Shown here in pieces: positions 1 through 64,000 of a stretch of DNA of 64,000 nt. The stretch spans positions 1 through 64,000 of IMG/VR virus record IMGVR_UViG_3300021960_000046; one strand, given 5' to 3'. Below the pieces are notes generated by a model. That model searched no databases and was not told the origin of the DNA. It saw only the letters and a list, made by a program, of their open reading frames with translations. How positions within the stretch are numbered: the stretch's first letter is position 1; each line of letters opens with the position of its first letter. The translations under genes were made by a program, and so were the position numbers. The DNA comes from a virus.

Positions 1-177
1 GTCACCAACTTGTTTTGTAGTTTGGTCAGTAAGAACGGAATTTACCTCAACGGTAGTTACAATTCCGCCGTTAGGTCCTGTGCCACCTACTTGATATTGT
101 TGGTCGTATGCTAGACTATAAGAGGAAAAGCAAAGACAAAATGCCAAGGCCAAAGCCCCAAGCTTTTGTTTCATCAT
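1..177 (-). CDS. 5' part of a secreted/exported hypothetical protein (runs off the window start)
   Basis: Not in ORF track; read manually as (M)MKQKLGALALAFCLCFSSYSLAYDQQYQVGGTGPNGG..., with a signal-peptide-like N-terminus and no stop before position 1; overlaps the 3' end of 116..664. Confidence 0.6.
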   Translation of the reverse strand, partial: MMKQKLGALALAFCLCFSSYSLAYDQQYQVGGTGPNGGIVTTVEVNSVLTDQTTKQVGD

Positions 178-664
178 TCAACTCCTTTTCTTTATCTTCC
201 AACTCATTCTCTTTCAACCATGCTTCGTAGTCTGGTCTCATGTCTGGATTTTCAGCCCAAGCTTTAGCGGCTTCGATACCGATTTTGCCTTTGTAAGGGC
301 AAGGAGTTCCTGCCATTTCCATTGCGTTAAAAACTCTTGCGTCCTGGCAAAGCATAGAAACAGCTGCGACCTTCATTCCCATTCCGTAAAGGGCTCTGGA
401 TAATTTAAGTCGTTCACAATTCAAATCTCTTATTGTAGTACCACCTGCGATACCTAAAATCTGTGTCTGTACTGCGGCTGATACACCTGTAGAACATACA
501 TCCTGATTATTAATCATTACATTTGGAGCATTAGCTGTAGGTGGAGTTTTGTCAACGGTAGTTGTACCTGTAACCGTTGATGATACGGTATTAGTTTCGG
601 CCATTGCGATTGTGCCGAATAATAATACGCTTAAAATTGCTAGTAATGTTGTTATTTTTTGCAT
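116..664 (-). CDS. Exported, C-terminally membrane-anchored Cys-containing hypothetical protein
   Basis: Signal peptide (MQKITTLLAILSVLLFGTIAMA), four Cys, hydrophobic C-terminal tail; late promoter TATAAATA upstream. Confidence 0.7.
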   Translation of the reverse strand: MQKITTLLAILSVLLFGTIAMAETNTVSSTVTGTTTVDKTPPTANAPNVMINNQDVCSTGVSAAVQTQILGIAGGTTIRDLNCERLKLSRALYGMGMKVAAVSMLCQDARVFNAMEMAGTPCPYKGKIGIEAAKAWAENPDMRPDYEAWLKENELEDKEKELNDETKAWGFGLGILSLLFLL

Positions 665-740
665 TGTACCTTGTAACCTGTTAATTAATTTACAAAAAAT
701 TACAAAGTCAATGTGTGATAATAGTTCAGTCCGTCAATAT

Positions 741-748
741 TATTTATA
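741..748 (-). promoter_or_regulatory. T4-type late promoter TATAAATA
   Basis: Exact TATAAATA on the minus strand in the gap upstream of 116..664. Confidence 0.7.
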
Positions 749-752
749 AGTG

Positions 753-1133
753 TTAATCTTTAGTCTGCTCTTCTTTCTCATAATAATCTTTATACTTGTC
801 AATAATATCATTCTGTATCTTCAATTGATTTCTAATACGAGCAAAGTTCTTTGCTATCAATTGATAATCATTGTCTGTTAGACCAAATAATACGGGGTCT
901 AAACCTTGTTCTTCCATTTTCTTAAATACTTCTTCAGCATTTTCAGAGGTCACAATAATCCATTGTATCTTCTCCATTTGTAATGGAGTAGGTTTCTCTA
1001 ATGCTAGAGGCTGTCTTTTAACTTCTTCTTTAAAAATAGAAAGTTCTTTTATAGACGAACAACTAGTAAGGAATATAGTTAGGGTTAGCAAGACTAGGAC
1101 ATTCAGTATTGATTTCTGACTTCTTAGTAGCAT
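753..1133 (-). CDS. Outer-membrane lipoprotein, probable o-spanin (Rz1-like)
   Basis: Lipobox LTSC after a hydrophobic stretch; overlaps the 3' end of the i-spanin-like gene. Confidence 0.7.
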   Translation of the reverse strand: MLLRSQKSILNVLVLLTLTIFLTSCSSIKELSIFKEEVKRQPLALEKPTPLQMEKIQWIIVTSENAEEVFKKMEEQGLDPVLFGLTDNDYQLIAKNFARIRNQLKIQNDIIDKYKDYYEKEEQTKD

Positions 1134-1533
1134 TCTTTTCCTCCTCAGTTAACGGTGACCCACTTGCAATTTCCATACATCTAGCAGCCTTGTCACTAGC
1201 TTTGTTTATAATTCTTTCAATGACCTTACTTTTTTCAATGGCCAATTTACCAACATCTCTATCACCTTTATTAAATCTTTTATCTAATTCATCTAAATCT
1301 TTTTTAAGATTATTAATAAGTTCATTCATTTGTTTATTAGTTTCAAGTATTTGAGCAAAGTCTTTCTTTTGGTTTTCAATTAAAGTCTTTTGTTCGTCAA
1401 TAGCACTCTCCATTTTAATGGCATTTGCCTTTAACATCTCATTGTCTGCCTTTAACTTATAGGTATAGGCCACACCACCTGCAAGGCCTGTAACTATAAT
1501 ACCTACCATTATTAGTTTTGCTGTTCCAAACAT
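1063..1533 (-). CDS. Probable i-spanin (Rz-like)
   Basis: Single N-terminal TM helix, long coiled coil, two C-terminal Cys, overlapping lipoprotein gene. Confidence 0.7.
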   Translation of the reverse strand: MFGTAKLIMVGIIVTGLAGGVAYTYKLKADNEMLKANAIKMESAIDEQKTLIENQKKDFAQILETNKQMNELINNLKKDLDELDKRFNKGDRDVGKLAIEKSKVIERIINKASDKAARCMEIASGSPLTEEEKNATKKSEINTECPSLANPNYIPY

Positions 1534-1796
1534 TATTTGTTCCTCATTCTTTCAACTTCTTTTTTAAGTGTTTCTACTTCGTTCTTTAGCACTTGAATAT
1601 CTGTGTGTCCACGACTAGGTTGTTCTAAATAATTTGCAAAGTTGTTTTTGTTCATCATTGTGTTATGTTCTAATAAATCAAGTCTTTCTTCAATGTGAAA
1701 CACAAAAGCAGCCGCTGAAACAATAGCAATCATTACTACTGCTAATGTTTTCAGCGATACTCTTAATTCTGTTGTTTCATCAATCTTGTGTGCCAT
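1533..1796 (-). CDS. Small single-TM coiled-coil protein
   Basis: TM segment LAVVMIAIVSAAAFVF followed by a coiled coil; abuts the spanin gene. Confidence 0.6.
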   Translation of the reverse strand: MAHKIDETTELRVSLKTLAVVMIAIVSAAAFVFHIEERLDLLEHNTMMNKNNFANYLEQPSRGHTDIQVLKNEVETLKKEVERMRNK

Positions 1797-1797
1797 A

Positions 1798-2481
1798 TTA
1801 CCAAAATTTCATTTTCTTAGCAGTTTTCTTAACTGCATTACCTGTTGCTTTAGCAGCATTTGCTACTGGAGTAACAACCGCTTTAGTTGCGTTTGCAACT
1901 GGTCTTGTATCAATGGTAATACTTGGTTGTAATGTAACACCAACACCTAGTGCTAATTTAACATCTGCACCTACAGTTAGTTTACCATCATCTACGGTTG
2001 CACCGCCACCTACTTTTGCACCAATCTGAGGACCTACTGAAACTTTTGCACCAATTGAGGCATTGTTTCTATCTGAACCGACTGTTGTACTTGCACCCAC
2101 TTCAGCACAAGAACCTGCAATAGCACCTGCGTGTCCTTCAGCACCATTAGTACCTATTGAACCACCTACTCCTACATCTGAATATACTTTTGTACCAGCG
2201 TGTGCTTCTGATTTAATCTTTGTATCACCCATAATAGGTGTTTCATTTTCTATTTTAGAATATGCACCTACTTCAGCGTGAGCGCCAACATTTGCACTTG
2301 CGTTTCCTTTTTCTGCTTTTGCAACTGCACCTGCTTCGGCTTCTGAATATGCACCTGCACTTGCTGTTGAATTTTTATCTAACTTCTTTGAAGTATCAGC
2401 ACTAGCACTTGCGCCAGTTGTTGCTGAAGCTGAATTCTTAGTTGTCTTAGTTTTACTTCCTGCTTCTGTATTTGTTGCCAT
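1798..2481 (-). CDS. Gly/Ala/Val-rich beta-repeat hypothetical protein
   Basis: 227 aa with alternating small/hydrophobic residues (AGAxAEVGA-like units) and a basic amphipathic tail ending KKMKFW. Confidence 0.65.
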   Translation of the reverse strand: MATNTEAGSKTKTTKNSASATTGASASADTSKKLDKNSTASAGAYSEAEAGAVAKAEKGNASANVGAHAEVGAYSKIENETPIMGDTKIKSEAHAGTKVYSDVGVGGSIGTNGAEGHAGAIAGSCAEVGASTTVGSDRNNASIGAKVSVGPQIGAKVGGGATVDDGKLTVGADVKLALGVGVTLQPSITIDTRPVANATKAVVTPVANAAKATGNAVKKTAKKMKFW

Positions 2482-2482
2482 T

Positions 2483-3064
2483 TTAATCCTCTATCTTTGC
2501 GTCAACTTTTCTGTGTTTATTCCATGCTAAAAATCCACCTATTCTTAATGCCCAATAAGCAAGGTAATTTAAAAAATGAAATCCGTTTATTTCTATGTTT
2601 ATATCTCTAAAAATTTTATCTGCCTCTTTTTGATTTAATACTAATAGAGGTCCATCTTTTCTAGGTTTTAAACAAGCATACTTATAAGCATAATCGTGTA
2701 TCAAACCACCAATTAATAATACACCAACTGGTGATAAAAAGGTTGCTAAGAATTTAGGTACACTTGCACCATCAAATTCAAAACCTTTTGGTATCACATA
2801 CTTTTGTCCTCTTATTTTGTAATTAAAGTTTTGTGTAATTCTCCACTTTCTTGTTCCTAATAACCACATTAAGATTGCACCCCAAAAACCTTTATCTTTG
2901 GTAGCAATTCTAATTGGTTGCATATGTGGATAATCTTCGTATTCAAAATCAATTCTTTTACCTGAAAACTTATCAAATAAATTTGCTATAAATCCTATAA
3001 GTATTAATGCGATTACTATTGTCCATTGCCAAAAACTAATCGCTAACTCGTAAATTATTTCCAT
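2483..3064 (-). CDS. DUF1353-family protein with N-terminal TM helix
   Basis: Motifs VIPKGFEFDGASVP, IHDYAY and EADKIF typical of DUF1353. Confidence 0.75.
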   Translation of the reverse strand: MEIIYELAISFWQWTIVIALILIGFIANLFDKFSGKRIDFEYEDYPHMQPIRIATKDKGFWGAILMWLLGTRKWRITQNFNYKIRGQKYVIPKGFEFDGASVPKFLATFLSPVGVLLIGGLIHDYAYKYACLKPRKDGPLLVLNQKEADKIFRDINIEINGFHFLNYLAYWALRIGGFLAWNKHRKVDAKIED

Positions 3065-3065
3065 T

Positions 3066-3644
3066 TTACTCCTTAATTACTCCTTTTTCAATCATGTAAT
3101 TATATAGTGGAGTTTCTTTTATTGTTTCTTCTTTGACCATTTTAACTAATTTCCTAGGGTCAATATCGTGGAATGTTTGTGCTACAGCAGCCGCATAATA
3201 ACCAATATCGTGTCTTAATGGTAAACCTTCTCTTGCTCGTTCTACTTCTTTTCTATCAATGACATCTTGTAAAACTTTGGCTGCATATTCATATCTTTGT
3301 TTAGTAGTTGCCATTCTCTTTAATTTGTCATAGATACCTTTTGCAAATCTTTGAGCGGCCTTCTTAACATCTTGTAAAGATAGTTCTTCTAATTCTTCTT
3401 CTTTTAAATTTTTTTCGTTATCTGACCTAAAATCAGGTTTAATTGCTGGCGTTTTAATCTTTAATTTTCTGGAATGTTTGTCGTTAGGATTCTTATCGTT
3501 TGCTGTAAGACCCATTGCTCGACTATCTCTACCACCTTGACCTTTTGGTGGTGTATCACCTAAACTTGCCATTGGTTGCATACTATCTAAACCACCTACT
3601 CTGATAGTGGATAGACCTAAATATTCCTTAAAAGATTTAGCCAT
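3066..3644 (-). CDS. Probable internal head protein (start revised to MAKSFKEYLG)
   Basis: ATG at 3644 overlaps the stop region of the upstream gene; CTS-like N-terminus and several L/V/I-x-E sites. Confidence 0.6.
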   Translation of the reverse strand: MAKSFKEYLGLSTIRVGGLDSMQPMASLGDTPPKGQGGRDSRAMGLTANDKNPNDKHSRKLKIKTPAIKPDFRSDNEKNLKEEELEELSLQDVKKAAQRFAKGIYDKLKRMATTKQRYEYAAKVLQDVIDRKEVERAREGLPLRHDIGYYAAAVAQTFHDIDPRKLVKMVKEETIKETPLYNYMIEKGVIKE

Positions 3645-3966
3645 TATATTTCTCTTTGAATGTCTTATATTCTTTTTCTTCTTCGAAAACAATTGTGTTA
3701 TCAATTTTATTATATTGGTCACTAAGTTTTTCAATCTTATCAATGTTATCTAATACAGATTTTAAAGTAACATTATTATTGTCATTGTTTTCTTTAATCT
3801 TTTCACCTAATCTTTTCATAGGTTCTTTATTTTTTGTTAGAATGGTTTTCTTACCAGTTGGATTCATGTCAACACCACCACCTGCAACTGCATTGGCTGG
3901 TGCGTCTTCTTCTACAGGAATCTTATTGATAATTTCATCCATCATTTCTTTATAATGTTTTGGCAT
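3637..3966 (-). CDS. Hypothetical protein, probably head-associated (start revised to MPKHYKE)
   Basis: Contains VEE-DAPANAVAGGGV, a motif type seen in T4-like processed head proteins. Confidence 0.55.
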   Translation of the reverse strand: MPKHYKEMMDEIINKIPVEEDAPANAVAGGGVDMNPTGKKTILTKNKEPMKRLGEKIKENNDNNNVTLKSVLDNIDKIEKLSDQYNKIDNTIVFEEEKEYKTFKEKYNG

Positions 3967-4423
3967 AATCGTACTCCGAAACCAGTTCTCCGTCAACTTC
4001 GTATATGTCCACACCGAAGCATGTCATATAAGGTTCTGCGTTAATCTCTGGTATTTCTCTACTTTCGTTTAAAATATCATCATACAAATTCTGTTCTTTC
4101 AAATATGTTATAACTGCGGCCTCTATGGTATCTTTATGTTGTAGATAGGTTTTGTCTTCTTTGATAAGCATTGCTAATGCAACACCGAATGTACCTAACT
4201 TACTGCCAAGACCTACTTTTGCAAGTATTCTTTTCATGTTAAAAACAAATCTATGTAAGTATGTATAGTGGACTTTATCGTTTCTAGGAACATCATTAAA
4301 CTTAATTAAGTTCTTACCATCAGCGTCAATAATACCTCTTTCATATGCCTTTGTTTTATTAAAAGGCGTAACAAGAAGTTTAATAACTCTGTATGTAATT
4401 AAAAAATCAATTGCTCTACTCAT
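3950..4423 (-). CDS. Conserved T4-like hypothetical protein
   Basis: TYRVIKLLVTPF...AYERGIIDADG motif recognised from marine T4-like phages. Confidence 0.65.
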   Translation of the reverse strand: MSRAIDFLITYRVIKLLVTPFNKTKAYERGIIDADGKNLIKFNDVPRNDKVHYTYLHRFVFNMKRILAKVGLGSKLGTFGVALAMLIKEDKTYLQHKDTIEAAVITYLKEQNLYDDILNESREIPEINAEPYMTCFGVDIYEVDGELVSEYDYAKTL

Positions 4424-4782
4424 AACTCGTTTAAATATCCCTTAATTAATTCATCTTCAGGTATCTCATTTAGTTCATTCGGGTACAAGTACCCTAAGAA
4501 ATTAAAGATAGGTTTTAATAACGGCCAATATTCTTTATCAACTTTGAATAATAAAAGTGTTATACAACCTTCTACACCAAAGACATTTTGTAGAACAATA
4601 ATATGATTGATAACAAGCCTTAACTTAATATCGCCTGTGACTTTATATCTTCTAAACAATCGTTTAAGATATTTAAATCTTTTAATATCATCATAAAATT
4701 CTTCCTCTTTTTCAAGCGTTGGGTTATCATACATCTTTTGTGCATATAATAACCAATTATCCCTGGTAATTTCTTTAAACAT
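4420..4782 (-). CDS. Conserved marine T4-like hypothetical protein
   Basis: YDNP...EEFYDDIKRFKYLKRL...NHIIVLQNVFG motif common in T4-like cyano/pelagiphages. Confidence 0.7.
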   Translation of the reverse strand: MFKEITRDNWLLYAQKMYDNPTLEKEEEFYDDIKRFKYLKRLFRRYKVTGDIKLRLVINHIIVLQNVFGVEGCITLLLFKVDKEYWPLLKPIFNFLGYLYPNELNEIPEDELIKGYLNEL

Positions 4783-4802
4783 AATCTAGCTAAATTGTCC
4801 TA

Positions 4803-5231
4803 TTAAACTAATTTAGCGTAGACCTTGCAAGTACCTGATGTTAATGTTTCGTATTTAACCTCTAATTTAAGGCCACCTTCTTTTCTATGTGAAATACCAT
4901 CATCATTAATATCAGAACCGTCAATGTCCTTGCCAAATCTTCCACCGAATTGTACCACTTCAGCTCTAACCGTACCGTTGTCGCCTTCAATGTCGACCTC
5001 AGAAACCGTTAAGCCAATGTTTTTCAATTTCTCTCTCAATTGGTCTACAGCCGCTTGAGGGTTTAAATATTCTCTCTCTGCAACCGAACCAACGAAAGCA
5101 TTTACTTTTTTAAGAACATCAGCGTCTTGTATGTTGTGTAAACCTACTGCACCATCTTCGATATCGTTAGTAGCAGTTGTTCCAACACCAATAGTCTGAC
5201 CCTCTTTAATGTGTTGTTTAAATGTTTTCAT
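4803..5231 (-). CDS. Probable internal head protein with CTS-like N-terminus
   Basis: Starts MKTFKQHIKE, close to the T4 internal-protein capsid targeting sequence MKTYQEFIAE. Confidence 0.65.
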   Translation of the reverse strand: MKTFKQHIKEGQTIGVGTTATNDIEDGAVGLHNIQDADVLKKVNAFVGSVAEREYLNPQAAVDQLREKLKNIGLTVSEVDIEGDNGTVRAEVVQFGGRFGKDIDGSDINDDGISHRKEGGLKLEVKYETLTSGTCKVYAKLV

Positions 5232-5367
5232 TTGCTTCCTCTTTTTCTTTATTAGTTTCTTCTACCTTCTTTTCATCCTTTTTTTCTTTACTAGGATGTG
5301 TAGGTAAAACATCTTCTTCAAAATCATCCATACTTTTTTCTTTACTAAATGTTTTAAAGTTTTTCAT
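5218..5367 (-). CDS. 49-aa charged peptide with CTS-like N-terminus (not in ORF track)
   Basis: MKNFKTFSKEKSMDDFEEDVLPTHPSKEKKDEKKVEETNKEKEEANENI; CAGGAG RBS upstream; bridges the gap between neighbours with short overlaps. Confidence 0.65.
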   Translation of the reverse strand: MKNFKTFSKEKSMDDFEEDVLPTHPSKEKKDEKKVEETNKEKEEANENI

Positions 5368-5551
5368 TATCGTTCTCCTGAAGAGCACCAATTAATTTAT
5401 CTGTTTGTTGGATTGCACCATGAATAGCATTTAAATTCGCTCTCATACTACCTAAGTCCATCTCTAATTTTTTAATCTGTGCGTTCAAGTTATCAAACTC
5501 TTTTTTCAAAACTACTCTTTCATTCTGTAAATATTCACCATCAATTGTCAT
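5354..5551 (-). CDS. Small coiled-coil hypothetical protein
   Basis: 65-aa ORF, AGGAG RBS, heptad pattern. Confidence 0.65.
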   Translation of the reverse strand: MTIDGEYLQNERVVLKKEFDNLNAQIKKLEMDLGSMRANLNAIHGAIQQTDKLIGALQENDNEKL

Positions 5552-5566
5552 TACAATCTCCTATAA

Positions 5567-6028
5567 TTAAACGGTTGTATAACCATGACCAGCAATAATA
5601 TTCCATGCTGAGTTTTTATACATCAAAGTTACGGTCTCACCTGGAGCATTTAATACTACCGAAGTATGGCCTCTTAAATTTGCAGGTGTAATTGTTACTG
5701 CGTTTGTATTTGCACTTGAAATATTAAGAACGGTTTTAATTTGTCCGTTACTACCATTTGCAAGTGTACAAGGTGCAGCCGCTGTTGTAGCATTTACTTC
5801 TGTGATTGCTGAAGTAATGTCAATAGCTGAAACGGTTGAACCGTCACCTGTAATTGCTTGTGAAGATTGTTTTAAACCAATAAAAGTTGGAATGTTATTG
5901 AATACATCTTCTGCTTTAACTGATTTGTTGATTGGTGTTCCTGTAGGGTCATCTACTACATGGAATAAATCAACGGATTCTAAGGCGTCACCTAAGTCCG
6001 TTAATTGCGTGATTTTCTTATCTGCCAT
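5567..6028 (-). CDS. Probable virion structural protein
   Basis: MADKKITQL N-terminus and Thr/Ala/Asn-rich beta composition typical of phage fibre/decoration proteins; CAGGAG RBS. Confidence 0.55.
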   Translation of the reverse strand: MADKKITQLTDLGDALESVDLFHVVDDPTGTPINKSVKAEDVFNNIPTFIGLKQSSQAITGDGSTVSAIDITSAITEVNATTAAAPCTLANGSNGQIKTVLNISSANTNAVTITPANLRGHTSVVLNAPGETVTLMYKNSAWNIIAGHGYTTV

Positions 6029-6095
6029 TTTTTTCTCCTGTAAACCCCTTAATGGGGAATTCTACTGACGGTATTTTCCGTCATCATTAATAATA

Positions 6096-6125
6096 TATAG
6101 GCGACCTCTAGGAGGCCGCCCATAT
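6096..6125 (-). terminator. GC-rich hairpin, probable intrinsic terminator or processing stem
   Basis: GGCGGCCUC-CUA-GAGGUCGCC stem followed by UA-rich sequence just after 6136..6417. Confidence 0.5.
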
Positions 6126-6135
6126 GGTTTTAGTA

Positions 6136-6417
6136 TTAGTAACCTGACATACAAACTAGTGTTTCGTATTGGTCTCTGCTTGCTCTGCCGCCAGAGCCAG
6201 TAGTTTTCAATACCCAACCAGTATGTGCAATTTTACCAGATTGTGTTTCTGTGTCATCATAGTTGAATAAACCATGTGTTGCACCTGCAATAAATGTATC
6301 CGCAGTTGCGTTTTCAAACAATGATGTTCTGTTAGAGGTACTAGCCTCCACTTTAAGCTGTTGAGCCGCCCATAAAGGTGCGCCTGAAGCAGCGTCTGTA
6401 ATTGACCAACTTGACAT
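6136..6417 (-). CDS. Late hypothetical, probably virion protein
   Basis: HTGWV...GR...ETLV motif seen in T4-like small structural proteins; GGGAGAG RBS; late promoter at 6473..6480. Confidence 0.6.
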   Translation of the reverse strand: MSSWSITDAASGAPLWAAQQLKVEASTSNRTSLFENATADTFIAGATHGLFNYDDTETQSGKIAHTGWVLKTTGSGGRASRDQYETLVCMSGY

Positions 6418-6472
6418 ATTATTCTCTCCCTTTTAAGTTAAATAGGTACTCACATTATTAATATCGTACCAT

Positions 6473-6480
6473 TATTTATA
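6473..6480 (-). promoter_or_regulatory. T4-type late promoter TATAAATA
   Basis: Exact motif in intergenic DNA. Confidence 0.7.
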
Positions 6481-6500
6481 AGGAAAAGATTAGGAAGGAG

Positions 6501-6995
6501 TTAAAAACCGAGTTTTTTCAACTCGGCGATAACTTGTGAAGCAGATTTGAATGTGATACCGATACCACCTCGAGCAGTAAACTCAGCGGTGTTCTTATCG
6601 TAATCATCAATTAGGATAGCAGGTTCGTTACCTACTTTAGCGTAGTCTTTCTTTTGACTTCTCATTACTAAGTTAATCTTACTTGCTGGTATACCAGCCT
6701 TAGACATTGCCCATTTCTTTTTGCCTGGAATGCAATTAGGATCATGTGCATGTTCTACATAAGCACTTAGAATGTGTGGATTATACTTCTTAACAAAGCT
6801 TAGAAGTTTCTTACCCTCGTTGTTCCAAGGAGCAGTAGACCAAAAGTCTTTTCTAGCAATGACTGGATCCCAACGCTTTCGTCTGTCGAGTTTCATCCAA
6901 TCTTCGATAGGCATTTTGATAGTATCTACCAATTGTTTCTCAAAGTCAACAAGGACACCATCCATGTCAAGGTATATTCTAGGTAAATTTTTCAT
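6501..6995 (-). CDS. HAD-family 5'(3')-deoxyribonucleotidase (NT5C-like)
   Basis: YLDMDGVLVDF motif I, ILSA, K, LIDD motif IV. Confidence 0.85.
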   Translation of the reverse strand: MKNLPRIYLDMDGVLVDFEKQLVDTIKMPIEDWMKLDRRKRWDPVIARKDFWSTAPWNNEGKKLLSFVKKYNPHILSAYVEHAHDPNCIPGKKKWAMSKAGIPASKINLVMRSQKKDYAKVGNEPAILIDDYDKNTAEFTARGGIGITFKSASQVIAELKKLGF

Positions 6996-6999
6996 TAGT

Positions 7000-7106
7000 G
7001 TGTATGTCCTTTCATATTATGTGGATATAATAACACATAAAGGACCATTTGGCAACAGCTAATTTCACTTTTTTTTCAATAAAAAACCGTTATAAATCAA
7101 CGATTT
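7000..7106 (-). promoter_or_regulatory. Early (sigma70) promoter cassette: hairpin/U-tract, A-tract UP element, TTGCCA-17-TATTAT, leader
   Basis: -35 at 7050..7055, -10 at 7027..7032; 19-nt leader identical to 35892..35910. Confidence 0.75.
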
Positions 7107-7108
7107 CT

Positions 7109-7582
7109 TTACTTATTGTAGTTAATTTTAGGCTCAGTTTCGACTTCGGTCGCTTTTGAACCTGTATCCGCTACCTTTTTCTTAGCTAATTGCTCTGATT
7201 CCTTCTTCTCTTCTGGAGTTTCGTCAGCTGCTTGACTAGCAGTTGCTTCTTGCCACATCTTTAAGATGGTTTCTTTTACAGAAATAGGTTTCACAACCTC
7301 TTTCTCACCACCTTTATCTAGTTGAGATTGGTTCTGAACCTTTCTTAAAGACATATGAGTTTCGTCTAAGCTTTCTTTAGTCATTTCATTTTTTGCTTTA
7401 TGCATTTTATCAAGTTTGTTAAAGAACGCTGTCTTCTCAACACTTGACATTGCACCGATACCTTTACCTGCTTTTTCTAATTCTTTTTTAAACATATCTT
7501 GGTAAGCACTATCATTGATATTCTTTGTCATACCTTTGACGATTTCTTCCAAGCTACCTGGTTTGTTTGTAAGATAACTCAT
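7109..7582 (-). CDS. Charged hypothetical protein, probable head core/internal protein
   Basis: Lys/Glu-rich with LDE/VKE-type sites; follows the 601-aa modular protein. Confidence 0.55.
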   Translation of the reverse strand: MSYLTNKPGSLEEIVKGMTKNINDSAYQDMFKKELEKAGKGIGAMSSVEKTAFFNKLDKMHKAKNEMTKESLDETHMSLRKVQNQSQLDKGGEKEVVKPISVKETILKMWQEATASQAADETPEEKKESEQLAKKKVADTGSKATEVETEPKINYNK

Positions 7583-9388
7583 TTATTTTCTCCCTTTAAG
7601 TTTTTTGGATAGAATATCATCTACCAATTTTATAGCGCCTTCTGGTACACAATTAGGTACTTCTTTGCCGCCTTTTTTCTTCATGCCTACCATTTTATAT
7701 CCCTTCCAACAAGGGTCGTTTTCAATTCTATCTGAACCTTCGTTCTGTTCTAGTTTGCCACCTGCGTCTGTGAAAGCTGCGATAGCCATATTCTTTTTAT
7801 CTTCTTTTGACTTACCTTTAAACTGAGGTGCGTCTGAGTTTACAAAGTCATCAATCCAAGTACCTAAACCATCTGATACTTTTAATTTTTCATTGATAAC
7901 TTCTTCACCTAAAATAGTCTTAACGGTTTTTACATCTAATTTTAATGCTTTAGCAATTTCTTCAGATGATTTACCTGCGTCTTGCATTGCTGAAATAGCA
8001 GACATCTTACCTTCATCTACATTGTCCTCTCTGATTGGAGGGAATGGAGCGCCAGCATTTCCTACCATACCAAGATACTTTCTTAATAAAGCAGCTTGAG
8101 TAGGACTAATTTGTTTATTGCCAAACATTTCATTATATAATTTACTTTCTTTTAATTTAGGGTAATACTTTTTATCAAATGCATTTCTTTTTGAGTAATC
8201 TGGTTCTGTGATAGAACCTCTTTTCATATGTCTATCATAGATACCTTGCATTTCTTTTTTCTCAGCAGGTGTACCAAACTTCTTAACAAGTTCTAATGCA
8301 TTTAAAGAATGTTCGTTTTCATCTTCATTCTTGTCGTAATCTTTTTTATTAAATTCGTCTAGTGATTCCTCTTTTACTTCATCTTTTTTTACTTCATCTT
8401 TCTTCATCTTATCTTTGATAAGTTTATATGCTAGACCAATTTTTAATAGTGGTTCACCAGTCTCAGGATTTACCTGTACTTGTGTTTGTTTCTGAATTGC
8501 TTTTTGCTTTTCAGTTTCAATCTTTTGTTTTAACATTGCAACTTCACTATCTTTTTTTGCAAGGTCTTTTTTATCTTTCTCATCACCAGCAGCTTCTTTA
8601 GGTTCCATAGAAACTTTGGCTTCGGGGTCACTAGCTTTATCAAAAGGTTTCTTATCTTGTTTCTCATCTTTTGCTGGTTTAGTAGGGTTAACCACTTCAT
8701 TCATTTGATTTAGTTCTTCAACAGCAATATCAATACCTTCTTTTCTTAACGAAATAAGTTTGTCTGCTTTGTAACCGTGTTTAGAGATTAATCTTGCACT
8801 TGCTAAAGATGATACAAATGGAACATCTGCTTTATATAATTTTTCTAAAGCAGTTTTATTATTATCTATTGTAGATAACATTGCTCTTAACTTATTAGCA
8901 TTGTCAATAGAAATCTTTTTATCTCTTAAAGGTTCGTATGCCTTTTTAAGTTGTGCAATTTGAGTATCACTAAATGCTTCATCTAGTTCTTCGTTAGTTC
9001 TTTTTAAAACCTTTTGTACATCTGGATGATTTGATAACCCTTTTGCAATCTTTTCGATAGCTGAAACAGCACCTGTCATATTGCCACCTTTGTATCTCTT
9101 ATCGTTTGCAATACCGTATGCCATTTTAATTTGTTGGTCTGTGAAACCTTTATCTTCATTTACATCTTCTTTGATACGAACATAAAATCTGTTGTTAAAA
9201 GGAGATTGGTACACATCTGCGTCATGCCCCATTTCCTTATTTGCCTTGTCGGCCATTTGTTGTGCAACTGCTCTATTAGGTAAAGCATTGCCTAATACTT
9301 TTACCCCGTTACGCAACTTATTAATTTCTTTTTCGGACAAATGCACCATTTCCATTGCTTCTGCCATTGTTTGTCTGTATCTAGTCAT
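7583..9388 (-). CDS. Large modular internal-head-like protein
   Basis: Short modules separated by VNE/LDE/VDE/INE sites; C-terminal PCWKGYKMVGMKKKGGKEVPNCVPE motif. Confidence 0.6.
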   Translation of the reverse strand: MTRYRQTMAEAMEMVHLSEKEINKLRNGVKVLGNALPNRAVAQQMADKANKEMGHDADVYQSPFNNRFYVRIKEDVNEDKGFTDQQIKMAYGIANDKRYKGGNMTGAVSAIEKIAKGLSNHPDVQKVLKRTNEELDEAFSDTQIAQLKKAYEPLRDKKISIDNANKLRAMLSTIDNNKTALEKLYKADVPFVSSLASARLISKHGYKADKLISLRKEGIDIAVEELNQMNEVVNPTKPAKDEKQDKKPFDKASDPEAKVSMEPKEAAGDEKDKKDLAKKDSEVAMLKQKIETEKQKAIQKQTQVQVNPETGEPLLKIGLAYKLIKDKMKKDEVKKDEVKEESLDEFNKKDYDKNEDENEHSLNALELVKKFGTPAEKKEMQGIYDRHMKRGSITEPDYSKRNAFDKKYYPKLKESKLYNEMFGNKQISPTQAALLRKYLGMVGNAGAPFPPIREDNVDEGKMSAISAMQDAGKSSEEIAKALKLDVKTVKTILGEEVINEKLKVSDGLGTWIDDFVNSDAPQFKGKSKEDKKNMAIAAFTDAGGKLEQNEGSDRIENDPCWKGYKMVGMKKKGGKEVPNCVPEGAIKLVDDILSKKLKGRK

Positions 9389-9671
9389 GTTCCTCTATCT
9401 CTATCTTTAGTTGACCGTTTCCTTTATGTAAACGGTGGTAAATTCCTTTTTCTATTTTTATCACATTACCTGGTTGTAACTCAAAGGGAAGTTCATTATC
9501 TTTTTGAAACTTCCATCCATCACAAATCAAAACTTTAAAACTTCTAGTTTTGTGGTCACGGTGCCATACTAATTCGTCATTATCAACATCATCAAATGTT
9601 CTGACAAAACCATTGTCGAACAAGTTTAATTGGTCTGAGTATGGTTTACCAGTAGAAATTTCCACCACCAC
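9381..9671 (-). CDS. Small cupin-like protein
   Basis: LVWHRD...GWKFQKDNELP...IYHRLHKG, His spacing of a cupin fold. Confidence 0.6.
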   Translation of the reverse strand: MVVEISTGKPYSDQLNLFDNGFVRTFDDVDNDELVWHRDHKTRSFKVLICDGWKFQKDNELPFELQPGNVIKIEKGIYHRLHKGNGQLKIEIEEHD

Positions 9672-10191
9672 TCAATCCTAAACTCTTAGCATATCGTGGC
9701 AAATTACAAGCCCAATATGCGGCCTTTGTTTTATCTTTTTGCTGGTCACATCTGTGCCTAGCCGCAAAAGATTTTCTGGCCTCAGGATTATTTAACTTTA
9801 CTTTTAATCCAGTTGTGTCGCCCCAAGTAACTTTCTTAATCTTGTCACCGTCTTTGACGAACACATAAAACTTTTTAGGTCCACCTTTTTTTGGTTTATT
9901 TAAAGGCGGATTCTTTTCTTCTTCTTCTTGTATCGGTATATCTAGTGGTACTTTTTGTTCTTCATACACACCAAACTCACCAATATCACTCTCTAATAAT
10001 TGGATGTCCCAATCAGATAAACCATTTAGTACACCCTCATTATATAATTTTCTTGCCTCTGTAAATAGATTATAAAATTCTTCACTATGAATTCTATAAA
10101 TGTTTTCTGCAAAAGGTATTTTGTTCTCTACATGGTAGTGAACAGCCTCAGTAACATTGTTCTTATAATCTGCAAAACTAATTAGTTTCAT
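9646..10191 (-). CDS. Conserved phage protein with C-terminal DUF6321-like domain
   Basis: KKFYVFVK...KKVTWGD...ARKSFAARHRC...AAYWAC motif; CTS-like start MKLISFADY. Confidence 0.65.
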   Translation of the reverse strand: MKLISFADYKNNVTEAVHYHVENKIPFAENIYRIHSEEFYNLFTEARKLYNEGVLNGLSDWDIQLLESDIGEFGVYEEQKVPLDIPIQEEEEKNPPLNKPKKGGPKKFYVFVKDGDKIKKVTWGDTTGLKVKLNNPEARKSFAARHRCDQQKDKTKAAYWACNLPRYAKSLGLSGGGNFYW

Positions 10192-12305
10192 AGTCTCTCC
10201 ATCATTTTAGCAACCACTTCATCTAGTCTTGCTTTCCATTCTGTTTTATATCTTTGCTTATATTTATCTATTACGGACTCTGAGGATGCCCATTCTTTTA
10301 CATCTTTATGAGTTACTTCTTTTTCAATGTCTGGTGACATTAACTTAGTAGGTTGTACAACCTTTTTATTACCCTCTGGTTCACTAGGTTTGTAGTTACC
10401 ACCTTGATAGTTCTTGTCATATAAGTGTTGACCTGGTGTCATTTTAGCTGTGTGTTGTGCATAATCATGGCCAATATCATAGGATTCTTTGAATGATTTA
10501 ATTCTTTTTGGTGGTTCTGATACTGCCTCAAAACCGTAGTCAACATTTAAATTATGTTCTCTTAATTCTACTTCTCTATCACTAGCCAATGGTACACAAT
10601 CCCATATCCATGCCTTATGTAGATTGTTTTTCTTATCTTCTACTACGATATAGTTTGTACTTCTTCTAACAACTTTACCTTTAATGTCTTCTTTAACATA
10701 GTGTACCTCTTCATTGATACCAAAAATCATATCTCTAACATAGAGGTCTCTGATTTGTTGTTGTTCAAACTCTTGTAAACTTGCAATAGGTTTATTGTCA
10801 TAACCCAAAGTATGATTAACCGAAGCAGCCAACTTCATACCCTTTCGTACATCTTTCATTAATGCGTCTGCGTCAACGCCACTTGGTAATCCTTTTTGAA
10901 ATGATTTTAAATCACCTTTAGCAGCTGCGTCTCTCATTTTAGAGGCAGACATACCAGTTGCACCTTCAGCGTCTGGATCTCTTTCGCCAGCAGACACAAC
11001 ATTAATCTTGTCAAAGTTATAATAACCATGGCGAGATTTTACATCATTGTATTTGTTTAAGATAGTATCAAATTCTCTTACTCTATCACTACCAACTACC
11101 ATAGATATTTCTTTATACCCTTTGTTGTGCAACATAGTAGCAATGTCTAACACCATGTTAGTGGTATTAATCTGTATGTTTCTTGCATGACTAGGGAACA
11201 TCTTTTTCATGTAAGATAGTTTTTGTTGTGGTGTTAATGGATTCTTTTTAGGGTCATTACTTCTACTTAAAAAGATTTTGTAATCATTAACAGGCAATGA
11301 CTTCACTTTATTAATTAGTTTTTCGTGGCCAATAGTTGGTGGATTAAATCTACCAAAAGTAAATGCAACACTCTTAGCTTCGTTTAATGGTTTTAGTAGT
11401 GCTGGTATTTCAGCATTTTCTTTTTTCAAACTATCAATCTCTGCGTCTGTTACTTCACCATCATCTAAAATCTTCTTACACTTCTTATAGAATTTTAGAT
11501 AGTGATACTTCTCTAACATTTTATAGATGACATTTTTAGGCAATCTGTTCTTAACACCATATTGTCTAATCTCATCTGGCGACATATCTTTATCAAAGGC
11601 AGCTCTTCTTTCTGCGTCCACATTATCACCTATTTTAACAATCTGTTTAATACTATCTTCAATCTCTTCTAGTTTTTCATTAATCTTATCTTGTAGGTCT
11701 AGTATATCATCTGGAGATAGTTCTGTCAACTCATCATAGTCAATAATATCTCTTTTTAATTCGCCTTTGACAACATCAAGTTCTTGCACTTTTCTATTGA
11801 AGTCTTGTAGGTACATATTAACATCAAAGGTAAAATCTTCTGGTCGTTTGATGAATTTGTTATTTTCAATATCGAATACTGCGTCAGCCTTTTTGTTTTG
11901 GTCTTCATAAGTTTTCTTATCAGTAATAAAATAGTAGTTAATAGGGTGTTTAGTTCCTGGTATTTCTTTACCTTGGATGTTGTCTGGATTATTAGCAGAC
12001 AAATATTGTTTAGAAAGTCTTACTCTTTCTTCTTCTTGTTTATCAGCAGGTACATCAAACAATACATTGATATCTAAGTCTGCGTCATTTCTATATCTCT
12101 TTGTAAGAATAGAACCAATTAAAGAAGTCTTTAATACAGGATATTCTTTTGAAAAAATCTTTAATTGGTCATCAATTAATTTCTTAACACTAGATTTAAT
12201 TTTAGGATTATTAGTGTTGGCGTCATCAAATACACCTGGCGCAAATGTCTTGCGAGGTATATCAATAATACTTTCTACAATATAATCTTTAAATTTCTTG
12301 TACAT
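10188..12305 (-). CDS. Fusion of Pol-beta-type nucleotidyltransferase and HIGH-class cytidylyltransferase-like domain
   Basis: GSILTKRYRNDADLDINV (GS..DxD) in the N-half; FGRFNPPTIGH, VVGSDR and MSASKMR in the C-half. Confidence 0.8.
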   Translation of the reverse strand: MYKKFKDYIVESIIDIPRKTFAPGVFDDANTNNPKIKSSVKKLIDDQLKIFSKEYPVLKTSLIGSILTKRYRNDADLDINVLFDVPADKQEEERVRLSKQYLSANNPDNIQGKEIPGTKHPINYYFITDKKTYEDQNKKADAVFDIENNKFIKRPEDFTFDVNMYLQDFNRKVQELDVVKGELKRDIIDYDELTELSPDDILDLQDKINEKLEEIEDSIKQIVKIGDNVDAERRAAFDKDMSPDEIRQYGVKNRLPKNVIYKMLEKYHYLKFYKKCKKILDDGEVTDAEIDSLKKENAEIPALLKPLNEAKSVAFTFGRFNPPTIGHEKLINKVKSLPVNDYKIFLSRSNDPKKNPLTPQQKLSYMKKMFPSHARNIQINTTNMVLDIATMLHNKGYKEISMVVGSDRVREFDTILNKYNDVKSRHGYYNFDKINVVSAGERDPDAEGATGMSASKMRDAAAKGDLKSFQKGLPSGVDADALMKDVRKGMKLAASVNHTLGYDNKPIASLQEFEQQQIRDLYVRDMIFGINEEVHYVKEDIKGKVVRRSTNYIVVEDKKNNLHKAWIWDCVPLASDREVELREHNLNVDYGFEAVSEPPKRIKSFKESYDIGHDYAQHTAKMTPGQHLYDKNYQGGNYKPSEPEGNKKVVQPTKLMSPDIEKEVTHKDVKEWASSESVIDKYKQRYKTEWKARLDEVVAKMMERL

Positions 12306-12998
12306 TTATTTTCTTCTTGCTCTTCGTTCTGTAGCCATCCATCTTTTTGCTGTGTATGACTTTATAGGTTGTGATAGTAAACCTCTTACTGATTTACTTA
12401 CTTTACTCATAACAATATCTGTTAATTCTTTATCTGATATATTGTTATCAATAATAATCATATTAGCTGCACCAAATAAGTTTTGAAACTTACCAATATT
12501 TGCTTGAACACCTTTCCAAGATGATGTTGTAATATCTTCTGGTACACTTCTATATCTTAATCTGTTTCTTTCTAACGCCACCTCTAAACTTGTGTTAACA
12601 AAAATCATATAGGTATCGTAACCTAATTCTTTTAACATTCTTGCTTGATAAGAAATCTTATCGTAATCTCTGCCTGTACCATCAATAACTAAACCTAATC
12701 TACCATTGATTGCCAAGTCCATTTGATTACCAATTATTGCCTTTGCTCTATCTCTTATCATATCTCTGGATTCTGCCTCATCATCTGGCATTTTTAAAGA
12801 TAGACCTGCCTTTTTCAATCCTCTTTCAAAGGCATTATCTGAATTAATCTGTTTTAAACCTGTACCACCAAATGCATTTTTAGTAACAAATGTTTTACCT
12901 GAACCAGGACCACCTGCTAAAAAGAATGCCTTAAAGATATTAGGGTCATATAGACCTTCGTTTAAAACATTAGTTGTTAATTCGTTATATGTTCTCAT
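12306..12998 (-). CDS. P-loop kinase, zeta-toxin/AAA_33-like
   Basis: FLAGGPGSGKT Walker A, INSD, LVIDGTG, VALERNRLR lid motif. Confidence 0.75.
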   Translation of the reverse strand: MRTYNELTTNVLNEGLYDPNIFKAFFLAGGPGSGKTFVTKNAFGGTGLKQINSDNAFERGLKKAGLSLKMPDDEAESRDMIRDRAKAIIGNQMDLAINGRLGLVIDGTGRDYDKISYQARMLKELGYDTYMIFVNTSLEVALERNRLRYRSVPEDITTSSWKGVQANIGKFQNLFGAANMIIIDNNISDKELTDIVMSKVSKSVRGLLSQPIKSYTAKRWMATERRARRK

Positions 12999-13570
12999 TG
13001 TACTTTCTTAATAATTTCTGCGGCTATTTTCTCTGGTGTACTACCCTCTGCCTTAATATTAATAATTTCATTCTTATAGTAATCTAATAGAGGTGCTGTT
13101 TCTTTATGATAAACTTCTAATCTTTTCTTAATGATTTCTGGTTTATCATCTTCTCTACCTCTTGCTGTTAATCTTTTAATAACTTCTTCCTCAGATACTA
13201 CAAGATTGACAACATAATCGTATTCAATACCTTCTTCTTCCATTCGTTCTGCTTGTTCAACATTACGAGGGAAACCATCAAACACATATCCTTTTTGTGC
13301 GTCTGGTTTAGAAACTCTTTCTTTAACTGCATTAATAACAATATTTAATGGTGCAAATTTACCTTGTGATAACAAGTCTTTTACTTTCTTACCATCAGGT
13401 GTATTCTGTTTTGCTAAAGCTCTCATCATATCACCAGTATAAATGTGAGGTATATTTAATTCTTTGCAAATAATTTGTGAGTAAGTTGACTTACCTGCAC
13501 CAGGTCCACCAATCATAATGATTTTTGGTTTATTGATTGCTTCGAAAAAATATTGTTTAAATCCTAACAT
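12995..13570 (-). CDS. adk: Adenylate kinase (short-LID type)
   Basis: GGPGAGKST, HIYTGDMMR, VFDGFPRN, RGREDD. Confidence 0.9.
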   Translation of the reverse strand: MLGFKQYFFEAINKPKIIMIGGPGAGKSTYSQIICKELNIPHIYTGDMMRALAKQNTPDGKKVKDLLSQGKFAPLNIVINAVKERVSKPDAQKGYVFDGFPRNVEQAERMEEEGIEYDYVVNLVVSEEEVIKRLTARGREDDKPEIIKKRLEVYHKETAPLLDYYKNEIINIKAEGSTPEKIAAEIIKKVQ

Positions 13571-14310
13571 TATACTTCCATAGTCCTAGGTACATCTACT
13601 AACAGACCATCAAAGGCTGCTGTATATCTACCGTTATTACTTCTTGTTGTTAATCTAAAATCTATATCTGATTTTTCTGGCACTCTAAATGGCACTTCAA
13701 ATTTATATTCATAACCATCTGAACCTGAAACTTCAAAAGTGTGTTGTATTCTAAATGATGTTTGGCCAAAAAATCTTACATAAAAGAAACCTGAAGCGTC
13801 AGCACCTGCTTGAGATGTACAAGCACCTTTTAATAATAATAAATCTTTACCAGCAGGTACGGTATAAACCAGCATTAAAGTTTGTGCTAAACCCACATTA
13901 ATATGCAACACGGTATCTGCACCTATTGTTACATCAATTGCACCAACATTGTTTTCTCCTGTTGAAATATAACCTCTATACACTCTTAAAAATTGTTTTG
14001 TTGTACTTGCTGTACCACTACTTGACAATGTAATTGTATCTGATATTTCATTATAGTTTGAATCCAATCCTAAAATTGTTAAAATCTTTCCGTTATCACT
14101 TGCGTTAACGGCCTGTGCTGTTAATACACTTGCACTTGTTAATGCTGACCAAGGATATAAAGTATCATTTTTATCCCAACAAGTACCTGTTGTGTTAATA
14201 GACAATTGAGGTACTGCACCAAATTTGTGTATGCTTGAAGACCCTCTTATAAGGCCTCTAGCAATTTGATAATTCTGTTCGTGTATATAACTTGTTGCCA
14301 TTAATTCCAA
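13570..14310 (-). CDS. Hypothetical, probably virion-associated protein
   Basis: QIARG...HKFG motif and YTVPAG, beta-rich composition. Confidence 0.55.
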   Translation of the reverse strand: MELMATSYIHEQNYQIARGLIRGSSSIHKFGAVPQLSINTTGTCWDKNDTLYPWSALTSASVLTAQAVNASDNGKILTILGLDSNYNEISDTITLSSSGTASTTKQFLRVYRGYISTGENNVGAIDVTIGADTVLHINVGLAQTLMLVYTVPAGKDLLLLKGACTSQAGADASGFFYVRFFGQTSFRIQHTFEVSGSDGYEYKFEVPFRVPEKSDIDFRLTTRSNNGRYTAAFDGLLVDVPRTMEV

Positions 14311-15518
14311 CCTTTAGGTAAAGTAAAGTTTGTTCTACTAAACTCTAACCTATCTACTAATTTAACTGCTCCCGCTTTTCTATCTACAGCAACAAAACCT
14401 TCTGGCGCTGTAACTCTATAACCTTTTCCGTCTCGTATAAAGTGACCAATACTTTGTATTTGTGACATCTTTTGTACTAAAGTATTCTTCGCATTGCCTA
14501 AAGTAATGTGACTTGCAATTGCAAAATATAAACCCGTTTGGTTACTATCAATAAATTTTAGACCGTCTTTTAGTGCTTGTCTATATTTAGACTTGCCGTT
14601 TTCTGTCTTCTTAGCGTCTATCTCTGCTTGTAACATATTCTCAAAGTAATCTCTAAATTGTTTTTGCATAACACGGACTTTATCCATGCCTGCATTTGAA
14701 TTCTTAATGTAGTAATTAAAGAATGTTTTTAATCTACCACCAACCGACAACATATCTGTGCCGTGTTTTTCCATTTCATCTAAAACTGGTTTTGCTTTTG
14801 ACAATGAACCCTCTGCCATTCTAATCTGTGCGTCAAACTTAGCTAAGTCTGCTTTGTCAAATGTTGCCTCACCAGACACATCTCTGTATGAAGCAGAGGC
14901 TAAAAATACTCTACTAGATGTATTACCTTTTACGGTACCAAAACTAGCATTTAAGTTTTTCATATCTTTGCCTGAATATCTAGTGTGAAATACTATACCG
15001 ATATTTGCTTTGTCAATTCGTTTACCAATAGCACTATCTACTGGTACTGCATATGTAATTGTGTTAGGTGTAAAAGTAATCATCTTCTCACCTTCTATGT
15101 TGGCAATTTTCTTATCGTCTGTAAACAACAAGTCGCCTTGTAATACATCTTTAATACCTAATCTTTTTAATTCATTGAACGCTGAGATGAGTTTTGCACC
15201 TGCACCAGATGTACCATGGTTCTTTTTAATATCTGCAATAGAGTAATTGATTTTAGGTGTTACATTGAATACTGATTTAGTACCAACAAAGAATTTACCA
15301 TTCTCTGGATTGATACCACAGATAATGGCAGGCGCACCGTCCCATTTAACCGTGATGTTGAGTTTACCACCAACACTACCGGCTAACATGTCTCGTACTG
15401 ACCTTAGAAAGTTTATAGCATTATCACCACCTTTAGAACCACGGTTGATGATATCATCTTCCAGATGTTCTAAGTGTGTGTTAGTACCACTTGATTGAAA
15501 CCCTTTAAAACTAAACAT
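14301..15518 (-). CDS. DUF6267-like protein with ATP-dependent ligase/capping-fold motifs
   Basis: THLEHLED N-terminus; TVKWDG (KxDG), LQGDLLF, PEGFVA, VKLVDR. Confidence 0.7.
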   Translation of the reverse strand: MFSFKGFQSSGTNTHLEHLEDDIINRGSKGGDNAINFLRSVRDMLAGSVGGKLNITVKWDGAPAIICGINPENGKFFVGTKSVFNVTPKINYSIADIKKNHGTSGAGAKLISAFNELKRLGIKDVLQGDLLFTDDKKIANIEGEKMITFTPNTITYAVPVDSAIGKRIDKANIGIVFHTRYSGKDMKNLNASFGTVKGNTSSRVFLASASYRDVSGEATFDKADLAKFDAQIRMAEGSLSKAKPVLDEMEKHGTDMLSVGGRLKTFFNYYIKNSNAGMDKVRVMQKQFRDYFENMLQAEIDAKKTENGKSKYRQALKDGLKFIDSNQTGLYFAIASHITLGNAKNTLVQKMSQIQSIGHFIRDGKGYRVTAPEGFVAVDRKAGAVKLVDRLEFSRTNFTLPKGWN

Positions 15519-15539
15519 TTTTCTCTCTCATTTGTGTCC

Positions 15540-15632
15540 ATTATACAAAATTTCCATTCATTTGGCAAGCACTTTTTTGCTTTTTTTTCATAAAATCCAT
15601 CAATATAATCATCTAGTTATACACTATTTATT
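15540..15632 (-). promoter_or_regulatory. Tandem late-type (AATAAATA) and sigma70 (TTGCCA-17-TATAAT) promoters
   Basis: -10 at 15540..15545, -35 at 15563..15568 with A-tract upstream; AATAAATA at 15625..15632. Confidence 0.7.
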
Positions 15633-16899
15633 CATTTAGACCATTGTACTTGACAGCTAAATTGAAAAATTGACCTAATTTATGCTCAACTCCAACCTTA
15701 TTTGACCTTACCGCCATACTCATAGTGCCTATCTTTTTGTTTTTATTGTACAAATGTATATCAAAATTCTGTTTTGAGGTCTGTGAAGCCTTTGCTTCCA
15801 CCTTGGTGACCTCTGATAATAAGACGCCTAGTCTGTTACTATCTTTGACCTCTTTGTGGTCATTACCATATGCTTTGACAATGGTAACAGGCACATCACT
15901 TTGTTTTAATATCTGACTTCTACAATAATTAATAAAGGTCTTAACATCTTTGGTCATAGTATAACCTAACTTGTTTCTAATAAGAGCCAAGTTTGCGTCA
16001 TAAAACTTTTCATACTTTTCAGGTTCATCTCTTTCAAACTTATCTAATACTTTATAAGTTTTACTTCGCCAAGCCGCTTCATCATAGTGTTTATCTAAAC
16101 CTGGTATTTTACTATAACTTGTTTTATACAAGTCTTCTCTCAGTCGTTTAATTTGGGTGCCGTTAGGTTCGAAATGATAATACACTTTATTAACATAAGT
16201 GTTTAACAAGGGCTCTTTTGTGGACTCACCACCTGCTTTTAAAGATACACCTAATATTGTACCATCTGAAAAGAATACTGCTATATCAGCTGGCGAGTTA
16301 GCAGGAACACCAGTTGGTTTTGCTCTGTAAGTCCAATAGACATTACTAATTGTTTTCTTTGCGTGTAATTTTTCTAAGTATCTTGTAATAGCAACTGCGT
16401 TTTGCATTTTCTCTTTGTACTTAGAGGACTCTGGCATTTGTTCTAAGAAATCTTTACCAGCCTTTGCGTCTGATTGATTAACATAACATTTTTGTGTTGC
16501 GTTATTTAATTTTAAAACTCTTTCATACAATCTTTGTGGATCTCTTTCTTTGATATTATTAAGAAAGGCCAAACAAGGTACGAGTTCTGTAATCGTGGAG
16601 TTTAAAGTGGTCTCTGTCATACCACCTGACATTGGTTTATATACCACTCTGACAACGGTAGTACCAATAGTTGTTTCTGTTATGTCTTCACTTGATAAAG
16701 AAGTTTTCTTTACAATAACAGGTAATTTTTTAGATTTGAAATGATTGCCTACATGTTTTCTTGCTGTAGCTCTATCAGCTGCTCTAGCAAAAAATACATC
16801 AACGGTCTTTGTTGATTTCTTTTCTTCGAAACTCAATATAGCCCCAGCCTTCTTAGCGGCCTGTTCTACTAATTGATATTGTGTTTTTGTAAGTAACAT
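15628..16899 (-). CDS. PD-(D/E)XK restriction-endonuclease-like protein
   Basis: ITELVPC...NSPADIAV...GVSLKAG arrangement (E, PxD, SxK). Confidence 0.6.
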   Translation of the reverse strand: MLLTKTQYQLVEQAAKKAGAILSFEEKKSTKTVDVFFARAADRATARKHVGNHFKSKKLPVIVKKTSLSSEDITETTIGTTVVRVVYKPMSGGMTETTLNSTITELVPCLAFLNNIKERDPQRLYERVLKLNNATQKCYVNQSDAKAGKDFLEQMPESSKYKEKMQNAVAITRYLEKLHAKKTISNVYWTYRAKPTGVPANSPADIAVFFSDGTILGVSLKAGGESTKEPLLNTYVNKVYYHFEPNGTQIKRLREDLYKTSYSKIPGLDKHYDEAAWRSKTYKVLDKFERDEPEKYEKFYDANLALIRNKLGYTMTKDVKTFINYCRSQILKQSDVPVTIVKAYGNDHKEVKDSNRLGVLLSEVTKVEAKASQTSKQNFDIHLYNKNKKIGTMSMAVRSNKVGVEHKLGQFFNLAVKYNGLNE

Positions 16900-16915
16900 T
16901 TCTCTCTCCTATACA

Positions 16916-16945
16916 TATTTATAACATACCTAGGAGAGATGGCAA
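16916..16945 (-). promoter_or_regulatory. Overlapping TTGCCA -35 box and TATAAATA late promoter
   Basis: TTGCCA at 16940..16945, TATAAATA at 16916..16923, AGGAGAG RBS downstream. Confidence 0.6.
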
Positions 16946-16951
16946 CAGCTT

Positions 16952-17215
16952 TTATATGTAGTTATAAAGAAAAGATGGAATACCACCGTTATTGACCCAT
17001 ACTTGATGTTTGTTTTGAAAAGAAGCAAGTCTCTCTGCGTCTTCTTCAAACTCATACTTAGCTACAATTTTATTAGTCGGTTCTTCCATTACTGCATGGT
17101 AAATGTTATTGCCTTCTTTTAAATCTACAACTTTATATTTCAAGTATTTTAGTCCTTCTGCTGGTCTTCTATCGCCTTTATGAAATTTTACTTTTTGTGT
17201 TTTTCTTTTTGGCAT
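16952..17215 (-). CDS. Small basic hypothetical protein
   Basis: 87-aa ORF abutting the upstream gene. Confidence 0.6.
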   Translation of the reverse strand: MPKRKTQKVKFHKGDRRPAEGLKYLKYKVVDLKEGNNIYHAVMEEPTNKIVAKYEFEEDAERLASFQNKHQVWVNNGGIPSFLYNYI

Positions 17216-17817
17216 TAAAAGTTATTTGTGAAGAAGTGTGTTATTGTGTATCTGCCCCAACCCACTTCGTTAGTCGGTGCCATTTGTATAGGTTTAACCT
17301 CATGTAAATACCATGACGGAAAGAATATCATTCTATTGTTTTTTAATCGAATAGTTGTATCAATGTCTGGTAAATATAGGTCACCACCTTCAAATTTTTT
17401 AGGTTCTCTAAACAACCATATTAATGCCGTAAACATACCATTATCATAATGTGGTTTGTAATGGTCTGAATTTTCATAATAAGATACTATTGTTGCATTT
17501 GTATTAGTGTCTTTAAAATTTCTAGCGTTAGGTATTTCTTTCTCTATTTTATCTGAGAATTCTTTACAATGAATTTTATCTATGTGATTTAGAATAGGTG
17601 AGATTAATCTACCTCTAGGTAAATATATTTCATTTAAAAATACTCTACCATTTTCCGCTAGTGTCTGACCACCAATTTTAGCTGTAGTTGGTTCTTCACT
17701 TGCTTTTACAAACACACCTGGATTTGTATAGAGGTCTAATTCTTTCCACACCTTTTGTAAGGTGAATTCATCATACCAATTATCTTCTAAATGAAACTCG
17801 TACATCACCAAATCCAA
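17215..17817 (-). CDS. 2OG-Fe(II) oxygenase, prolyl-hydroxylase-like
   Basis: YKPHYD, FEGGDL, LHEV, RYTI. Confidence 0.85.
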   Translation of the reverse strand: MDLVMYEFHLEDNWYDEFTLQKVWKELDLYTNPGVFVKASEEPTTAKIGGQTLAENGRVFLNEIYLPRGRLISPILNHIDKIHCKEFSDKIEKEIPNARNFKDTNTNATIVSYYENSDHYKPHYDNGMFTALIWLFREPKKFEGGDLYLPDIDTTIRLKNNRMIFFPSWYLHEVKPIQMAPTNEVGWGRYTITHFFTNNF

Positions 17818-18356
17818 CTTATAAATGAATATCTTACACCTTTAGTAATTGGCATTACTTCGTGTGGATACATAAAGTTTGAAGGAAATACTAACAAATC
17901 TCCTTTTTGTAAATCTATTTTCTCCGAATTAATAATAAATTCGCCACCTTCAAAATCATCATTCAATAAACCTAATACACTTAGTATTGGTACACCAGAA
18001 TTCTCATGTTTAAATACAGAATGTATATGGTCACAATGTACCGCCATCTTTGTATTAACATCATACTTATTAAATCTTACATAAGAATAATTGTTATGAC
18101 TTGTAAACCAAGGTGTACTTAATCCTTGTATATATTGATGTGCTATTTTATCTACAATGTCATTTAATAATGGTCGTGTAGATGTTTCATGCCAAGCAAT
18201 GGATAACTCATTATCATTTGAATAAGTTTCATTTGTGGTTGGATTATAAAATGTATGTTTAGTAAACTCTTTATCTTCTAATTCTTTTATTGTATCTCTA
18301 CAAACTTTATCTGATACTCTATTATATTTTCTAACCCAATGGTTCAAGTTAATCAT
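17805..18356 (-). CDS. 2OG-Fe(II) oxygenase, prolyl-hydroxylase-like
   Basis: HCDH, LNDDFEGGEF, FPSNFMYPHEV, RYS. Confidence 0.88.
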   Translation of the reverse strand: MINLNHWVRKYNRVSDKVCRDTIKELEDKEFTKHTFYNPTTNETYSNDNELSIAWHETSTRPLLNDIVDKIAHQYIQGLSTPWFTSHNNYSYVRFNKYDVNTKMAVHCDHIHSVFKHENSGVPILSVLGLLNDDFEGGEFIINSEKIDLQKGDLLVFPSNFMYPHEVMPITKGVRYSFISWIW

Positions 18357-19711
18357 AATTTGAAATCACTAAACTTGTCGTATGCGTCCTCTTTATTTGT
18401 TTGACCACTATCTACAATGTTTTGTGCTGATTGTTCTACATCATACAATTTCATTTTACTTCTATCAACACCTACAATAAATGCTCTGTTCATACTAGGG
18501 TCATTATATCTGTTCTTCAATTGCTTGACTTTCATTTGACCTAGTTTTTCTAACTCTTCGTTAGACATTAAAGCAAACATAAAATCAGCAGTAGCAGGTA
18601 GACCAAAACTTTCTGAGGTATCTTCTAGTCCAATATCTGTACTGACAAAACCAGTTCTAGTAGTTTGTGTTGCACTAAAGATAGGTACATTATGTTCTAC
18701 AGCAAGACCACGCAATTCTTCAGCAATAGCCTTGATGTAGAAATAGGAGCTAATGTTACCACCTTTAAATCTACTTGAAGCACATATGTTAAGATAGTCG
18801 ATAAAGATAACATCTGGCTTAAATGATTTCTTTAATGCAAGTTCATTAATCAAAGATTTAAAATGGCCACTATGAGCAGAAGCGGTTGGGTATTCTTTGA
18901 TAATTAGTTTGCCGGCAGTTTTACTTTGTATCTTAGATACTTTATTATCATATAATTGTTTAGGCATATTATGTAAATCATCCATAGAAACATCAAATAG
19001 ATTTGCGTCAATTCTTTCAGCAATTCTTTCTTCAGCCATTTCTAATGTGATATACAATACATTTAAACCTTGTGTCAAATAACTTGAAGCGACATGACAC
19101 ATAAACAAAGATTTACCAACACCTGTACCTGCAAGAGCAATGTTTAATGTCTTACTTGGTACACCGCCTTTGGTAATCTTATTAAAGAATGATAAATCAA
19201 ATTGATATCTTTTCTCTTTTGTATGATAGAATTTAAATCTCTCTTCAGCGTCTTCGATATAATCATGGCCAACAGACTTGTCAAATGAAACAGCTAATGC
19301 CTCTGATAATATGTGGGGTATTGCCTCTGCTGTTCTAGCTTTGTCTTTGTTGTCTAAGATTTTAATACCGTCTATAACTGCATTGTGTACAGCACGGTCT
19401 TTACAAAACTTTTCTGTAGTATCTAACAACCATTGTTGTTCTTGTTTCTCATCTGATAAACTAGCAACTAATAGTTTGAGTTCTTTGTGTTCTTCTTCAT
19501 TGATATCTTTTCTATTATTAATCTCAATGAGGATTGTTTCTCTTGTAGGGCAATTCTTATACTTGTCAACAAACTTATACACTTCTTCAAATAAGAATTT
19601 CTCAATTCTGTTTGAAAAATAATCTTCTTTAAGAAAAGGTAATACTTTTCTGGTGTATTCTTCGTTGAAGAAGAGATTACTTAATATCGTTTGTTCAATT
19701 CTATTATTCAA
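18353..19711 (-). CDS. gp41: Replicative DNA helicase
   Basis: ALAGTGVGKS, ITLEMAEE, IDYLNI, SATQTTR, KQLKNRY. Confidence 0.95.
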   Translation of the reverse strand: MNNRIEQTILSNLFFNEEYTRKVLPFLKEDYFSNRIEKFLFEEVYKFVDKYKNCPTRETILIEINNRKDINEEEHKELKLLVASLSDEKQEQQWLLDTTEKFCKDRAVHNAVIDGIKILDNKDKARTAEAIPHILSEALAVSFDKSVGHDYIEDAEERFKFYHTKEKRYQFDLSFFNKITKGGVPSKTLNIALAGTGVGKSLFMCHVASSYLTQGLNVLYITLEMAEERIAERIDANLFDVSMDDLHNMPKQLYDNKVSKIQSKTAGKLIIKEYPTASAHSGHFKSLINELALKKSFKPDVIFIDYLNICASSRFKGGNISSYFYIKAIAEELRGLAVEHNVPIFSATQTTRTGFVSTDIGLEDTSESFGLPATADFMFALMSNEELEKLGQMKVKQLKNRYNDPSMNRAFIVGVDRSKMKLYDVEQSAQNIVDSGQTNKEDAYDKFSDFKL

Positions 19712-20054
19712 TTATAGCCCCATTGTTTAGTTGTTCATCTAGTAATTCTACCAGAATATCTCCAATATAATCTATAAACGCCTGATTGTCAAGCAAATCC
19801 TTATCATGTGGATTCTTAACAATAGTGTAATCAAAAATCAGAGGCAATGTACCATCTGGCTTTTCATCTTTACCGACACCAACATTACCGTATTTGAAAA
19901 TAACATCTTTGTATTCTCCTTCGGTAAGTTTGATACAGGTATGGTCTTCGCCCTCTTTTTGAGCAAAGACATATCGTCTATTCTTCTGTTGGTTCTTCTC
20001 TTGCTGGTTCTTCTTCTGATCCGTAGGAGAATTTTCTTTTTGTGTACTCATCAA
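19704..20054 (-). CDS. Hypothetical protein at the T4 gp40 position (between uvsX and 41)
   Basis: Synteny; YKDVIFKYG...FDY...IGDILVEL. Confidence 0.55.
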
Positions 20055-21027
20055 TCTTATCTAATACCTCTTTTGTAAAATATTTTTCAGGCTCGTCATT
20101 GATAGTTTTACCAAAAACTTTTGTGCCATCTGGCATTTCAAATCTTGTAGATACTTTCTTAAAGATACCAGCTTCTTCGCCTAGTTCTAAAAGACCATAG
20201 TATCTGTCAAGGCCTTCTTTATAAGTTAGTCTCACATCAATTTGTGCATTTTCTTTTGTCAATCTACTCTTATAATTTTTACAATGAATGATATTACCGA
20301 CTACCTCTGTACCATCTTTTTCTTTTCTCTTACCTAGGTAAACGATTGATGAAGCGGCGTATTTCAAACCTGAACCACCACCCATTTCTTTTTGAGGGAA
20401 CATTGAACCAATGACATCATAGGTATGATTGGTCATAATCATAGGAATACCTGCTTGTCCTAGTTTCAATGTCAAAACTCTAAATGCTGATTTAACAATC
20501 TGACTTCTTGTCATATCTCTTGTTTCTTTACCAGCGGCTGTATCTTCCATTTCTTTTGTGGTCGATAACATACCTAAACTATCTAATACAAACATCATAG
20601 GCTTACGAGACTTTTCATCTTGCTCTAAGTATTTGTCTAAGATTTTAATTGCTTGTGTTCTAAATTCTTGTACGGTTGCTACAGGCATAACAACTAATCT
20701 TGTACTATCTACACCACGGTTTTCTACCATAGATTTAGATACTGCACTTTCACTTTCAAAGTAAATGACACCTGCTTCTTTATTTTGGTCTAAGAAATTC
20801 TTAACAATACCCAATGCAAAGAATGTCTTTCCTGTCGCAGCCTCACCAGCAATTGCCGTAATTCTACTATCAGGTAGTCCGCCATAAATTGAACCACTTA
20901 ACAGAGCATTAAATGAATATGAACCTGTGTCGATAAAATTATCTACATCACCACCGGTACCATCACTTGCTAGTGTGGCATATTCATTGCCTGTTTCTTT
21001 AATTATTGATTTTAAAAAATCGTTCAT
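19978..21027 (-). CDS. uvsX: RecA-like recombinase
   Basis: [30 protein letters not shown]. Confidence 0.95.
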
Positions 21028-21136
21028 ACTCTTTTTGCTCCTTTTCAGTATAACTTATAGTATACCATTTTATACCCATACTATAACATAGTTGTTTAAT
21101 TTTGTCAAGCTCCTGAGGGACAAAATTGTGTGTCAT
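20999..21136 (-). CDS. Possible 45-aa protein (not in ORF track)
   Basis: [45 protein letters not shown]; spans the halogenase-uvsX gap; AAGGGA upstream. Confidence 0.4.
21080..21108 (-). promoter_or_regulatory. sigma70-type promoter for uvsX
   Basis: TTGACA-17-TATAGT. Confidence 0.75.
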
Positions 21137-21152
21137 ATAATTGTTATATCCC

Positions 21153-22772
21153 TTATATATTGTTATCATCATATCTTGGATAAGTTAATGTAAAACCTCG
21201 TTTAGCCCATATCTCTACCTGTCCTGGTATATAATCCTCATACTTAATGGACAAATAATCACCATTTAATCTATGCAACTCCTGAATGTATCTCTTATGT
21301 GGAATATAACCAACAATGGTATCTGTTTGGTGTGCTCTCCACTTCAGGTGTCTTTCCCATAAAACATCATAAAATCCTATTTTATTTACTTTGTTAATAT
21401 TATCCCAATATGATTTCATAACTTCTGGTTTTAAAAATCCGTGTGCATAACCTATTAGATTAAAGTTGTCATCTTTAAACAAAGCATAATGATTACAATA
21501 TTTTTCAATATCCATTTCATCTAATGGTCTTTCTTTCCATATATCAATATAATCTAACAAAGTATCCGGTCTTGGAAGTTCAGAACATTTTTGCCAGAAT
21601 GGTGTATCTTTTCTATCTGACATGTAATGTAATGCTACAAAATCTCTGGTGTTTACCATGACCTCATCAACTAAATTATTGTAAGTATCTATTTCTCGTT
21701 GAGATGGTTTCTTTGTCAATCTATGCATTAACATAAATGATTGTTGAATTGATGTGCCAATAGAAGTAGCTTCTAAAGGTTCTAAGAAATTGGCAGATAG
21801 TCCTACTGCAATACAATTTTTAATCCAAACTTTATCTAGTTTACCAGGATCAAATTTAATATGTTTTGCTACTTCTGGTTCTTTGCCGTATTTTTTTGTA
21901 ATCTCTTCCACAGCCTGGTCTTTGTTAATGAAATCTGTATCGTAAATGTATCCGTTACCAGTTCTACCATAAGTTGGTATTTGCCAAGTCCAACCTGCGT
22001 CTAAAGCCCACGCTCTAGTTTGCAATGGATATTCATCTAAGTCCTCTGTAGGAAAAGCAATTGCTTCTTTTAATGGTAAGTATTTACCATAAGATTGCCA
22101 TTCAGCACCTAGTTCACCAATCAATAGTCTTCTAAAACCTGTACAATCAATATAGTAATCAGCTTCATAGGTCTTACCTGTTTTACATTTTAATTGTTTA
22201 ATGCCATTATCATCTACTATTACTTGTTCAACTTCTTCATCATGTAAAGTAATATCTCGTTGTTTCTCATTACACACTCTGGTTAACCAATTGTTAAGTT
22301 CAAATGTATTGAAATGATATTGTACAAATCCACCCATAACTTGTCGTTTACCATCTGGACCTAACCAATCACCTAGTTTGTTAGACCATAACTCTTCGGG
22401 TACAAGTTGTTTAGGACTTAAACCCTCTGCCATCATTTTTGCATAAGGTAAAGATGTCAGCCCCATTTTAGTAGTAAAATCACCACTAACGGAATGTATA
22501 TAATCACCTGTGGTCATCCAATCTTTAAAATGAATACCTGTTTTAATTGTACCTTTAGTTTGTAAGACACTATCTATTTCCGTTTTACCTATGTAACTAA
22601 TAAAATCGTGCCAATGTTCAGTTGAACCTTCACCAACACCAATAATTGGAATATTTTTAGGCACTAATACATCTACTTGTGCTTCTAATCTTCTTTGTAA
22701 TATAAGAGCAGTTACCAATCCAGCAGTACCGCCACCTACCACACATATTTTCATTTTTTGTGGAATGGACAT
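21153..22772 (-). CDS. Flavin-dependent (tryptophan-type) halogenase
   Basis: GGGTAG, IGVGEGS, TIKTGIHFKDW (catalytic Lys region), WTWQIP, FLEPLEAT. Confidence 0.9.
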   Translation of the reverse strand: MSIPQKMKICVVGGGTAGLVTALILQRRLEAQVDVLVPKNIPIIGVGEGSTEHWHDFISYIGKTEIDSVLQTKGTIKTGIHFKDWMTTGDYIHSVSGDFTTKMGLTSLPYAKMMAEGLSPKQLVPEELWSNKLGDWLGPDGKRQVMGGFVQYHFNTFELNNWLTRVCNEKQRDITLHDEEVEQVIVDDNGIKQLKCKTGKTYEADYYIDCTGFRRLLIGELGAEWQSYGKYLPLKEAIAFPTEDLDEYPLQTRAWALDAGWTWQIPTYGRTGNGYIYDTDFINKDQAVEEITKKYGKEPEVAKHIKFDPGKLDKVWIKNCIAVGLSANFLEPLEATSIGTSIQQSFMLMHRLTKKPSQREIDTYNNLVDEVMVNTRDFVALHYMSDRKDTPFWQKCSELPRPDTLLDYIDIWKERPLDEMDIEKYCNHYALFKDDNFNLIGYAHGFLKPEVMKSYWDNINKVNKIGFYDVLWERHLKWRAHQTDTIVGYIPHKRYIQELHRLNGDYLSIKYEDYIPGQVEIWAKRGFTLTYPRYDDNNI

Positions 22773-23515
22773 TTATATTCTCCGTCTTTTCTCATTTGCT
22801 TTTGTTTTTCTTTGTACCCACCATTTAGACCATTAAACTTTGTAAAAATATTTAAAGCACTAGTCTTTCTTTCTTTTTCAAATTCAGGTGTTTCATCAAT
22901 ACATTCAAATTCAAATTCGTTTCTTTGAAAAGGTATGTACATACACAATGGTGTACCTCTTTTAATCTCTATTGTGCCTTCTTTTTTAACCATGACTTGT
23001 TGATTAATTTCGTAGTGAAAATCTGTGTCTATAATGCCAGGTAATACTTCAAAGTCTTCATTGAATTCATAGAACATTGGCATTTGTAACATAGAAACTC
23101 CTGGTGGAGTTTTTACAAACCAAGGACATTCTGTTTTCCAACAGAATTTATATGTATCTCTTTGATTGGCAGGTAAGTGGTCAATGAATTGATTGTCACC
23201 ATGAAATCTCCAAGGCAACTTATCGTTTGGTGTTTCCCAATTATAAACAACTTCACCGTCATTCAAAGTTTTAATAGTTAATCTACTATCACACCACATT
23301 TTCATTACATAACCAATTCTATGAAAATCTGGAAAAGAAGGACAATTCTTAACGGTTGGTAATTTTTCTTCTCCGTCCATGGTAAATCTAGGAGTTTTTG
23401 CAAACCATGACGGAATATATTTTGTTGCAACTTCTATAGGTTGAATATCGGCCAAACCTGGAACGGATGACCAGAAAGTTATTTTAGGTTGTTTCTTTTT
23501 AAAAAAGTTTATCAT
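22751..23515 (-). CDS. Conserved phage hypothetical protein of the type found in oxygenase/halogenase clusters
   Basis: KNCP...GY...PWFVKTPPG...LPGIIDTD...GTPL pattern. Confidence 0.6.
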   Translation of the reverse strand: MINFFKKKQPKITFWSSVPGLADIQPIEVATKYIPSWFAKTPRFTMDGEEKLPTVKNCPSFPDFHRIGYVMKMWCDSRLTIKTLNDGEVVYNWETPNDKLPWRFHGDNQFIDHLPANQRDTYKFCWKTECPWFVKTPPGVSMLQMPMFYEFNEDFEVLPGIIDTDFHYEINQQVMVKKEGTIEIKRGTPLCMYIPFQRNEFEFECIDETPEFEKERKTSALNIFTKFNGLNGGYKEKQKQMRKDGEYKCPFHKK

Positions 23516-23522
23516 TAATTAC

Positions 23523-24629
23523 TCATCTTATAATATCAATATTACTATCTTTAGTCCATATCTCTAAATCATTTCGAATACGACCTTCTTCTTTTAACTT
23601 GTTATATCTTTTTGTGGCTAGTTTTCTCCACCATGAAACAATGTTATCTACATTGTATTTATCATAGTTTTCAGCCTTCTTTATTTCATCTGTTTTACCA
23701 TTTACTATATCAACAAAGTTTTCAATACCATAATTTGAAACATAATATCTTTTTTGTTCTGTTAAGTTCTTTGCGTTTGCAATAGTCACATCAAAGTTTT
23801 TACGGTCATCACCATCTAGTGCTTTCTTTACTAGACCAATAATACCTGTAGTCATTTTAAGTTTACGACTTGACGCACCTTCTTTTACAAGTTGTCCTTT
23901 GCCAATAATATCCTCAACATAGTCTACCATATCTAAGTAAGGTTTACCATGCAACATAGGAATAAAATCTGACATTGTATTGCCTTTGTATCTTAGAAAC
24001 GGTTTCATACCGTCATACATTGAGGCACCTTTTGTATTACCATAGAGTGATGTAGTTTCAAACATTACCAAGTTCATATCATATTTTTTGTTTAATCGTT
24101 CTCTAACAAAGTGTGAACAACATACCCCAGCAAGAAGTTTACCACCGAGGTAATTATAACCAAAGGGCTGGCAAGGAACAATAACAAAACCCATAATTGC
24201 TGTCTTATTGAAAGTTGTGAGGTTTGGTACACTTCCCAATAAATCATTTCTTGGTTTACAATTAATAACTGGACTCCCAAAACGCATAAAGCCCACAAAC
24301 TTATTAGTATTATTTTCTTTAACTGCAAGTTTCAATGCCTTTCCTGGAATACTGACCATATTACTATGACTTGAAATCATATTAATACAGGTGTCCCATG
24401 TGTAGTTATCTAATTCAACAACTTCTAAATCCATGTCCTCTGGTGACATAGTAAAGTCACTAAACATCTCGGAATCTAAACCCATACCAGGCAAAGATGT
24501 AGGCAGACTATCAATCTGTGCCATCTTTTGGTCACGCATGTACTGGTCTATTCTTTCAAACTGACCAAAATAGTCGTTGAAGATAGCTGCGACATGTTGT
24601 GCTTGTTCTTTACTTAGGGTCTTCGCCAT
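23523..24629 (-). CDS. DUF4338/DruA-like protein (paralogue 1)
   Basis: PGKALKLAV...GFMRFGSP...IVPCQPFGYNYLGGKLLA...FETTSLYG...YKGNT. Confidence 0.7.
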   Translation of the reverse strand: MAKTLSKEQAQHVAAIFNDYFGQFERIDQYMRDQKMAQIDSLPTSLPGMGLDSEMFSDFTMSPEDMDLEVVELDNYTWDTCINMISSHSNMVSIPGKALKLAVKENNTNKFVGFMRFGSPVINCKPRNDLLGSVPNLTTFNKTAIMGFVIVPCQPFGYNYLGGKLLAGVCCSHFVRERLNKKYDMNLVMFETTSLYGNTKGASMYDGMKPFLRYKGNTMSDFIPMLHGKPYLDMVDYVEDIIGKGQLVKEGASSRKLKMTTGIIGLVKKALDGDDRKNFDVTIANAKNLTEQKRYYVSNYGIENFVDIVNGKTDEIKKAENYDKYNVDNIVSWWRKLATKRYNKLKEEGRIRNDLEIWTKDSNIDIIR

Positions 24630-24702
24630 TCCACATCCATAATAATAAAACTGGTATCAATAATATAACTATACTACAAAATATACTAAATGTCAAGCTC
24701 AT
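24610..24702 (-). CDS. Possible 30-aa membrane peptide coupled to gp43 (not in ORF track)
   Basis: MSLTFSIFCSIVILLIPVLLLWMWNGEDPK; ATGA overlap with the gp43 stop and GGAGG upstream. Confidence 0.4.
   Translation of the reverse strand: MSLTFSIFCSIVILLIPVLLLWMWNGEDPK
24668..24696 (-). promoter_or_regulatory. sigma70-type promoter
   Basis: TTGACA-17-TATAGT upstream of 23523..24629. Confidence 0.75.
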
Positions 24703-27185
24703 CCGAAGAAAGCCTCCAGACTTGCCTGTGGTTCTGCTTTCCAACCAATTGCGTCTAAGATAAATCGCATAGGGTCTAAGAAAGTCTTATCAAACATAAC
24801 ATCATAGTCTATGTATTGTTGTAGATTAAACTCGGTTGGTAGTGTACTAATATAACTGATAACATCAAACTTAAACGGATTGGCTTCTTTGAGTTTTAGA
24901 AACTTAATCTTGTCGCCTTCTTGTATCATAGGATACTTGTTATGTAATTTGAAATTATCAATCTGATGATTATATATCAAAGCACCTTTCACATGAATTG
25001 GTGTACCTTTGATGAATATGTTACTACTACTGGTATACTTTTTAAGATTGTTACAACTTCTAGGAAAAGCAATTGCTTCTGCCGGTAGTTTGAAAAATTC
25101 TGTTCTAAAGTCTGCAATAAATTTATGTAGGTCTGTTTGTTCTTTACCCATAATAATTTTAATTGCTTCTTTAATCTTACCTCTACAAACTTGTGGTGTT
25201 GAAGACTTAACGGCTTCGATACCCATAAGTTTAAGTTTAGGTTCTGCAAGTCTAACACCTTCTTCATCAAGTACATTTAGCATGTATCTCTTCTTTGCAA
25301 TCCAGATACCTTTGTTGGCAATTACTTCTCGTTTCATTACCATGGCATTTTTAAATGCATTAGAATAATCTGCTAGTTCATCAAAACATTTTTCAATATA
25401 TGGTTCAATCTTTTGTTCACAAACTTTATTTAAGAAGTCAACAATCTGGTCATTTGTTTTACCTTTGCATGTTACTTCAACTAATTTTTCTAATCGAACA
25501 TAGATACTATCTGTATCAGACGCCACAATATAATCTTCGTTATCTGTATTCAATACTTTGTTTAAATAATCATTTACTTTTTTTTCAATGAAACGAATAA
25601 TAAACTGACCAGCAGTTGTAATACCAGCAGCCTGTCTTACATCATAATACCTGAAGTATTGATTACCAACTGCACCATAAGCTGAGTTCAATGCAATCTT
25701 TCTTGCCCATTGAATATTATGGCACCTTGCAATCTCTTTAACTAATTCTGGATTCTTAGTTCTTTGATATTGTTCTTTTGCCTTCAACATTCGTTTCTTA
25801 TAAATCACTCGTTCTTTATACATGGTCTCCATCATTTCAGATAGAAACCCTTGGCTGTCTCTCATAAACAATGCACCGTTAGGTGTAATTGTTGCGTTCT
25901 TTTCTTTTAAGAAATCTAAATTAATTTCTCTATTCAACATCTTCTCAACACCAACGGCTGAATGATGAGAACCAATCAGTTTTTCTGGTGAGATGTTGTA
26001 TTGAATAAGAATATGTGGATAAAGAGAGTTGATATCAAATGAAACCATCCACTTGTGTTGGCCTGGTATAGGGTCTTTTACATAAGCGCCTTCATACTTT
26101 TCATTCTTAATGTGGTCTTCTCTTGGTGGTATGCAAATATTCTTCTTCATCAAATAGTTTGCAATCAAAGTATCCCACACTCGCACTTGTGAAAAGATAT
26201 CATCATAGTTAACTTTGGATTCATATGCAACGGTCAATGCCAGTTCAATCAAACCTAGTTTGTCTTCTAGTTTGTCAACAATCTCCACATCTTGTATGTT
26301 GTAATCTACAAACCTTTGAAAGTCTTTCTCATAAAATTCTTTGAATGTGCCATAAGGGTTATCGTTCTTGTTTTCATCTAGTTCTATTTCACCAATGAAA
26401 TCTAGTTTATAACTTTCTTGCCTTGTTGGAATAAACCACTTATACAAGTCAAGGTAATCTAACATAACGGTACCAAACAAAGTATAAACTCTTTGTGGTC
26501 GACCTTGTACATGAATTACTGCATTGTCAATCAATCCCCAAGGTGACATCTTTTCAATGACCTTTTGACCTGCAACAAGTTTAATTCTTTCCATCAAATA
26601 TGGTAAGTCAAAAAACTTGGTATTCCAGCCTGTGATAATATCAGGATGATTTTTCATCCAAAACTTCACAAACTCAAACATCAATTCTTTTTCACTCTTA
26701 CATTTAATATAAGTTACATCTGTTCTATCTGTATGATAATCGCCTACACCCCATGTAATGATGTGTTTGTTTGTTTGATTTTTTACCGTAATACATAACA
26801 ACTCTTCAACTGGATTTTCTACATCTGGAAAACCATTTTCACAAGTAGTCTCAATGTCTAGTGTAAAAATTTTAATTAGTTTTTTATCCCATTCAATCTC
26901 TTGTGGGAATTCTTGGCCAATATACTGATAATGAAACCTCTCTAAACCATAGACAGGTGTATTCATCTCAGACCTCTCTTTACGATATCGTCTGGCATCC
27001 ATAATATTATCAAATGTTATTGGTTGTAGATACTGACCTTGTAGGTTTTTGTAAGGAGATTTAGATGATGTTAGAGAATAGAAAGTTGGCATAAAGTCCA
27101 ACTTCTCTTTGTATTCTTTACCGCCGTGTATACCACGGACTAATAGTTTTCCTCTGTGTTCGATAACATTTTTATAAAAGTTCAT
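24699..27185 (-). CDS. gp43: Family B DNA polymerase
   Basis: DIET exonuclease, SFDINSLYP, KIALNSAYG, SDTDS, KKRY. Confidence 0.97.
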   Translation of the reverse strand: MNFYKNVIEHRGKLLVRGIHGGKEYKEKLDFMPTFYSLTSSKSPYKNLQGQYLQPITFDNIMDARRYRKERSEMNTPVYGLERFHYQYIGQEFPQEIEWDKKLIKIFTLDIETTCENGFPDVENPVEELLCITVKNQTNKHIITWGVGDYHTDRTDVTYIKCKSEKELMFEFVKFWMKNHPDIITGWNTKFFDLPYLMERIKLVAGQKVIEKMSPWGLIDNAVIHVQGRPQRVYTLFGTVMLDYLDLYKWFIPTRQESYKLDFIGEIELDENKNDNPYGTFKEFYEKDFQRFVDYNIQDVEIVDKLEDKLGLIELALTVAYESKVNYDDIFSQVRVWDTLIANYLMKKNICIPPREDHIKNEKYEGAYVKDPIPGQHKWMVSFDINSLYPHILIQYNISPEKLIGSHHSAVGVEKMLNREINLDFLKEKNATITPNGALFMRDSQGFLSEMMETMYKERVIYKKRMLKAKEQYQRTKNPELVKEIARCHNIQWARKIALNSAYGAVGNQYFRYYDVRQAAGITTAGQFIIRFIEKKVNDYLNKVLNTDNEDYIVASDTDSIYVRLEKLVEVTCKGKTNDQIVDFLNKVCEQKIEPYIEKCFDELADYSNAFKNAMVMKREVIANKGIWIAKKRYMLNVLDEEGVRLAEPKLKLMGIEAVKSSTPQVCRGKIKEAIKIIMGKEQTDLHKFIADFRTEFFKLPAEAIAFPRSCNNLKKYTSSSNIFIKGTPIHVKGALIYNHQIDNFKLHNKYPMIQEGDKIKFLKLKEANPFKFDVISYISTLPTEFNLQQYIDYDVMFDKTFLDPMRFILDAIGWKAEPQASLEAFFG

Positions 27186-27510
27186 TGTTCCTCAAATATG
27201 CAATTAAGCCATCATGTTTAGGTTCTAGTTCGATTTGACAGGACAACCTACTGAGTCCTGGTTTATAGTCTTTTTCGTATTCTAATAAGTCAATTTCAGG
27301 ACTATTATAAGCCATTTCATCTAATTTGTCAAGCCACCTTTCATCAATATACACATGACAAGTACCACACGCACAACAACCACCACAGGTGGCTGGTATT
27401 TCTTCGATAGGAACAGGTGAATGAAACTTGGCAGCCTCCATAAGAGTAGTACCTACAGGCACTTCAACTCTTATCTTGGAGCCGTCTCTGACAAAATATA
27501 CCGTAACCAT
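27172..27510 (-). CDS. fdx: 2Fe-2S ferredoxin (adrenodoxin/ISC-type)
   Basis: CGGCCACGTCHV and SRLSCQI. Confidence 0.9.
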   Translation of the reverse strand: MVTVYFVRDGSKIRVEVPVGTTLMEAAKFHSPVPIEEIPATCGGCCACGTCHVYIDERWLDKLDEMAYNSPEIDLLEYEKDYKPGLSRLSCQIELEPKHDGLIAYLRNNELL

Positions 27511-27511
27511 T

Positions 27512-27844
27512 TTAAAGTTTTGGTAGTTTTGCTTCTGTTATGAATTTACTTTCTTGAGCTGACGGTTGTAAAATACCTGAGGTATTTTCTTCGTAGTTCT
27601 TTTTGATATCTGATTTAGGATTAATCATTGTGATAACTTTATCAATCATCACTTTAACTTCGCCGTCATCTGTATAAGGTTGCCATGGTGACAACATCAA
27701 CTGAATTGGTTGTCCTGGTGCCATCTGTCTTGGAATTAAGACAAACGATTTTTTTAATACAATGTGGTCAGCATATTCATCAATATCACCGATTACATCT
27801 TCGCCTGTTGTTAGACGAATAATTTTAACATTCTTCATATTCAC
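27512..27844 (-). CDS. Conserved T4-like hypothetical protein (Sm-like beta fold likely)
   Basis: VKIIRLTTGEDVIG...PWQPY; similar to 47780..48217. Confidence 0.65.
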   Translation of the reverse strand: MNMKNVKIIRLTTGEDVIGDIDEYADHIVLKKSFVLIPRQMAPGQPIQLMLSPWQPYTDDGEVKVMIDKVITMINPKSDIKKNYEENTSGILQPSAQESKFITEAKLPKL

Positions 27845-27857
27845 TCCTTGTTATCAT

Positions 27858-27886
27858 AATATAACACAACTAATTCAATTAGTCAA
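27858..27886 (-). promoter_or_regulatory. sigma70-type promoter
   Basis: TTGACT-17-TATATT upstream of the fdx/gp43 unit. Confidence 0.65.
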
Positions 27887-29267
27887 TGCTGTATTTGGTT
27901 GTTATTACATATTTTCTTTGAGGGTTAACCATTACATTTAATTTGTTCATAAATGCACGGTCAAATAGAATAAGACTTCTCTCATCTCTATCGTCCAAAG
28001 TAAATTCTACATCTTTATAGAGACCGCCTGCAAACTCCACATCAAGTTTGATAACATATCTGGTCTCATCATAATCTCTTAAGCCGCCTACTGATATGTC
28101 TTCTTTACGAATAATGTTTGAGGTTATAGTCTTACCCAAAAGAGTCCATCTAATTTGTTTACCATCCACCTTATACTTATCAGCGTGTATAACTGGCATG
28201 CCTGAATTACCAGTATCAAACTTAGCAACGATTTCCCCAAAAGGTTTAATTGTGACCACTTCTTTATAGCCACACTCCGTTGGTGTTTTATACCGGTTAT
28301 TTTTATCAGCAAAGTAGTTGATAACAATGTTAGATATATTAAGTTTAGTCGCATCCTCAATTCCCTCAGTACCAGGTGATGAATTCACCTCTAACATAAA
28401 CGGCGGTTCTTTCTCCCTATTTTTACTAGGTATGAAATCAACTGCCGACCAATGTCCGTTTACTGCCTTAGCAGCTCTTAGACTTTCTTCAATTTCTAAT
28501 TCTGTAAGTTCTATCTTTTCTGGTACAGAACCTTGTGATACATTTGACCTGAAGTCGCCTTCAATAACTGGTCGTTTCATAGCTGCAATTACTTTGCCAC
28601 CTAAAATATGTACCCTTACATCATAATCTGTTTTAATATATTGTTGTGCTAATAAATCTGTGTCTTCATCTTGTTTATGAATTAATTGTACAATACTATC
28701 TAAACCTTTTTCTGTATCAACAAATAATACACCAACACCTTTAGAACCTCTAAGTGTTTTTAGAATAATAGGAAACTTTAAACCAGCTTCTTCAACTAGT
28801 TCTACTGATTTTTCGGGGTCATTGATAAGAATAGTTTTAGGTTCTGTTAAACCATAATCTGCAAGTCTTAATGAAGTTCTATACTTGTCTGCACAAATAT
28901 TAATACTTTGTCTGTTGTTTACACAACATACATTGGCTCTTTCTAAGATAGACACAAAGTCCATCCAACTATCTTTTCTGACAACACTACCACGAATGAT
29001 TGCAACGGTATCACTATCAATTTCAAAACCTTTTTTATCATCTTGGTTATGAAATCTACGAACACCGTCCTCGTAAGTAGTATAACCGCCAGTAAGTTTA
29101 AAAAGATAGTGTGGATATTTTAACTTATCACACTCTTCTCTAAGTCTATCAGCAGTATGAAATTCTTTTGCCTTTTCTGGTTCATCTGTAATGATGAGCA
29201 GACGCAAGAATTTTTCTTTATCTACTTTAGCTTCTGTTAAATAGTCTTTAAATTTTGGTACTTGCAT
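27879..29267 (-). CDS. RimK-like ATP-grasp ligase fused to RimB-like (retropepsin-fold) peptidase
   Basis: DKY, ILKTLRGSKGVGV, QQYI, DVRV, FRSNVSQG, LEVNSSPG; C-terminal AKFDTGN and FTLDDR. Confidence 0.85.
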   Translation of the reverse strand: MQVPKFKDYLTEAKVDKEKFLRLLIITDEPEKAKEFHTADRLREECDKLKYPHYLFKLTGGYTTYEDGVRRFHNQDDKKGFEIDSDTVAIIRGSVVRKDSWMDFVSILERANVCCVNNRQSINICADKYRTSLRLADYGLTEPKTILINDPEKSVELVEEAGLKFPIILKTLRGSKGVGVLFVDTEKGLDSIVQLIHKQDEDTDLLAQQYIKTDYDVRVHILGGKVIAAMKRPVIEGDFRSNVSQGSVPEKIELTELEIEESLRAAKAVNGHWSAVDFIPSKNREKEPPFMLEVNSSPGTEGIEDATKLNISNIVINYFADKNNRYKTPTECGYKEVVTIKPFGEIVAKFDTGNSGMPVIHADKYKVDGKQIRWTLLGKTITSNIIRKEDISVGGLRDYDETRYVIKLDVEFAGGLYKDVEFTLDDRDERSLILFDRAFMNKLNVMVNPQRKYVITTKYSID

Positions 29268-29702
29268 TTACTTGCCATCTGTTTCACTTTCGCCAGGTTT
29301 TTTACCTATATTATATTTAGCTGTCAAGTTCCAGTCATTTTTTTCTTTATAAGGTAAAACCTTTATCTGGCTTAGTGGTGCTTTGTTGTCAACACTATCC
29401 TTTTTAACGATATCAATTAAGTTCCAATCTTGTAATAGTAGCGCAATTGTATTTCTTCTTTGAATATCATTTTCAACCAAAGTAGATTTCTTACCATCTA
29501 AAGCAAATAACTCTTTAAAATGGGTAATATAATACTTACCTTGTTTGTGTAAAATATGACAAGATTGATATAGGGTTTTGTCTTTACGACTTGCAACACC
29601 TATTCTCGTCAAGGTCTCTCTAACCTTTAGAAAATCATCTGGTTGTTTGATTGTTACCTCAAGCATATCTGCCTGAGACCATTTTATAATCTCTTCACTC
29701 AT
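29268..29702 (-). CDS. regA: Translational repressor
   Basis: PDDFLKVRETLTRIGVAS...LYQSCHILHKQG.YYITHFKELF. Confidence 0.95.
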   Translation of the reverse strand: MSEEIIKWSQADMLEVTIKQPDDFLKVRETLTRIGVASRKDKTLYQSCHILHKQGKYYITHFKELFALDGKKSTLVENDIQRRNTIALLLQDWNLIDIVKKDSVDNKAPLSQIKVLPYKEKNDWNLTAKYNIGKKPGESETDGK

Positions 29703-30094
29703 TTTTTTCTCCCACCCTTTTCCAAGGACTTTTTAATTAGTTCCAATTGTTCATCATTTAGTATGGTTAGAGCTTCTTTTGCTTTTTCATTACTATAGCC
29801 ATAATACTCTTTCACATACTCCATGTCTTTAATCTTCGATTGTGATAACCATTTACCACCAAATCGCTTTTTCTTACGGATACTATTTATATAAAAGTCA
29901 AATTGTACTTTTTTGTCAAGGAAGTGGAAGCCATTCATCTCATTGGCTTGTGCTATACAATCGTAATGCATTGACAGGCAACGATTGATAATGTAAGGAG
30001 AATATTTTTTCTCCCACATAATATCATCACTATCTAATAGTTTTTCTTTAGATGTATTGATAGCGTTTAGATAATCTTTTAGTTCATAACTCAT
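29699..30094 (-). CDS. gp62: Clamp loader small subunit
   Basis: YSPYIINRCLS...KEYYGYSNEKA; synteny with regA. Confidence 0.9.
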   Translation of the reverse strand: MSYELKDYLNAINTSKEKLLDSDDIMWEKKYSPYIINRCLSMHYDCIAQANEMNGFHFLDKKVQFDFYINSIRKKKRFGGKWLSQSKIKDMEYVKEYYGYSNEKAKEALTILNDEQLELIKKSLEKGGRKK

Positions 30095-30110
30095 AATATA
30101 TTAACCTCAA

Positions 30111-30186
30111 TGGTGCCCTCTGACGGAATTGAACCGCCAACCTACTGATTACAAATCAGTTGCTCTACCAATTGAGCTAAGAGGGC
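30111..30186 (-). tRNA. trnT: tRNA-Thr(UGU)
   Basis: GCCCTCT acceptor stem, anticodon loop TT-TGT-AA, GGTTCAATTCC T-arm, encoded CCA. Confidence 0.95.
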
Positions 30187-30191
30187 AAATT

Positions 30192-30266
30192 TGGAGCGGG
30201 TGACAGGATTCGCACCTGCGACATTTTCGTTGGCAACGAAATGCTCTACTCCTGAGCTACACCCGC
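30192..30266 (-). tRNA. trnG: tRNA-Gly(GCC), atypical D/T loops
   Basis: GCGGGTG/CACCCGC acceptor stem, U73 plus CCA, loop TT-GCC-AA; T-loop TGCGAAT. Confidence 0.88.
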
Positions 30267-30272
30267 TTATAC

Positions 30273-31217
30273 TCATTTAAATTTACAACTCGCCATAATC
30301 TCAGTTAGACAAGCAATTAAGTTAATTTCCTGGTCGGCAACAAAGGCAGCCTTGTATTGATAACCAGCGACAATTAATATCATCTGAGGTACAGACGAAG
30401 CCTCTAACGCATTGGTTAGAACATCATATACACCTCTGAATAAAGAAGATGGTTCTTTGTCTAAGTTCTGAACAACCCATTTACGCATATCATTAAATCG
30501 TTTCTCTTTTAAAGAAGCGACCAACTCTTTGTTATTGGCTTCAGATAAACTAAACAAAATACCACTATCAATTTTACCCCTTACAGAATATCTTTGTAGT
30601 TCATTTATAGTTCTACGAAAGTCTGGATAGTATTTCTGAATTAACTCAGCCAATACTTTAGGGTCATATTCAACCTCTTCTTTCTTTAGAATGTCCTGTA
30701 ATCTAGTTAGAAGTTGTTTGGCAGTTTTTACTTTCTGGCCATTAACAATTCTAAAATCAATTACGGTACATCTACTATGTAGAGGTTCAATGATTTTGTT
30801 TTTGAAATTACAAGTAAAGATAAATCTACAATTCTTGTAAAATGTTTCGATAAAATTACGCAAAGCAGGTTGTACGGACTCGGCATTCATATAGTCTGCC
30901 TCATCAATAATAACTACTTTGTGGTTTGCCTCTGCCGTTAGAGAAACGGTTGAAGCAAAGTTCTTAATCTTGTGTCGTAGTGTATCAATTTGACGGCCTT
31001 CATCTGAACCGTTAATGATAATATAATCTACGCCTAGTTGTTCACATAAAGCACGAGCAACGGTAGTCTTACCAGTACCTTGTGTACCTGATAATAGTAA
31101 ATTTGGTAACTCGCCTTGTTTTAGAAAACTTTTGAAAGTCTCTTTAGTATCTTCAGCTAAAATACAATCATCAATTGTCTTTGGCCGATACTTTTCTACC
31201 CATAAATGGTCTGACAT
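30273..31217 (-). CDS. gp44: Clamp loader large subunit
   Basis: LWVEKYRP, GTQGTGKTT, IIDEAD, LHSRC, PDFRR. Confidence 0.96.
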   Translation of the reverse strand: MSDHLWVEKYRPKTIDDCILAEDTKETFKSFLKQGELPNLLLSGTQGTGKTTVARALCEQLGVDYIIINGSDEGRQIDTLRHKIKNFASTVSLTAEANHKVVIIDEADYMNAESVQPALRNFIETFYKNCRFIFTCNFKNKIIEPLHSRCTVIDFRIVNGQKVKTAKQLLTRLQDILKKEEVEYDPKVLAELIQKYYPDFRRTINELQRYSVRGKIDSGILFSLSEANNKELVASLKEKRFNDMRKWVVQNLDKEPSSLFRGVYDVLTNALEASSVPQMILIVAGYQYKAAFVADQEINLIACLTEIMASCKFK

Positions 31218-31239
31218 TTTTTCCTCACTTGTTTCATAA

Positions 31240-31797
31240 TTAATAATTCTTAAAGTATATATTGAAAGACAAACTTATTCTCTCGCTATCTGTTAAATTA
31301 GTATCTATACTATGTAGGAGATAACCAGGAAATAAAATTAATTTACCTACATTTGGTTTATGGCCAAATGGTCTTCCAGCATAATGTTTAAAGATTGATG
31401 AATTCGTTTGATACGCTGGTGTATAAAACTTTATATCGCCATCATCACCACTTGTTTGGTAATAATATACTCCAGATATATCAGCAGTACCATGGTCGTG
31501 TTTATGTCCATAATTACCAGGTTTGAATAATGAAAACCAAGATATGGTTTTATATTCAGGCATATGATAATTTATTTCGTTACAATAAACAGGTAAGTTT
31601 TCATCTAATACTTGTTGAAAGTGTTTGAATGTAAATGTACTATCAAAGTCACCTCCTAAGTAATGAGATTTCCACTCATCATGGTATTTGAATTCAACCG
31701 TTTTCAACAACTCAGATAATTCGGTTTGCACATTGTTTAATTGTGGACCTGTTATCTGATTATAATATATTGGTGTTGAAAAAGGTGTTTCAATCAT
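31240..31797 (-). CDS. 2OG-Fe(II) oxygenase (TIGR02466-like)
   Basis: PFSTPIY, HDH, ISGVYY, LFPGYLLH, RISLSFN. Confidence 0.85.
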   Translation of the reverse strand: MIETPFSTPIYYNQITGPQLNNVQTELSELLKTVEFKYHDEWKSHYLGGDFDSTFTFKHFQQVLDENLPVYCNEINYHMPEYKTISWFSLFKPGNYGHKHDHGTADISGVYYYQTSGDDGDIKFYTPAYQTNSSIFKHYAGRPFGHKPNVGKLILFPGYLLHSIDTNLTDSERISLSFNIYFKNY

Positions 31798-32095
31798 TCA
31801 CTTGTTCATCTTCATCATAAGAAAAGGTAACTTCATATCCACCTTTTCTGTCTGTCCACCAATCATCTTCTCGTTCATAGTCACACTCACTTACAAACTC
31901 CCAAAACTTATCGTTTTCTTCGTCTGTAGGTTCTTCGCCAATAGGTTCTATTTTAGAACCAAACTGCTGTTCTTGGTGTGATAAGATTTCTTTAAATCTT
32001 TGTACTGAACCGAAATCTTGTATGATGAATTCATCATCTACATCATACTTGAATTCAGAAGCTACTTGGTGCCACTCAGTTTTGCTGAATTGCAT
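31790..32095 (-). CDS. Acidic hypothetical protein
   Basis: 101-aa ORF tightly packed between neighbours. Confidence 0.65.
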   Translation of the reverse strand: MQFSKTEWHQVASEFKYDVDDEFIIQDFGSVQRFKEILSHQEQQFGSKIEPIGEEPTDEENDKFWEFVSECDYEREDDWWTDRKGGYEVTFSYDEDEQVND

Positions 32096-32097
32096 AA

Positions 32098-32763
32098 TTA
32101 AAACTCACTATCAGGTTCTACAGCAATCCAGTATTGCACTTTGGTTGTTTTGTTAATGAAATGACTAATCTTTTGTGAAGAGATAGCAACATCATAATCA
32201 CCATTAATTAACTTAAAGTTCTCTTTCTTAAAGAAAGCCTTAAAGGTTTTATCAGTTGTACCAATTTCTGATACATAGTCATTAGTAGAAGAATCCTTCT
32301 TATCAAACGCAACCAACTTAATAACCTTACCATCACCTTGAATTGAAATATCTGGTAGATTTAGTTGTGTAGCCACTTTCATAAGTTTATCGAATACACC
32401 CTTAACTAAAGTAAAGGTAACAAACTTATCTGGCATTGTGATTGATTTTGATGGCGTCATCAAAACGGATTTATCAGCGAATACATATTTAATCTTAGAC
32501 TTACTATTATCATCTACAATGTGTAGAGATTGTCCACCATTAAATTGTAATGTACTCTTATCAAACAATTCAATAGCTCGTAAGAAATCTGGCAATTTAT
32601 ATACACCAAATTCCTGTTCAAAGGTTTCATCAATTGTTGCTTCTGCTAATACATTCTTTTGATTTGAAATCGTAGAGATTGTATTACCAGGTTTGAACAA
32701 AATGTTCTCGTTAATATCAGCAAAGTTTTTTAATACTGACATTGTGTTAGCACTCAAATTCAT
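32098..32763 (-). CDS. gp45: Sliding clamp
   Basis: LKNFADIN, FGVYKL..FL, YWIAVEPDS; synteny. Confidence 0.93.
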   Translation of the reverse strand: MNLSANTMSVLKNFADINENILFKPGNTISTISNQKNVLAEATIDETFEQEFGVYKLPDFLRAIELFDKSTLQFNGGQSLHIVDDNSKSKIKYVFADKSVLMTPSKSITMPDKFVTFTLVKGVFDKLMKVATQLNLPDISIQGDGKVIKLVAFDKKDSSTNDYVSEIGTTDKTFKAFFKKENFKLINGDYDVAISSQKISHFINKTTKVQYWIAVEPDSEF

Positions 32764-32791
32764 AATATATTTTCTCCTTCATAATATTATT

Positions 32792-32865
32792 TGGAGCGGA
32801 TGAGTGGTACTGCCCCACTTTCATTTGATTGGAAATCAAATATAATACTTTTATACGACATCCGC
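32792..32865 (-). tRNA. trnG: tRNA-Gly(UCC), atypical D/T loops
   Basis: GCGGATG/CATCCGC acceptor stem, U73 plus CCA, loop TT-TCC-AA; T-loop GGCAGTA. Confidence 0.8.
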
Positions 32866-32872
32866 ATTATTC

Positions 32873-32919
32873 AATATACACTAGATGGCCGTCTTTGTCA
32901 AGCCTAGGACGGCCATCTA
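32873..32919 (-). promoter_or_regulatory. sigma70 promoter for tRNA-Gly/gp45 embedded in a 12-bp inverted repeat
   Basis: TTGACA(32896..32901)-17-TATATT(32873..32878); TAGATGGCCGTC arms flank the -35 box. Confidence 0.75.
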
Positions 32920-32929
32920 ATTTTACTTC

Positions 32930-33169
32930 TTAGTCTTTCTTAGTTACAAATGAATATAACTCAGCAGCCTGTTTCATCACCTCGGTTGGTGAATACATTT
33001 TAGGCAAATACTTTTCAGTATATTCAGTTATATCTTTGTTTGCTTCTTTTACTTTGTTTAGATTTTCATAAAAGATACCAACTTGTGTATCATATGCTTT
33101 ATCTAACATTTCTTTAGCCATTGCTAAAGTATCGAAACGAATTTCGAATGGGTTTTTTCCACTTGACAT
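32930..33169 (-). CDS. Conserved small phage protein (start revised to MSSGKNPFEIR)
   Basis: AGGAG RBS before ATG 33169; NPFEIR..LAMAK...A.ELYSFV motif. Confidence 0.7.
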   Translation of the reverse strand: MSSGKNPFEIRFDTLAMAKEMLDKAYDTQVGIFYENLNKVKEANKDITEYTEKYLPKMYSPTEVMKQAAELYSFVTKKD

Positions 33170-33201
33170 AATTTTCTCCTTTGTGTCTGTGTTGTGTGTT
33201 A

Positions 33202-33226
33202 AGGTGGCGGAATATTCCCGCCACCA
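33202..33226 (-). terminator. GC-rich hairpin after hsp20
   Basis: GGTGGCGG-N7-CCGCCACC perfect stem, weak U-tract. Confidence 0.55.
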
Positions 33227-33242
33227 ATATATATCCAATTAA

Positions 33243-33686
33243 CTATTTAACTTCAATAGTCTTTGGTTGTTTGTGTTCTGGAATAATTCTTTCCAAAGAC
33301 ACTTTTAAAAGGCCGTCTTTTAGTTCGGCACCTTTAACTTCAACATCATCAGCGATTGTAAAAGCTTTAGAGAAATATCTTTTAGCGATACCCTTATGGA
33401 TAACACCATCTTCCTCGTTATCTTCTTTTTCTTCTTTGATTGATTTGATAGTTAATACACCATCTTCCAAAGATACATCAATATCTTTTTTAGAATAACC
33501 TGCTAATGCAAGTTCAACATCATAGGTATTTTTACCTGTCTTTACAATGTTGTATGGTGGGAAATTAGGGACAGAAAGTCCTCTAAAGTCGTCTTCAAAC
33601 ATTCTTTCGAAATGGTCAAAGACATTATCAAAACCGATTGTTACCGGTCTTAATTGATTGAATATACTTAGTGCTTTGTTTGTCAT
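33243..33686 (-). CDS. hsp20: Small heat-shock protein Hsp20 (IbpA-like)
   Basis: IGFD, FPPYNIVK, ELALAGY, HKGIAKRYF, LKDGLL. Confidence 0.95.
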   Translation of the reverse strand: MTNKALSIFNQLRPVTIGFDNVFDHFERMFEDDFRGLSVPNFPPYNIVKTGKNTYDVELALAGYSKKDIDVSLEDGVLTIKSIKEEKEDNEEDGVIHKGIAKRYFSKAFTIADDVEVKGAELKDGLLKVSLERIIPEHKQPKTIEVK

Positions 33687-33754
33687 ACAAACCTCCTTTT
33701 ATTAAGCAAAGTTTATTGTTATTAAATGAAAGCCCATTATGGCACTTTCACATT
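33687..33754 (-). promoter_or_regulatory. ROSE-like RNA thermometer in the hsp20 5' UTR
   Basis: AAACUUUGCUU-AAUAA-AAGGAGGUUU hairpin pairs UUGCU with the SD, with a bulged G; a second hairpin lies upstream. Confidence 0.7.
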
Positions 33755-33786
33755 TATTTATATAGGTATTCATTTTAAAATGTCAA
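33755..33786 (-). promoter_or_regulatory. hsp20 promoter: TTGACA box plus TATAAATA
   Basis: TTGACA at 33781..33786; TATAAATA at 33755..33762. Confidence 0.65.
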
Positions 33787-34008
33787 CCCATAATGTATAA
33801 TTAATCCTACACCAAGAATTACTATCTGTGGTGTAAAATTGAGAAGAATACTCTTCTCTTGCCATTTGATACCCACATAGGTCCATAGAATAGCACCTAA
33901 CATGTGTACTATGACATTATAAGGGTATGCTTCTGGTATTGTGTGTAATGCTATCGCTATTAATATAGTCGAAGCAGCCACATACTTTATAATATTCACC
34001 ATTTTCAT
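33775..34008 (-). CDS. Small multi-pass membrane protein
   Basis: 77 aa, three hydrophobic segments, YPYN..GAILW pattern. Confidence 0.65.
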   Translation of the reverse strand: MKMVNIIKYVAASTILIAIALHTIPEAYPYNVIVHMLGAILWTYVGIKWQEKSILLNFTPQIVILGVGLIIHYGLTF

Positions 34009-34020
34009 ATCCTCATATAA

Positions 34021-34336
34021 GTGGTAGTTTCGGTTTAGGGTCTTAAACTACCAAAGAGAGCCGCAGCTTTAGTTTGGAGATTATAGAGGTGAAACTAAGC
34101 GCAAATGCTAAAACCCCTCTGTATCTGGTAGTGGTAGGCCTCACCCACTTTTACCCTAGTATCTACTTAAAGACACATTTCCCGAGGTCACGCTAGCGAC
34201 CTTTTACGGCTACGAAGGCCAATGGACCAGATAAGGTGGTAGTTTTGATAAAGCAGACTACCAACTGCTGACTATTCGGATTGAACCGAGGCGTCACCCC
34301 TTCCATCGCTGGAGGTCTTACGAATTGCCTCCACAT
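34021..34336 (-). ncRNA. Large structured non-coding RNA candidate with two H-type pseudoknots
   Basis: ORF-free, GC-richer than flanks, many nested stems identifiable by eye, AATAAATA late-type promoter at 34339..34346. Confidence 0.7.
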
Positions 34337-34382
34337 ACTATTTATTACACTTCACGGCACAGCAGATGGAACGAAATCTCTA

Positions 34383-34586
34383 TTATTTCATTCTTTCAAG
34401 TTTAGCTAATCGCTTTTTAGTATTTTTAATACCTTGCTTCTTAGCCTCTCTACGAATTTCTGAAGGTTTCATATAGTATTGTCTATCTCTAATTTCTTTG
34501 ATAAGACCCTCTTTCTGAACCTTTCTTTTAAGAACACGCATAGCCTGTTCTAAATTGCCATTTCTTACTTTTATTTCTATCGCCAA
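34383..34586 (-). CDS. rpsU: Ribosomal protein S21 (bS21)
   Basis: IKVRNGNLEQAMRVLKRKVQKEG..KEIRDRQYYMKPSE.RR; TTG start. Confidence 0.93.
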   Translation of the reverse strand: MAIEIKVRNGNLEQAMRVLKRKVQKEGLIKEIRDRQYYMKPSEIRREAKKQGIKNTKKRLAKLERMK

Positions 34587-34605
34587 ATTATACTTTAACC
34601 TTTCT

Positions 34606-34686
34606 TGTCCTTTTCAAAAAAGTGGTGGTAGGGACACTACCCCCTACCACCGTTTCGAAAGGACACTCTTCGCTTAATGCGAAGAA
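34606..34686 (-). promoter_or_regulatory. Structured rpsU leader with nested terminator-like hairpin
   Basis: GGUGGUAGGG/CCCUACCACC stem plus U-tract inside an outer UGUCCUUU/AAAGGACA stem; preceding UCUUCGC/GCGAAGA hairpin. Confidence 0.6.
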
Positions 34687-34693
34687 TTGAGTA

Positions 34694-35890
34694 TTAGATA
34701 ACCTCTTGGTCATCTGAGGACTCCTCCTCACTCATTTGGGAAGCAATATCAGATTGTCTTTGCTGTTCTGCTATCTGCTCAGCAGTAGCACCAGCGTCAA
34801 CTTTCTGGTATAGTTCCATAAATGAATTCTTTGTATCATCATCAAATCTGTTTGTACACACTTCAATAGCTTTCATTTTGTTATTGAAGATAGCAAACGC
34901 TTGAATGATATGTACTAACCTTCTGGTTGAAATAATCTCATCAACACCACCATCAAAGTAGGTTTTTCTGATTACATCAGCCCAAGTTACCAACTTATTA
35001 CAAAAGTCTTTGTCTTTTTTACCAGACTTTTCTAAAGTATTGATAAGGATTTTCTCCTCAACCTTAGCAGTTGGATACTTTTGTTCAAAGGTAATTGGAA
35101 ATCTTTCCAAGAACGCCTCGTTCAATACATTAGTACCGATAAACTTACCATCATCACTACCTTGACCTTTTGTATTGGCAGTAGCAATGACATTGAAACC
35201 ATCAGCAGGTTTCACAAACTTGTTAATCTTTTTAACAAAGACACCAGAGCCTTCTAAGATTGGTTGTAAACACATAATCTTATTAGACGCAAGGTCAATC
35301 TCATCAAGTAACAAGACAGCGCCTCTTTCCATGGCTTCGATAACAGGACCATTTTGCCATACGGTCTGACCGTCTTTAAGTCTGTAACCACCTAAAAGGT
35401 CGTCTTCATCTGTCTCAATGGTAATGTTAACCCTAATAAGTTCTCTCTTATTCTCGGCACAAGCCTGAGTAACACCCATTGTCTTACCATTACCAGACAA
35501 ACCAGTAATGAAGATTGGATAAAACATTCCAGATTTAACAATCTGTTTAACATCTGGATAGTTACCAAATGAAACGAATACTGGATCCTTTTTAGGAACA
35601 ATATCGCCTGTTAGTGAAGACACAACATAAGCCGCCTCATAATTTTTTTGACTTTCTGGTGCCAAAATCTTTTCAGCAACCGGAGTAGTCTCACCAACTC
35701 CTTCACCATCAACTGGTAGTTTGAACATAGACTTACCAATTTTGTAGTCTGAGTTCTTAATCAACCATTGAGGTGCATATTTACAGCCAAACTTTTTGTT
35801 GGCTTCTTTAAGTTGTTGAACCGTTAACTCGGCAGTACCGAATTTTTGAACGGCATAATCAACAAACTCTTTTTGTTTAGTATTTAACAT
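34694..35890 (-). CDS. CobS-like/MoxR-type AAA+ ATPase
   Basis: GLSGNGKT, LLLDEID, ATANTKGQG, NEAFLERF, ISTRRL. Confidence 0.9.
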   Translation of the reverse strand: MLNTKQKEFVDYAVQKFGTAELTVQQLKEANKKFGCKYAPQWLIKNSDYKIGKSMFKLPVDGEGVGETTPVAEKILAPESQKNYEAAYVVSSLTGDIVPKKDPVFVSFGNYPDVKQIVKSGMFYPIFITGLSGNGKTMGVTQACAENKRELIRVNITIETDEDDLLGGYRLKDGQTVWQNGPVIEAMERGAVLLLDEIDLASNKIMCLQPILEGSGVFVKKINKFVKPADGFNVIATANTKGQGSDDGKFIGTNVLNEAFLERFPITFEQKYPTAKVEEKILINTLEKSGKKDKDFCNKLVTWADVIRKTYFDGGVDEIISTRRLVHIIQAFAIFNNKMKAIEVCTNRFDDDTKNSFMELYQKVDAGATAEQIAEQQRQSDIASQMSEEESSDDQEVI

Positions 35891-35891
35891 A

Positions 35892-35990
35892 GTGTATGTC
35901 CTTTCATATTTAAGTTAATTTCTCACTTTATGGGTCCATCCTACAGGAGTTTCCTGAAAATGGCAACCATTATTTTCACTTTTTTTCAAC
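35892..35990 (-). promoter_or_regulatory. Early promoter cassette
   Basis: A-tract, TTGCCA(35961..35966)-17-TAGGAT(35938..35943), leader shared with 7000..7018. Confidence 0.75.
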
Positions 35991-36036
35991 TTTTTTTTCG
36001 TTGCCAGGTGTGACTTTCCAAGGTGCGACATCCTGT

Positions 36037-38316
36037 CTATGCAACCTCCGCTATAAATTTGTTTAAAATCACTCTGGAAACCAATCTATTTTGCATTGCT
36101 TTACCAAACATTCTCTTAAACTCACCAACGGTTTCTTTTTTAATTTCAGTATCAGACATATCAAAGTTCTCAACTTTAAGTCTTTTACCATCTAGTAAAA
36201 AGTATTTGTTATAACCAGGTTTGTCAACAGCAATGGCCTTGTTTTTGGTCATTTCTTTTCTGGCTAATTCAGTTTTTCTACTTCTTTCCATATAGTCTTT
36301 GCCTTCCATATACTTCTCAATATCCCACCTTTTAACTCTTTTAAGGATAAAGAAACCAAGTATGTTACAATCATATTTGTTTTTAATCATGGTCAACAAC
36401 TTGTCTGTTAAATCATAGTAACTATCTAATACAATCTTATTTTTACCACTTTGCAACACGGCTGTTTTATCATAATCAACCACACTTGATTTGTACCATT
36501 CATCACTACCAATCTCTGCTGGGTTATACATTTGCTTTCTAAAGCTGTTTGCCCCACCATCTGTTAAGGTAATAAAGGTCATTTTCTCAATACCATATTT
36601 GTCTTTGAACATTGGTATCAATTCATTACAAAACACCAACGCTTCGTTAAGTGGTGTATTACCTAAGTACAATGCATTAGGAACACCAAAACTATTGTAT
36701 CTAGCCATTCTTAAATCACTATCAAAATCTTTTTGATAACAATAATTAGCATTGTAATATTGTGCCATGTGGTACATATACATACCTGCTAATTCAAATT
36801 CTTTCTTAGTCATTCTGTGACTAAAGCAATTAACTAGATTGAAGTTCTCAAACGACCAATCACCTTCTTTGTAGTTAAATGACTTTTCTTGTTTATCACT
36901 TCTCTCACTAGTAAAGAAATAAACTTCAAAAGGAATATTTACTTTTCTAACAAACTCTACAAGGTTAAGTAATTGCTCAACGGTATTCATTAGAGTATCA
37001 CTCATAGAACCAGACCAATCAAGTAACATCATCATACCGTGGTTTTTACCATCAGGTATAATAGTCAATTTCTTAAAGATATCATCTGAGTATTTGTAAC
37101 TAGGTAGTTTTAAAGGGTCAATAATACCTGTCTTATCTGTTTGTGCTCTCTTGTAAGCAGTAGCAGCTTTCTTCATCTCAAACTCTTTAACAAGATACAT
37201 AACCGTTTTCTTGTTTTCTTTTTGAAACTTTTTAAATGTATCTTTTAACCATGACATATATGGCACATCTTCATAATTGTATGCTCTATGTCTAATTCTT
37301 TCTTCTTGCATTAATTGAAGAAACTTTTTGTAAGTAAAGATAGATTTAAGATTTGCTTTTGGTATAGAACCGTAAGTGAAACCTTTTGTCTTACTATCAA
37401 GTAGTTCTGATTTCTTTTCTTCGTAAGCTTGGTCAGTTACAGCTTTTAAAAGTTTGTTAGATGGTGTGCCATCTGAACCTTTACCGTATTGACCAGGTTC
37501 ACCAGTTTTTTCTTCTTTATTTTCTGTTTTTTCTTCTTGTGTACTAGATGAATTTTCATTAGCAGGTTTTTCATCATCTGCTTTTTCATCACCAAAGTTA
37601 TTGAAATCATTTTTTTCATCTGATTGGTCGTTATCATCAGCACTATCAAACTCATCTTCAAAGTCATCTTCATTACCAAGTTCATAAGTTTTAACAATAG
37701 ATAACTCATCAAAGTTAGGAAGTTTTTGCATTTCCTCAACTTGTTCTTTCTGCCATGCTAACATCTCTTTAGCAAGTGAAAGTACATCATCAAAGGTAGT
37801 CACTTGGTCAACTTTAGCCAACCAGTTATTATCTTGGTCGTTAAATGAAAAAGGTAGTCTGTTAAGTGATTTACTTCTTAGATTAATCTTGTCGATAATC
37901 ATTAAGTCTGTATTGATATCTTTACCATAAAGACCAAAGAAGTTCTTTTTTTCTAAGATATCAAAACCGTTTAGGTAGTTTTTAACTACACCAGGATATT
38001 TTGCTTGAATTAATTTGTCAATTCTTGTGTCTTCGATAACATTGACATATGACCTTAGTTCTTGGTCAGTAATGCCTTCCCATTCTTCATAAGGTGTATA
38101 TAATGCGTGTGAACATTCGTGTGCTATAAGCATGTCATAGACATCACCAGATTGTTCTTTGAAAATTGGTAGGGTTAGAATTCTGTTTTTGACATCAAAA
38201 GAAGCAGTCGCAACTTTGTCGTGTCTAACGGTAATATTTTCGTTTGCTAGAAGTTTAGCGAGATTACTCTTAACTTCTAAATTTATAGTGTTCATATTAG
38301 TGTCCTTTTTCATCAT
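36037..38316 (-). CDS. vWA-domain partner of the AAA ATPase with N-terminal HExxH metallopeptidase-like domain (start possibly 38295)
   Basis: AHECSHA, NVIEDTRI, acidic linker, LLDWSGSM MIDAS, TPL, LTDG. Confidence 0.85.
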   Translation of the reverse strand: MMKKDTNMNTINLEVKSNLAKLLANENITVRHDKVATASFDVKNRILTLPIFKEQSGDVYDMLIAHECSHALYTPYEEWEGITDQELRSYVNVIEDTRIDKLIQAKYPGVVKNYLNGFDILEKKNFFGLYGKDINTDLMIIDKINLRSKSLNRLPFSFNDQDNNWLAKVDQVTTFDDVLSLAKEMLAWQKEQVEEMQKLPNFDELSIVKTYELGNEDDFEDEFDSADDNDQSDEKNDFNNFGDEKADDEKPANENSSSTQEEKTENKEEKTGEPGQYGKGSDGTPSNKLLKAVTDQAYEEKKSELLDSKTKGFTYGSIPKANLKSIFTYKKFLQLMQEERIRHRAYNYEDVPYMSWLKDTFKKFQKENKKTVMYLVKEFEMKKAATAYKRAQTDKTGIIDPLKLPSYKYSDDIFKKLTIIPDGKNHGMMMLLDWSGSMSDTLMNTVEQLLNLVEFVRKVNIPFEVYFFTSERSDKQEKSFNYKEGDWSFENFNLVNCFSHRMTKKEFELAGMYMYHMAQYYNANYCYQKDFDSDLRMARYNSFGVPNALYLGNTPLNEALVFCNELIPMFKDKYGIEKMTFITLTDGGANSFRKQMYNPAEIGSDEWYKSSVVDYDKTAVLQSGKNKIVLDSYYDLTDKLLTMIKNKYDCNILGFFILKRVKRWDIEKYMEGKDYMERSRKTELARKEMTKNKAIAVDKPGYNKYFLLDGKRLKVENFDMSDTEIKKETVGEFKRMFGKAMQNRLVSRVILNKFIAEVA

Positions 38317-38324
38317 ATGTGTCC

Positions 38325-38414
38325 ATCCTACAGGCCTTTTCCATATAAGTCAAGCGTTTTTGTGATTTTTTTTTAATTTTTTTTCAACAAAAAACCCTTA
38401 TAGGACAAGGGTTT
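38325..38414 (-). promoter_or_regulatory. Early promoter cassette
   Basis: Hairpin AAACCCTT-N7-AAGGGTTT plus U-tract, A-tracts, TTGACT(38348..38353)-17-TAGGAT(38325..38330). Confidence 0.75.
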
Positions 38415-38438
38415 ATGTAGCTGCGTCAAATCGCACAG

Positions 38439-39218
38439 CTAATTTATTGTATTTTTTCGCTCAATATCGTCTTCCGAGCAGTCCGTTCCATACTGGATTT
38501 CGATAATTTTAAGTGGTATATGTTCTTCATTACATAACTGGTGCCATTCACCTCTCTCTATATGTAAGTTATCAAACATTTTATACTCACCTAGTAGTTC
38601 TAAATCTGTGTTACTATTGATTGTATAGACGGTGGCCACACCTTTACTGATAAACCAATGTTCTGACCTATCTTTATGTTTTTGCATAGATAGTCTTTCG
38701 CCAGGCATTACAACTAATTCTTTTACTTTAACTACATTGAGTTCATTATGTATAACTCTATAATATCCCCACGGTCTTTCGGTCTGGTTTGTAGCCCATT
38801 TCTCTAAAATGCTTGATGAGGAGTTACGCTTCTCCGTACCTCCTACACCAAAAGCAAAGGTAATCCAGTCATCTGATTGGAAATACTTCTCTTCAGGTAT
38901 GTTCTCGGCAGTTCTATCACCACCATTGGCAAAGATAATGTGTGCTTTAGGGTAAAATCTTTTGACTTTTAGAATACACTCAATGGCCGTACCGTCCCAA
39001 TCATCAAACGGTATTACATTGTGTACAAACGATAGGTTTTCTACAACCTTTTCTCGTTCATAGAAAGGCATAAAGTATTTGCCTTTCTTTTCTTTTAACC
39101 AATTGTCTGAGTTAAGTCCTACAATCAAATGGTCGCCTAAGGCGGCGGCACATTTCAGGTACTCTATATGTCCTGAATGTAAAGGGTCAAAACCGCCAGT
39201 TGCAATGACTACTTTCAT
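38439..39218 (-). CDS. Cytidylyltransferase-like domain fused to mannose-6-phosphate-isomerase-type cupin
   Basis: TGGFDPLHSGH, FANGGDR, NSSS; then RPWGYY, LSMQKH..RSEHW, IIEIQYG..EDDIER. Confidence 0.88.
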   Translation of the reverse strand: MKVVIATGGFDPLHSGHIEYLKCAAALGDHLIVGLNSDNWLKEKKGKYFMPFYEREKVVENLSFVHNVIPFDDWDGTAIECILKVKRFYPKAHIIFANGGDRTAENIPEEKYFQSDDWITFAFGVGGTEKRNSSSSILEKWATNQTERPWGYYRVIHNELNVVKVKELVVMPGERLSMQKHKDRSEHWFISKGVATVYTINSNTDLELLGEYKMFDNLHIERGEWHQLCNEEHIPLKIIEIQYGTDCSEDDIERKNTIN

Positions 39219-39538
39219 CTATTGTCACCATTGCCACCGATAACACCTCGGTTCATTCGGTCTTGTAATTTAACTATATTGTTGTCAGCAATAGTTTGGA
39301 GGTCGCAGCCAATATCATCAGCCAATACAGCGATATACCACAGGCAATCGCCAATTTCAGCGGATATCTCTTTACGATAATCTTTATTCTTCTCATATCC
39401 ATCTCTTATTAATTTTTTAACTTTGTTCGCCACTTCGCCTGCTTCACCGGCAAGTCCTAACGCTGGATATAAAATCTGGTGTTTCTTGTCGTAGATAGCC
39501 GTTGTCTTGGCCATTTCTTGGTACTCATTGAAATTCAT
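39215..39538 (-). CDS. mazG: MazG-like nucleotide pyrophosphohydrolase
   Basis: LGLAGEAGEVANKVKK, EIGDCLWY, G.GDNR. Confidence 0.9.
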   Translation of the reverse strand: MNFNEYQEMAKTTAIYDKKHQILYPALGLAGEAGEVANKVKKLIRDGYEKNKDYRKEISAEIGDCLWYIAVLADDIGCDLQTIADNNIVKLQDRMNRGVIGGNGDNR

Positions 39539-39550
39539 TTCTATTTAGTC

Positions 39551-40114
39551 CTAATTTGTTTTATACACATAACCCTCAGAAAGACCTAATTCTTTCCATG
39601 TACGATTACTTTCTTGTATATTTAAATCCGGATACACGCCATTGATTTTGTGGTATTCATCAACAAACTCTTTCTCTACCGTGTGAAAATCAATAGGTAT
39701 CTCCTTCTTGTATTTCTTACCATTGAATGTTGGTATCTCTACTTCAACAATCGGCAGTAGTAAAAAATAGACTTCTAACCTATTACCAGCAAGCAATTCT
39801 TGTTTCATATACTTACAGATTGCATAATTTCTCATACTCTCTGTCTTGCCAATATCGCCTCTGAAATAAGCCGAGATGGTCGCTTCGATACCGCCTTTGT
39901 CTTGCGAGCCACCAATCTTTACTATTTTACTATTGTTAGTTAAAATGTAAAGTCTTCCTCTTGGATTCTTTCTGTATTCTTTTAAACAAGTGGTGTTTAA
40001 TGATAACTTATTGTCGTTAAGGAATATCTCACCTAGTTTGACCCATTGAGATAAATCTAAACCATCAATAGAAGTTACTTCTTTGTAACCTAGCATTTCA
40101 GCTATCTTGTTCAT
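39551..40114 (-). CDS. GIY-YIG-like endonuclease (EndoII/restriction-like)
   Basis: GRLYIL...IVKIGGS, VEKEFV, YPDLN degenerate GIY-YIG motifs. Confidence 0.6.
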   Translation of the reverse strand: MNKIAEMLGYKEVTSIDGLDLSQWVKLGEIFLNDNKLSLNTTCLKEYRKNPRGRLYILTNNSKIVKIGGSQDKGGIEATISAYFRGDIGKTESMRNYAICKYMKQELLAGNRLEVYFLLLPIVEVEIPTFNGKKYKKEIPIDFHTVEKEFVDEYHKINGVYPDLNIQESNRTWKELGLSEGYVYKTN

Positions 40115-41418
40115 TATCTTCCTACTTGCGACAGATACTTAGATTTACATTCTTCCCAACTCATATAGATAATATCATCATAGAAATGGCTTTCGGTTGA
40201 AACTCTATCTTGTTTCTTTAAAGACGCCAATCTCTTCTTAGCGTATTTGTTTTTCCATATCTCTGTTAATGCTTCTACTGAATTGTCAAACTTTCTAACT
40301 AACTTGTCTTCTTTAATTTCTTCTCTTAAAAATTCGTTTGTGTTATTAAATAATTCACCAAAGTAAATACCTCTAGCGTGTTCTGATTTAATTAACTTTT
40401 TATCAATACCTAATTTGTTATAGGTAAATGTTAAACTTCTATTTCTATGGTCTCTTTTATGAGGTTGACCACTATCTTTCTTTGCAACATACCATTCAAA
40501 GAATTTATATGTGTGGTTTTTCATCAACCATTGTTGAATAAGTTTCTGTGTTGGTTTTTCTGGTTCAAATGAAACTGAACCTGCTGTCCAACCCATTTTC
40601 TTCCAACCAAATAATCTATCGTATTGTGATAATGGTATTTCTTTTGTCTTACCATATAGTGATGTTGTTGTAACACCCACAAGTTTATCTTTGTATTGTG
40701 CTTCCCAAGTTTTCTCTACCGTATCTGATAAACATAATAGAGCAAGTAGTTTACCACCTACTAGATTATAACCTAATGGTTGAATAGGTACAATCGTACT
40801 ACCAATACAAGTATGATTAATCATTCGTTGAGTTTTAGCTTCTCGTTCCCAACCAATGTGTTTATCTCTTGGTGTTAAATCTAAGAAGTCTGAGGACATA
40901 CAAGTTACACCAAGAAATTTGCCTGTCTTCTTATCTCTAATTAAAAAGTTTAGATTTCTACCAATGTTACTATTGTTTTTCATTGTAGAAAGGAAAGTTC
41001 TTAGACCATTCCAAACGGCAGGACCTTGTGCGTTAGTAGCCTTAGATAATGTTTCGTTAGTGTCTGTGTAAACTAACTCAGGTTCTAAATCAATATATTC
41101 TTCGGGGTCTTCTGGCAACCAGAAGTTATTTTTAATCTCTTGTAGTAATTGACCTTGTGCTGGGTCTTTTAATGTTTTGCCTGTATCATCAAAAAAACTA
41201 TTAGTTTCAACCGTAGGATATTTGTGTTGTACTTCACACCATTTCTGATACAAAGTATATTCTTTTACATCCATAGCAGAAACAAAGGTCAAGTCTTTAA
41301 TAACTTGCGCCTTTAATTTTTCTGTATCTACATCTGGCACTTTGTCTAATGGATTGTTATCTGACCAACTTTGCCATTGGTCGTCAATCGACATGCCTTT
41401 TTTCCACGAATAACTCAT
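40114..41418 (-). CDS. DUF4338/DruA-like protein (paralogue 2)
   Basis: GRNLNFLIRD...LTPRDKHIGW...IVPIQPLGYNLVGGKLLA...TTTSLYG...SQY...GWTAG...H.RGIY. Confidence 0.78.
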   Translation of the reverse strand: MSYSWKKGMSIDDQWQSWSDNNPLDKVPDVDTEKLKAQVIKDLTFVSAMDVKEYTLYQKWCEVQHKYPTVETNSFFDDTGKTLKDPAQGQLLQEIKNNFWLPEDPEEYIDLEPELVYTDTNETLSKATNAQGPAVWNGLRTFLSTMKNNSNIGRNLNFLIRDKKTGKFLGVTCMSSDFLDLTPRDKHIGWEREAKTQRMINHTCIGSTIVPIQPLGYNLVGGKLLALLCLSDTVEKTWEAQYKDKLVGVTTTSLYGKTKEIPLSQYDRLFGWKKMGWTAGSVSFEPEKPTQKLIQQWLMKNHTYKFFEWYVAKKDSGQPHKRDHRNRSLTFTYNKLGIDKKLIKSEHARGIYFGELFNNTNEFLREEIKEDKLVRKFDNSVEALTEIWKNKYAKKRLASLKKQDRVSTESHFYDDIIYMSWEECKSKYLSQVGR

Positions 41419-41425
41419 AATGTAT

Positions 41426-41454
41426 ATCCTAAACTAAAATTCTTAAAATGTCAA
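41426..41454 (-). promoter_or_regulatory. sigma70 promoter, probably giving a leaderless mRNA
   Basis: TTGACA-17-TAGGAT ending 7 nt before the ATG at 41418; no SD. Confidence 0.7.
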
Positions 41455-41457
41455 GTC

Positions 41458-42036
41458 TCAAACGAAATTGCAATTAATTATAATACGGTTCTTATGTTTT
41501 GTTGGTGATTGGCCTGTATGCATATTGAGGCCATTGAATATGAATAGTCTGTTTGCCTTAGGAGATACTCTTTTTATCTCTGTAAAATCTTCTGGTTTAT
41601 ATGTGTACATAGGGTCTTCTTCATATTTCTTATCATATAATTCATCATAAACAATAGTATCACCATCACTATCATTTACATAATAGATTACTGACCAATG
41701 GTTTTTATTAGGCATATCAACATGTGGTTCGTGTGTCTTTTCTTTGTGGCTGTACATAGTCATATCAGCTCTTGCTCTTATGACTTCTTTTGCACCTATT
41801 GTGTCTATACAATCATAGAAGAATGGTGTAAAGAATTTACCATATGGAGAATTGTTATCTAACATATGAAAAAAACCATAACTAGTTAGTTCATCTGTTT
41901 TTATCATCTCACTAGGCAAAGATATATTACTCTTATAGAACCATGGAAACATATCACCTTCGAGTATTCTCTTTATCTCGTTATGATATGTTGGTTTTAA
42001 AAAGTTATCTATGACTTTAATATAATTCTTTTCCAT
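41458..42036 (-). CDS. 2OG-Fe(II) oxygenase
   Basis: HVD, IYYVNDSDGDT, MHTG, RIIINCN. Confidence 0.82.
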   Translation of the reverse strand: MEKNYIKVIDNFLKPTYHNEIKRILEGDMFPWFYKSNISLPSEMIKTDELTSYGFFHMLDNNSPYGKFFTPFFYDCIDTIGAKEVIRARADMTMYSHKEKTHEPHVDMPNKNHWSVIYYVNDSDGDTIVYDELYDKKYEEDPMYTYKPEDFTEIKRVSPKANRLFIFNGLNMHTGQSPTKHKNRIIINCNFV

Positions 42037-42194
42037 TGTTTAAATCTTTCAGTATTCTTGGTACCCACATATTGTTCACCTGTTTCCATATCAACTATTT
42101 TCCATTTCTCAGGTACTCTTGTAAAGATTTCTAAACTCATAGGTCTGTTTAGTACATCTACCTCTTTACCATCTTTAAGCTTGCGTTTTGCCAT
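42009..42194 (-). CDS. Small hypothetical protein
   Basis: 61 aa, PEKWKIVDMETGEQYVG; overlaps both neighbours. Confidence 0.65.
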   Translation of the reverse strand: MAKRKLKDGKEVDVLNRPMSLEIFTRVPEKWKIVDMETGEQYVGTKNTERFKQWKRIILKS

Positions 42195-42735
42195 ATTTCT
42201 TTGCCAGTTCTATCTGTTTCATGGCCTTCTTTCTAGCCAGGTCTAATTTTAACTTTGACATTCCCTCAGTAAACACTCTACCAATCGTATGGTCATATTC
42301 ATGTTGGAATATTCTACTCATCATACCATCTAAATGGCCTTCTTTTAAATCACCATTTTCATCTTCGTATTTTACCACTACTTTTCTTGGTCTTTTAATT
42401 GATAAGAATAAGAATGGAAAAGTTAGACAACCTTCTTTAAACATTACCTGTTCCTCACTTGAAGAAATAATCATAGGATTAAAACAAGTTAATTCTAATC
42501 CTCTTTCTATCTGTGGGTGTCCACCTAAAACAAACATATTGAAAGGCAATCCAACTTGATTGCATGTTAGACCAATGCCACCATATTTTTTCATAGTTGC
42601 AAACATAGCCTCTTTTAATTCGTGTCTATCTTTAAATCCATGTTCTGATAACATATCATCTTTAAATGGTGCAATAGCACTCAAAACTCTGGGGTCTGTA
42701 GGCGGTATTAACTTTAGTTCTTTTACTTCACTCAT
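42175..42735 (-). CDS. def: Peptide deformylase
   Basis: GIGLTCNQVG, EGCLT, QHEYDH. Confidence 0.95.
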   Translation of the reverse strand: MSEVKELKLIPPTDPRVLSAIAPFKDDMLSEHGFKDRHELKEAMFATMKKYGGIGLTCNQVGLPFNMFVLGGHPQIERGLELTCFNPMIISSSEEQVMFKEGCLTFPFLFLSIKRPRKVVVKYEDENGDLKEGHLDGMMSRIFQHEYDHTIGRVFTEGMSKLKLDLARKKAMKQIELAKKYGKTQA

Positions 42736-43298
42736 GTAATTATCCTTCTGTAATTGTAAGCAATGCTAATTCTTGGTTCATCTGAGTTGTGCATTGTTAC
42801 TGCATGTTTTAAATGACTTCTAAAAATAATCAATTTACAATCCTCTGATTTATAAGAAACTTGTGTTGGTCCGTCTGCATAAATCATATCAGTATGTGGA
42901 TTATCAAATGACACCTTTGTATTCTCATCACCTGCCTTTAATATGAATATTGCTGATACCATATTCATTGCATGGTGGTGGTACTCTTGGTAGTCACCTC
43001 TCTTGTATATATTAAACCAAGATTGTTCTTTTGATAAATCACCAAACAAAAATTGTAATTCATTTGTATAGTCTTTTACTCTTTCATCAACCCATTTATT
43101 AAGTTCTTTAAAGTCATTATCGGTGTTTAAATCATATTTGTTAATTGTATTATATACATCTGATTGCCAAAACTCACCACCCTTTTCAATCTTACTTTGT
43201 ATTTCAAAACATTTGTCTTGTAATTTTTTTATATAACTTTTATCACCATCATAAAAAGTATATGCGATTGTCTGAGGAAACCACTTCTCTATAATCAT
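42732..43298 (-). CDS. 2OG-Fe(II) oxygenase (TIGR02466-like)
   Basis: SWFN, QEYHHH, IFRSHLKH, RISIAYN. Confidence 0.82.
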   Translation of the reverse strand: MIIEKWFPQTIAYTFYDGDKSYIKKLQDKCFEIQSKIEKGGEFWQSDVYNTINKYDLNTDNDFKELNKWVDERVKDYTNELQFLFGDLSKEQSWFNIYKRGDYQEYHHHAMNMVSAIFILKAGDENTKVSFDNPHTDMIYADGPTQVSYKSEDCKLIIFRSHLKHAVTMHNSDEPRISIAYNYRRIIT

Positions 43299-45010
43299 GC
43301 TGGTTGTAACCTCGTAAAGTTTTTATATTTCTCATACTTAATAATATTAGAAAATTTATCAAAAAGAATATCACCTTTATGTGATATAATAAAGATATTT
43401 TCTTTTTCTAATGCTTTAATAATTTTAAAGAAATCATCTGTGCCTTGGCCATCTAAACTACTATCAAAGATTTCATCTAGTATTAATAGATTAGTATTGG
43501 TACTATTTTTCATACGAGCAATGTCTCGCCATGTAAATAACAAAGCAAGGTCAATTCTCATCTTTTCACCTTCACTAAAATTATTATAGTTAAAGGTATC
43601 TCTAAATCTACTTTTTACCGTTTCATTAAACTCTTCATCTAAATGGAAAGATACAAAGAAATCCATTTGTTGTAAATACTTGTTGATTAAAGTATTCATA
43701 ATAGGTACATACTTACGAATAATCTGCGCCTTAGCACCTTTGTCATTTAAGATTTCTCTTAATACATCTACATATGATTTTTCTTCTTGTACATCTGTTA
43801 AATGACTTTCTGCCAGACCTAATTCAGCCGACATATCTTCTAATGATTTTTTAATACTTTCAATGTCAACACTTCTATTAGAAGATTGTCTTAACTCTTC
43901 ATGTATCTGGTCACTATAGTTTTTTAAACTATCAAGTGAAGTATTAATCTTTGCAACCTCTACACTCATCTCATTTATCTTAGATGATATTTTTGAGAAT
44001 TCGGTTACTCGTTCTTCCTGTTTAGTAATCTCTTTTACCAAGTCTAACATGCCTATTTCTAACTTGTCAATGATTTTTGTTTCTGAGTTACACTTGTCAC
44101 CTTTAAAATGTTCGTCTATTGGTTGTGTACAAGTAGGACAATTATCATTATCTAAAAAGAATTGTAATGTCTTCTTATGTGAATTAAGATTAGTCTCAAT
44201 CTTTGTTTCAATCTTTTGTAGTTCTCTTAATTTGGTATTAGTCTTTTCTTGTCCTTCTAGCTTGGATTTTGTTACGGCAATCTCTTCATTCAATTCTTGT
44301 AATTTTGTTTCAAATTCTATGGTTTTTTTGTTATATTCTTCTAGCTTATTTTGTTTAGCCGTCTGGATGTCATTTCCTTGCGCTTGGATGGTAGTTAGAT
44401 ACTTGGACTCTGTTTCGTACTTGGTCTTTATTAACTCCGCCTTATGACGCACCTCCGTCAATGTTTTTGTGAGGTCACTCTGTTGTGAACGCAAAATTAG
44501 GTCCATTAGGCCAAAAACTCTGATATCAAGTATCTCTTCAACAACTTCTCTTCGATATCGTGGTTTCATCTTCATAAACGGTTCGTATGATGAAGAACCT
44601 AGTATGACCACCTGAATGAATGAACGATAGTTCAACTTCATAATATTCTGTTCTAAGTATTTTTGATAGTCTATGTTATTTGCGTCTTGGTTTAGTTGTT
44701 CACCATTACAAATAATGTCAAAGATATTTGGTTTAATGCCTCGTTTGACGGTATAGTTCTTTGTGCCTACTTGAAAGTCTACCTCAACCAATGCGTCTTG
44801 ATTGTTGATAGTGTTTACCATCTGTTCTTTCTTAATGATACGAAATGGTTTATTGAATAATACAAAACATAAGGCGTCTAATAGTGTGGACTTACCACTA
44901 CCATTAGTACCAACAATCAATGTTGTAGGTGACTTATCTAAATCTATCTCAATAGGAATATTACCACTAGATAGAAAGTTTTGATATCTAATTTTTTTGA
45001 ATATTATCAT
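43295..45010 (-). CDS. gp46: Recombination endonuclease ATPase subunit (Rad50/SbcC-like)
   Basis: GTNGSGKST, CPTC hook, FSEGEK, ILDEIFD, ISH. Confidence 0.96.
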   Translation of the reverse strand: MIIFKKIRYQNFLSSGNIPIEIDLDKSPTTLIVGTNGSGKSTLLDALCFVLFNKPFRIIKKEQMVNTINNQDALVEVDFQVGTKNYTVKRGIKPNIFDIICNGEQLNQDANNIDYQKYLEQNIMKLNYRSFIQVVILGSSSYEPFMKMKPRYRREVVEEILDIRVFGLMDLILRSQQSDLTKTLTEVRHKAELIKTKYETESKYLTTIQAQGNDIQTAKQNKLEEYNKKTIEFETKLQELNEEIAVTKSKLEGQEKTNTKLRELQKIETKIETNLNSHKKTLQFFLDNDNCPTCTQPIDEHFKGDKCNSETKIIDKLEIGMLDLVKEITKQEERVTEFSKISSKINEMSVEVAKINTSLDSLKNYSDQIHEELRQSSNRSVDIESIKKSLEDMSAELGLAESHLTDVQEEKSYVDVLREILNDKGAKAQIIRKYVPIMNTLINKYLQQMDFFVSFHLDEEFNETVKSRFRDTFNYNNFSEGEKMRIDLALLFTWRDIARMKNSTNTNLLILDEIFDSSLDGQGTDDFFKIIKALEKENIFIISHKGDILFDKFSNIIKYEKYKNFTRLQPA

Positions 45011-45602
45011 TTATCATTCTCAAATTGCCTGATACGGTTACTCTTTCTATATCAGATTTAAAAGGCATTACAAAATGTCTCAATTTTGCTGGAAATATAA
45101 ACATATCTCCTGTTGCCGGAAAGTGTGCATGACTTGAAACTACCCAATCGGAATCTTCACCATAAATAAAACTAATAGAACCAGGATCTGGACTATCTCC
45201 TTCATGTGCGTCTGCTTCTTTCTTCAATTCATCTGGCACTTCTACAAATATAACAAAAGATAAGTCAGCACCATGTATATGTGCAGGATTAAAGTCACCA
45301 CTTCTCATGTAATTAATCCATAGACCAACAGGTTCAAATTGTTTAATCGACCTCTGTTTAAAATGTGCGTCAAACAAATTTGAATATGCGTCAAACTCTT
45401 GTTTAAAGTTATCATAAAACCATAAGGACGATTGTTCATCAAAATAAAATTGTGACTTTAAATGACCTGCAAGTTTATGATTAAAACTTTGTTTGTTATT
45501 TCTAGCTATTGTACCATATTCTTTTAATTTGTCAAGTCTGGTTTGGTCTACTTTTGTTTGCATTAAAACAGGACCAAAGTAACTAGTTCTAACTGGTATC
45601 AT
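44988..45602 (-). CDS. 2OG-Fe(II) oxygenase
   Basis: WINY...FNPAHIH..DLSFV, IFPAKLRHFV.PF, RVTVSGN. Confidence 0.82.
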   Translation of the reverse strand: MIPVRTSYFGPVLMQTKVDQTRLDKLKEYGTIARNNKQSFNHKLAGHLKSQFYFDEQSSLWFYDNFKQEFDAYSNLFDAHFKQRSIKQFEPVGLWINYMRSGDFNPAHIHGADLSFVIFVEVPDELKKEADAHEGDSPDPGSISFIYGEDSDWVVSSHAHFPATGDMFIFPAKLRHFVMPFKSDIERVTVSGNLRMINDNIQKN

Positions 45603-46645
45603 TCACTTGCCTCTACATACAACTCTTTTGCAAATTGTTTTAGTTTTTGTTTATCTACATCTGTTTCTACTTGGTCAATATAATTATTTAAAAATGTTAA
45701 TGTATCTTCACCTTGTTCTAAAATATCACCTCTGATACTAGCATTTAAATCTGTAGGGTCTTCAATGATTTGTAGTTCGTGTACATTGATTGCGTTATAC
45801 ATCTTCTCAACAAATCTATTGTACATATCATCATCTGTTTTTTGTGAGATGAATAGTTTGACATGTGTATTATCATATTCTGATAAATCAAATTGGTTAT
45901 AATCTGTCTTCTTATCATCATAAACAATCTTTTTAAACATTCTAAGTGGATTGGCCACTCGTTCTATTTCTCTTGTTTCTGTATCAAAGATATGAAAACC
46001 TTTAGGACATTTGTAGTCTGACCATGTCATTTCATATTGCGTACCTAGGTAGTGAATACGGCCGTCATCTGACTTTTTATGAAAGTGGCCAGATAATACT
46101 TTTTCAAACTTAATAAATTGTTCTTTCTCTAAACCATGTTCATTGATATGGCCTTTATGCATTTCGAAACCTTTAATCTCTAAATGCCCCATACAAATAG
46201 GCGATTGTGATTGGTCAATAGTATGAATACTATCATCTAAATTATCATCACAAATCCAAGGAAGAAATAAGATATCAAGTCCATCAAATGCGACTTCGGT
46301 TGCCTTAGTATAAATGGTGCAATTTTTGTTTAAGTTTAAATTCTGTAATGCGTTTACTTCATTTGTATTCTTATAATATGTGTCGTGGTTGCCAATGATA
46401 ACATGAGTGTCAATGTTTAGTTCTTCTAGCCTGTTCCAGAATACTTGTTTGAAATTGTGTGCTGTTTTGTGGTTGATAAACTTTCTTCTATCAACTACAT
46501 CACCTAAGTGAATAAGTGTGGTGATATTGTTTTCTATTAGATATGGAAAAAACAAGTCATTATAAAACTTGTTCTGATATTCCATAAAAGCAGGACTATC
46601 GTTTCGCACCCCAAAATGGGTATCATTAAGTAAGGCTATCTTCAA
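45599..46645 (-). CDS. gp47: Recombination endonuclease nuclease subunit (Mre11/SbcD-like)
   Basis: DTHFG, HLGD, GNHD, GHLE, SGHFH. Confidence 0.96.
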   Translation of the reverse strand: MKIALLNDTHFGVRNDSPAFMEYQNKFYNDLFFPYLIENNITTLIHLGDVVDRRKFINHKTAHNFKQVFWNRLEELNIDTHVIIGNHDTYYKNTNEVNALQNLNLNKNCTIYTKATEVAFDGLDILFLPWICDDNLDDSIHTIDQSQSPICMGHLEIKGFEMHKGHINEHGLEKEQFIKFEKVLSGHFHKKSDDGRIHYLGTQYEMTWSDYKCPKGFHIFDTETREIERVANPLRMFKKIVYDDKKTDYNQFDLSEYDNTHVKLFISQKTDDDMYNRFVEKMYNAINVHELQIIEDPTDLNASIRGDILEQGEDTLTFLNNYIDQVETDVDKQKLKQFAKELYVEASE

Positions 46646-46656
46646 AGTTCACTCCG

Positions 46657-47154
46657 TTAATAATAATTTATATTGATGTTCATTCTACTGGCAGTATTTG
46701 TACATGTGGTACTTGAATGTGGCCTACTGCTATCGAATAGTAACAATCTATTCTTTACACTTTTTATTTTTGTACCGTCTTCTAATAAGGTATAACCATC
46801 ATTTGAATTTATATAAAACAAAGCACCCTTATGTGGGAAGTCAAAATCAGTATGCATTCCGTGTTCAATAATTTCAGGTGTTGCTTGATATAAATTACAT
46901 TTAATTCTAATAATTGCTTGTGCTTTAATTCTTCTTAGAATAGGTTGTGTCAAACTGAAGTATTGACTACTTGGTTGATACGCCTGATACATCAAATGTG
47001 CCATATAAAAATGTGGTATATTTGACTTTACTTCTTTGAAAGGCAAAGCAACTTGTTCACCATAGAACCATGGAAAGTAACTACTTGTTAATTGACTTTC
47101 AATATGTTCAAAGTCTGCCTCTGTCAAGGCATTATCTATTATTTCATATTGCAT
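46657..47154 (-). CDS. 2OG-Fe(II) oxygenase-like protein
   Basis: HTD, LFYINSNDGYT, PHSS, RMNININY. Confidence 0.8.
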   Translation of the reverse strand: MQYEIIDNALTEADFEHIESQLTSSYFPWFYGEQVALPFKEVKSNIPHFYMAHLMYQAYQPSSQYFSLTQPILRRIKAQAIIRIKCNLYQATPEIIEHGMHTDFDFPHKGALFYINSNDGYTLLEDGTKIKSVKNRLLLFDSSRPHSSTTCTNTASRMNININYY

Positions 47155-47655
47155 TTATTTTTTTTTCTTTTTCTTTACGACAATATCTGCATTGTCTGTA
47201 GGTAAATTCTTTTGTAAGAATTCGGTGAATTGATTTTTAAATTCCCTATCTTCACCTGGTTGTAAGGTCATATCATCATAGTTGGCCTCAGCAATCATTC
47301 TCTGTTTAATAGTCATCTGTTTCTTTTCTTTTTGTATTCTACGAACAAATGCATAGTAAATGATTTGTGTAAAATAAGCAAAAGGATTTTGACTTGTTTC
47401 AGGATTGAAGTTATCTAAGTATTGTAGGCAGTTTTCTATACCATCAGAAATCATATCGTCTCTAAAAGTATAGTTGATGAAATTTGGTTTGTAAGAAAGG
47501 TGATTGGCAATCTTTAAGAAACACTCACCAATATAATCTGTGACTGGTGGTTTCTCTTTACCAACTGATTTCGCCTCTAGTACGGTCTTTCTGTATTCGG
47601 TCATAGCCGCCAGAAATTCCTTGTTATTTACATAATGTTCTTTTTTTGCACTCAT
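47155..47655 (-). CDS. gp55: Late transcription sigma factor (start revised to MSAKKEHY)
   Basis: HYVNNKEFL, YKPNFINY, DMISDGIENC, NPFAYFTQI. Confidence 0.95.
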   Translation of the reverse strand: MSAKKEHYVNNKEFLAAMTEYRKTVLEAKSVGKEKPPVTDYIGECFLKIANHLSYKPNFINYTFRDDMISDGIENCLQYLDNFNPETSQNPFAYFTQIIYYAFVRRIQKEKKQMTIKQRMIAEANYDDMTLQPGEDREFKNQFTEFLQKNLPTDNADIVVKKKKKK

Positions 47656-47664
47656 AATATCCTC

Positions 47665-47693
47665 ACTATACATTATTATTCATTTATTGTCAA
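47665..47693 (-). promoter_or_regulatory. sigma70 promoter for gp55
   Basis: TTGACA-17-TATAGT. Confidence 0.75.
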
Positions 47694-47718
47694 TGCTAGG
47701 TTGTATATCGTCCTAGGC

Positions 47719-47746
47719 TTGACATGCTTGCCTTAATCTGTATAAT
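47719..47746 (+). promoter_or_regulatory. Consensus sigma70 promoter on the plus (antisense) strand
   Basis: TTGACA-16-TATAAT; 16-nt CGTCCTAGGCTTGACA identical to the tRNA-Gly promoter. Confidence 0.65.
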
Positions 47747-47779
47747 AGCGGTGTCCGCTTTGATTAAGACATAGCTCCA

Positions 47780-48217
47780 TTAGTGTAGAGTTGTCTTGTC
47801 ATTAAACTCATCAAATATTTCATTCAACTCATTATTGTCCTCTTCGTCCAACTGCGAGCCCTTTTCGTCTACCTTATTTGGCAACGGCGAAACTGGCAAC
47901 CTGTCGTATGCATGAGAAAGGTTTACATAACTCTTACTCATCTCAACACTTGCATTTGTAATAGTCATAATCTTATCTTTAGGAATAGTAATTATTTTAT
48001 CTGGTGTATAGGCTGTCCACTTTGTTAAAGCAATATAGTCTCTGAATCCAGCCTCAGTAAATTGTGGAATGTATTTTATTAATAAAGGTCTTTCTAATCT
48101 TAAAAGAGGACCATTATCTGGTAATTGTTTTTCGCCAGTTAATATTCTACAAATAACATCTTCACCATTAACTAACTTTATTATTTTTATTTCTTCGTTA
48201 TTTTGGTGCATTTGCAT
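47780..48217 (-). CDS. Conserved T4-like hypothetical protein (Sm-like fold likely)
   Basis: IKIIKLVNGEDVIC...KW..Y; usual position between uvsW and gp55. Confidence 0.7.
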   Translation of the reverse strand: MQMHQNNEEIKIIKLVNGEDVICRILTGEKQLPDNGPLLRLERPLLIKYIPQFTEAGFRDYIALTKWTAYTPDKIITIPKDKIMTITNASVEMSKSYVNLSHAYDRLPVSPLPNKVDEKGSQLDEEDNNELNEIFDEFNDKTTLH

Positions 48218-49691
48218 TTAACTCCACATTATGGATTTCATAATCAAAATCTTCTTCATTGTATATATTTATCCTTTCCCTAAAATGGGCTAGAGTGTAG
48301 TTCTCTTTCTCATTATAAGTTAAATCGTCCGATATGTCATATAAGGTTGCATGACTATTGTTATCTTTTAACCTAAGTCCACGGCCAATAGATTGTAAAT
48401 TTCTAATCCTGGACTTTGAAGGTGAAGCAAACACAATATTATGAAGATTGCGAATATTAATACCAGTTGAGAATGTTCCATAAGAAGCAACAATAATTGC
48501 ATTATCCGACTTCTCTGTGATTTCTCTGATTTTTTCTCTTTCATCTGCGTCAACGCCTCCGTAAACATAGAATACTTTTTTATCTTCTGCTTTGTCTCTT
48601 ATACTTTCATATAAATCTTTGCCATGTTTTTCTACATACTGAAATAATACTAATGAGTTGCCTTGTAAACCAGCGGCCAAGTTTCTAATAAACTTGTTTC
48701 TTTTATCTGATTGTACAATGTAATCCATTTCTTCTTGGTAGTTCATACCATGACAATGTTTTCTTTCATCTTTACCGTGTTTTAAAACTAAACATAATAT
48801 TTTTAATGCGGCCAGTTTTCCTTTTAATTGTAGTTCTGTCGTAGATACTACCTTGTTAACCGTACCGAATAGTCCTTCTAAGACTAATTTATGAGTTTTA
48901 GTTCCGTCTAATGTACCTGTAAGACCAATTCTATGTGAACAATTTTCTAACTTAGTTAATATTTTTGTTAGTGATACTGCTTTGAACAAGTGTGCCTCAT
49001 CACCTACAATACAACCAAATTGTTTAAACCATTTTTTAGGTTGATTATATATTGATTGCCATGTAGATATAATAACAGACTTATTAGTATCTTTGTCGTG
49101 TCCTTGATATATCTTGTGTACATTTCTTTCAGACGACCAACCATAGTCTTTAAAGTCTTTAAATAATTGTTCAACCAATGATGTAGTTGGTACAATAATT
49201 AAAATCTTATTGTTTTTATTTTCTTTTATTTTAAGTAAGAAGAACCTAATAAGAAGATAAACAATAAGAGATTTTCCACTAGCGGTGGGTGAAAGTAATA
49301 AACACCTATTTTTCTTAATACCATGTACAAATGCCTCTCTTTGATAATCTCTGACTTCAAAAGGTATCTTTAATGCTTTAATAAAACCATCAATTGCCTT
49401 TTCGTCAATCTTAGTGTCTTTAATCTTTGTGCCATCTACCACATGAACATCATTCTTTTGACACCAATCTAATATATATGGATATAGACCAACATAAATC
49501 TGGCCTGTCGCATATGAATATAATCTAATTTTGCCGTCCCATACTCTACTACGGTATTGTGGCATAAATTTAAAACCAGGTACTTCAAATGTAAAGTATT
49601 CTCCTAGTTCTCTACGAATACTATCGTCTGCTTCTATTTTTAAATAGACATCATCTTTCTTGTCTATAATCAAATATCTTTGTGAATTCAT
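48198..49691 (-). CDS. uvsW: SF2 RNA-DNA/DNA helicase
   Basis: RDYQ, SPTASGKS, GDEAH, GLTGT, QSIGRGLR. Confidence 0.95.
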   Translation of the reverse strand: MNSQRYLIIDKKDDVYLKIEADDSIRRELGEYFTFEVPGFKFMPQYRSRVWDGKIRLYSYATGQIYVGLYPYILDWCQKNDVHVVDGTKIKDTKIDEKAIDGFIKALKIPFEVRDYQREAFVHGIKKNRCLLLSPTASGKSLIVYLLIRFFLLKIKENKNNKILIIVPTTSLVEQLFKDFKDYGWSSERNVHKIYQGHDKDTNKSVIISTWQSIYNQPKKWFKQFGCIVGDEAHLFKAVSLTKILTKLENCSHRIGLTGTLDGTKTHKLVLEGLFGTVNKVVSTTELQLKGKLAALKILCLVLKHGKDERKHCHGMNYQEEMDYIVQSDKRNKFIRNLAAGLQGNSLVLFQYVEKHGKDLYESIRDKAEDKKVFYVYGGVDADEREKIREITEKSDNAIIVASYGTFSTGINIRNLHNIVFASPSKSRIRNLQSIGRGLRLKDNNSHATLYDISDDLTYNEKENYTLAHFRERINIYNEEDFDYEIHNVELNANAPK

Positions 49692-50305
49692 TAAAAGTTT
49701 CCAGAAGAATAATCGTCTGAGGATCCTAATTTTCCTCTGAACATAACATTGAACGAAATACTAACTCTATTAGTATCTGTTTCATTTACAGGAACATAAT
49801 GTTTTAACCAAGACGGAAATAACATTAATCTATTTTGTGTTGCATTGTATTGCCATAGAGATGAATTGTCTGTGTTATAATTCTTAATTGTAGGTACAAG
49901 TACATCTACTGCTGGCCTAGGGTCTAAAAAAGTAATACCTGGATGTGCGTCAATACTACTAACATAAAAAACTCCACTTAACATATTGTTTGAATGACCA
50001 TGTGTTCTGTGCATTTCACCTTTTTCATATACATTTGCCCACATGTCTGTAATTTCATAATCTTCATATACATACTGCATATTATCAAAATAATACTTTG
50101 TACTTTTTAATATAGTATCAGTTAATTCTGAATATAGTTTTTCATTGTGAAGATTGGCCTTTGATTGCCATTGTTTAAACTCTTCATTCTTTTTTTTGTT
50201 TTGTATATCTGATAGAATAGATAATCTTACATCATCAACTAAGATGTTATCTTGTATTTGAATAAGTGTAGGAAATAATCTATCATAGAATATAGTTTGT
50301 ATCAT
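49691..50305 (-). CDS. 2OG-Fe(II) oxygenase (TIGR02466-like)
   Basis: LFPT, MWAN, HGHSN..LSGVFY, FLDPR, LFPSWLKHYV, RVSISFN. Confidence 0.88.
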   Translation of the reverse strand: MIQTIFYDRLFPTLIQIQDNILVDDVRLSILSDIQNKKKNEEFKQWQSKANLHNEKLYSELTDTILKSTKYYFDNMQYVYEDYEITDMWANVYEKGEMHRTHGHSNNMLSGVFYVSSIDAHPGITFLDPRPAVDVLVPTIKNYNTDNSSLWQYNATQNRLMLFPSWLKHYVPVNETDTNRVSISFNVMFRGKLGSSDDYSSGNF

Positions 50306-50730
50306 ATCGCACCACTAGTAAACTTACGCCATTCAATTGCGTTTCTTATTTGCCAATCTCTGCTTGAGATTTGTCTTAAAGTTTTATCTAAGTAATCTAC
50401 TATAGTTGACAGATAGTCAACCTTTTGTTTTGCTTTGACATATTCTACATCTGATTTAATGTATTGGTCAACATCTTGTTTCAATACTTTTAAATTAAAT
50501 GGATTGTCAATGTATGTTTGTTGGTCTGATTTGCCTGTGTAATATTCCCACTTGTCTCTTTGTGTGGTAATTAATTCAGCTTCAGCTCTGCTTAATAACA
50601 ACTTAAAGTTATTAAGATGTTTCATATATTTGTTGTGTAGTTGAGGAGTTTTCAGCGATTCCAAATCAAGTTCAGTATCGTTGAGTTTCATATCTTTCTC
50701 AACTAAATCTTGTAGTTCTTCTAAAGTCAT
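50302..50730 (-). CDS. uvsY: Recombination mediator
   Basis: ESLKTPQLHNKY, WEYYTGK, R.WQIRNAIEWRKF. Confidence 0.92.
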   Translation of the reverse strand: MTLEELQDLVEKDMKLNDTELDLESLKTPQLHNKYMKHLNNFKLLLSRAEAELITTQRDKWEYYTGKSDQQTYIDNPFNLKVLKQDVDQYIKSDVEYVKAKQKVDYLSTIVDYLDKTLRQISSRDWQIRNAIEWRKFTSGAI

Positions 50731-50750
50731 AATATCTCCATAATCTTACT

Positions 50751-50779
50751 ATAATAACACAAAAACTTTAAAATGTAAA
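50751..50779 (-). promoter_or_regulatory. sigma70-type promoter for uvsY
   Basis: TTTACA-17-TATTAT. Confidence 0.65.
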
Positions 50780-50783
50780 GCTT

Positions 50784-51410
50784 TTAAGAGGTTACGGTAG
50801 TTGTTCTACTATCACCGGCACTTGCAAATTCATATTGTCTGTACTGAAATGAAACGGTAGCGGTTAAGTAATCCACATCTGTGGCTTGTTGTGTGTAGTT
50901 CAATCCACTCAATGATACTGGATAGATATCTGTAAATCGTACCTCAGTAACAGGATTGTTTTTACTTGTTAGTATTGTTAATGTTGCGTCTGAATATACT
51001 GCACCTTGTGATGTTGCACCATATTTAACTTTACCAGGATCCGTTGACAAATTGGCACCACTTGAAGTAGGAAATCTATCTCCGCCAGCTCTTAACAAAT
51101 CTCTGTATTGTTTATTATCTGTAGGAAAACCTAAGCCTGATAACCAACCAAATATTTCTTGGTAGTTTTCTAAGTTTTCATCTACTAAGAATGACATCTC
51201 AATATTAGAAAAGTCTAGTTTATCTCCAGGTAAAGGAATGTCAACTAGAGGTGTTTGAAAAGTTCTAGTTGGTAATGATACAGCTGGAATGTTTACAGCA
51301 GTACAGAAATATTCAACCTTAGGCAATTTAATAATATTAAACTTAAACTGCGTAGGTGAAGCATAGTCTGTTTTTGTAGGCTGTCTGCCATATGAATTAA
51401 TAGTAGTCAT
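50784..51410 (-). CDS. gp3: Tail completion/tube terminator
   Basis: SPTQFKF, FLVDENLENY.EI..W, SDATL, P.SLSGL; follows gp23. Confidence 0.85.
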   Translation of the reverse strand: MTTINSYGRQPTKTDYASPTQFKFNIIKLPKVEYFCTAVNIPAVSLPTRTFQTPLVDIPLPGDKLDFSNIEMSFLVDENLENYQEIFGWLSGLGFPTDNKQYRDLLRAGGDRFPTSSGANLSTDPGKVKYGATSQGAVYSDATLTILTSKNNPVTEVRFTDIYPVSLSGLNYTQQATDVDYLTATVSFQYRQYEFASAGDSRTTTVTS

Positions 51411-51461
51411 TTTTTAACCTTTTATAATACAGGACTATTTATCCACTCCAGGAAAAAGGCC

Positions 51462-51492
51462 AAAAAAAAGGGGGCGTGAAAGCCCCCTTTTT
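51462..51492 (-). terminator. Intrinsic terminator after the major capsid gene
   Basis: AAAAAGGGGGC-TTTCAC-GCCCCC-T8. Confidence 0.9.
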
Positions 51493-51513
51493 AATATAGT
51501 AACTAAACTGATA

Positions 51514-52854
51514 TTACATTAAGTTTGCAACTTGCACTCTTTGGTAGTATCTGTTTGAGTTAGCAGAACCAGCGTCATTTACTGCTGAAGCAGCACCTGA
51601 AATCGCACCAGTTTCCGCAAATGGGTTCGCTACTAGACCATATCTAGTTTTGAAACCGATTTTCGGCTGGAAAGTGTCCTGACCAACTGCTCTAACCATT
51701 TGTAAAGGTACATATGGGCAGTAGAATAAACCTGCGTCATATGGTGAAGTACCTTTGTAACCAATAACATAGTATTGTTTACTAGATGAGTTAGCAGAGT
51801 ACGGATCAATGTACACTTTGTATCTGCCGTTAAGAACACCAGCAAATGTATTGCCTGTGTCATCAACTGATAGATTGTTGTTTAATGCTGGAGTATAGTC
51901 TAAAACGCCTGCCATTTGTAATGCACTAGCAACATCAGCAGAACAGATAATAATATTACCTTTTCCTCTTCTTGTTCTTTGTGCAATTCTGTTAGCGTCT
52001 CTTTCTAATTGGAACATCAAACCTTTAAATCTTTCAACTGACCATCTTCCGTTGGAATCTGTGTCTAAGTCAAAGATACCTGGTGTTGTAACATTACCAG
52101 TTTGTGCGCCTTTTTCAGCATTGACATAAACCGTTCTTACAACTTCTCTGTTGATTTCCGCAAGGATCTCAGCAGATAGAATGTTTGCAAGTTCAGTCTC
52201 AGCGTCTAAACCATGGATTGCTTTTAAGTCTTGTGCAAGTTCCATAGTGTATTCTGCTTTAAGAGCTCTTGATTTAGCAGTCACCGTTGATTTCTCAATT
52301 GAGAATGCCATTTCAGCGAATTGGTTTCCGCTGTCATCACCTAGAGCTTCAGCAGCTGCTGTAGTCATTCCACCACCTTTTGTGTAAGTACCTGGTGAGC
52401 CGTCATTTAATACAGCTGGGTTAGTACCTGAGTGGTCTTCTGTAGTGAAGCCATCAACGCTTGAACCAGCAGCGTTTCGACCTGTATAGTCGGAATCTGC
52501 TTCGTCAAACATAGCTTCTTGTCCAGTTTGTGAAGTATATCTACTTCTCATTGCAAAGATAAGGCCAGTTGGTCCAGTCATTGGCTGAACGCCAGCGATA
52601 TCATATGCGATTAAGTTTGGCATAGCTCGTCTTACGAGTGAAATTAGGATTGGGTCCCAATTTGCTACACCACTACCTGTAGAGTTGGTAGGAGCTGCTT
52701 CAGACATAAACGCTCTGTCTTCTTTTAAAGCTGCTTCCTGGTTTTCCAAGATTACAGATGTAACGGCACGCCTATAAGGATCCGAGATTTTTGGTAAATC
52801 CGGATGCTCTAGGACTGGCTGCCATTTTTTTTCATGTGTTTCTGAAAGATACAT
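51514..52854 (-). CDS. gp23: Major capsid protein
   Basis: KWQPVL, LISLVRR, QPMTGPTGLIFAMR, SRALKAEYT.ELAQDLKAIHGLDAE, FYCPYVPL. Confidence 0.98.
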   Translation of the reverse strand: MYLSETHEKKWQPVLEHPDLPKISDPYRRAVTSVILENQEAALKEDRAFMSEAAPTNSTGSGVANWDPILISLVRRAMPNLIAYDIAGVQPMTGPTGLIFAMRSRYTSQTGQEAMFDEADSDYTGRNAAGSSVDGFTTEDHSGTNPAVLNDGSPGTYTKGGGMTTAAAEALGDDSGNQFAEMAFSIEKSTVTAKSRALKAEYTMELAQDLKAIHGLDAETELANILSAEILAEINREVVRTVYVNAEKGAQTGNVTTPGIFDLDTDSNGRWSVERFKGLMFQLERDANRIAQRTRRGKGNIIICSADVASALQMAGVLDYTPALNNNLSVDDTGNTFAGVLNGRYKVYIDPYSANSSSKQYYVIGYKGTSPYDAGLFYCPYVPLQMVRAVGQDTFQPKIGFKTRYGLVANPFAETGAISGAASAVNDAGSANSNRYYQRVQVANLM

Positions 52855-52881
52855 GTATTTTCTCCCTATTGCTTTTTTCCG

Positions 52882-54066
52882 TTAAGATATTTTAATATCT
52901 TTTGTTTTACTTATAGCGGCGGTATAAGCAGCCATTGCATTTGATAGGTCAACATTATCTGTTGAACCACCAGCCGCCACATCCTCTAAACTCTCATTTA
53001 CATTTGATTTTTTGATTCCAAAGTATGATTCCTTAACGGTCTGTACCTTGTTTCTAAAATCATCAGCAGATGAGTATTCAATTTCTTCTGTCAGTTTGAA
53101 AAACTTTTCTTTAGATGTATCTGCTAAATCGTAAGCTGCTTCAGCTATGATTTGCGTTCTTACATACTCAGAGTTTTGTTTTGCAAGACTAACATTCTTC
53201 TCAACCTCTTCATTGAGTTTGTTTTCCAAAGTCTCAATCTTTTGTGCTTGGTCTTCTAGCACATCATATTTTTCATCTGGAACATCAATGTAGTGGTCTT
53301 CGAAAAGTTTTTTCAAGCCAGAAATAAAATCTTCAGCGATTTCGCCTTTGATTCCTCTTTCTAATGCAACTTCGTTGTCTTTCATCCACTCTTCTACTAC
53401 ATAGTTCAAGTAGGAATCAACTTTTTCAACGAGTTCTGCTTTAGCTTTAGTTGTCTCTTCTTCGAATTTAGTTTGAAAGTCTGTTTCCATCTCTTCAGCG
53501 ATTTCTTTTACTTTAGATTTAATCGCCGCTTCGAATACGGTTGCAGCTTTCTGTTTAAATTCTTCGGATAAGTCTGCTTCTCCAGCTACAAGAGCGTCAA
53601 CATGTTCAGTTACATCTAAGTCTTCTTGTTTAGATTTGTAACCTTCTTCTTTGTCGCCGTCTTTTTTATCTGCTTTCTTGTCTAAGTATTTTTTTAGACC
53701 GTCTGGCATTTCGCCTTCGTTTACAACTTCATCCGATTTTTCTGTTTCTTCGACTTTAGCACTTTGACCTGGTGTTGCAACCTTAGTTACACCAGCATCC
53801 GTGTCAGGATTACCAGCAGTATCAGGTGTTCCACCTTTGTCAGCAGTAGCGCTAATTTCGTCAGAAACTTTTTTAGTTTTCTTTGTTGCGTCAGGATTGC
53901 TGTCTGTAGGTTTAACTACCGCTGGACCTAAATCTTCTGCCTCATTTGACAAATGAGTAGGCTCAGCCGCTACAGCATTCTTTTTGGGAGCGTCCGCTTG
54001 TGGATTACTAGCCTCTGCCACAGCTGCCGCTTCTAACGCCTCAATTTTTGTTTCTGTATCGGCCAT
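52882..54066 (-). CDS. gp22: Prohead core scaffold protein
   Basis: LSEEFK.KAATVFEAA, VDSYLNYVVEEWM, coiled coil; synteny. Confidence 0.93.
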   Translation of the reverse strand: MADTETKIEALEAAAVAEASNPQADAPKKNAVAAEPTHLSNEAEDLGPAVVKPTDSNPDATKKTKKVSDEISATADKGGTPDTAGNPDTDAGVTKVATPGQSAKVEETEKSDEVVNEGEMPDGLKKYLDKKADKKDGDKEEGYKSKQEDLDVTEHVDALVAGEADLSEEFKQKAATVFEAAIKSKVKEIAEEMETDFQTKFEEETTKAKAELVEKVDSYLNYVVEEWMKDNEVALERGIKGEIAEDFISGLKKLFEDHYIDVPDEKYDVLEDQAQKIETLENKLNEEVEKNVSLAKQNSEYVRTQIIAEAAYDLADTSKEKFFKLTEEIEYSSADDFRNKVQTVKESYFGIKKSNVNESLEDVAAGGSTDNVDLSNAMAAYTAAISKTKDIKIS

Positions 54067-54133
54067 TGAGAATTCTCCCCTTTATTAGTCGTTTCTTAAA
54101 AATAAAAAACTAGTTTTTTGTTTTTTCATAAGA

Positions 54134-54141
54134 TATTTATA
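54134..54141 (-). promoter_or_regulatory. Late promoter TATAAATA for gp22/gp23
   Basis: Exact motif. Confidence 0.8.
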
Positions 54142-54143
54142 CT

Positions 54144-54788
54144 TTATAGATTTTTAAGAAAGTTTGCAAAGACTTTTGCCTTAGCTTCCGCTAATGCTCT
54201 GCTCTTAGCACTCTTAATCTCATTCTTCCAAGCTTCAATATCTTTCTCAATTAAAACGCCATTATTCCAAACCCACTCTTTATTTTCCATAATGCCTTCT
54301 ACGAAAGCGTCTGGAGCTGAGGGGTCAGCAACAATGTCGGCGGCAGTAGCTAGATAAAAGTCATCTTTGACCACATTAGCTCCACCTGATTGCATAATAG
54401 AACCCATACCTCGACTAGATACTCCTAATTGAGCACCTTCATCAATAAGACTTTTTACAATCTTACCGTATGGTGTGTCCATTATCTTTGCTTCACCAAT
54501 AAAATTATTACCATCTGGATAGAGCTTGCTAATCATATGACTAACTCTCTCTAAGTTTACGGTTGGACCATCTGGATGACCTAACTCGCCAAAAGCTCTT
54601 TTCTTATTGATAAATTCTCTATTATAACGATTTACTTCTCGTTCTAAAATTTGTTTTGGATAAACTCGTCCATTTCTATTCTTCAATTCTGATTGAAGGA
54701 ATATACCTCTAATTTTGTATTCTTTTTTACCGTTATTCTCTTCTATAAGATATTCGGCATTTGATACTTCTTCGGAAATAAGTTTCAT
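54144..54788 (-). CDS. gp21: Prohead protease
   Basis: NRNGRVYP, GELGHP, VSH, GVSSRGMGS, DIVADPSAPDA. Confidence 0.96.
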   Translation of the reverse strand: MKLISEEVSNAEYLIEENNGKKEYKIRGIFLQSELKNRNGRVYPKQILEREVNRYNREFINKKRAFGELGHPDGPTVNLERVSHMISKLYPDGNNFIGEAKIMDTPYGKIVKSLIDEGAQLGVSSRGMGSIMQSGGANVVKDDFYLATAADIVADPSAPDAFVEGIMENKEWVWNNGVLIEKDIEAWKNEIKSAKSRALAEAKAKVFANFLKNL

Positions 54789-54806
54789 AGTTCTCTCTCT
54801 GTCTAT

Positions 54807-54814
54807 TATTTATA
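54807..54814 (-). promoter_or_regulatory. Late promoter TATAAATA for gp21
   Basis: Exact motif. Confidence 0.75.
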
Positions 54815-54821
54815 AACTTTT

Positions 54822-55217
54822 TTACCTAAACTCTACAATTATTGTGTAATTATCGCCATTAGCAAAGTTTCTGGTTGATAATAATACATCTCCAGTAGCT
54901 TCTAAAGCGTTATTATTTAACTCATTACCAGCGGCTCTAAAGTCCCAATACCCATTTCCACTTAAAATAATCGCTGTGGTATTAGCATTTGTGCCTGCCC
55001 ATAGTAACTCAACAGCTGACTTAGGATTGGTACAATTGATAGAGTACCATATCTTACTAATCTTTTTAGTATTGTCTTCACTCATAAATGTTGTTGCTGA
55101 AGCGTCAACTTTAGTGACTAAGGATTCTCCTGTTCCATCTGAATAGTTGGTCATCTTAACAACATACTTAACACCTGAAGTGTCTGCTATTGTTTGTGTT
55201 GTAATCTGGTCTGCCAT
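54822..55217 (-). CDS. Hypothetical virion-type protein in the head gene cluster
   Basis: MAD.ITTQTI.D...SDGTGES.V.KVDAS...TGDVLLST..F..GD.YTII. Confidence 0.6.
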   Translation of the reverse strand: MADQITTQTIADTSGVKYVVKMTNYSDGTGESLVTKVDASATTFMSEDNTKKISKIWYSINCTNPKSAVELLWAGTNANTTAIILSGNGYWDFRAAGNELNNNALEATGDVLLSTRNFANGDNYTIIVEFR

Positions 55218-55220
55218 TTC

Positions 55221-56186
55221 TTATAAACCCCATTTCGTTGTCAAGTATGATTCCACATCTGACATTTCTGCACTTGATAGTGCTTTGTTAAACATTAAAA
55301 ATTCTGCTACATCACCATTCATAAACTCAGCGCCATCATCACAACCTATAAAGATTGTTCCGTTACTTGCACTAGTTGTAGCACCTACGGTACCTGTGAA
55401 TGTTAAAGTTTCTGCTGTGCCATCAATTCTGTAAACTAATCTAGTAGCATTATCAGCTTGAGTACCATCAAATTTTAAAGTGTGAATATGAAAATCTGCA
55501 TCAGCAGCCGTACCTGTATCAGCACTTGCACCTGCCATTGATACATTATAATTTGTGTCTATAAAAATACCCATATCTTCTTGGTCAGTTGTTGTAAGTG
55601 TACGAGTTCCAGATGTACTAGTAAATTTTGAAACTGCTATTATTGTCATACCTGATAAACTTTGAGCCCACGCAACAGGATTAATACTTAAACAATCATC
55701 TGTTCCATCAAATCTTACAACTGACTTAGAATTTAAAACAGAAGTTCTAAATGTAGGTCTTGTTGTTGCACCACCAACAGAATTGGCGTTGTGAGCAAAA
55801 TTAGATTTATCTGTCCATTGTGTAAATATACTGCCGTCTGTAACAGCAGGAACAAATTGACTATTATCTGCACCATCAAACCAAGATTGTAGAGTTGTAG
55901 CTGCGTCTGATACAACTGCTGTAATCGTATCTAATCCACCGCCAGCTGCTAGTTGTACATCATAGTAACCTTTATAAAGTTCTCCACGCTCAACACTATC
56001 TGCTGTTGTTCTACATCTAATATAAACTTGTAGAGTATCACCAGTTACGGGTCTAGTCCATGTTCTTATGCCACTAACAATAACTGAATTCGCACCATCA
56101 GCTGAATCCGGATATGTGTTGCTAATTGTAGCAGCGTCATCATATTCCCAAATGCCGTTAGAACCAGGTACTGATACCCATGCCAT
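55221..56186 (-). CDS. LamG/concanavalin-like domain structural protein
   Basis: LQSWFDGAD...QWTDKS...FDGTDD.L...GDVAEFLMFNKALS..E...VESYL..KWG. Confidence 0.75.
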   Translation of the reverse strand: MAWVSVPGSNGIWEYDDAATISNTYPDSADGANSVIVSGIRTWTRPVTGDTLQVYIRCRTTADSVERGELYKGYYDVQLAAGGGLDTITAVVSDAATTLQSWFDGADNSQFVPAVTDGSIFTQWTDKSNFAHNANSVGGATTRPTFRTSVLNSKSVVRFDGTDDCLSINPVAWAQSLSGMTIIAVSKFTSTSGTRTLTTTDQEDMGIFIDTNYNVSMAGASADTGTAADADFHIHTLKFDGTQADNATRLVYRIDGTAETLTFTGTVGATTSASNGTIFIGCDDGAEFMNGDVAEFLMFNKALSSAEMSDVESYLTTKWGL

Positions 56187-56188
56187 GT

Positions 56189-56434
56189 TTATACTTCTCC
56201 TAATTGTGTTTCTACTTCTTTATCAATATAGTTGTAGATAACACTTGTGTTTATATTATGAAACTCGGCAACTTTGTTAACTGCGTCTTCCACATTGTCA
56301 ACTATATTACCGTCTTCGTTATTACACAATTTAAAAAAGTCGTTGACCGCCTCTTTATGTAAAGGCGGTAAACCATTATATGTCTTTGTATCTATTTCTG
56401 ATTTAGAAAATAGATTACTTAGTTTCTGCTTCAT
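56189..56434 (-). CDS. Small protein at a prohead-core position
   Basis: 81 aa between portal and protease genes. Confidence 0.55.
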   Translation of the reverse strand: MKQKLSNLFSKSEIDTKTYNGLPPLHKEAVNDFFKLCNNEDGNIVDNVEDAVNKVAEFHNINTSVIYNYIDKEVETQLGEV

Positions 56435-56708
56435 TTGGTGTAAACTCTATCTGTGAACCGTCTGTATGAATAATATCAGCGGTTGTTGGACTAGGGTCAG
56501 TCACATGTGGTTTAGGGTCAGAAAAAGCAGTAGCGCCATCTTGTGCGTTATCTGGTGCTTGTGCAAAAATACTTCCTGCAACTTCTTGCCTTTTCACATC
56601 CAAAGCAGAACCAACTTTGTCTCTTAATGCGTCTTTAAAATGTTCGCCAGCACCGACATTATCGCCAGTTGCTAATGCGTCTATAAAGTTTTTAGTAGCT
56701 TCACTCAT
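56415..56708 (-). CDS. Prohead core protein, gp67-like
   Basis: FIDAL..GD...A...F..AL..KV..ALD..RQEVA; directly after gp20. Confidence 0.7.
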   Translation of the reverse strand: MSEATKNFIDALATGDNVGAGEHFKDALRDKVGSALDVKRQEVAGSIFAQAPDNAQDGATAFSDPKPHVTDPSPTTADIIHTDGSQIEFTPNEAETK

Positions 56709-56719
56709 GTTTTATCTCC

Positions 56720-58231
56720 TTAAAAGGTATCTTTCATAGCGCCTGTATCAGGTGCCGAAATAATACCATCTTCAACTTCTCGTTTAATTTGTTTGTTGAT
56801 ATCTTCCATTTCTCTATCGTTCTGTTTAAGAACCTGTCTTCGAATGAAATCAACTGAATAATACTTACCAACATAGTCTCTCATAGCGTCTGCAAGTCTT
56901 AATCTTTCTAACATCATTTCGCTTTCTTTTAACTCTGCAAAATGACCGTCTGCTAAGAAATCGTATTGTAGGGTATCTCTAATATCCATCCAATCTTTCT
57001 CAGCAATAACTTTCTTTAAAACTAACTGAGTTCTAAGTATGTCATTAAACAACTCAGTAAATTTCTTTCTTAGTCTTTGAACAAATTTAGTAAACTTTAA
57101 TTCATCTCTTGTAATTTCAGTAGAACGGCCAAGATTAAAACCTTGTGAACCTTCTAATCTACTTACTGGTACATTTAATGAACGATATAGTTTTGCTCTA
57201 AAGTATTCAATGTCTGCAATCTCACCTAAATTTTGACCGCCAGGCAAAGTAGTAATATCAGTACCTCTTCCACCTTCTCTACTCGGTAACCAAAAATCTT
57301 CCAACATTGACATATAGTTTCTGTCATCTCTGATTTCTCCTGTGTTAGCGTCATATACAAGTTTGTTTCTGTATCTTGCCATCACATCTCTAAGGTATTG
57401 TTCAGCCTTAACTTTAGGTAAATTACCTACATCAATCTTAAAAATTCTTCTTTCAGGCGCTCTAGCAATTCTGTAAATTACCGTAGCGTCTTCAATCATT
57501 CTTAACTGATTGACCGGTTTAATTGCCTTGTGTAAGTATGACAAGACTTGATTTTTATTTTGGTCAATTACACCAGACGGTACAAAAGCAATTGCGTCTG
57601 TAGCAATCTTAATACCACCAGATGTAGTGTTAGTTACACCTTTTTCATTGAAAAGGAAGTATTCTTCGAATTCATCAACAACTGATAGGCCATATGGTAA
57701 TGGACCATCAGGTCTTTTCTTTCTAACTTCTCTAATCTTTTTAATTTTACGAGGGTCAATATATCGTAACTCTGTGATACCTCGGACAGGACTATCCCTA
57801 TCAATTACTTTATGAAAATATACTCTACCATCAACATACCATCTTCTAAATATGTCGTGGCCTTTAGTATTAAAATTTAACAACCTTAATACTTCTTTAA
57901 ATTCGTCTTCGATTTTTCTACCAATTTCTCTGCCGAAAGGTAACAACTCAGTATTAACTCTTACTGCGTCTTTCATTTCGTTTGCTACGATAGCCTCATT
58001 AATAATATCCTCGATTGCCATGTCGCACTCGGGGTGTAATGAGATTTCTCTATATCTACGGATTAAATCTGCCTCAGTTTTGGCACTACCTTCCATATCA
58101 AGGTATTGACCAAAATAGCCACCGGCGGCGATGGTTTGTGTACCATCATCCGCCTGTGGTTGTGTGAAGCTTTGTTTTGGATCCGCCTCTTTTTTGAGAC
58201 GAGTGATAGAAAATCCAAATAGTTCAGCCAT
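56720..58231 (-). CDS. gp20: Portal protein
   Basis: LFGFSI, WYVDGR, YRIARAPERRIF.IDVGN, EDFWLP.REGGRGT, EITRDE. Confidence 0.97.
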   Translation of the reverse strand: MAELFGFSITRLKKEADPKQSFTQPQADDGTQTIAAGGYFGQYLDMEGSAKTEADLIRRYREISLHPECDMAIEDIINEAIVANEMKDAVRVNTELLPFGREIGRKIEDEFKEVLRLLNFNTKGHDIFRRWYVDGRVYFHKVIDRDSPVRGITELRYIDPRKIKKIREVRKKRPDGPLPYGLSVVDEFEEYFLFNEKGVTNTTSGGIKIATDAIAFVPSGVIDQNKNQVLSYLHKAIKPVNQLRMIEDATVIYRIARAPERRIFKIDVGNLPKVKAEQYLRDVMARYRNKLVYDANTGEIRDDRNYMSMLEDFWLPSREGGRGTDITTLPGGQNLGEIADIEYFRAKLYRSLNVPVSRLEGSQGFNLGRSTEITRDELKFTKFVQRLRKKFTELFNDILRTQLVLKKVIAEKDWMDIRDTLQYDFLADGHFAELKESEMMLERLRLADAMRDYVGKYYSVDFIRRQVLKQNDREMEDINKQIKREVEDGIISAPDTGAMKDTF

Positions 58232-58266
58232 AATAATATTCCTCTTTAGGACTACTTATCCAACGA

Positions 58267-58794
58267 TTAAGTAGTCGTATTTGTTTCAAAGTATTGATAA
58301 GCAAATGTAACGGAAAATTCTTCAACCGCTGTTGCTTCATCATATGTCAACTCAATAGGAGCAATTGTAGTAGGAAATACACCTCTTAAAGTGTAAGACT
58401 TAATAGTTGCACCGTTTCTATCTAACTGGTCAACAAATGCGTCAACTTGATAATCCGCTGGGTTAGTCAAGCCTTCGTTATCTGTCATATTATTGATACC
58501 ATTTGACCATCTTTCAAACGCATTTCTTAGTTTGAAATTTGTATCATTGATAACCGTAATTGACCAATCGTCAATCGTTCTATCTCCTGCAATCTTAATA
58601 CTTCTACCTCTGAAAGGCACATTAAAACTAGGTACGGTCATACCTGGCAATGATGTTGCTCTGCATAAGAAAGCAAGGTCTTCTATTTCGCCACCAACTT
58701 GTGCGTAACCAGGAAAAGGCATTGTTACCTTAAACTGATTGGCTCTTGCGCCGCCGCCAGCAAGTTTAGCTTTGAAGTCGTTAATGTTCGCCAT
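58267..58794 (-). CDS. gp19: Tail tube protein
   Basis: GGARANQF, VPFRGR..KIAGDRT..DW, EEFSVTF.Y. Confidence 0.95.
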   Translation of the reverse strand: MANINDFKAKLAGGGARANQFKVTMPFPGYAQVGGEIEDLAFLCRATSLPGMTVPSFNVPFRGRSIKIAGDRTIDDWSITVINDTNFKLRNAFERWSNGINNMTDNEGLTNPADYQVDAFVDQLDRNGATIKSYTLRGVFPTTIAPIELTYDEATAVEEFSVTFAYQYFETNTTT

Positions 58795-58808
58795 TTTCTA
58801 TTCTCCCC

Positions 58809-60725
58809 TTAACCTGCAACTTCGTCAAAAGAGACGCCAGTTCTAGTTGCTACGAATTGAAGTGTGATGAAGTTAATGCTTCTAGCAGGTTTAACGAAAA
58901 TCTCTGCTACGAATTCATTTCTATCAACAACTTCGCCTGTGTTATTTGTTTCATCACATACTACTAAGAAGTCTGTGATACCTCTTCGACCTTGTACTTC
59001 TCGTAAGAAAGGCTCTACAATGTTTCTAAAGTTCGCTCTTGTAAATTCATCATTGAATTCAAACAATTGGAATTTAGAAGCAGTAGCAATTGCCTTCTCT
59101 AATACAATGAATAGTCTTCTTACATTGATACGGTCAAACGCACTTGGAGCAGACAATCCAGTTTTGTCACCAAATAATACGGTGCCTTGTCCTGGGAAAG
59201 TAGCTACAGGATTAACTCTAGCTCTGTATAAGTCGTCTCTTTGTGTTTTTGTTGGGTTGTAAGCAAGTTTAACTGCACCTCTAACCACACCTCTATTCAG
59301 ACCTGCTGGTGAATACCAAGCGTCTGCGATAAGGTCAGTTCTAGCTGCTAGACCTGCTACATCACCATTTAGTGGAATGTATCTGTATGTATCATTGTAT
59401 CTGTCGTACATATATTTGTATCCGCTATCGAAAACAACATATGAAGATGAACGGATGCCATTGTAGAATGAAACTACATTGCTAGTCGCTGTGTTGCCAT
59501 CAACACCCACAACATCACTTCTTTCAGGTGAAGCAAAAACGATTGCGTCTTTTCTTCTTTCTGCGATTGTGATTAAGTTGTCGATATGAGTTGCGTCACC
59601 TTTACCTGCAATGATTAATCCTACATCAACGGTATCTGTGTCTTCAAACTTTTCGTATGCTGTTCTAACTTGACCGATAGTAGCTGCACCACCGTTGTTA
59701 CCGTTTTGTAAAGTAACTTCGATTGGGTCAGATACGGCAGTAAAAGTTGTACCAGAAGCTGCGTTACCCCAGTTAGCGCCACCTGAATTGTGGTCCATCC
59801 AATAGATGTAGTTTGATTTATTCATCACTACATTTGGATAGTAGTTTGTTTCGCCTTGTGGTAATTTTGCGTCTGAAGCTTTTGACAATCCGTCATATAC
59901 TTCTAACACATCGCCTTTAGTACCTGTGATAGTGCCATTAACATCTTCAACAACTATGTGAAGTTCGTCATTAGCGCCACCATTTTGATTTGAGTAAGTT
60001 GAAGTACCTGGAGCTTTCTTAACTAAATCGTAATATCTCCATCTTCTTCTAACATTTGATCCGTCAGATAAAGCGTCAACTAAACCTGAGGAATCACCTG
60101 CTGAGAAATAAGCTGGTTCATCTTTTCTTACGATTGTTAAGTCATTAGTAGATTTACTAATTACTCTGTACTCATAATTATCTCCAAAATTAACTATGTC
60201 GCCAACATTGATGTCTGTTCCAGATGTTACGGTAACAACGGTATCTCCTGCCGCTGTTGCTGTGTCATTGACGGTAGTTACAGCAGTTTGTTCATACGCT
60301 GTCGCACTTGGACATGTATGTACTTTAATGCTGTTACCCCATGCGCCTGCTGTTCTAGCAGCCCATTGACCAACTGAAGCAGAACCGTTAGCATAGTTAT
60401 CTTGGTAGTCTTGTAAATTTTTGATTACAAAAGCCGAGCCGGATTCGGTGGCTGTTGCAACCGCTGAGTTCTGTACACGAACAACTCTAAGAGCGTTAGA
60501 ATATTGTAAAAAGCTAGCAGCGCTAAAAAAATCTTCGAAATTATCAGCGTCTGGTTTGCCAAATACGGAAACTAACTCTTGCTCACTAGAAATAGTCACT
60601 ACCTCATCTAACGGTCCTTTTCTGAACGAGCCAGCAAAAGCGCCTGTAGATGTTGAAACGGCAGGAATAATTCTTGTTAGGTCTTTTTCCTGTACGAGAA
60701 CACCTGGTGATACTTGAAATGCCAT
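58809..60725 (-). CDS. gp18: Contractile tail sheath protein
   Basis: SPGVLVQE.D, WYSPAG.NRG, FGDKT, FDRINVRRLF, KPARSINFI. Confidence 0.97.
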   Translation of the reverse strand: MAFQVSPGVLVQEKDLTRIIPAVSTSTGAFAGSFRKGPLDEVVTISSEQELVSVFGKPDADNFEDFFSAASFLQYSNALRVVRVQNSAVATATESGSAFVIKNLQDYQDNYANGSASVGQWAARTAGAWGNSIKVHTCPSATAYEQTAVTTVNDTATAAGDTVVTVTSGTDINVGDIVNFGDNYEYRVISKSTNDLTIVRKDEPAYFSAGDSSGLVDALSDGSNVRRRWRYYDLVKKAPGTSTYSNQNGGANDELHIVVEDVNGTITGTKGDVLEVYDGLSKASDAKLPQGETNYYPNVVMNKSNYIYWMDHNSGGANWGNAASGTTFTAVSDPIEVTLQNGNNGGAATIGQVRTAYEKFEDTDTVDVGLIIAGKGDATHIDNLITIAERRKDAIVFASPERSDVVGVDGNTATSNVVSFYNGIRSSSYVVFDSGYKYMYDRYNDTYRYIPLNGDVAGLAARTDLIADAWYSPAGLNRGVVRGAVKLAYNPTKTQRDDLYRARVNPVATFPGQGTVLFGDKTGLSAPSAFDRINVRRLFIVLEKAIATASKFQLFEFNDEFTRANFRNIVEPFLREVQGRRGITDFLVVCDETNNTGEVVDRNEFVAEIFVKPARSINFITLQFVATRTGVSFDEVAG

Positions 60726-60824
60726 TTAGGTTTCTCCTTTAATTTGCAAATTAACGAAAGTAGTTTTTTTACTTTCAAATTTCGTAAGTTTTCTTACGCC
60801 CATAGTTAAATCTACTTACAATGA

Positions 60825-60832
60825 TATTTATA
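60825..60832 (-). promoter_or_regulatory. Late promoter TATAAATA for gp18
   Basis: Exact motif ~100 nt upstream of the ATG. Confidence 0.8.
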
Positions 60833-60851
60833 ATAAACCGATATTACACAT

Positions 60852-62492
60852 TTAAAAACCCTTTCGGACAACGGGGTGCCATACGGTTCCATACTCATCA
60901 ATTATCTCTTTTTCTTCTTCTGGTGTACCATCATCTATGAAACCAAAGGGTGCCATGTCTTGTTCTATAAGGTTTTGTTGTTCCTCGTATAACATTTGTC
61001 TTGCGTTTGTGTCTGTCATCTCTTTAAAAAATGGTTGATTTGACAACCATCCAAAGATAACTAAACACATCATTAAATCGTCTGTATTACCCTCATCAGC
61101 CTGCCAACTCTGGCCTCTTCTAACAAAGGTACTCATCTCTTCAACGATATTAAAGTCATTAATTATAATTTTGTCACCTTCTACAAGTGACTTGATATTA
61201 GAACAACCAATCTTCTTAATCTGTTTGGTCATTTTAACACCAAAACCTGAACCTCTACCAGAGAAACCAGCACCTAATATTTGGCCAGCTCTACCTCTTT
61301 GTGTAGTCATTAACAGATTATCATACTCTAATTCAAATTGTAATGCCTCTGCCACTTGTTGACCAAGGTCATTTGTTTCAACTAATACATGTGCGTGATT
61401 ATACGCTTTACATACTCTATCAATAGTGTGTGGAAATAATAATGGTTTAATATCATTATCTCTAAACTTCGCAACAATCTTATATGGCATTTGCGTAACA
61501 TCTAATATTACAAACGCCGAATAGTCTTTAGTAACACCACGAGCCACATCAACGCAACAAACATATGTTGAAGTTTTTTTAGGGTCTTCATATATATCTA
61601 AACCTGCATTTGAAACCTTTGGTGTTTGAAAGGTCATAGTTTTAATTTTAGCAGGACTAATAAGTGTATTAACAGAACCTAAAAACTCACACTCAAACTC
61701 TTGTTGAAACTGCTCAGGTGAGGTGTTTCTAATTGTTGCCTCTTTCCAGGCCTCATCTCTTCCTGGTACCTCAGACCAATGTACTTCAATTGGTATGTAA
61801 TCGTTTCTTTTATTCTCTGCGTCTGTCCATAACTTATAAAACTGGTTCATACCGTATGGTGTAGATACAATAATCATCTTTGTTTTTTGTCCAGATGAAA
61901 TTGTAGGATAAACTGAGCTAAAGAACATCTCTGCAATATTGGCAGGTACGAAAGCAAACTCGTCTAAGAAAATAATATTAAATGAACCACCTCGAATTGC
62001 ACTTGAAGAAGTTGCAGCTGCGACAATCTGTGATTTATTTTCTAATTCAATATTACCTTTGTTCCAGTTGATTACTCCTTGTTGCAACCACTTAGGAAGA
62101 TTTTCGTATGCAAGTTGCAATCTTCCGAGAATGTCACGAGCTGTAGATGATTTATTTGCAAGTATAGCAATATTAGAATTAGGATTAAAAAGCGCATAGT
62201 GTAACAAGTAAGAAATAGTCGTTGTTGACTTTCCTGACTGCCTCGGTAGTTTACAAATAGTAAATCTGTTATCGTGTATGGTTCTTACAATGTGTTGCTG
62301 AAAAGGATACATCTTAAATGGTACAAGACCATGGTCAAGTGAAACCACTTTAATGTATTTTTCCATAAAGTAAACAGGATCCTCGGCGCACTTTTGATAT
62401 TCTACAATCTGGTTTTTAGTAAACTCTTGTGGTGTGTTTACTTTCTTTAGATTAGGATTGCCTAAGTATGCTGAATTATCTGTCGTACTCAT
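60852..62492 (-). CDS. gp17: Terminase large subunit
   Basis: YLGNPNLK, PRQSGKST, IFLDEFAF, VSTP.G, DVARG, DDLMM. Confidence 0.97.
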   Translation of the reverse strand: MSTTDNSAYLGNPNLKKVNTPQEFTKNQIVEYQKCAEDPVYFMEKYIKVVSLDHGLVPFKMYPFQQHIVRTIHDNRFTICKLPRQSGKSTTTISYLLHYALFNPNSNIAILANKSSTARDILGRLQLAYENLPKWLQQGVINWNKGNIELENKSQIVAAATSSSAIRGGSFNIIFLDEFAFVPANIAEMFFSSVYPTISSGQKTKMIIVSTPYGMNQFYKLWTDAENKRNDYIPIEVHWSEVPGRDEAWKEATIRNTSPEQFQQEFECEFLGSVNTLISPAKIKTMTFQTPKVSNAGLDIYEDPKKTSTYVCCVDVARGVTKDYSAFVILDVTQMPYKIVAKFRDNDIKPLLFPHTIDRVCKAYNHAHVLVETNDLGQQVAEALQFELEYDNLLMTTQRGRAGQILGAGFSGRGSGFGVKMTKQIKKIGCSNIKSLVEGDKIIINDFNIVEEMSTFVRRGQSWQADEGNTDDLMMCLVIFGWLSNQPFFKEMTDTNARQMLYEEQQNLIEQDMAPFGFIDDGTPEEEKEIIDEYGTVWHPVVRKGF

Positions 62493-63049
62493 TGTTTAAA
62501 ATCTATATTAATAATTAATCTTTTCCATTTTTTAATAGGATGTGAAGCTGCATGTAATAAGTTACCTCTAAAAAATAACCATCTGCCTTTTTTAGGCGAA
62601 ACTCTTACTTTTACTTTTTCATCTTTGTCAAACAACCAGGTATCACCATCACTATCGTTAACATAATATAACCCTACATAATGGTCTTCTTCTTGGTCAT
62701 AATGTGGTTTGTTGTGACTATCCAAGTTGCCGTTTGGTGCCGTAAACTTTAAGTTTGCCTTACATCTTATTACAGGACTTTGTATCTTTGTAGATTGTAA
62801 TAATCTATCTAAAATCTTTTTACAATAGTTAGAATTACCAACACCATCTCTTACAAATACATGTGACATTTGAATATAATCATAGTATTCATGGTTATAC
62901 TTAGTATAATGTTCACTTTCACCTACACTCAATTCGTTATAAAACCAAGGAAATGTATTAGAAAATAAAATATTCTCTATTGTATTTTGAGTATCTACAT
63001 CTACCAAATCATCAAACACTTGATACTCATTATTTACTAAATCAATCAT
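62489..63049 (-). CDS. 2OG-Fe(II) oxygenase
   Basis: PHYD, LYYVNDSDGDT, LHAASHP, RLIINID. Confidence 0.82.
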   Translation of the reverse strand: MIDLVNNEYQVFDDLVDVDTQNTIENILFSNTFPWFYNELSVGESEHYTKYNHEYYDYIQMSHVFVRDGVGNSNYCKKILDRLLQSTKIQSPVIRCKANLKFTAPNGNLDSHNKPHYDQEEDHYVGLYYVNDSDGDTWLFDKDEKVKVRVSPKKGRWLFFRGNLLHAASHPIKKWKRLIINIDFKQ

Positions 63050-63329
63050 TAACTACAACACCTTCAATATGTGTATAACCTAATTCTAAGGCCGCCTTTA
63101 CTCTTTGACTGCCACGCCATACACTAAATTCTTTTTCTGTATATTTAGTACCGTTTGCCCCGTATCTAATTCTATTGGAAATATGATGTCTGATTACTTC
63201 TATTGGATTTTCTAATTCTTCACCCTCTAATAGTTCTAGTAGAGGTGTCATAGACTTAATATGTACTAAATCGTCTAGTTTAAGAATTATCTTCTTTGGA
63301 TTCTGTTGCTTCGCCTTCAATAACTTCAT
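63042..63329 (-). CDS. Small ParB/Srx-like protein
   Basis: LENPIEV...VWRGSQRVKAALELGYTHI, degenerate ParB GxxR motif. Confidence 0.55.
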   Translation of the reverse strand: MKLLKAKQQNPKKIILKLDDLVHIKSMTPLLELLEGEELENPIEVIRHHISNRIRYGANGTKYTEKEFSVWRGSQRVKAALELGYTHIEGVVVND

Positions 63330-63750
63330 TATCTTTCCTATTCAATAACTTTTGCAATTCTGCTGTAGAACCTACGAACAAAGCATTCTGTATTTTAGTA
63401 TCAGATTTCTTTGTTACTTCTTTTAAATCTTTTAGTTTCTTTTGTAAGTCTTGTAGTTTATCTGTTACTTGTGCAACTTGGCCAATTAATTGTCCTGCAA
63501 CTTCATAAGCTCTAGGGTGTTGGCCTTCTTTTGCAATTTCTAAAATACCTTCAATTGCTTGTTGACCTTTTTCAATTAGATTATAATAATTTTCTCTACT
63601 ATAATCATAATCATTATCAATGTCACCTTTACTTTCATCTACTTTTCTAACAACGGCTTTTGGTTGTTCAAAGTCTGTAACAGATATCTCTTTTTCTTTT
63701 TTAGGTTCTAATCCTAAAATTTCATTTACACTATCTTCTAATTTGCTCAT
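63280..63750 (-). CDS. gp16: Terminase small subunit
   Basis: DYDYSR..YNLIEKGQ, HPRAYEVAGQL, NALFVGST.ELQK. Confidence 0.93.
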   Translation of the reverse strand: MSKLEDSVNEILGLEPKKEKEISVTDFEQPKAVVRKVDESKGDIDNDYDYSRENYYNLIEKGQQAIEGILEIAKEGQHPRAYEVAGQLIGQVAQVTDKLQDLQKKLKDLKEVTKKSDTKIQNALFVGSTAELQKLLNRKDNEVIEGEATESKEDNS

Positions 63751-63752
63751 AA

Positions 63753-64000
63753 TTATTCATCTTGTCCCGTCGCTGGATTATATGACTTAGAGTCCGTAAA
63801 AAAGTCAATTGTTGTTGTAAAACCAAAATCATCATTTGCGTCAGCCGATAATGGGTCTGGCACTACGATAATTCGTTCTTGTCTTGCTGTATCTGGCAAA
63901 TCAACAGCCAAATCTGCTTGTGTCTTTTTAATAATACCTTGTTCTTGCATTGGACCATACAAATATGTTTTCGCTGTAAATTGCATTGTGTAAATCACAG
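63753..64000 (-). CDS. gp15: Tail sheath stabiliser, 3' end (gene begins beyond the window)
   Basis: IYTMQFTAKTYLYGP...DDFGF; directly upstream of gp16. Confidence 0.85.
   Translation of the reverse strand, partial: VIYTMQFTAKTYLYGPMQEQGIIKKTQADLAVDLPDTARQERIIVVPDPLSADANDDFGFTTTIDFFTDSKSYNPATGQDE

What the first reader, a model, noticed from the sequence alone, without database searches (positions are those of the whole stretch)
34021..34346. ~315-nt pseudoknot-rich structured RNA between rpsU and a small membrane gene
Seen on the minus strand after an AATAAATA late-type promoter (34339..34346): a GGAGG/CCUCC hairpin; a UGAC..GUCA stem holding UCGG/CCGA; an AGCAG/CUGCU hairpin whose UUGGUAGU loop can pair with downstream ACUACCA (pseudoknot 1, 34237..34270); an 8-bp UAUCUGGU/ACCAGAUA helix (34226..34233 with 34122..34129) closing a multibranch domain of at least three hairpins; an AGAGG/CCUCU helix whose internal UUAGUUU can pair with downstream AAACUAA (pseudoknot 2, 34069..34123); and a terminal UGGUAGUUU/AAACUACCA hairpin. 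GGUAGU/ACUACC recurs, allowing alternative pairings. No ORF of 60 aa or more lies here in an otherwise gene-dense genome. Inference: a functional ncRNA or tandem RNAs; it may relate to orphan marine-phage motifs such as manA RNA, but I cannot assign it.
Basis: partly seen in the sequence, partly recalled or inferred. Interest (0 to 1): 0.8.

Follow-up and report, generated by a model that had tools for sequence, protein, structure and literature searches.

The report
Modular pseudoknot RNA array in pelagiphage
The gap between the phage ribosomal-protein S21 gene and the small heat-shock gene holds a real, conserved chain of folded RNA modules, one of which is a previously undescribed self-contained RNA shared by very different phages of the ocean bacterium Pelagibacter.

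Summary
No conserved ORF lies there.

The single-sequence fold energy is not significant (z -1.46). The support is covariation among more than 100 related marine viral and metagenome loci.

The stretch is a tandem array, not one RNA:
- **Core** (34237..34371): an AT-rich box, a hairpin with loop C-NN-UYCRUAAG-N, a further hairpin and an H-type pseudoknot. In relatives without S21 this core is simply the 5' leader of hsp20.
- **Module 4** (34120..34234): a self-contained four-way junction with a pseudoknot. About two-thirds of matches (63 of 100) lie in this myophage gap. Most others follow a small gene in siphophage-type contigs, including cultured Pelagibacter phage Kolga.
- **Modules 5 and 6** (34021..34120): two more pseudoknot units.

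No Rfam 15 family, tmRNA, manA or T4 rnaC/rnaD matches. A strict module-4 signature gave 0 hits in 185,579 prokaryote species genomes and at least 120 in metagenome contigs.

RNA-library contigs of four studies cover modules 4-6. In one, depth is about 1000 against 0-3 over the flanking ORFs.

Function is unknown. My best reading is a promoter-proximal leader cassette expanded by autonomous RNA modules. The scan had noted this stretch only on this same genome.

The parts
34383..34586 (-). Phage bS21 gene (upstream neighbour). The RNA starts within about 12 nt of its stop codon.
   Evidence: Pfam Ribosomal_S21, E 3.5e-16. ORF list.
34301..34371 (-). Outer helix 'P1core', 34362..34371 with 34301..34309. 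It encloses the AT-rich box AATAAATA (34339..34346) and the hairpin P2 (34310..34333, loop CAAUUCGUAAGA).
   Evidence: Read. In a model-fitted alignment of relatives, 7 of 7 P1core pairs and 4 of 5 P2 pairs show compensatory changes. An anchored helix of 7 bp or more is found in 88 of 129 unique copies, against 33% of mismatched partners. 44 helix variants were seen, and 61 of 389 pairs are G-U.
34269..34300 (-). Hairpin P3 of the window's subtype: GGGG-UGAC..GUCA holding UCGG/CCGA.
   Evidence: The inner stem is replaced wholesale in relatives while its flanks stay the same: CGUUC/GAACG in L014, AGAAUUU/AAAUUCU in L001, GUGUU/AACAC in L245. This was read by eye and not counted formally.
34237..34269 (-). 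H-type pseudoknot 1 (PKa). S1 is AGCAG/CUGCU, S2 is UGGUAGU/ACUACCA, and loop 3 is A-rich.
   Evidence: S1: 4 of 5 pairs compensatory. S2: a helix of 6 bp or more in 51 of 51 distinct relatives (mean 8.3 bp), against mean 5.2 bp and 30% at 6 bp or more for mismatched partners. 29 variants were seen.
34120..34234 (-). Module 4: a self-contained four-way junction (P1-P4) plus the pseudoknot GGCCU:AGGCC. Junctions and loops are highly conserved: YCAUUGGYCUUYGUAGC, a GUAAGA-type loop, UAGGGUAAAAG and the loop GUGAGGCCUA.
   Evidence: Model R1 hit of 79.5 bits, E 6.9e-21. On 70 distinct sequences, 92.3% of cells pair against 72.3% in shuffles and 25-48% with slid partners. The covariation score is 0.511 against 0.154 (0 of 500 shuffles reach it). 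17 of 26 pairs are compensatory, and the pseudoknot pair is UA:55/CG:15 with no break. An independent MAFFT alignment gives the same picture.
34069..34120 (-). Module 5: helix AGAGG/CCUCU around the small hairpin AGC-AUUUGC-GCU, plus pseudoknot 2 UUAGUUU/AAACUAA.
   Evidence: Hairpin pair AU:26/GC:24 with no break. Pseudoknot pairs UA:39/CG:9/GC:2 and AU:25/GU:25, both with no break. The outer helix has variants GUGG/CCAC, GUGUU/AACAC and GAGUU/AACUC by eye, but it is misaligned in A8 (57% paired).
34021..34068 (-). Module 6: conserved AAGCUGCGG, then an H-type pseudoknot. S1 is GG.UCU with AGA.CC in its loop.
   Evidence: S2 core variants: GGUAG/CUACC, GGUUA/UAACC, GGCAU/AUGCC, GGUGG/CCACC, GGUAA/UUACC. 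S1 variants by eye: GAGUU/AACUC, GUGUU/AACAC, GGCU/AGCC. The own-versus-cross test was not discriminating for this 4-5 bp helix. Close relatives L014, L007 and L020 have a run of 7-8 U here; the window does not.
33775..34008 (-). Small membrane ORF (DUF6552) inserted between the RNA array and the hsp20 promoter. Its GAGG ribosome-binding site lies 7-10 nt after the last pseudoknot.
   Evidence: Pfam DUF6552, E 5.2e-08. It is absent from most relatives: only L015 and L016 among the 80 loci have it in this position. RNA-library contigs join 33768..33786 directly to 34017..34022.
33687..33774 (-). hsp20 proximal promoter region and short leader: TTGACA, TATAAATA at 33755..33762, the conserved bulged hairpin GAAAGUGCCAUAAUGGGCUUUC, then CUUUGCUUAA and the Shine-Dalgarno sequence. 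In S21-less relatives this lies in the same transcript as the core.
33243..33686 (-). hsp20 gene, the most constant downstream neighbour of the core RNA.
   Evidence: Pfam HSP20, E 7e-17. It lies downstream in 115 of 122 assessable unique core copies.

Best explanation
The stretch is a chain of independently folding RNA modules on the gene strand. It is made by read-through from bS21 and probably also from the AT-rich TATA(A/T)ATA box inside it.

**The founding part.** The founding part is a box-proximal 5'-terminal hairpin with the loop C-NN-UYCRUAAG-N, followed by an H-type pseudoknot with an A-rich third loop. This is a leader cassette that sits in front of hsp20, and in a few lineages in front of another gene.

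**The expansion.** In the window's lineage three things were inserted into the cassette:
- an autonomous, closed four-way-junction-plus-pseudoknot RNA (module 4);
- two further pseudoknot units;
- a small membrane ORF.

**Shown.** The folds are shown by covariation, the modularity by presence and absence among relatives. The RNA is absent from Rfam and from prokaryote genomes, and it is present in RNA libraries.

**Inferred.**
- The hairpin at the transcript's 5' end and the compact pseudoknots act in cis. They would protect the transcript from 5'-end-dependent and exonucleolytic decay and set how much hsp20/DUF6552 message survives.
- Module 4, whose roughly 40 unpaired positions are almost invariant, is a specific binding domain for a protein or small molecule. 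It persists as a stable fragment.
For: **Conserved non-coding gap**
- In 76 of 80 S21-anchored viral loci, hsp20 follows S21 after 220-556 nt.
- Among 129 unique copies, 66 have no ATG at the position of the window's 47-aa ORF. Where an ATG exists, the conserved loop falls in all three frames (33/19/11).

**Covariation**
- Core helices: 90.8% of cells paired against 69.6% in shuffles, and 20 of 22 pairs compensatory.
- Pseudoknot 1 S2: 51 of 51 relatives, 29 variants.
- Module 4.
- Module 5.
- G-U pairs (61 of 389 in the outer helix; AU/GU exchange) put the structure on the gene strand as RNA.

**Leader role**
- Nine or more S21-less contigs run CobS stop, TATATATAA box, hairpin, pseudoknot, bulged hairpin, Shine-Dalgarno, hsp20 in about 125 nt, with no internal promoter.
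- The L095 group puts the same cassette in front of a different ORF.
- hsp20 lies downstream in 115 of 122 assessable copies.
- The box ends 0-8 nt before the hairpin base.

**Module autonomy**
- 37 of 100 module-4 matches have neither S21 nor hsp20 nearby.
- 28 loci carry a homologue of Kolga gp47, in 27 of them within about 170 nt upstream of the RNA.
- Cultured siphophage Kolga has a 75.3-bit copy.

**RNA presence**
- Contigs of RNA libraries from four studies cover modules 4-6.
- In X1 the depth is 806-1161 over 34124..34247, against 0-2.1 over the S21 ORF and 2.6 over the DUF6552 ORF.
Against: - No experiment or read-level data shows a transcript start, end or half-life. The RNA-library evidence is contig depth. 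It can sum related phages and may contain DNA.
- In the window and most myophage relatives, a separate TTGACA/TATAAATA promoter lies between the array and hsp20. Close relatives end the array with a U-run. Both fit a separate ncRNA gene as well as a leader.
- The covarying outer helix encloses the putative promoter. A transcript started at the box cannot form that helix.
- Module 4 in siphophage contigs is followed by another RNA (Flavobacterium-1) and a convergent ORF, so it has no cis target there.
- Core model R2 did not reach E 0.01 on the window itself. The formal core counts therefore come from sister subtypes, on an alignment fitted to the model.
- The single-sequence fold energy is unremarkable.
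Confidence: 0.5

Rival explanations
1. The array, or module 4 alone, is a trans-acting stable small RNA. It is cut out of the S21-hsp20 transcript or ended at the U-run seen in relatives. It binds or decoys a Pelagibacter factor, possibly one tied to translation or to phage bS21.
For: - Module 4 is closed by its own P1 helix and occurs in unrelated pelagiphage types, myophage and siphophage. That fits a host-directed function.
- It swaps order with another free-standing RNA, Flavobacterium-1.
- It has the highest depth in RNA libraries.
- U-runs follow the array, or P1 of module 4, in L014, L007, L020, L008 and L313.
- In both Kolga and the myophages an S21 gene lies within 300 nt upstream.
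Against: - No partner is identified.
- S21 was not found by tblastn near the other 27 gp47-linked copies, so the S21 link may be synteny within one lineage plus one coincidence.
- The window has no terminator after the array. The DUF6552 ribosome-binding site follows at once.
Confidence: 0.27
2. Module 4 is a ligand-sensing aptamer (riboswitch) or a self-cleaving ribozyme. The following pseudoknot and U-run units, or P1 plus a U-run, serve as its expression platform or define the cleavage products.
For: - The fold is about 95 nt: a four-way junction with a loop-to-junction pseudoknot.
- 37 columns are invariant in junctions and loops while all four stems covary. This is the conservation pattern typical of aptamers and ribozymes (established knowledge).
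- P2 is capped by UUCG, UACG or GAAA tetraloops.
- In L230 and L323 an ORF starts 10-15 nt after P1.
- In L008 and L313, P1 is followed directly by six U.
Against: - Downstream content is inconsistent: hsp20 promoter, other RNA modules, a convergent ORF.
- No alternative pairing with P1 was found.
- No Rfam riboswitch or ribozyme family matched at E up to 10.
- All known copies are from one host group, so invariance may reflect shallow divergence.
Confidence: 0.15
3. The features act as DNA (promoter-flanking inverted repeats, or a replication or packaging signal), or the region encodes small proteins, or the helices are chance.
For: - The AT-rich box is flanked by an inverted repeat.
- GenBank annotates two small hypothetical ORFs over the equivalent stretch of phage Mosig.
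- The fold-energy z-score is only -1.46.
Against: - G-U pairs would be A-C mismatches on the other strand.
- Pseudoknots and tetraloop caps have no meaning in DNA.
- Frames are not conserved.
- Covariation far exceeds the shuffled and slid controls.
Confidence: 0.03

Closest known systems
T4 gene 32 mRNA leader pseudoknot (recalled; not fetched or compared here)
   Same: An H-type pseudoknot near the 5' end of a leader in a T4-like phage. It is associated with message stability and translational control.
   Different: The gene differs (hsp20, not the ssDNA-binding protein). Here the pseudoknot follows a conserved hairpin, is repeated up to four times, and is separated from the gene by a second promoter in most myophages. 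No sequence comparison was made.
tmRNA (arrays of H-type pseudoknots)
   Same: Several consecutive H-type pseudoknots of similar design in one RNA of about 350 nt.
   Different: ARAGORN finds no tmRNA in the window. No tmRNA family of Rfam matched at E up to 10. There is no tRNA-like acceptor/T-arm pairing, and no conserved reading frame after pseudoknot 1.
Orphan marine and phage RNA motifs of Rfam (manA, wcaG, Flavobacterium-1 RF02976)
   Same: Pseudoknotted or multi-stem RNAs of unknown function found in marine phage DNA. Flavobacterium-1 RNA lies directly beside module 4, in either order, in siphophage-type contigs.
   Different: None of these models matches the window at E up to 10, or the myophage relatives at E up to 1. 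Module 4 is a separate fold.
ROSE-type RNA thermometers and structured leaders of small heat-shock genes (established for alpha- and gamma-proteobacterial hsp20/ibpA)
   Same: A multi-hairpin 5' leader in front of an hsp20 gene. The last hairpin can pair CUUUG with the CAAAG that overlaps the Shine-Dalgarno sequence.
   Different: No ROSE family matched 33560..33800 at E up to 10. The pseudoknot array lies upstream of the proximal promoter in the window.
Four-way-junction aptamers with a loop-junction pseudoknot, such as the SAM-I riboswitch (recalled architecture)
   Same: Comparable size and topology: P1-P4 around a junction plus one pseudoknot, with conserved junction nucleotides.
   Different: No sequence or model similarity. 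Here the pseudoknot joins J1/2 to the P4 loop. No consistent downstream gene or expression platform was found.

Membership tests
Any Rfam 15 family (4227 models) | A covariance-model match at or near the family's gathering score. | tested here: not met
   - Window at gathering threshold: 3 tRNAs only.
- 33700..34700 at E up to 10: 6 weak hits, none overlapping the structured core meaningfully and all far below gathering.
- 12 relatives: tRNAs and two weak hits only.
tmRNA | A tRNA-like domain (acceptor stem, T arm, CCA end) plus a tag reading frame after pseudoknot 1. | tested here: not met
   - ARAGORN reports 2 tRNAs and no tmRNA.
- No tmRNA model hit.
- The frames after pseudoknot 1 differ by an indel between the window and L001, and no frame is conserved.
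   No manA hit.
Pseudoknot riboswitches (preQ1-I/II/III, SAM-II/V) | A match to the family model. By recall, these families have a short ligand-dependent second helix. | tested here: not met
   No hit at E up to 10. S2 of pseudoknot 1 is 6-11 bp in 51 of 51 relatives, which indicates a constitutive pseudoknot.
ROSE RNA thermometer (for the adjoining hsp20 leader) | A match to the ROSE, ROSE_2 or ROSE_3 models. | tested here: not met
   No ROSE hit in 33560..33800 at E up to 10. The functional analogy was not tested.
T4 stable RNAs rnaC/rnaD | Similarity to the annotated T4 species 1 and 2 RNAs. | tested here: not met
   Module-4 model R1, run with filters off on T4 69500..74500, gave a best E of 0.44, and that hit lies outside rnaC/rnaD. 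Only module 4 was compared.
Intrinsic terminator (for the terminal hairpin) | A G+C-rich stem followed by a run of U. | tested here: not met
   - The terminator scan finds none in 34021..34382.
- The window has CUUAUAUG after the stem.
- Relatives L014, L007 and L020 do carry 7-8 U there.
New family 'module 4' (model R1 built here) | P1-P4 four-way junction, GGYCU:AGRCC pseudoknot, and the conserved strings CAUUGG..GUAGC, GUAAGA and GUGAGRCCUA. | tested here: met
   Window hit of 79.5 bits, E 6.9e-21, matching the full model 1-96. The window differs in its P3 loop (UUAAGU) and has a longer, branched P2.

The most novel reading that the evidence does not exclude
Module 4 is a new class of ligand- or protein-sensing RNA (or a ribozyme) specific to viruses of SAR11. 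It has been exchanged between myophages and siphophages because it acts on a Pelagibacter-specific target, possibly the ribosome together with phage bS21. On this reading it is among the most abundant viral RNAs in surface-ocean metatranscriptomes.
Probability: 0.2. Interest if true: 0.85.

Novelty: new variant of a known kind. Interest (0 to 1): 0.7.

Why it matters
**Scale.** By recalled literature, pelagiphages are among the most numerous viruses in the sea, and their hosts are noted for relying on RNA-based regulation.

**What this locus adds**
- It shows that pelagiphages carry dense cassettes of structured RNA that current annotation misses or mislabels. Two 'hypothetical proteins' of phage Mosig lie over the array. 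The Kolga copy sits in an unannotated gap.
- It gives a well-defined new RNA fold with a ready covariance model.
- There are cultured systems to test it in: Kolga and Mosig on Pelagibacter.
- It gives a concrete link between phage bS21, hsp20 and RNA structure that can be examined by RNA-seq of infections.

**If module 4 binds a ligand or a host factor,** it would be a new handle on how phages take over SAR11.

Tried and rejected
**Identities rejected**
- **tmRNA, including the two-piece alphaproteobacterial form.** I considered it because of the GGGG..GUUCAAUCC string and the pseudoknot array. I rejected it on ARAGORN and Rfam negatives, a 6-nt rather than 7-nt loop, and no conserved frame.
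- **A small protein starting at the ATG before the hairpin.** Rejected.
- **Homology to T4 rnaC/rnaD.** Rejected for module 4.
- **A 'flavophage' origin for the second module-4 group.** Rejected. The adjoining small ORF matches Pelagibacter phages Kolga, Aegir and HTVC026P, and phage 023Pt_psg01.
- **Cobalamin, Mn2+ and THF riboswitch resemblances.** These were recalled by eye only, and no model hit supports them.

**Tests that gave nothing usable**
- Alignment-free own-versus-cross tests did not discriminate for the 4-5 bp helices, namely the module 5 outer helix and module 6 S1. The unanchored outer-helix test was weak too: 8.2 against 7.2 bp.
- Core model R2 aligned divergent subtypes poorly and did not reach E 0.01 on the window.
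- MAFFT alignments A1 and A2 of the core were not structurally consistent.

**Searches for the RNA in genomes and cultured phages**
- Module 4 was not found in 3 alphaproteobacterial genomes.
- It was not found in 151 genomes of the order of G001. That order is unnamed to me, so this says little about Pelagibacterales.
- blastn of a siphophage-type copy found nothing in the 50,697 phage records.
- HTVC026P and 023Pt_psg01 have the gp47-like gene but no R1 hit.

**RNA libraries.** Parts of the stretch without cover in the RNA-library contigs are not evidence of absence.

**Literature**
- Searches for HTVC008M with 'pseudoknot', for pelagiphage with structured-RNA terms, and for 'Flavobacterium-1' found no description of this RNA.
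- In PMC7029224 I read only the passages returned by a term search. They mention S21 as core to pelagimyophages and do not mention an RNA.
- Statements about T4 gene 32, IbpA self-regulation, the SAM-I architecture and ROSE motifs are recalled, not read here.
Full report
**Setting**

The window is part of an 86.7-kb IMG/VR virus record. It is of the T4-like pelagimyophage type. The nearest named relative is Pelagibacter phage Mosig EXVC030M.

On the minus strand the gene order is:
- a CobS-like AAA protein (34694..35890);
- bS21 (34383..34586);
- the stretch in question;
- a DUF6552 membrane ORF (33775..34008);
- hsp20 (33243..33686);
- a tRNA and the gp45 clamp.

**The observation**

No ORF of 60 aa or more is present. 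The longest on the RNA strand is 47 aa.

The thermodynamic fold is not by itself convincing: -96 kcal/mol, z -1.46, and 11 of 100 shuffles fold as well. Rfam 15 finds only tRNAs in the window at gathering score. It finds nothing credible in 33700..34700 at E up to 10. ARAGORN finds no tmRNA.

**Relatives**

A search with the S21 protein gave 80 viral contigs. In 76 of them hsp20 follows S21 after a gap of 220-556 nt. The gap sequences share blocks and differ by whole modules.

Further copies came from three motif scans:
- the hairpin loop in viral contigs (49 of the 80 listed loci carry S21 and/or hsp20 nearby, and the rest lie in unrelated DNA);
- the module-4 junction in viral contigs;
- a strict module-4 signature in metagenome contigs (at least 120 hits).

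The same strict signature gave 0 hits in one genome for each of 185,579 prokaryote species.

**The core (34237..34371)**

All subtypes share four elements:
- an AT-rich [TA]ATA[AT]AT[AT] box;
- a hairpin that begins 0-8 nt later, with the 12-nt loop C-NN-UYCRUAAG-N (24 loop variants and 29 inner-stem variants);
- usually a second hairpin or small pseudoknot;
- an H-type pseudoknot with an A-rich third loop.

In S21-carrying myophages an outer helix pairs the 7-11 nt that follow the S21 stop codon with the nt that follow the hairpin. It thereby encloses the box.

On a model-fitted alignment of 51 distinct sequences, 90.8% of cells pair. Shuffles give 69.6% and slid partners 34-52%. Compensatory changes occur in 20 of 22 pairs. 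That alignment leans towards the structure and does not include the window, because model R2 missed the window at E 0.01.

Two alignment-free checks agree:
- An anchored outer helix of 7 bp or more is present in 88 of 129 unique copies, against 33% with mismatched partners. There are 44 variants, and 16% of pairs are G-U.
- The second helix of pseudoknot 1 is 6 bp or more in 51 of 51 copies, against 30% of mismatched partners, with 29 variants.

The G-U pairs place the structure on the gene strand as RNA.

The ATG before the hairpin does not open a conserved frame.

**What the core is attached to**

Nine or more contigs that lack S21 run as follows, in about 125 nt with no internal promoter: CobS stop, TATATATAA, hairpin, pseudoknot, a bulged hairpin (GUAUCGCCUUAUGGGAUAC), AAUCUUGCUUAG, Shine-Dalgarno, hsp20. 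There the hairpin and pseudoknot are simply the 5' leader of hsp20.

HTVC008M and its group have S21, a 111-aa ORF, then the box, two UCGUAA-loop hairpins, a pseudoknot, a TATAAATA box and hsp20. The L095 group puts the cassette in front of another ORF.

Over 129 unique copies:
- hsp20 lies downstream in 115 of the 122 that can be judged;
- S21 lies upstream in 109 of 119.

Sampling through S21 inflates the S21 figure.

**Module 4 (34120..34234)**

The parts are:
- J1/2, YCAUUGGYCUUYGUAGC;
- P2, variable and often capped by UUCG, UACG or GAAA;
- P3, with loop GUAAGA (UUAAGU in the window);
- J3/4, UUAG-N-AUAA-N;
- P4, with loop GUGAGRCCUA, stacked directly on P1;
- a pseudoknot, GGYCU of J1/2 with AGRCC of the P4 loop.

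On a plain MAFFT alignment of 40 distinct sequences, 90.6% of cells pair, against 73.1% in shuffles. The covariation score is 0.444 against 0.150, reached by 0 of 500 shuffles.

On 70 distinct model-aligned sequences the figures are 92.3% against 72.3%, and 0.511 against 0.154. Seventeen of 26 pairs are compensatory. The one variable pseudoknot pair is UA:55/CG:15 with no break.

Context of the 100 matches:
- 63 lie in the myophage S21-hsp20 gap;
- 37 have neither gene nearby;
- among loci outside the main myophage group, 28 carry a homologue of a 69-aa protein (MDLI..GCICK) that is gp47 of Pelagibacter siphophage Kolga EXVC016S;
- in 27 of those 28 the gene lies within about 170 nt upstream of the RNA.

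Kolga itself carries a 75.3-bit copy (E 1.3e-20) in an unannotated 179-nt gap. Its gene order is RNA polymerase, hypothetical, S21, gp47, RNA. Mosig carries a 58-bit copy, which lies under two annotated 'hypothetical protein' ORFs.

In the siphophage-type contigs module 4 abuts the Rfam Flavobacterium-1 RNA, in either order.

Model R1 finds nothing in:
- the T4 tRNA/rnaC/rnaD region;
- HTVC026P or 023Pt_psg01;
- 3 alphaproteobacterial genomes and 151 genomes of one order, none of which are named to me.

**Modules 5 and 6 (34021..34120)**

Module 5 is a helix (AGAGG/CCUCU) around a 3-bp hairpin with the conserved loop AUUUGC. Its 3' flank UUAGUUU pairs with AAACUAA downstream. The counts show:
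- hairpin pair AU:26/GC:24;
- pseudoknot pairs UA:39/CG:9/GC:2 and AU:25/GU:25;
- none of these has a break.

The outer helix varies compensatorily by eye but is misaligned in A8.

Module 6 is another H-type pseudoknot. The 'terminal hairpin' is its long second helix, with five core variants. The segment after AAGCUGCGG pairs with the hairpin loop. That pairing rests on variants read by eye, and the statistical test was not discriminating.

The window's two GGUAGU/ACUACC units are not interchangeable in relatives.

Close relatives end the array with 7-8 U. In the window the DUF6552 ribosome-binding site follows instead. This ORF is an insertion seen in only a few relatives.

**Expression**

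Twenty-four RNA-library runs from 18 studies hold 6-19% of the sampled words of 33690..34590. Laying contigs of four of them, from four studies, shows cover of modules 4-6 and of the hsp20 leader in all four.

In X1 the summed contig depth is:
- 806-1161 over 34124..34247;
- 0-2.1 over the S21 ORF;
- 2.6 over the DUF6552 ORF.

Contig depth sums related phages and cannot show ends or exclude DNA. I therefore read this as moderate support for an abundant RNA covering module 4, not as proof.

**Interpretation**

Shown:
- a conserved, covarying, non-coding, gene-strand RNA array;
- its modular make-up;
- a new self-contained RNA family shared by myo- and siphophages of Pelagibacter and absent, by the strict signature, from prokaryote genomes.

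Inferred (about 0.5): the founding hairpin-plus-pseudoknot is a promoter-proximal leader cassette that protects and tunes the downstream message. Module 4 is an inserted autonomous binding domain that persists as a stable RNA.

Rivals:
- a trans-acting RNA or decoy, possibly tied to bS21 (about 0.27);
- a riboswitch or ribozyme (about 0.15);
- a DNA-level element, a coding region or chance (about 0.03).

**Novelty**

No Rfam family matched, and three literature searches returned no description. [quoted passage not shown]

Pseudoknotted phage leaders and orphan phage RNAs are known kinds. This family and its cassette organisation are new variants of them.

Noticed in passing
window 33687..33774 (minus strand); also L001-L080 upstream of hsp20: The short hsp20 leader is conserved across all groups. 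It has a hairpin with a bulged G and the loop CGCC-AUAAU-GGG, then AACUUUGCUUAA, whose CUUUG can pair with the CAAAG overlapping the Shine-Dalgarno sequence. No ROSE model matched at E up to 10.
   Followed up: partly
L081 2775..3023 (Pelagibacter phage Mosig, MT647606.1): Two annotated hypothetical proteins, Mosig_00015 and Mosig_00014, lie entirely over the structured RNA array. They are probably not genes.
   Followed up: partly
L441 1244..1830 (Pelagibacter phage Kolga, MT375529.1): A siphophage of Pelagibacter also has S21 (gp46). It is followed by a 69-aa conserved ORF (gp47) and then an unannotated module-4 RNA. The gp47-like ORF precedes the RNA in 27 metagenome and viral contigs.
   Followed up: partly
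L203 10376..10491; L269 8853..8976; L268 8676..8807: The Rfam Flavobacterium-1 RNA (RF02976) occurs in pelagiphage-type contigs directly beside module 4, in either order. Its name may therefore understate its host range.
   Followed up: no
window 34587..34693 (minus strand): A strong terminator-like hairpin (34624..34651, 11 pairs, U-run) separates the CobS-like gene from S21. S21 starts with TTG immediately after a TATAAT string.
   Followed up: no
window 32795..32865 (minus strand): Rfam calls a third tRNA here (43.7 bits) that ARAGORN does not report. Relatives carry a tRNA at the equivalent place downstream of hsp20.
   Followed up: no
window, 8 sites (741, 6473, 16916, 29884, 33755, 54134, 54807, 60825): All 8 exact TATAAATA sites lie on the minus (gene) strand. 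The total count is not above the shuffle expectation of 11.2.
   Followed up: no
L082 2413..2483 (HTVC008M): HTVC008M has a tRNA immediately upstream of its S21 gene.
   Followed up: no
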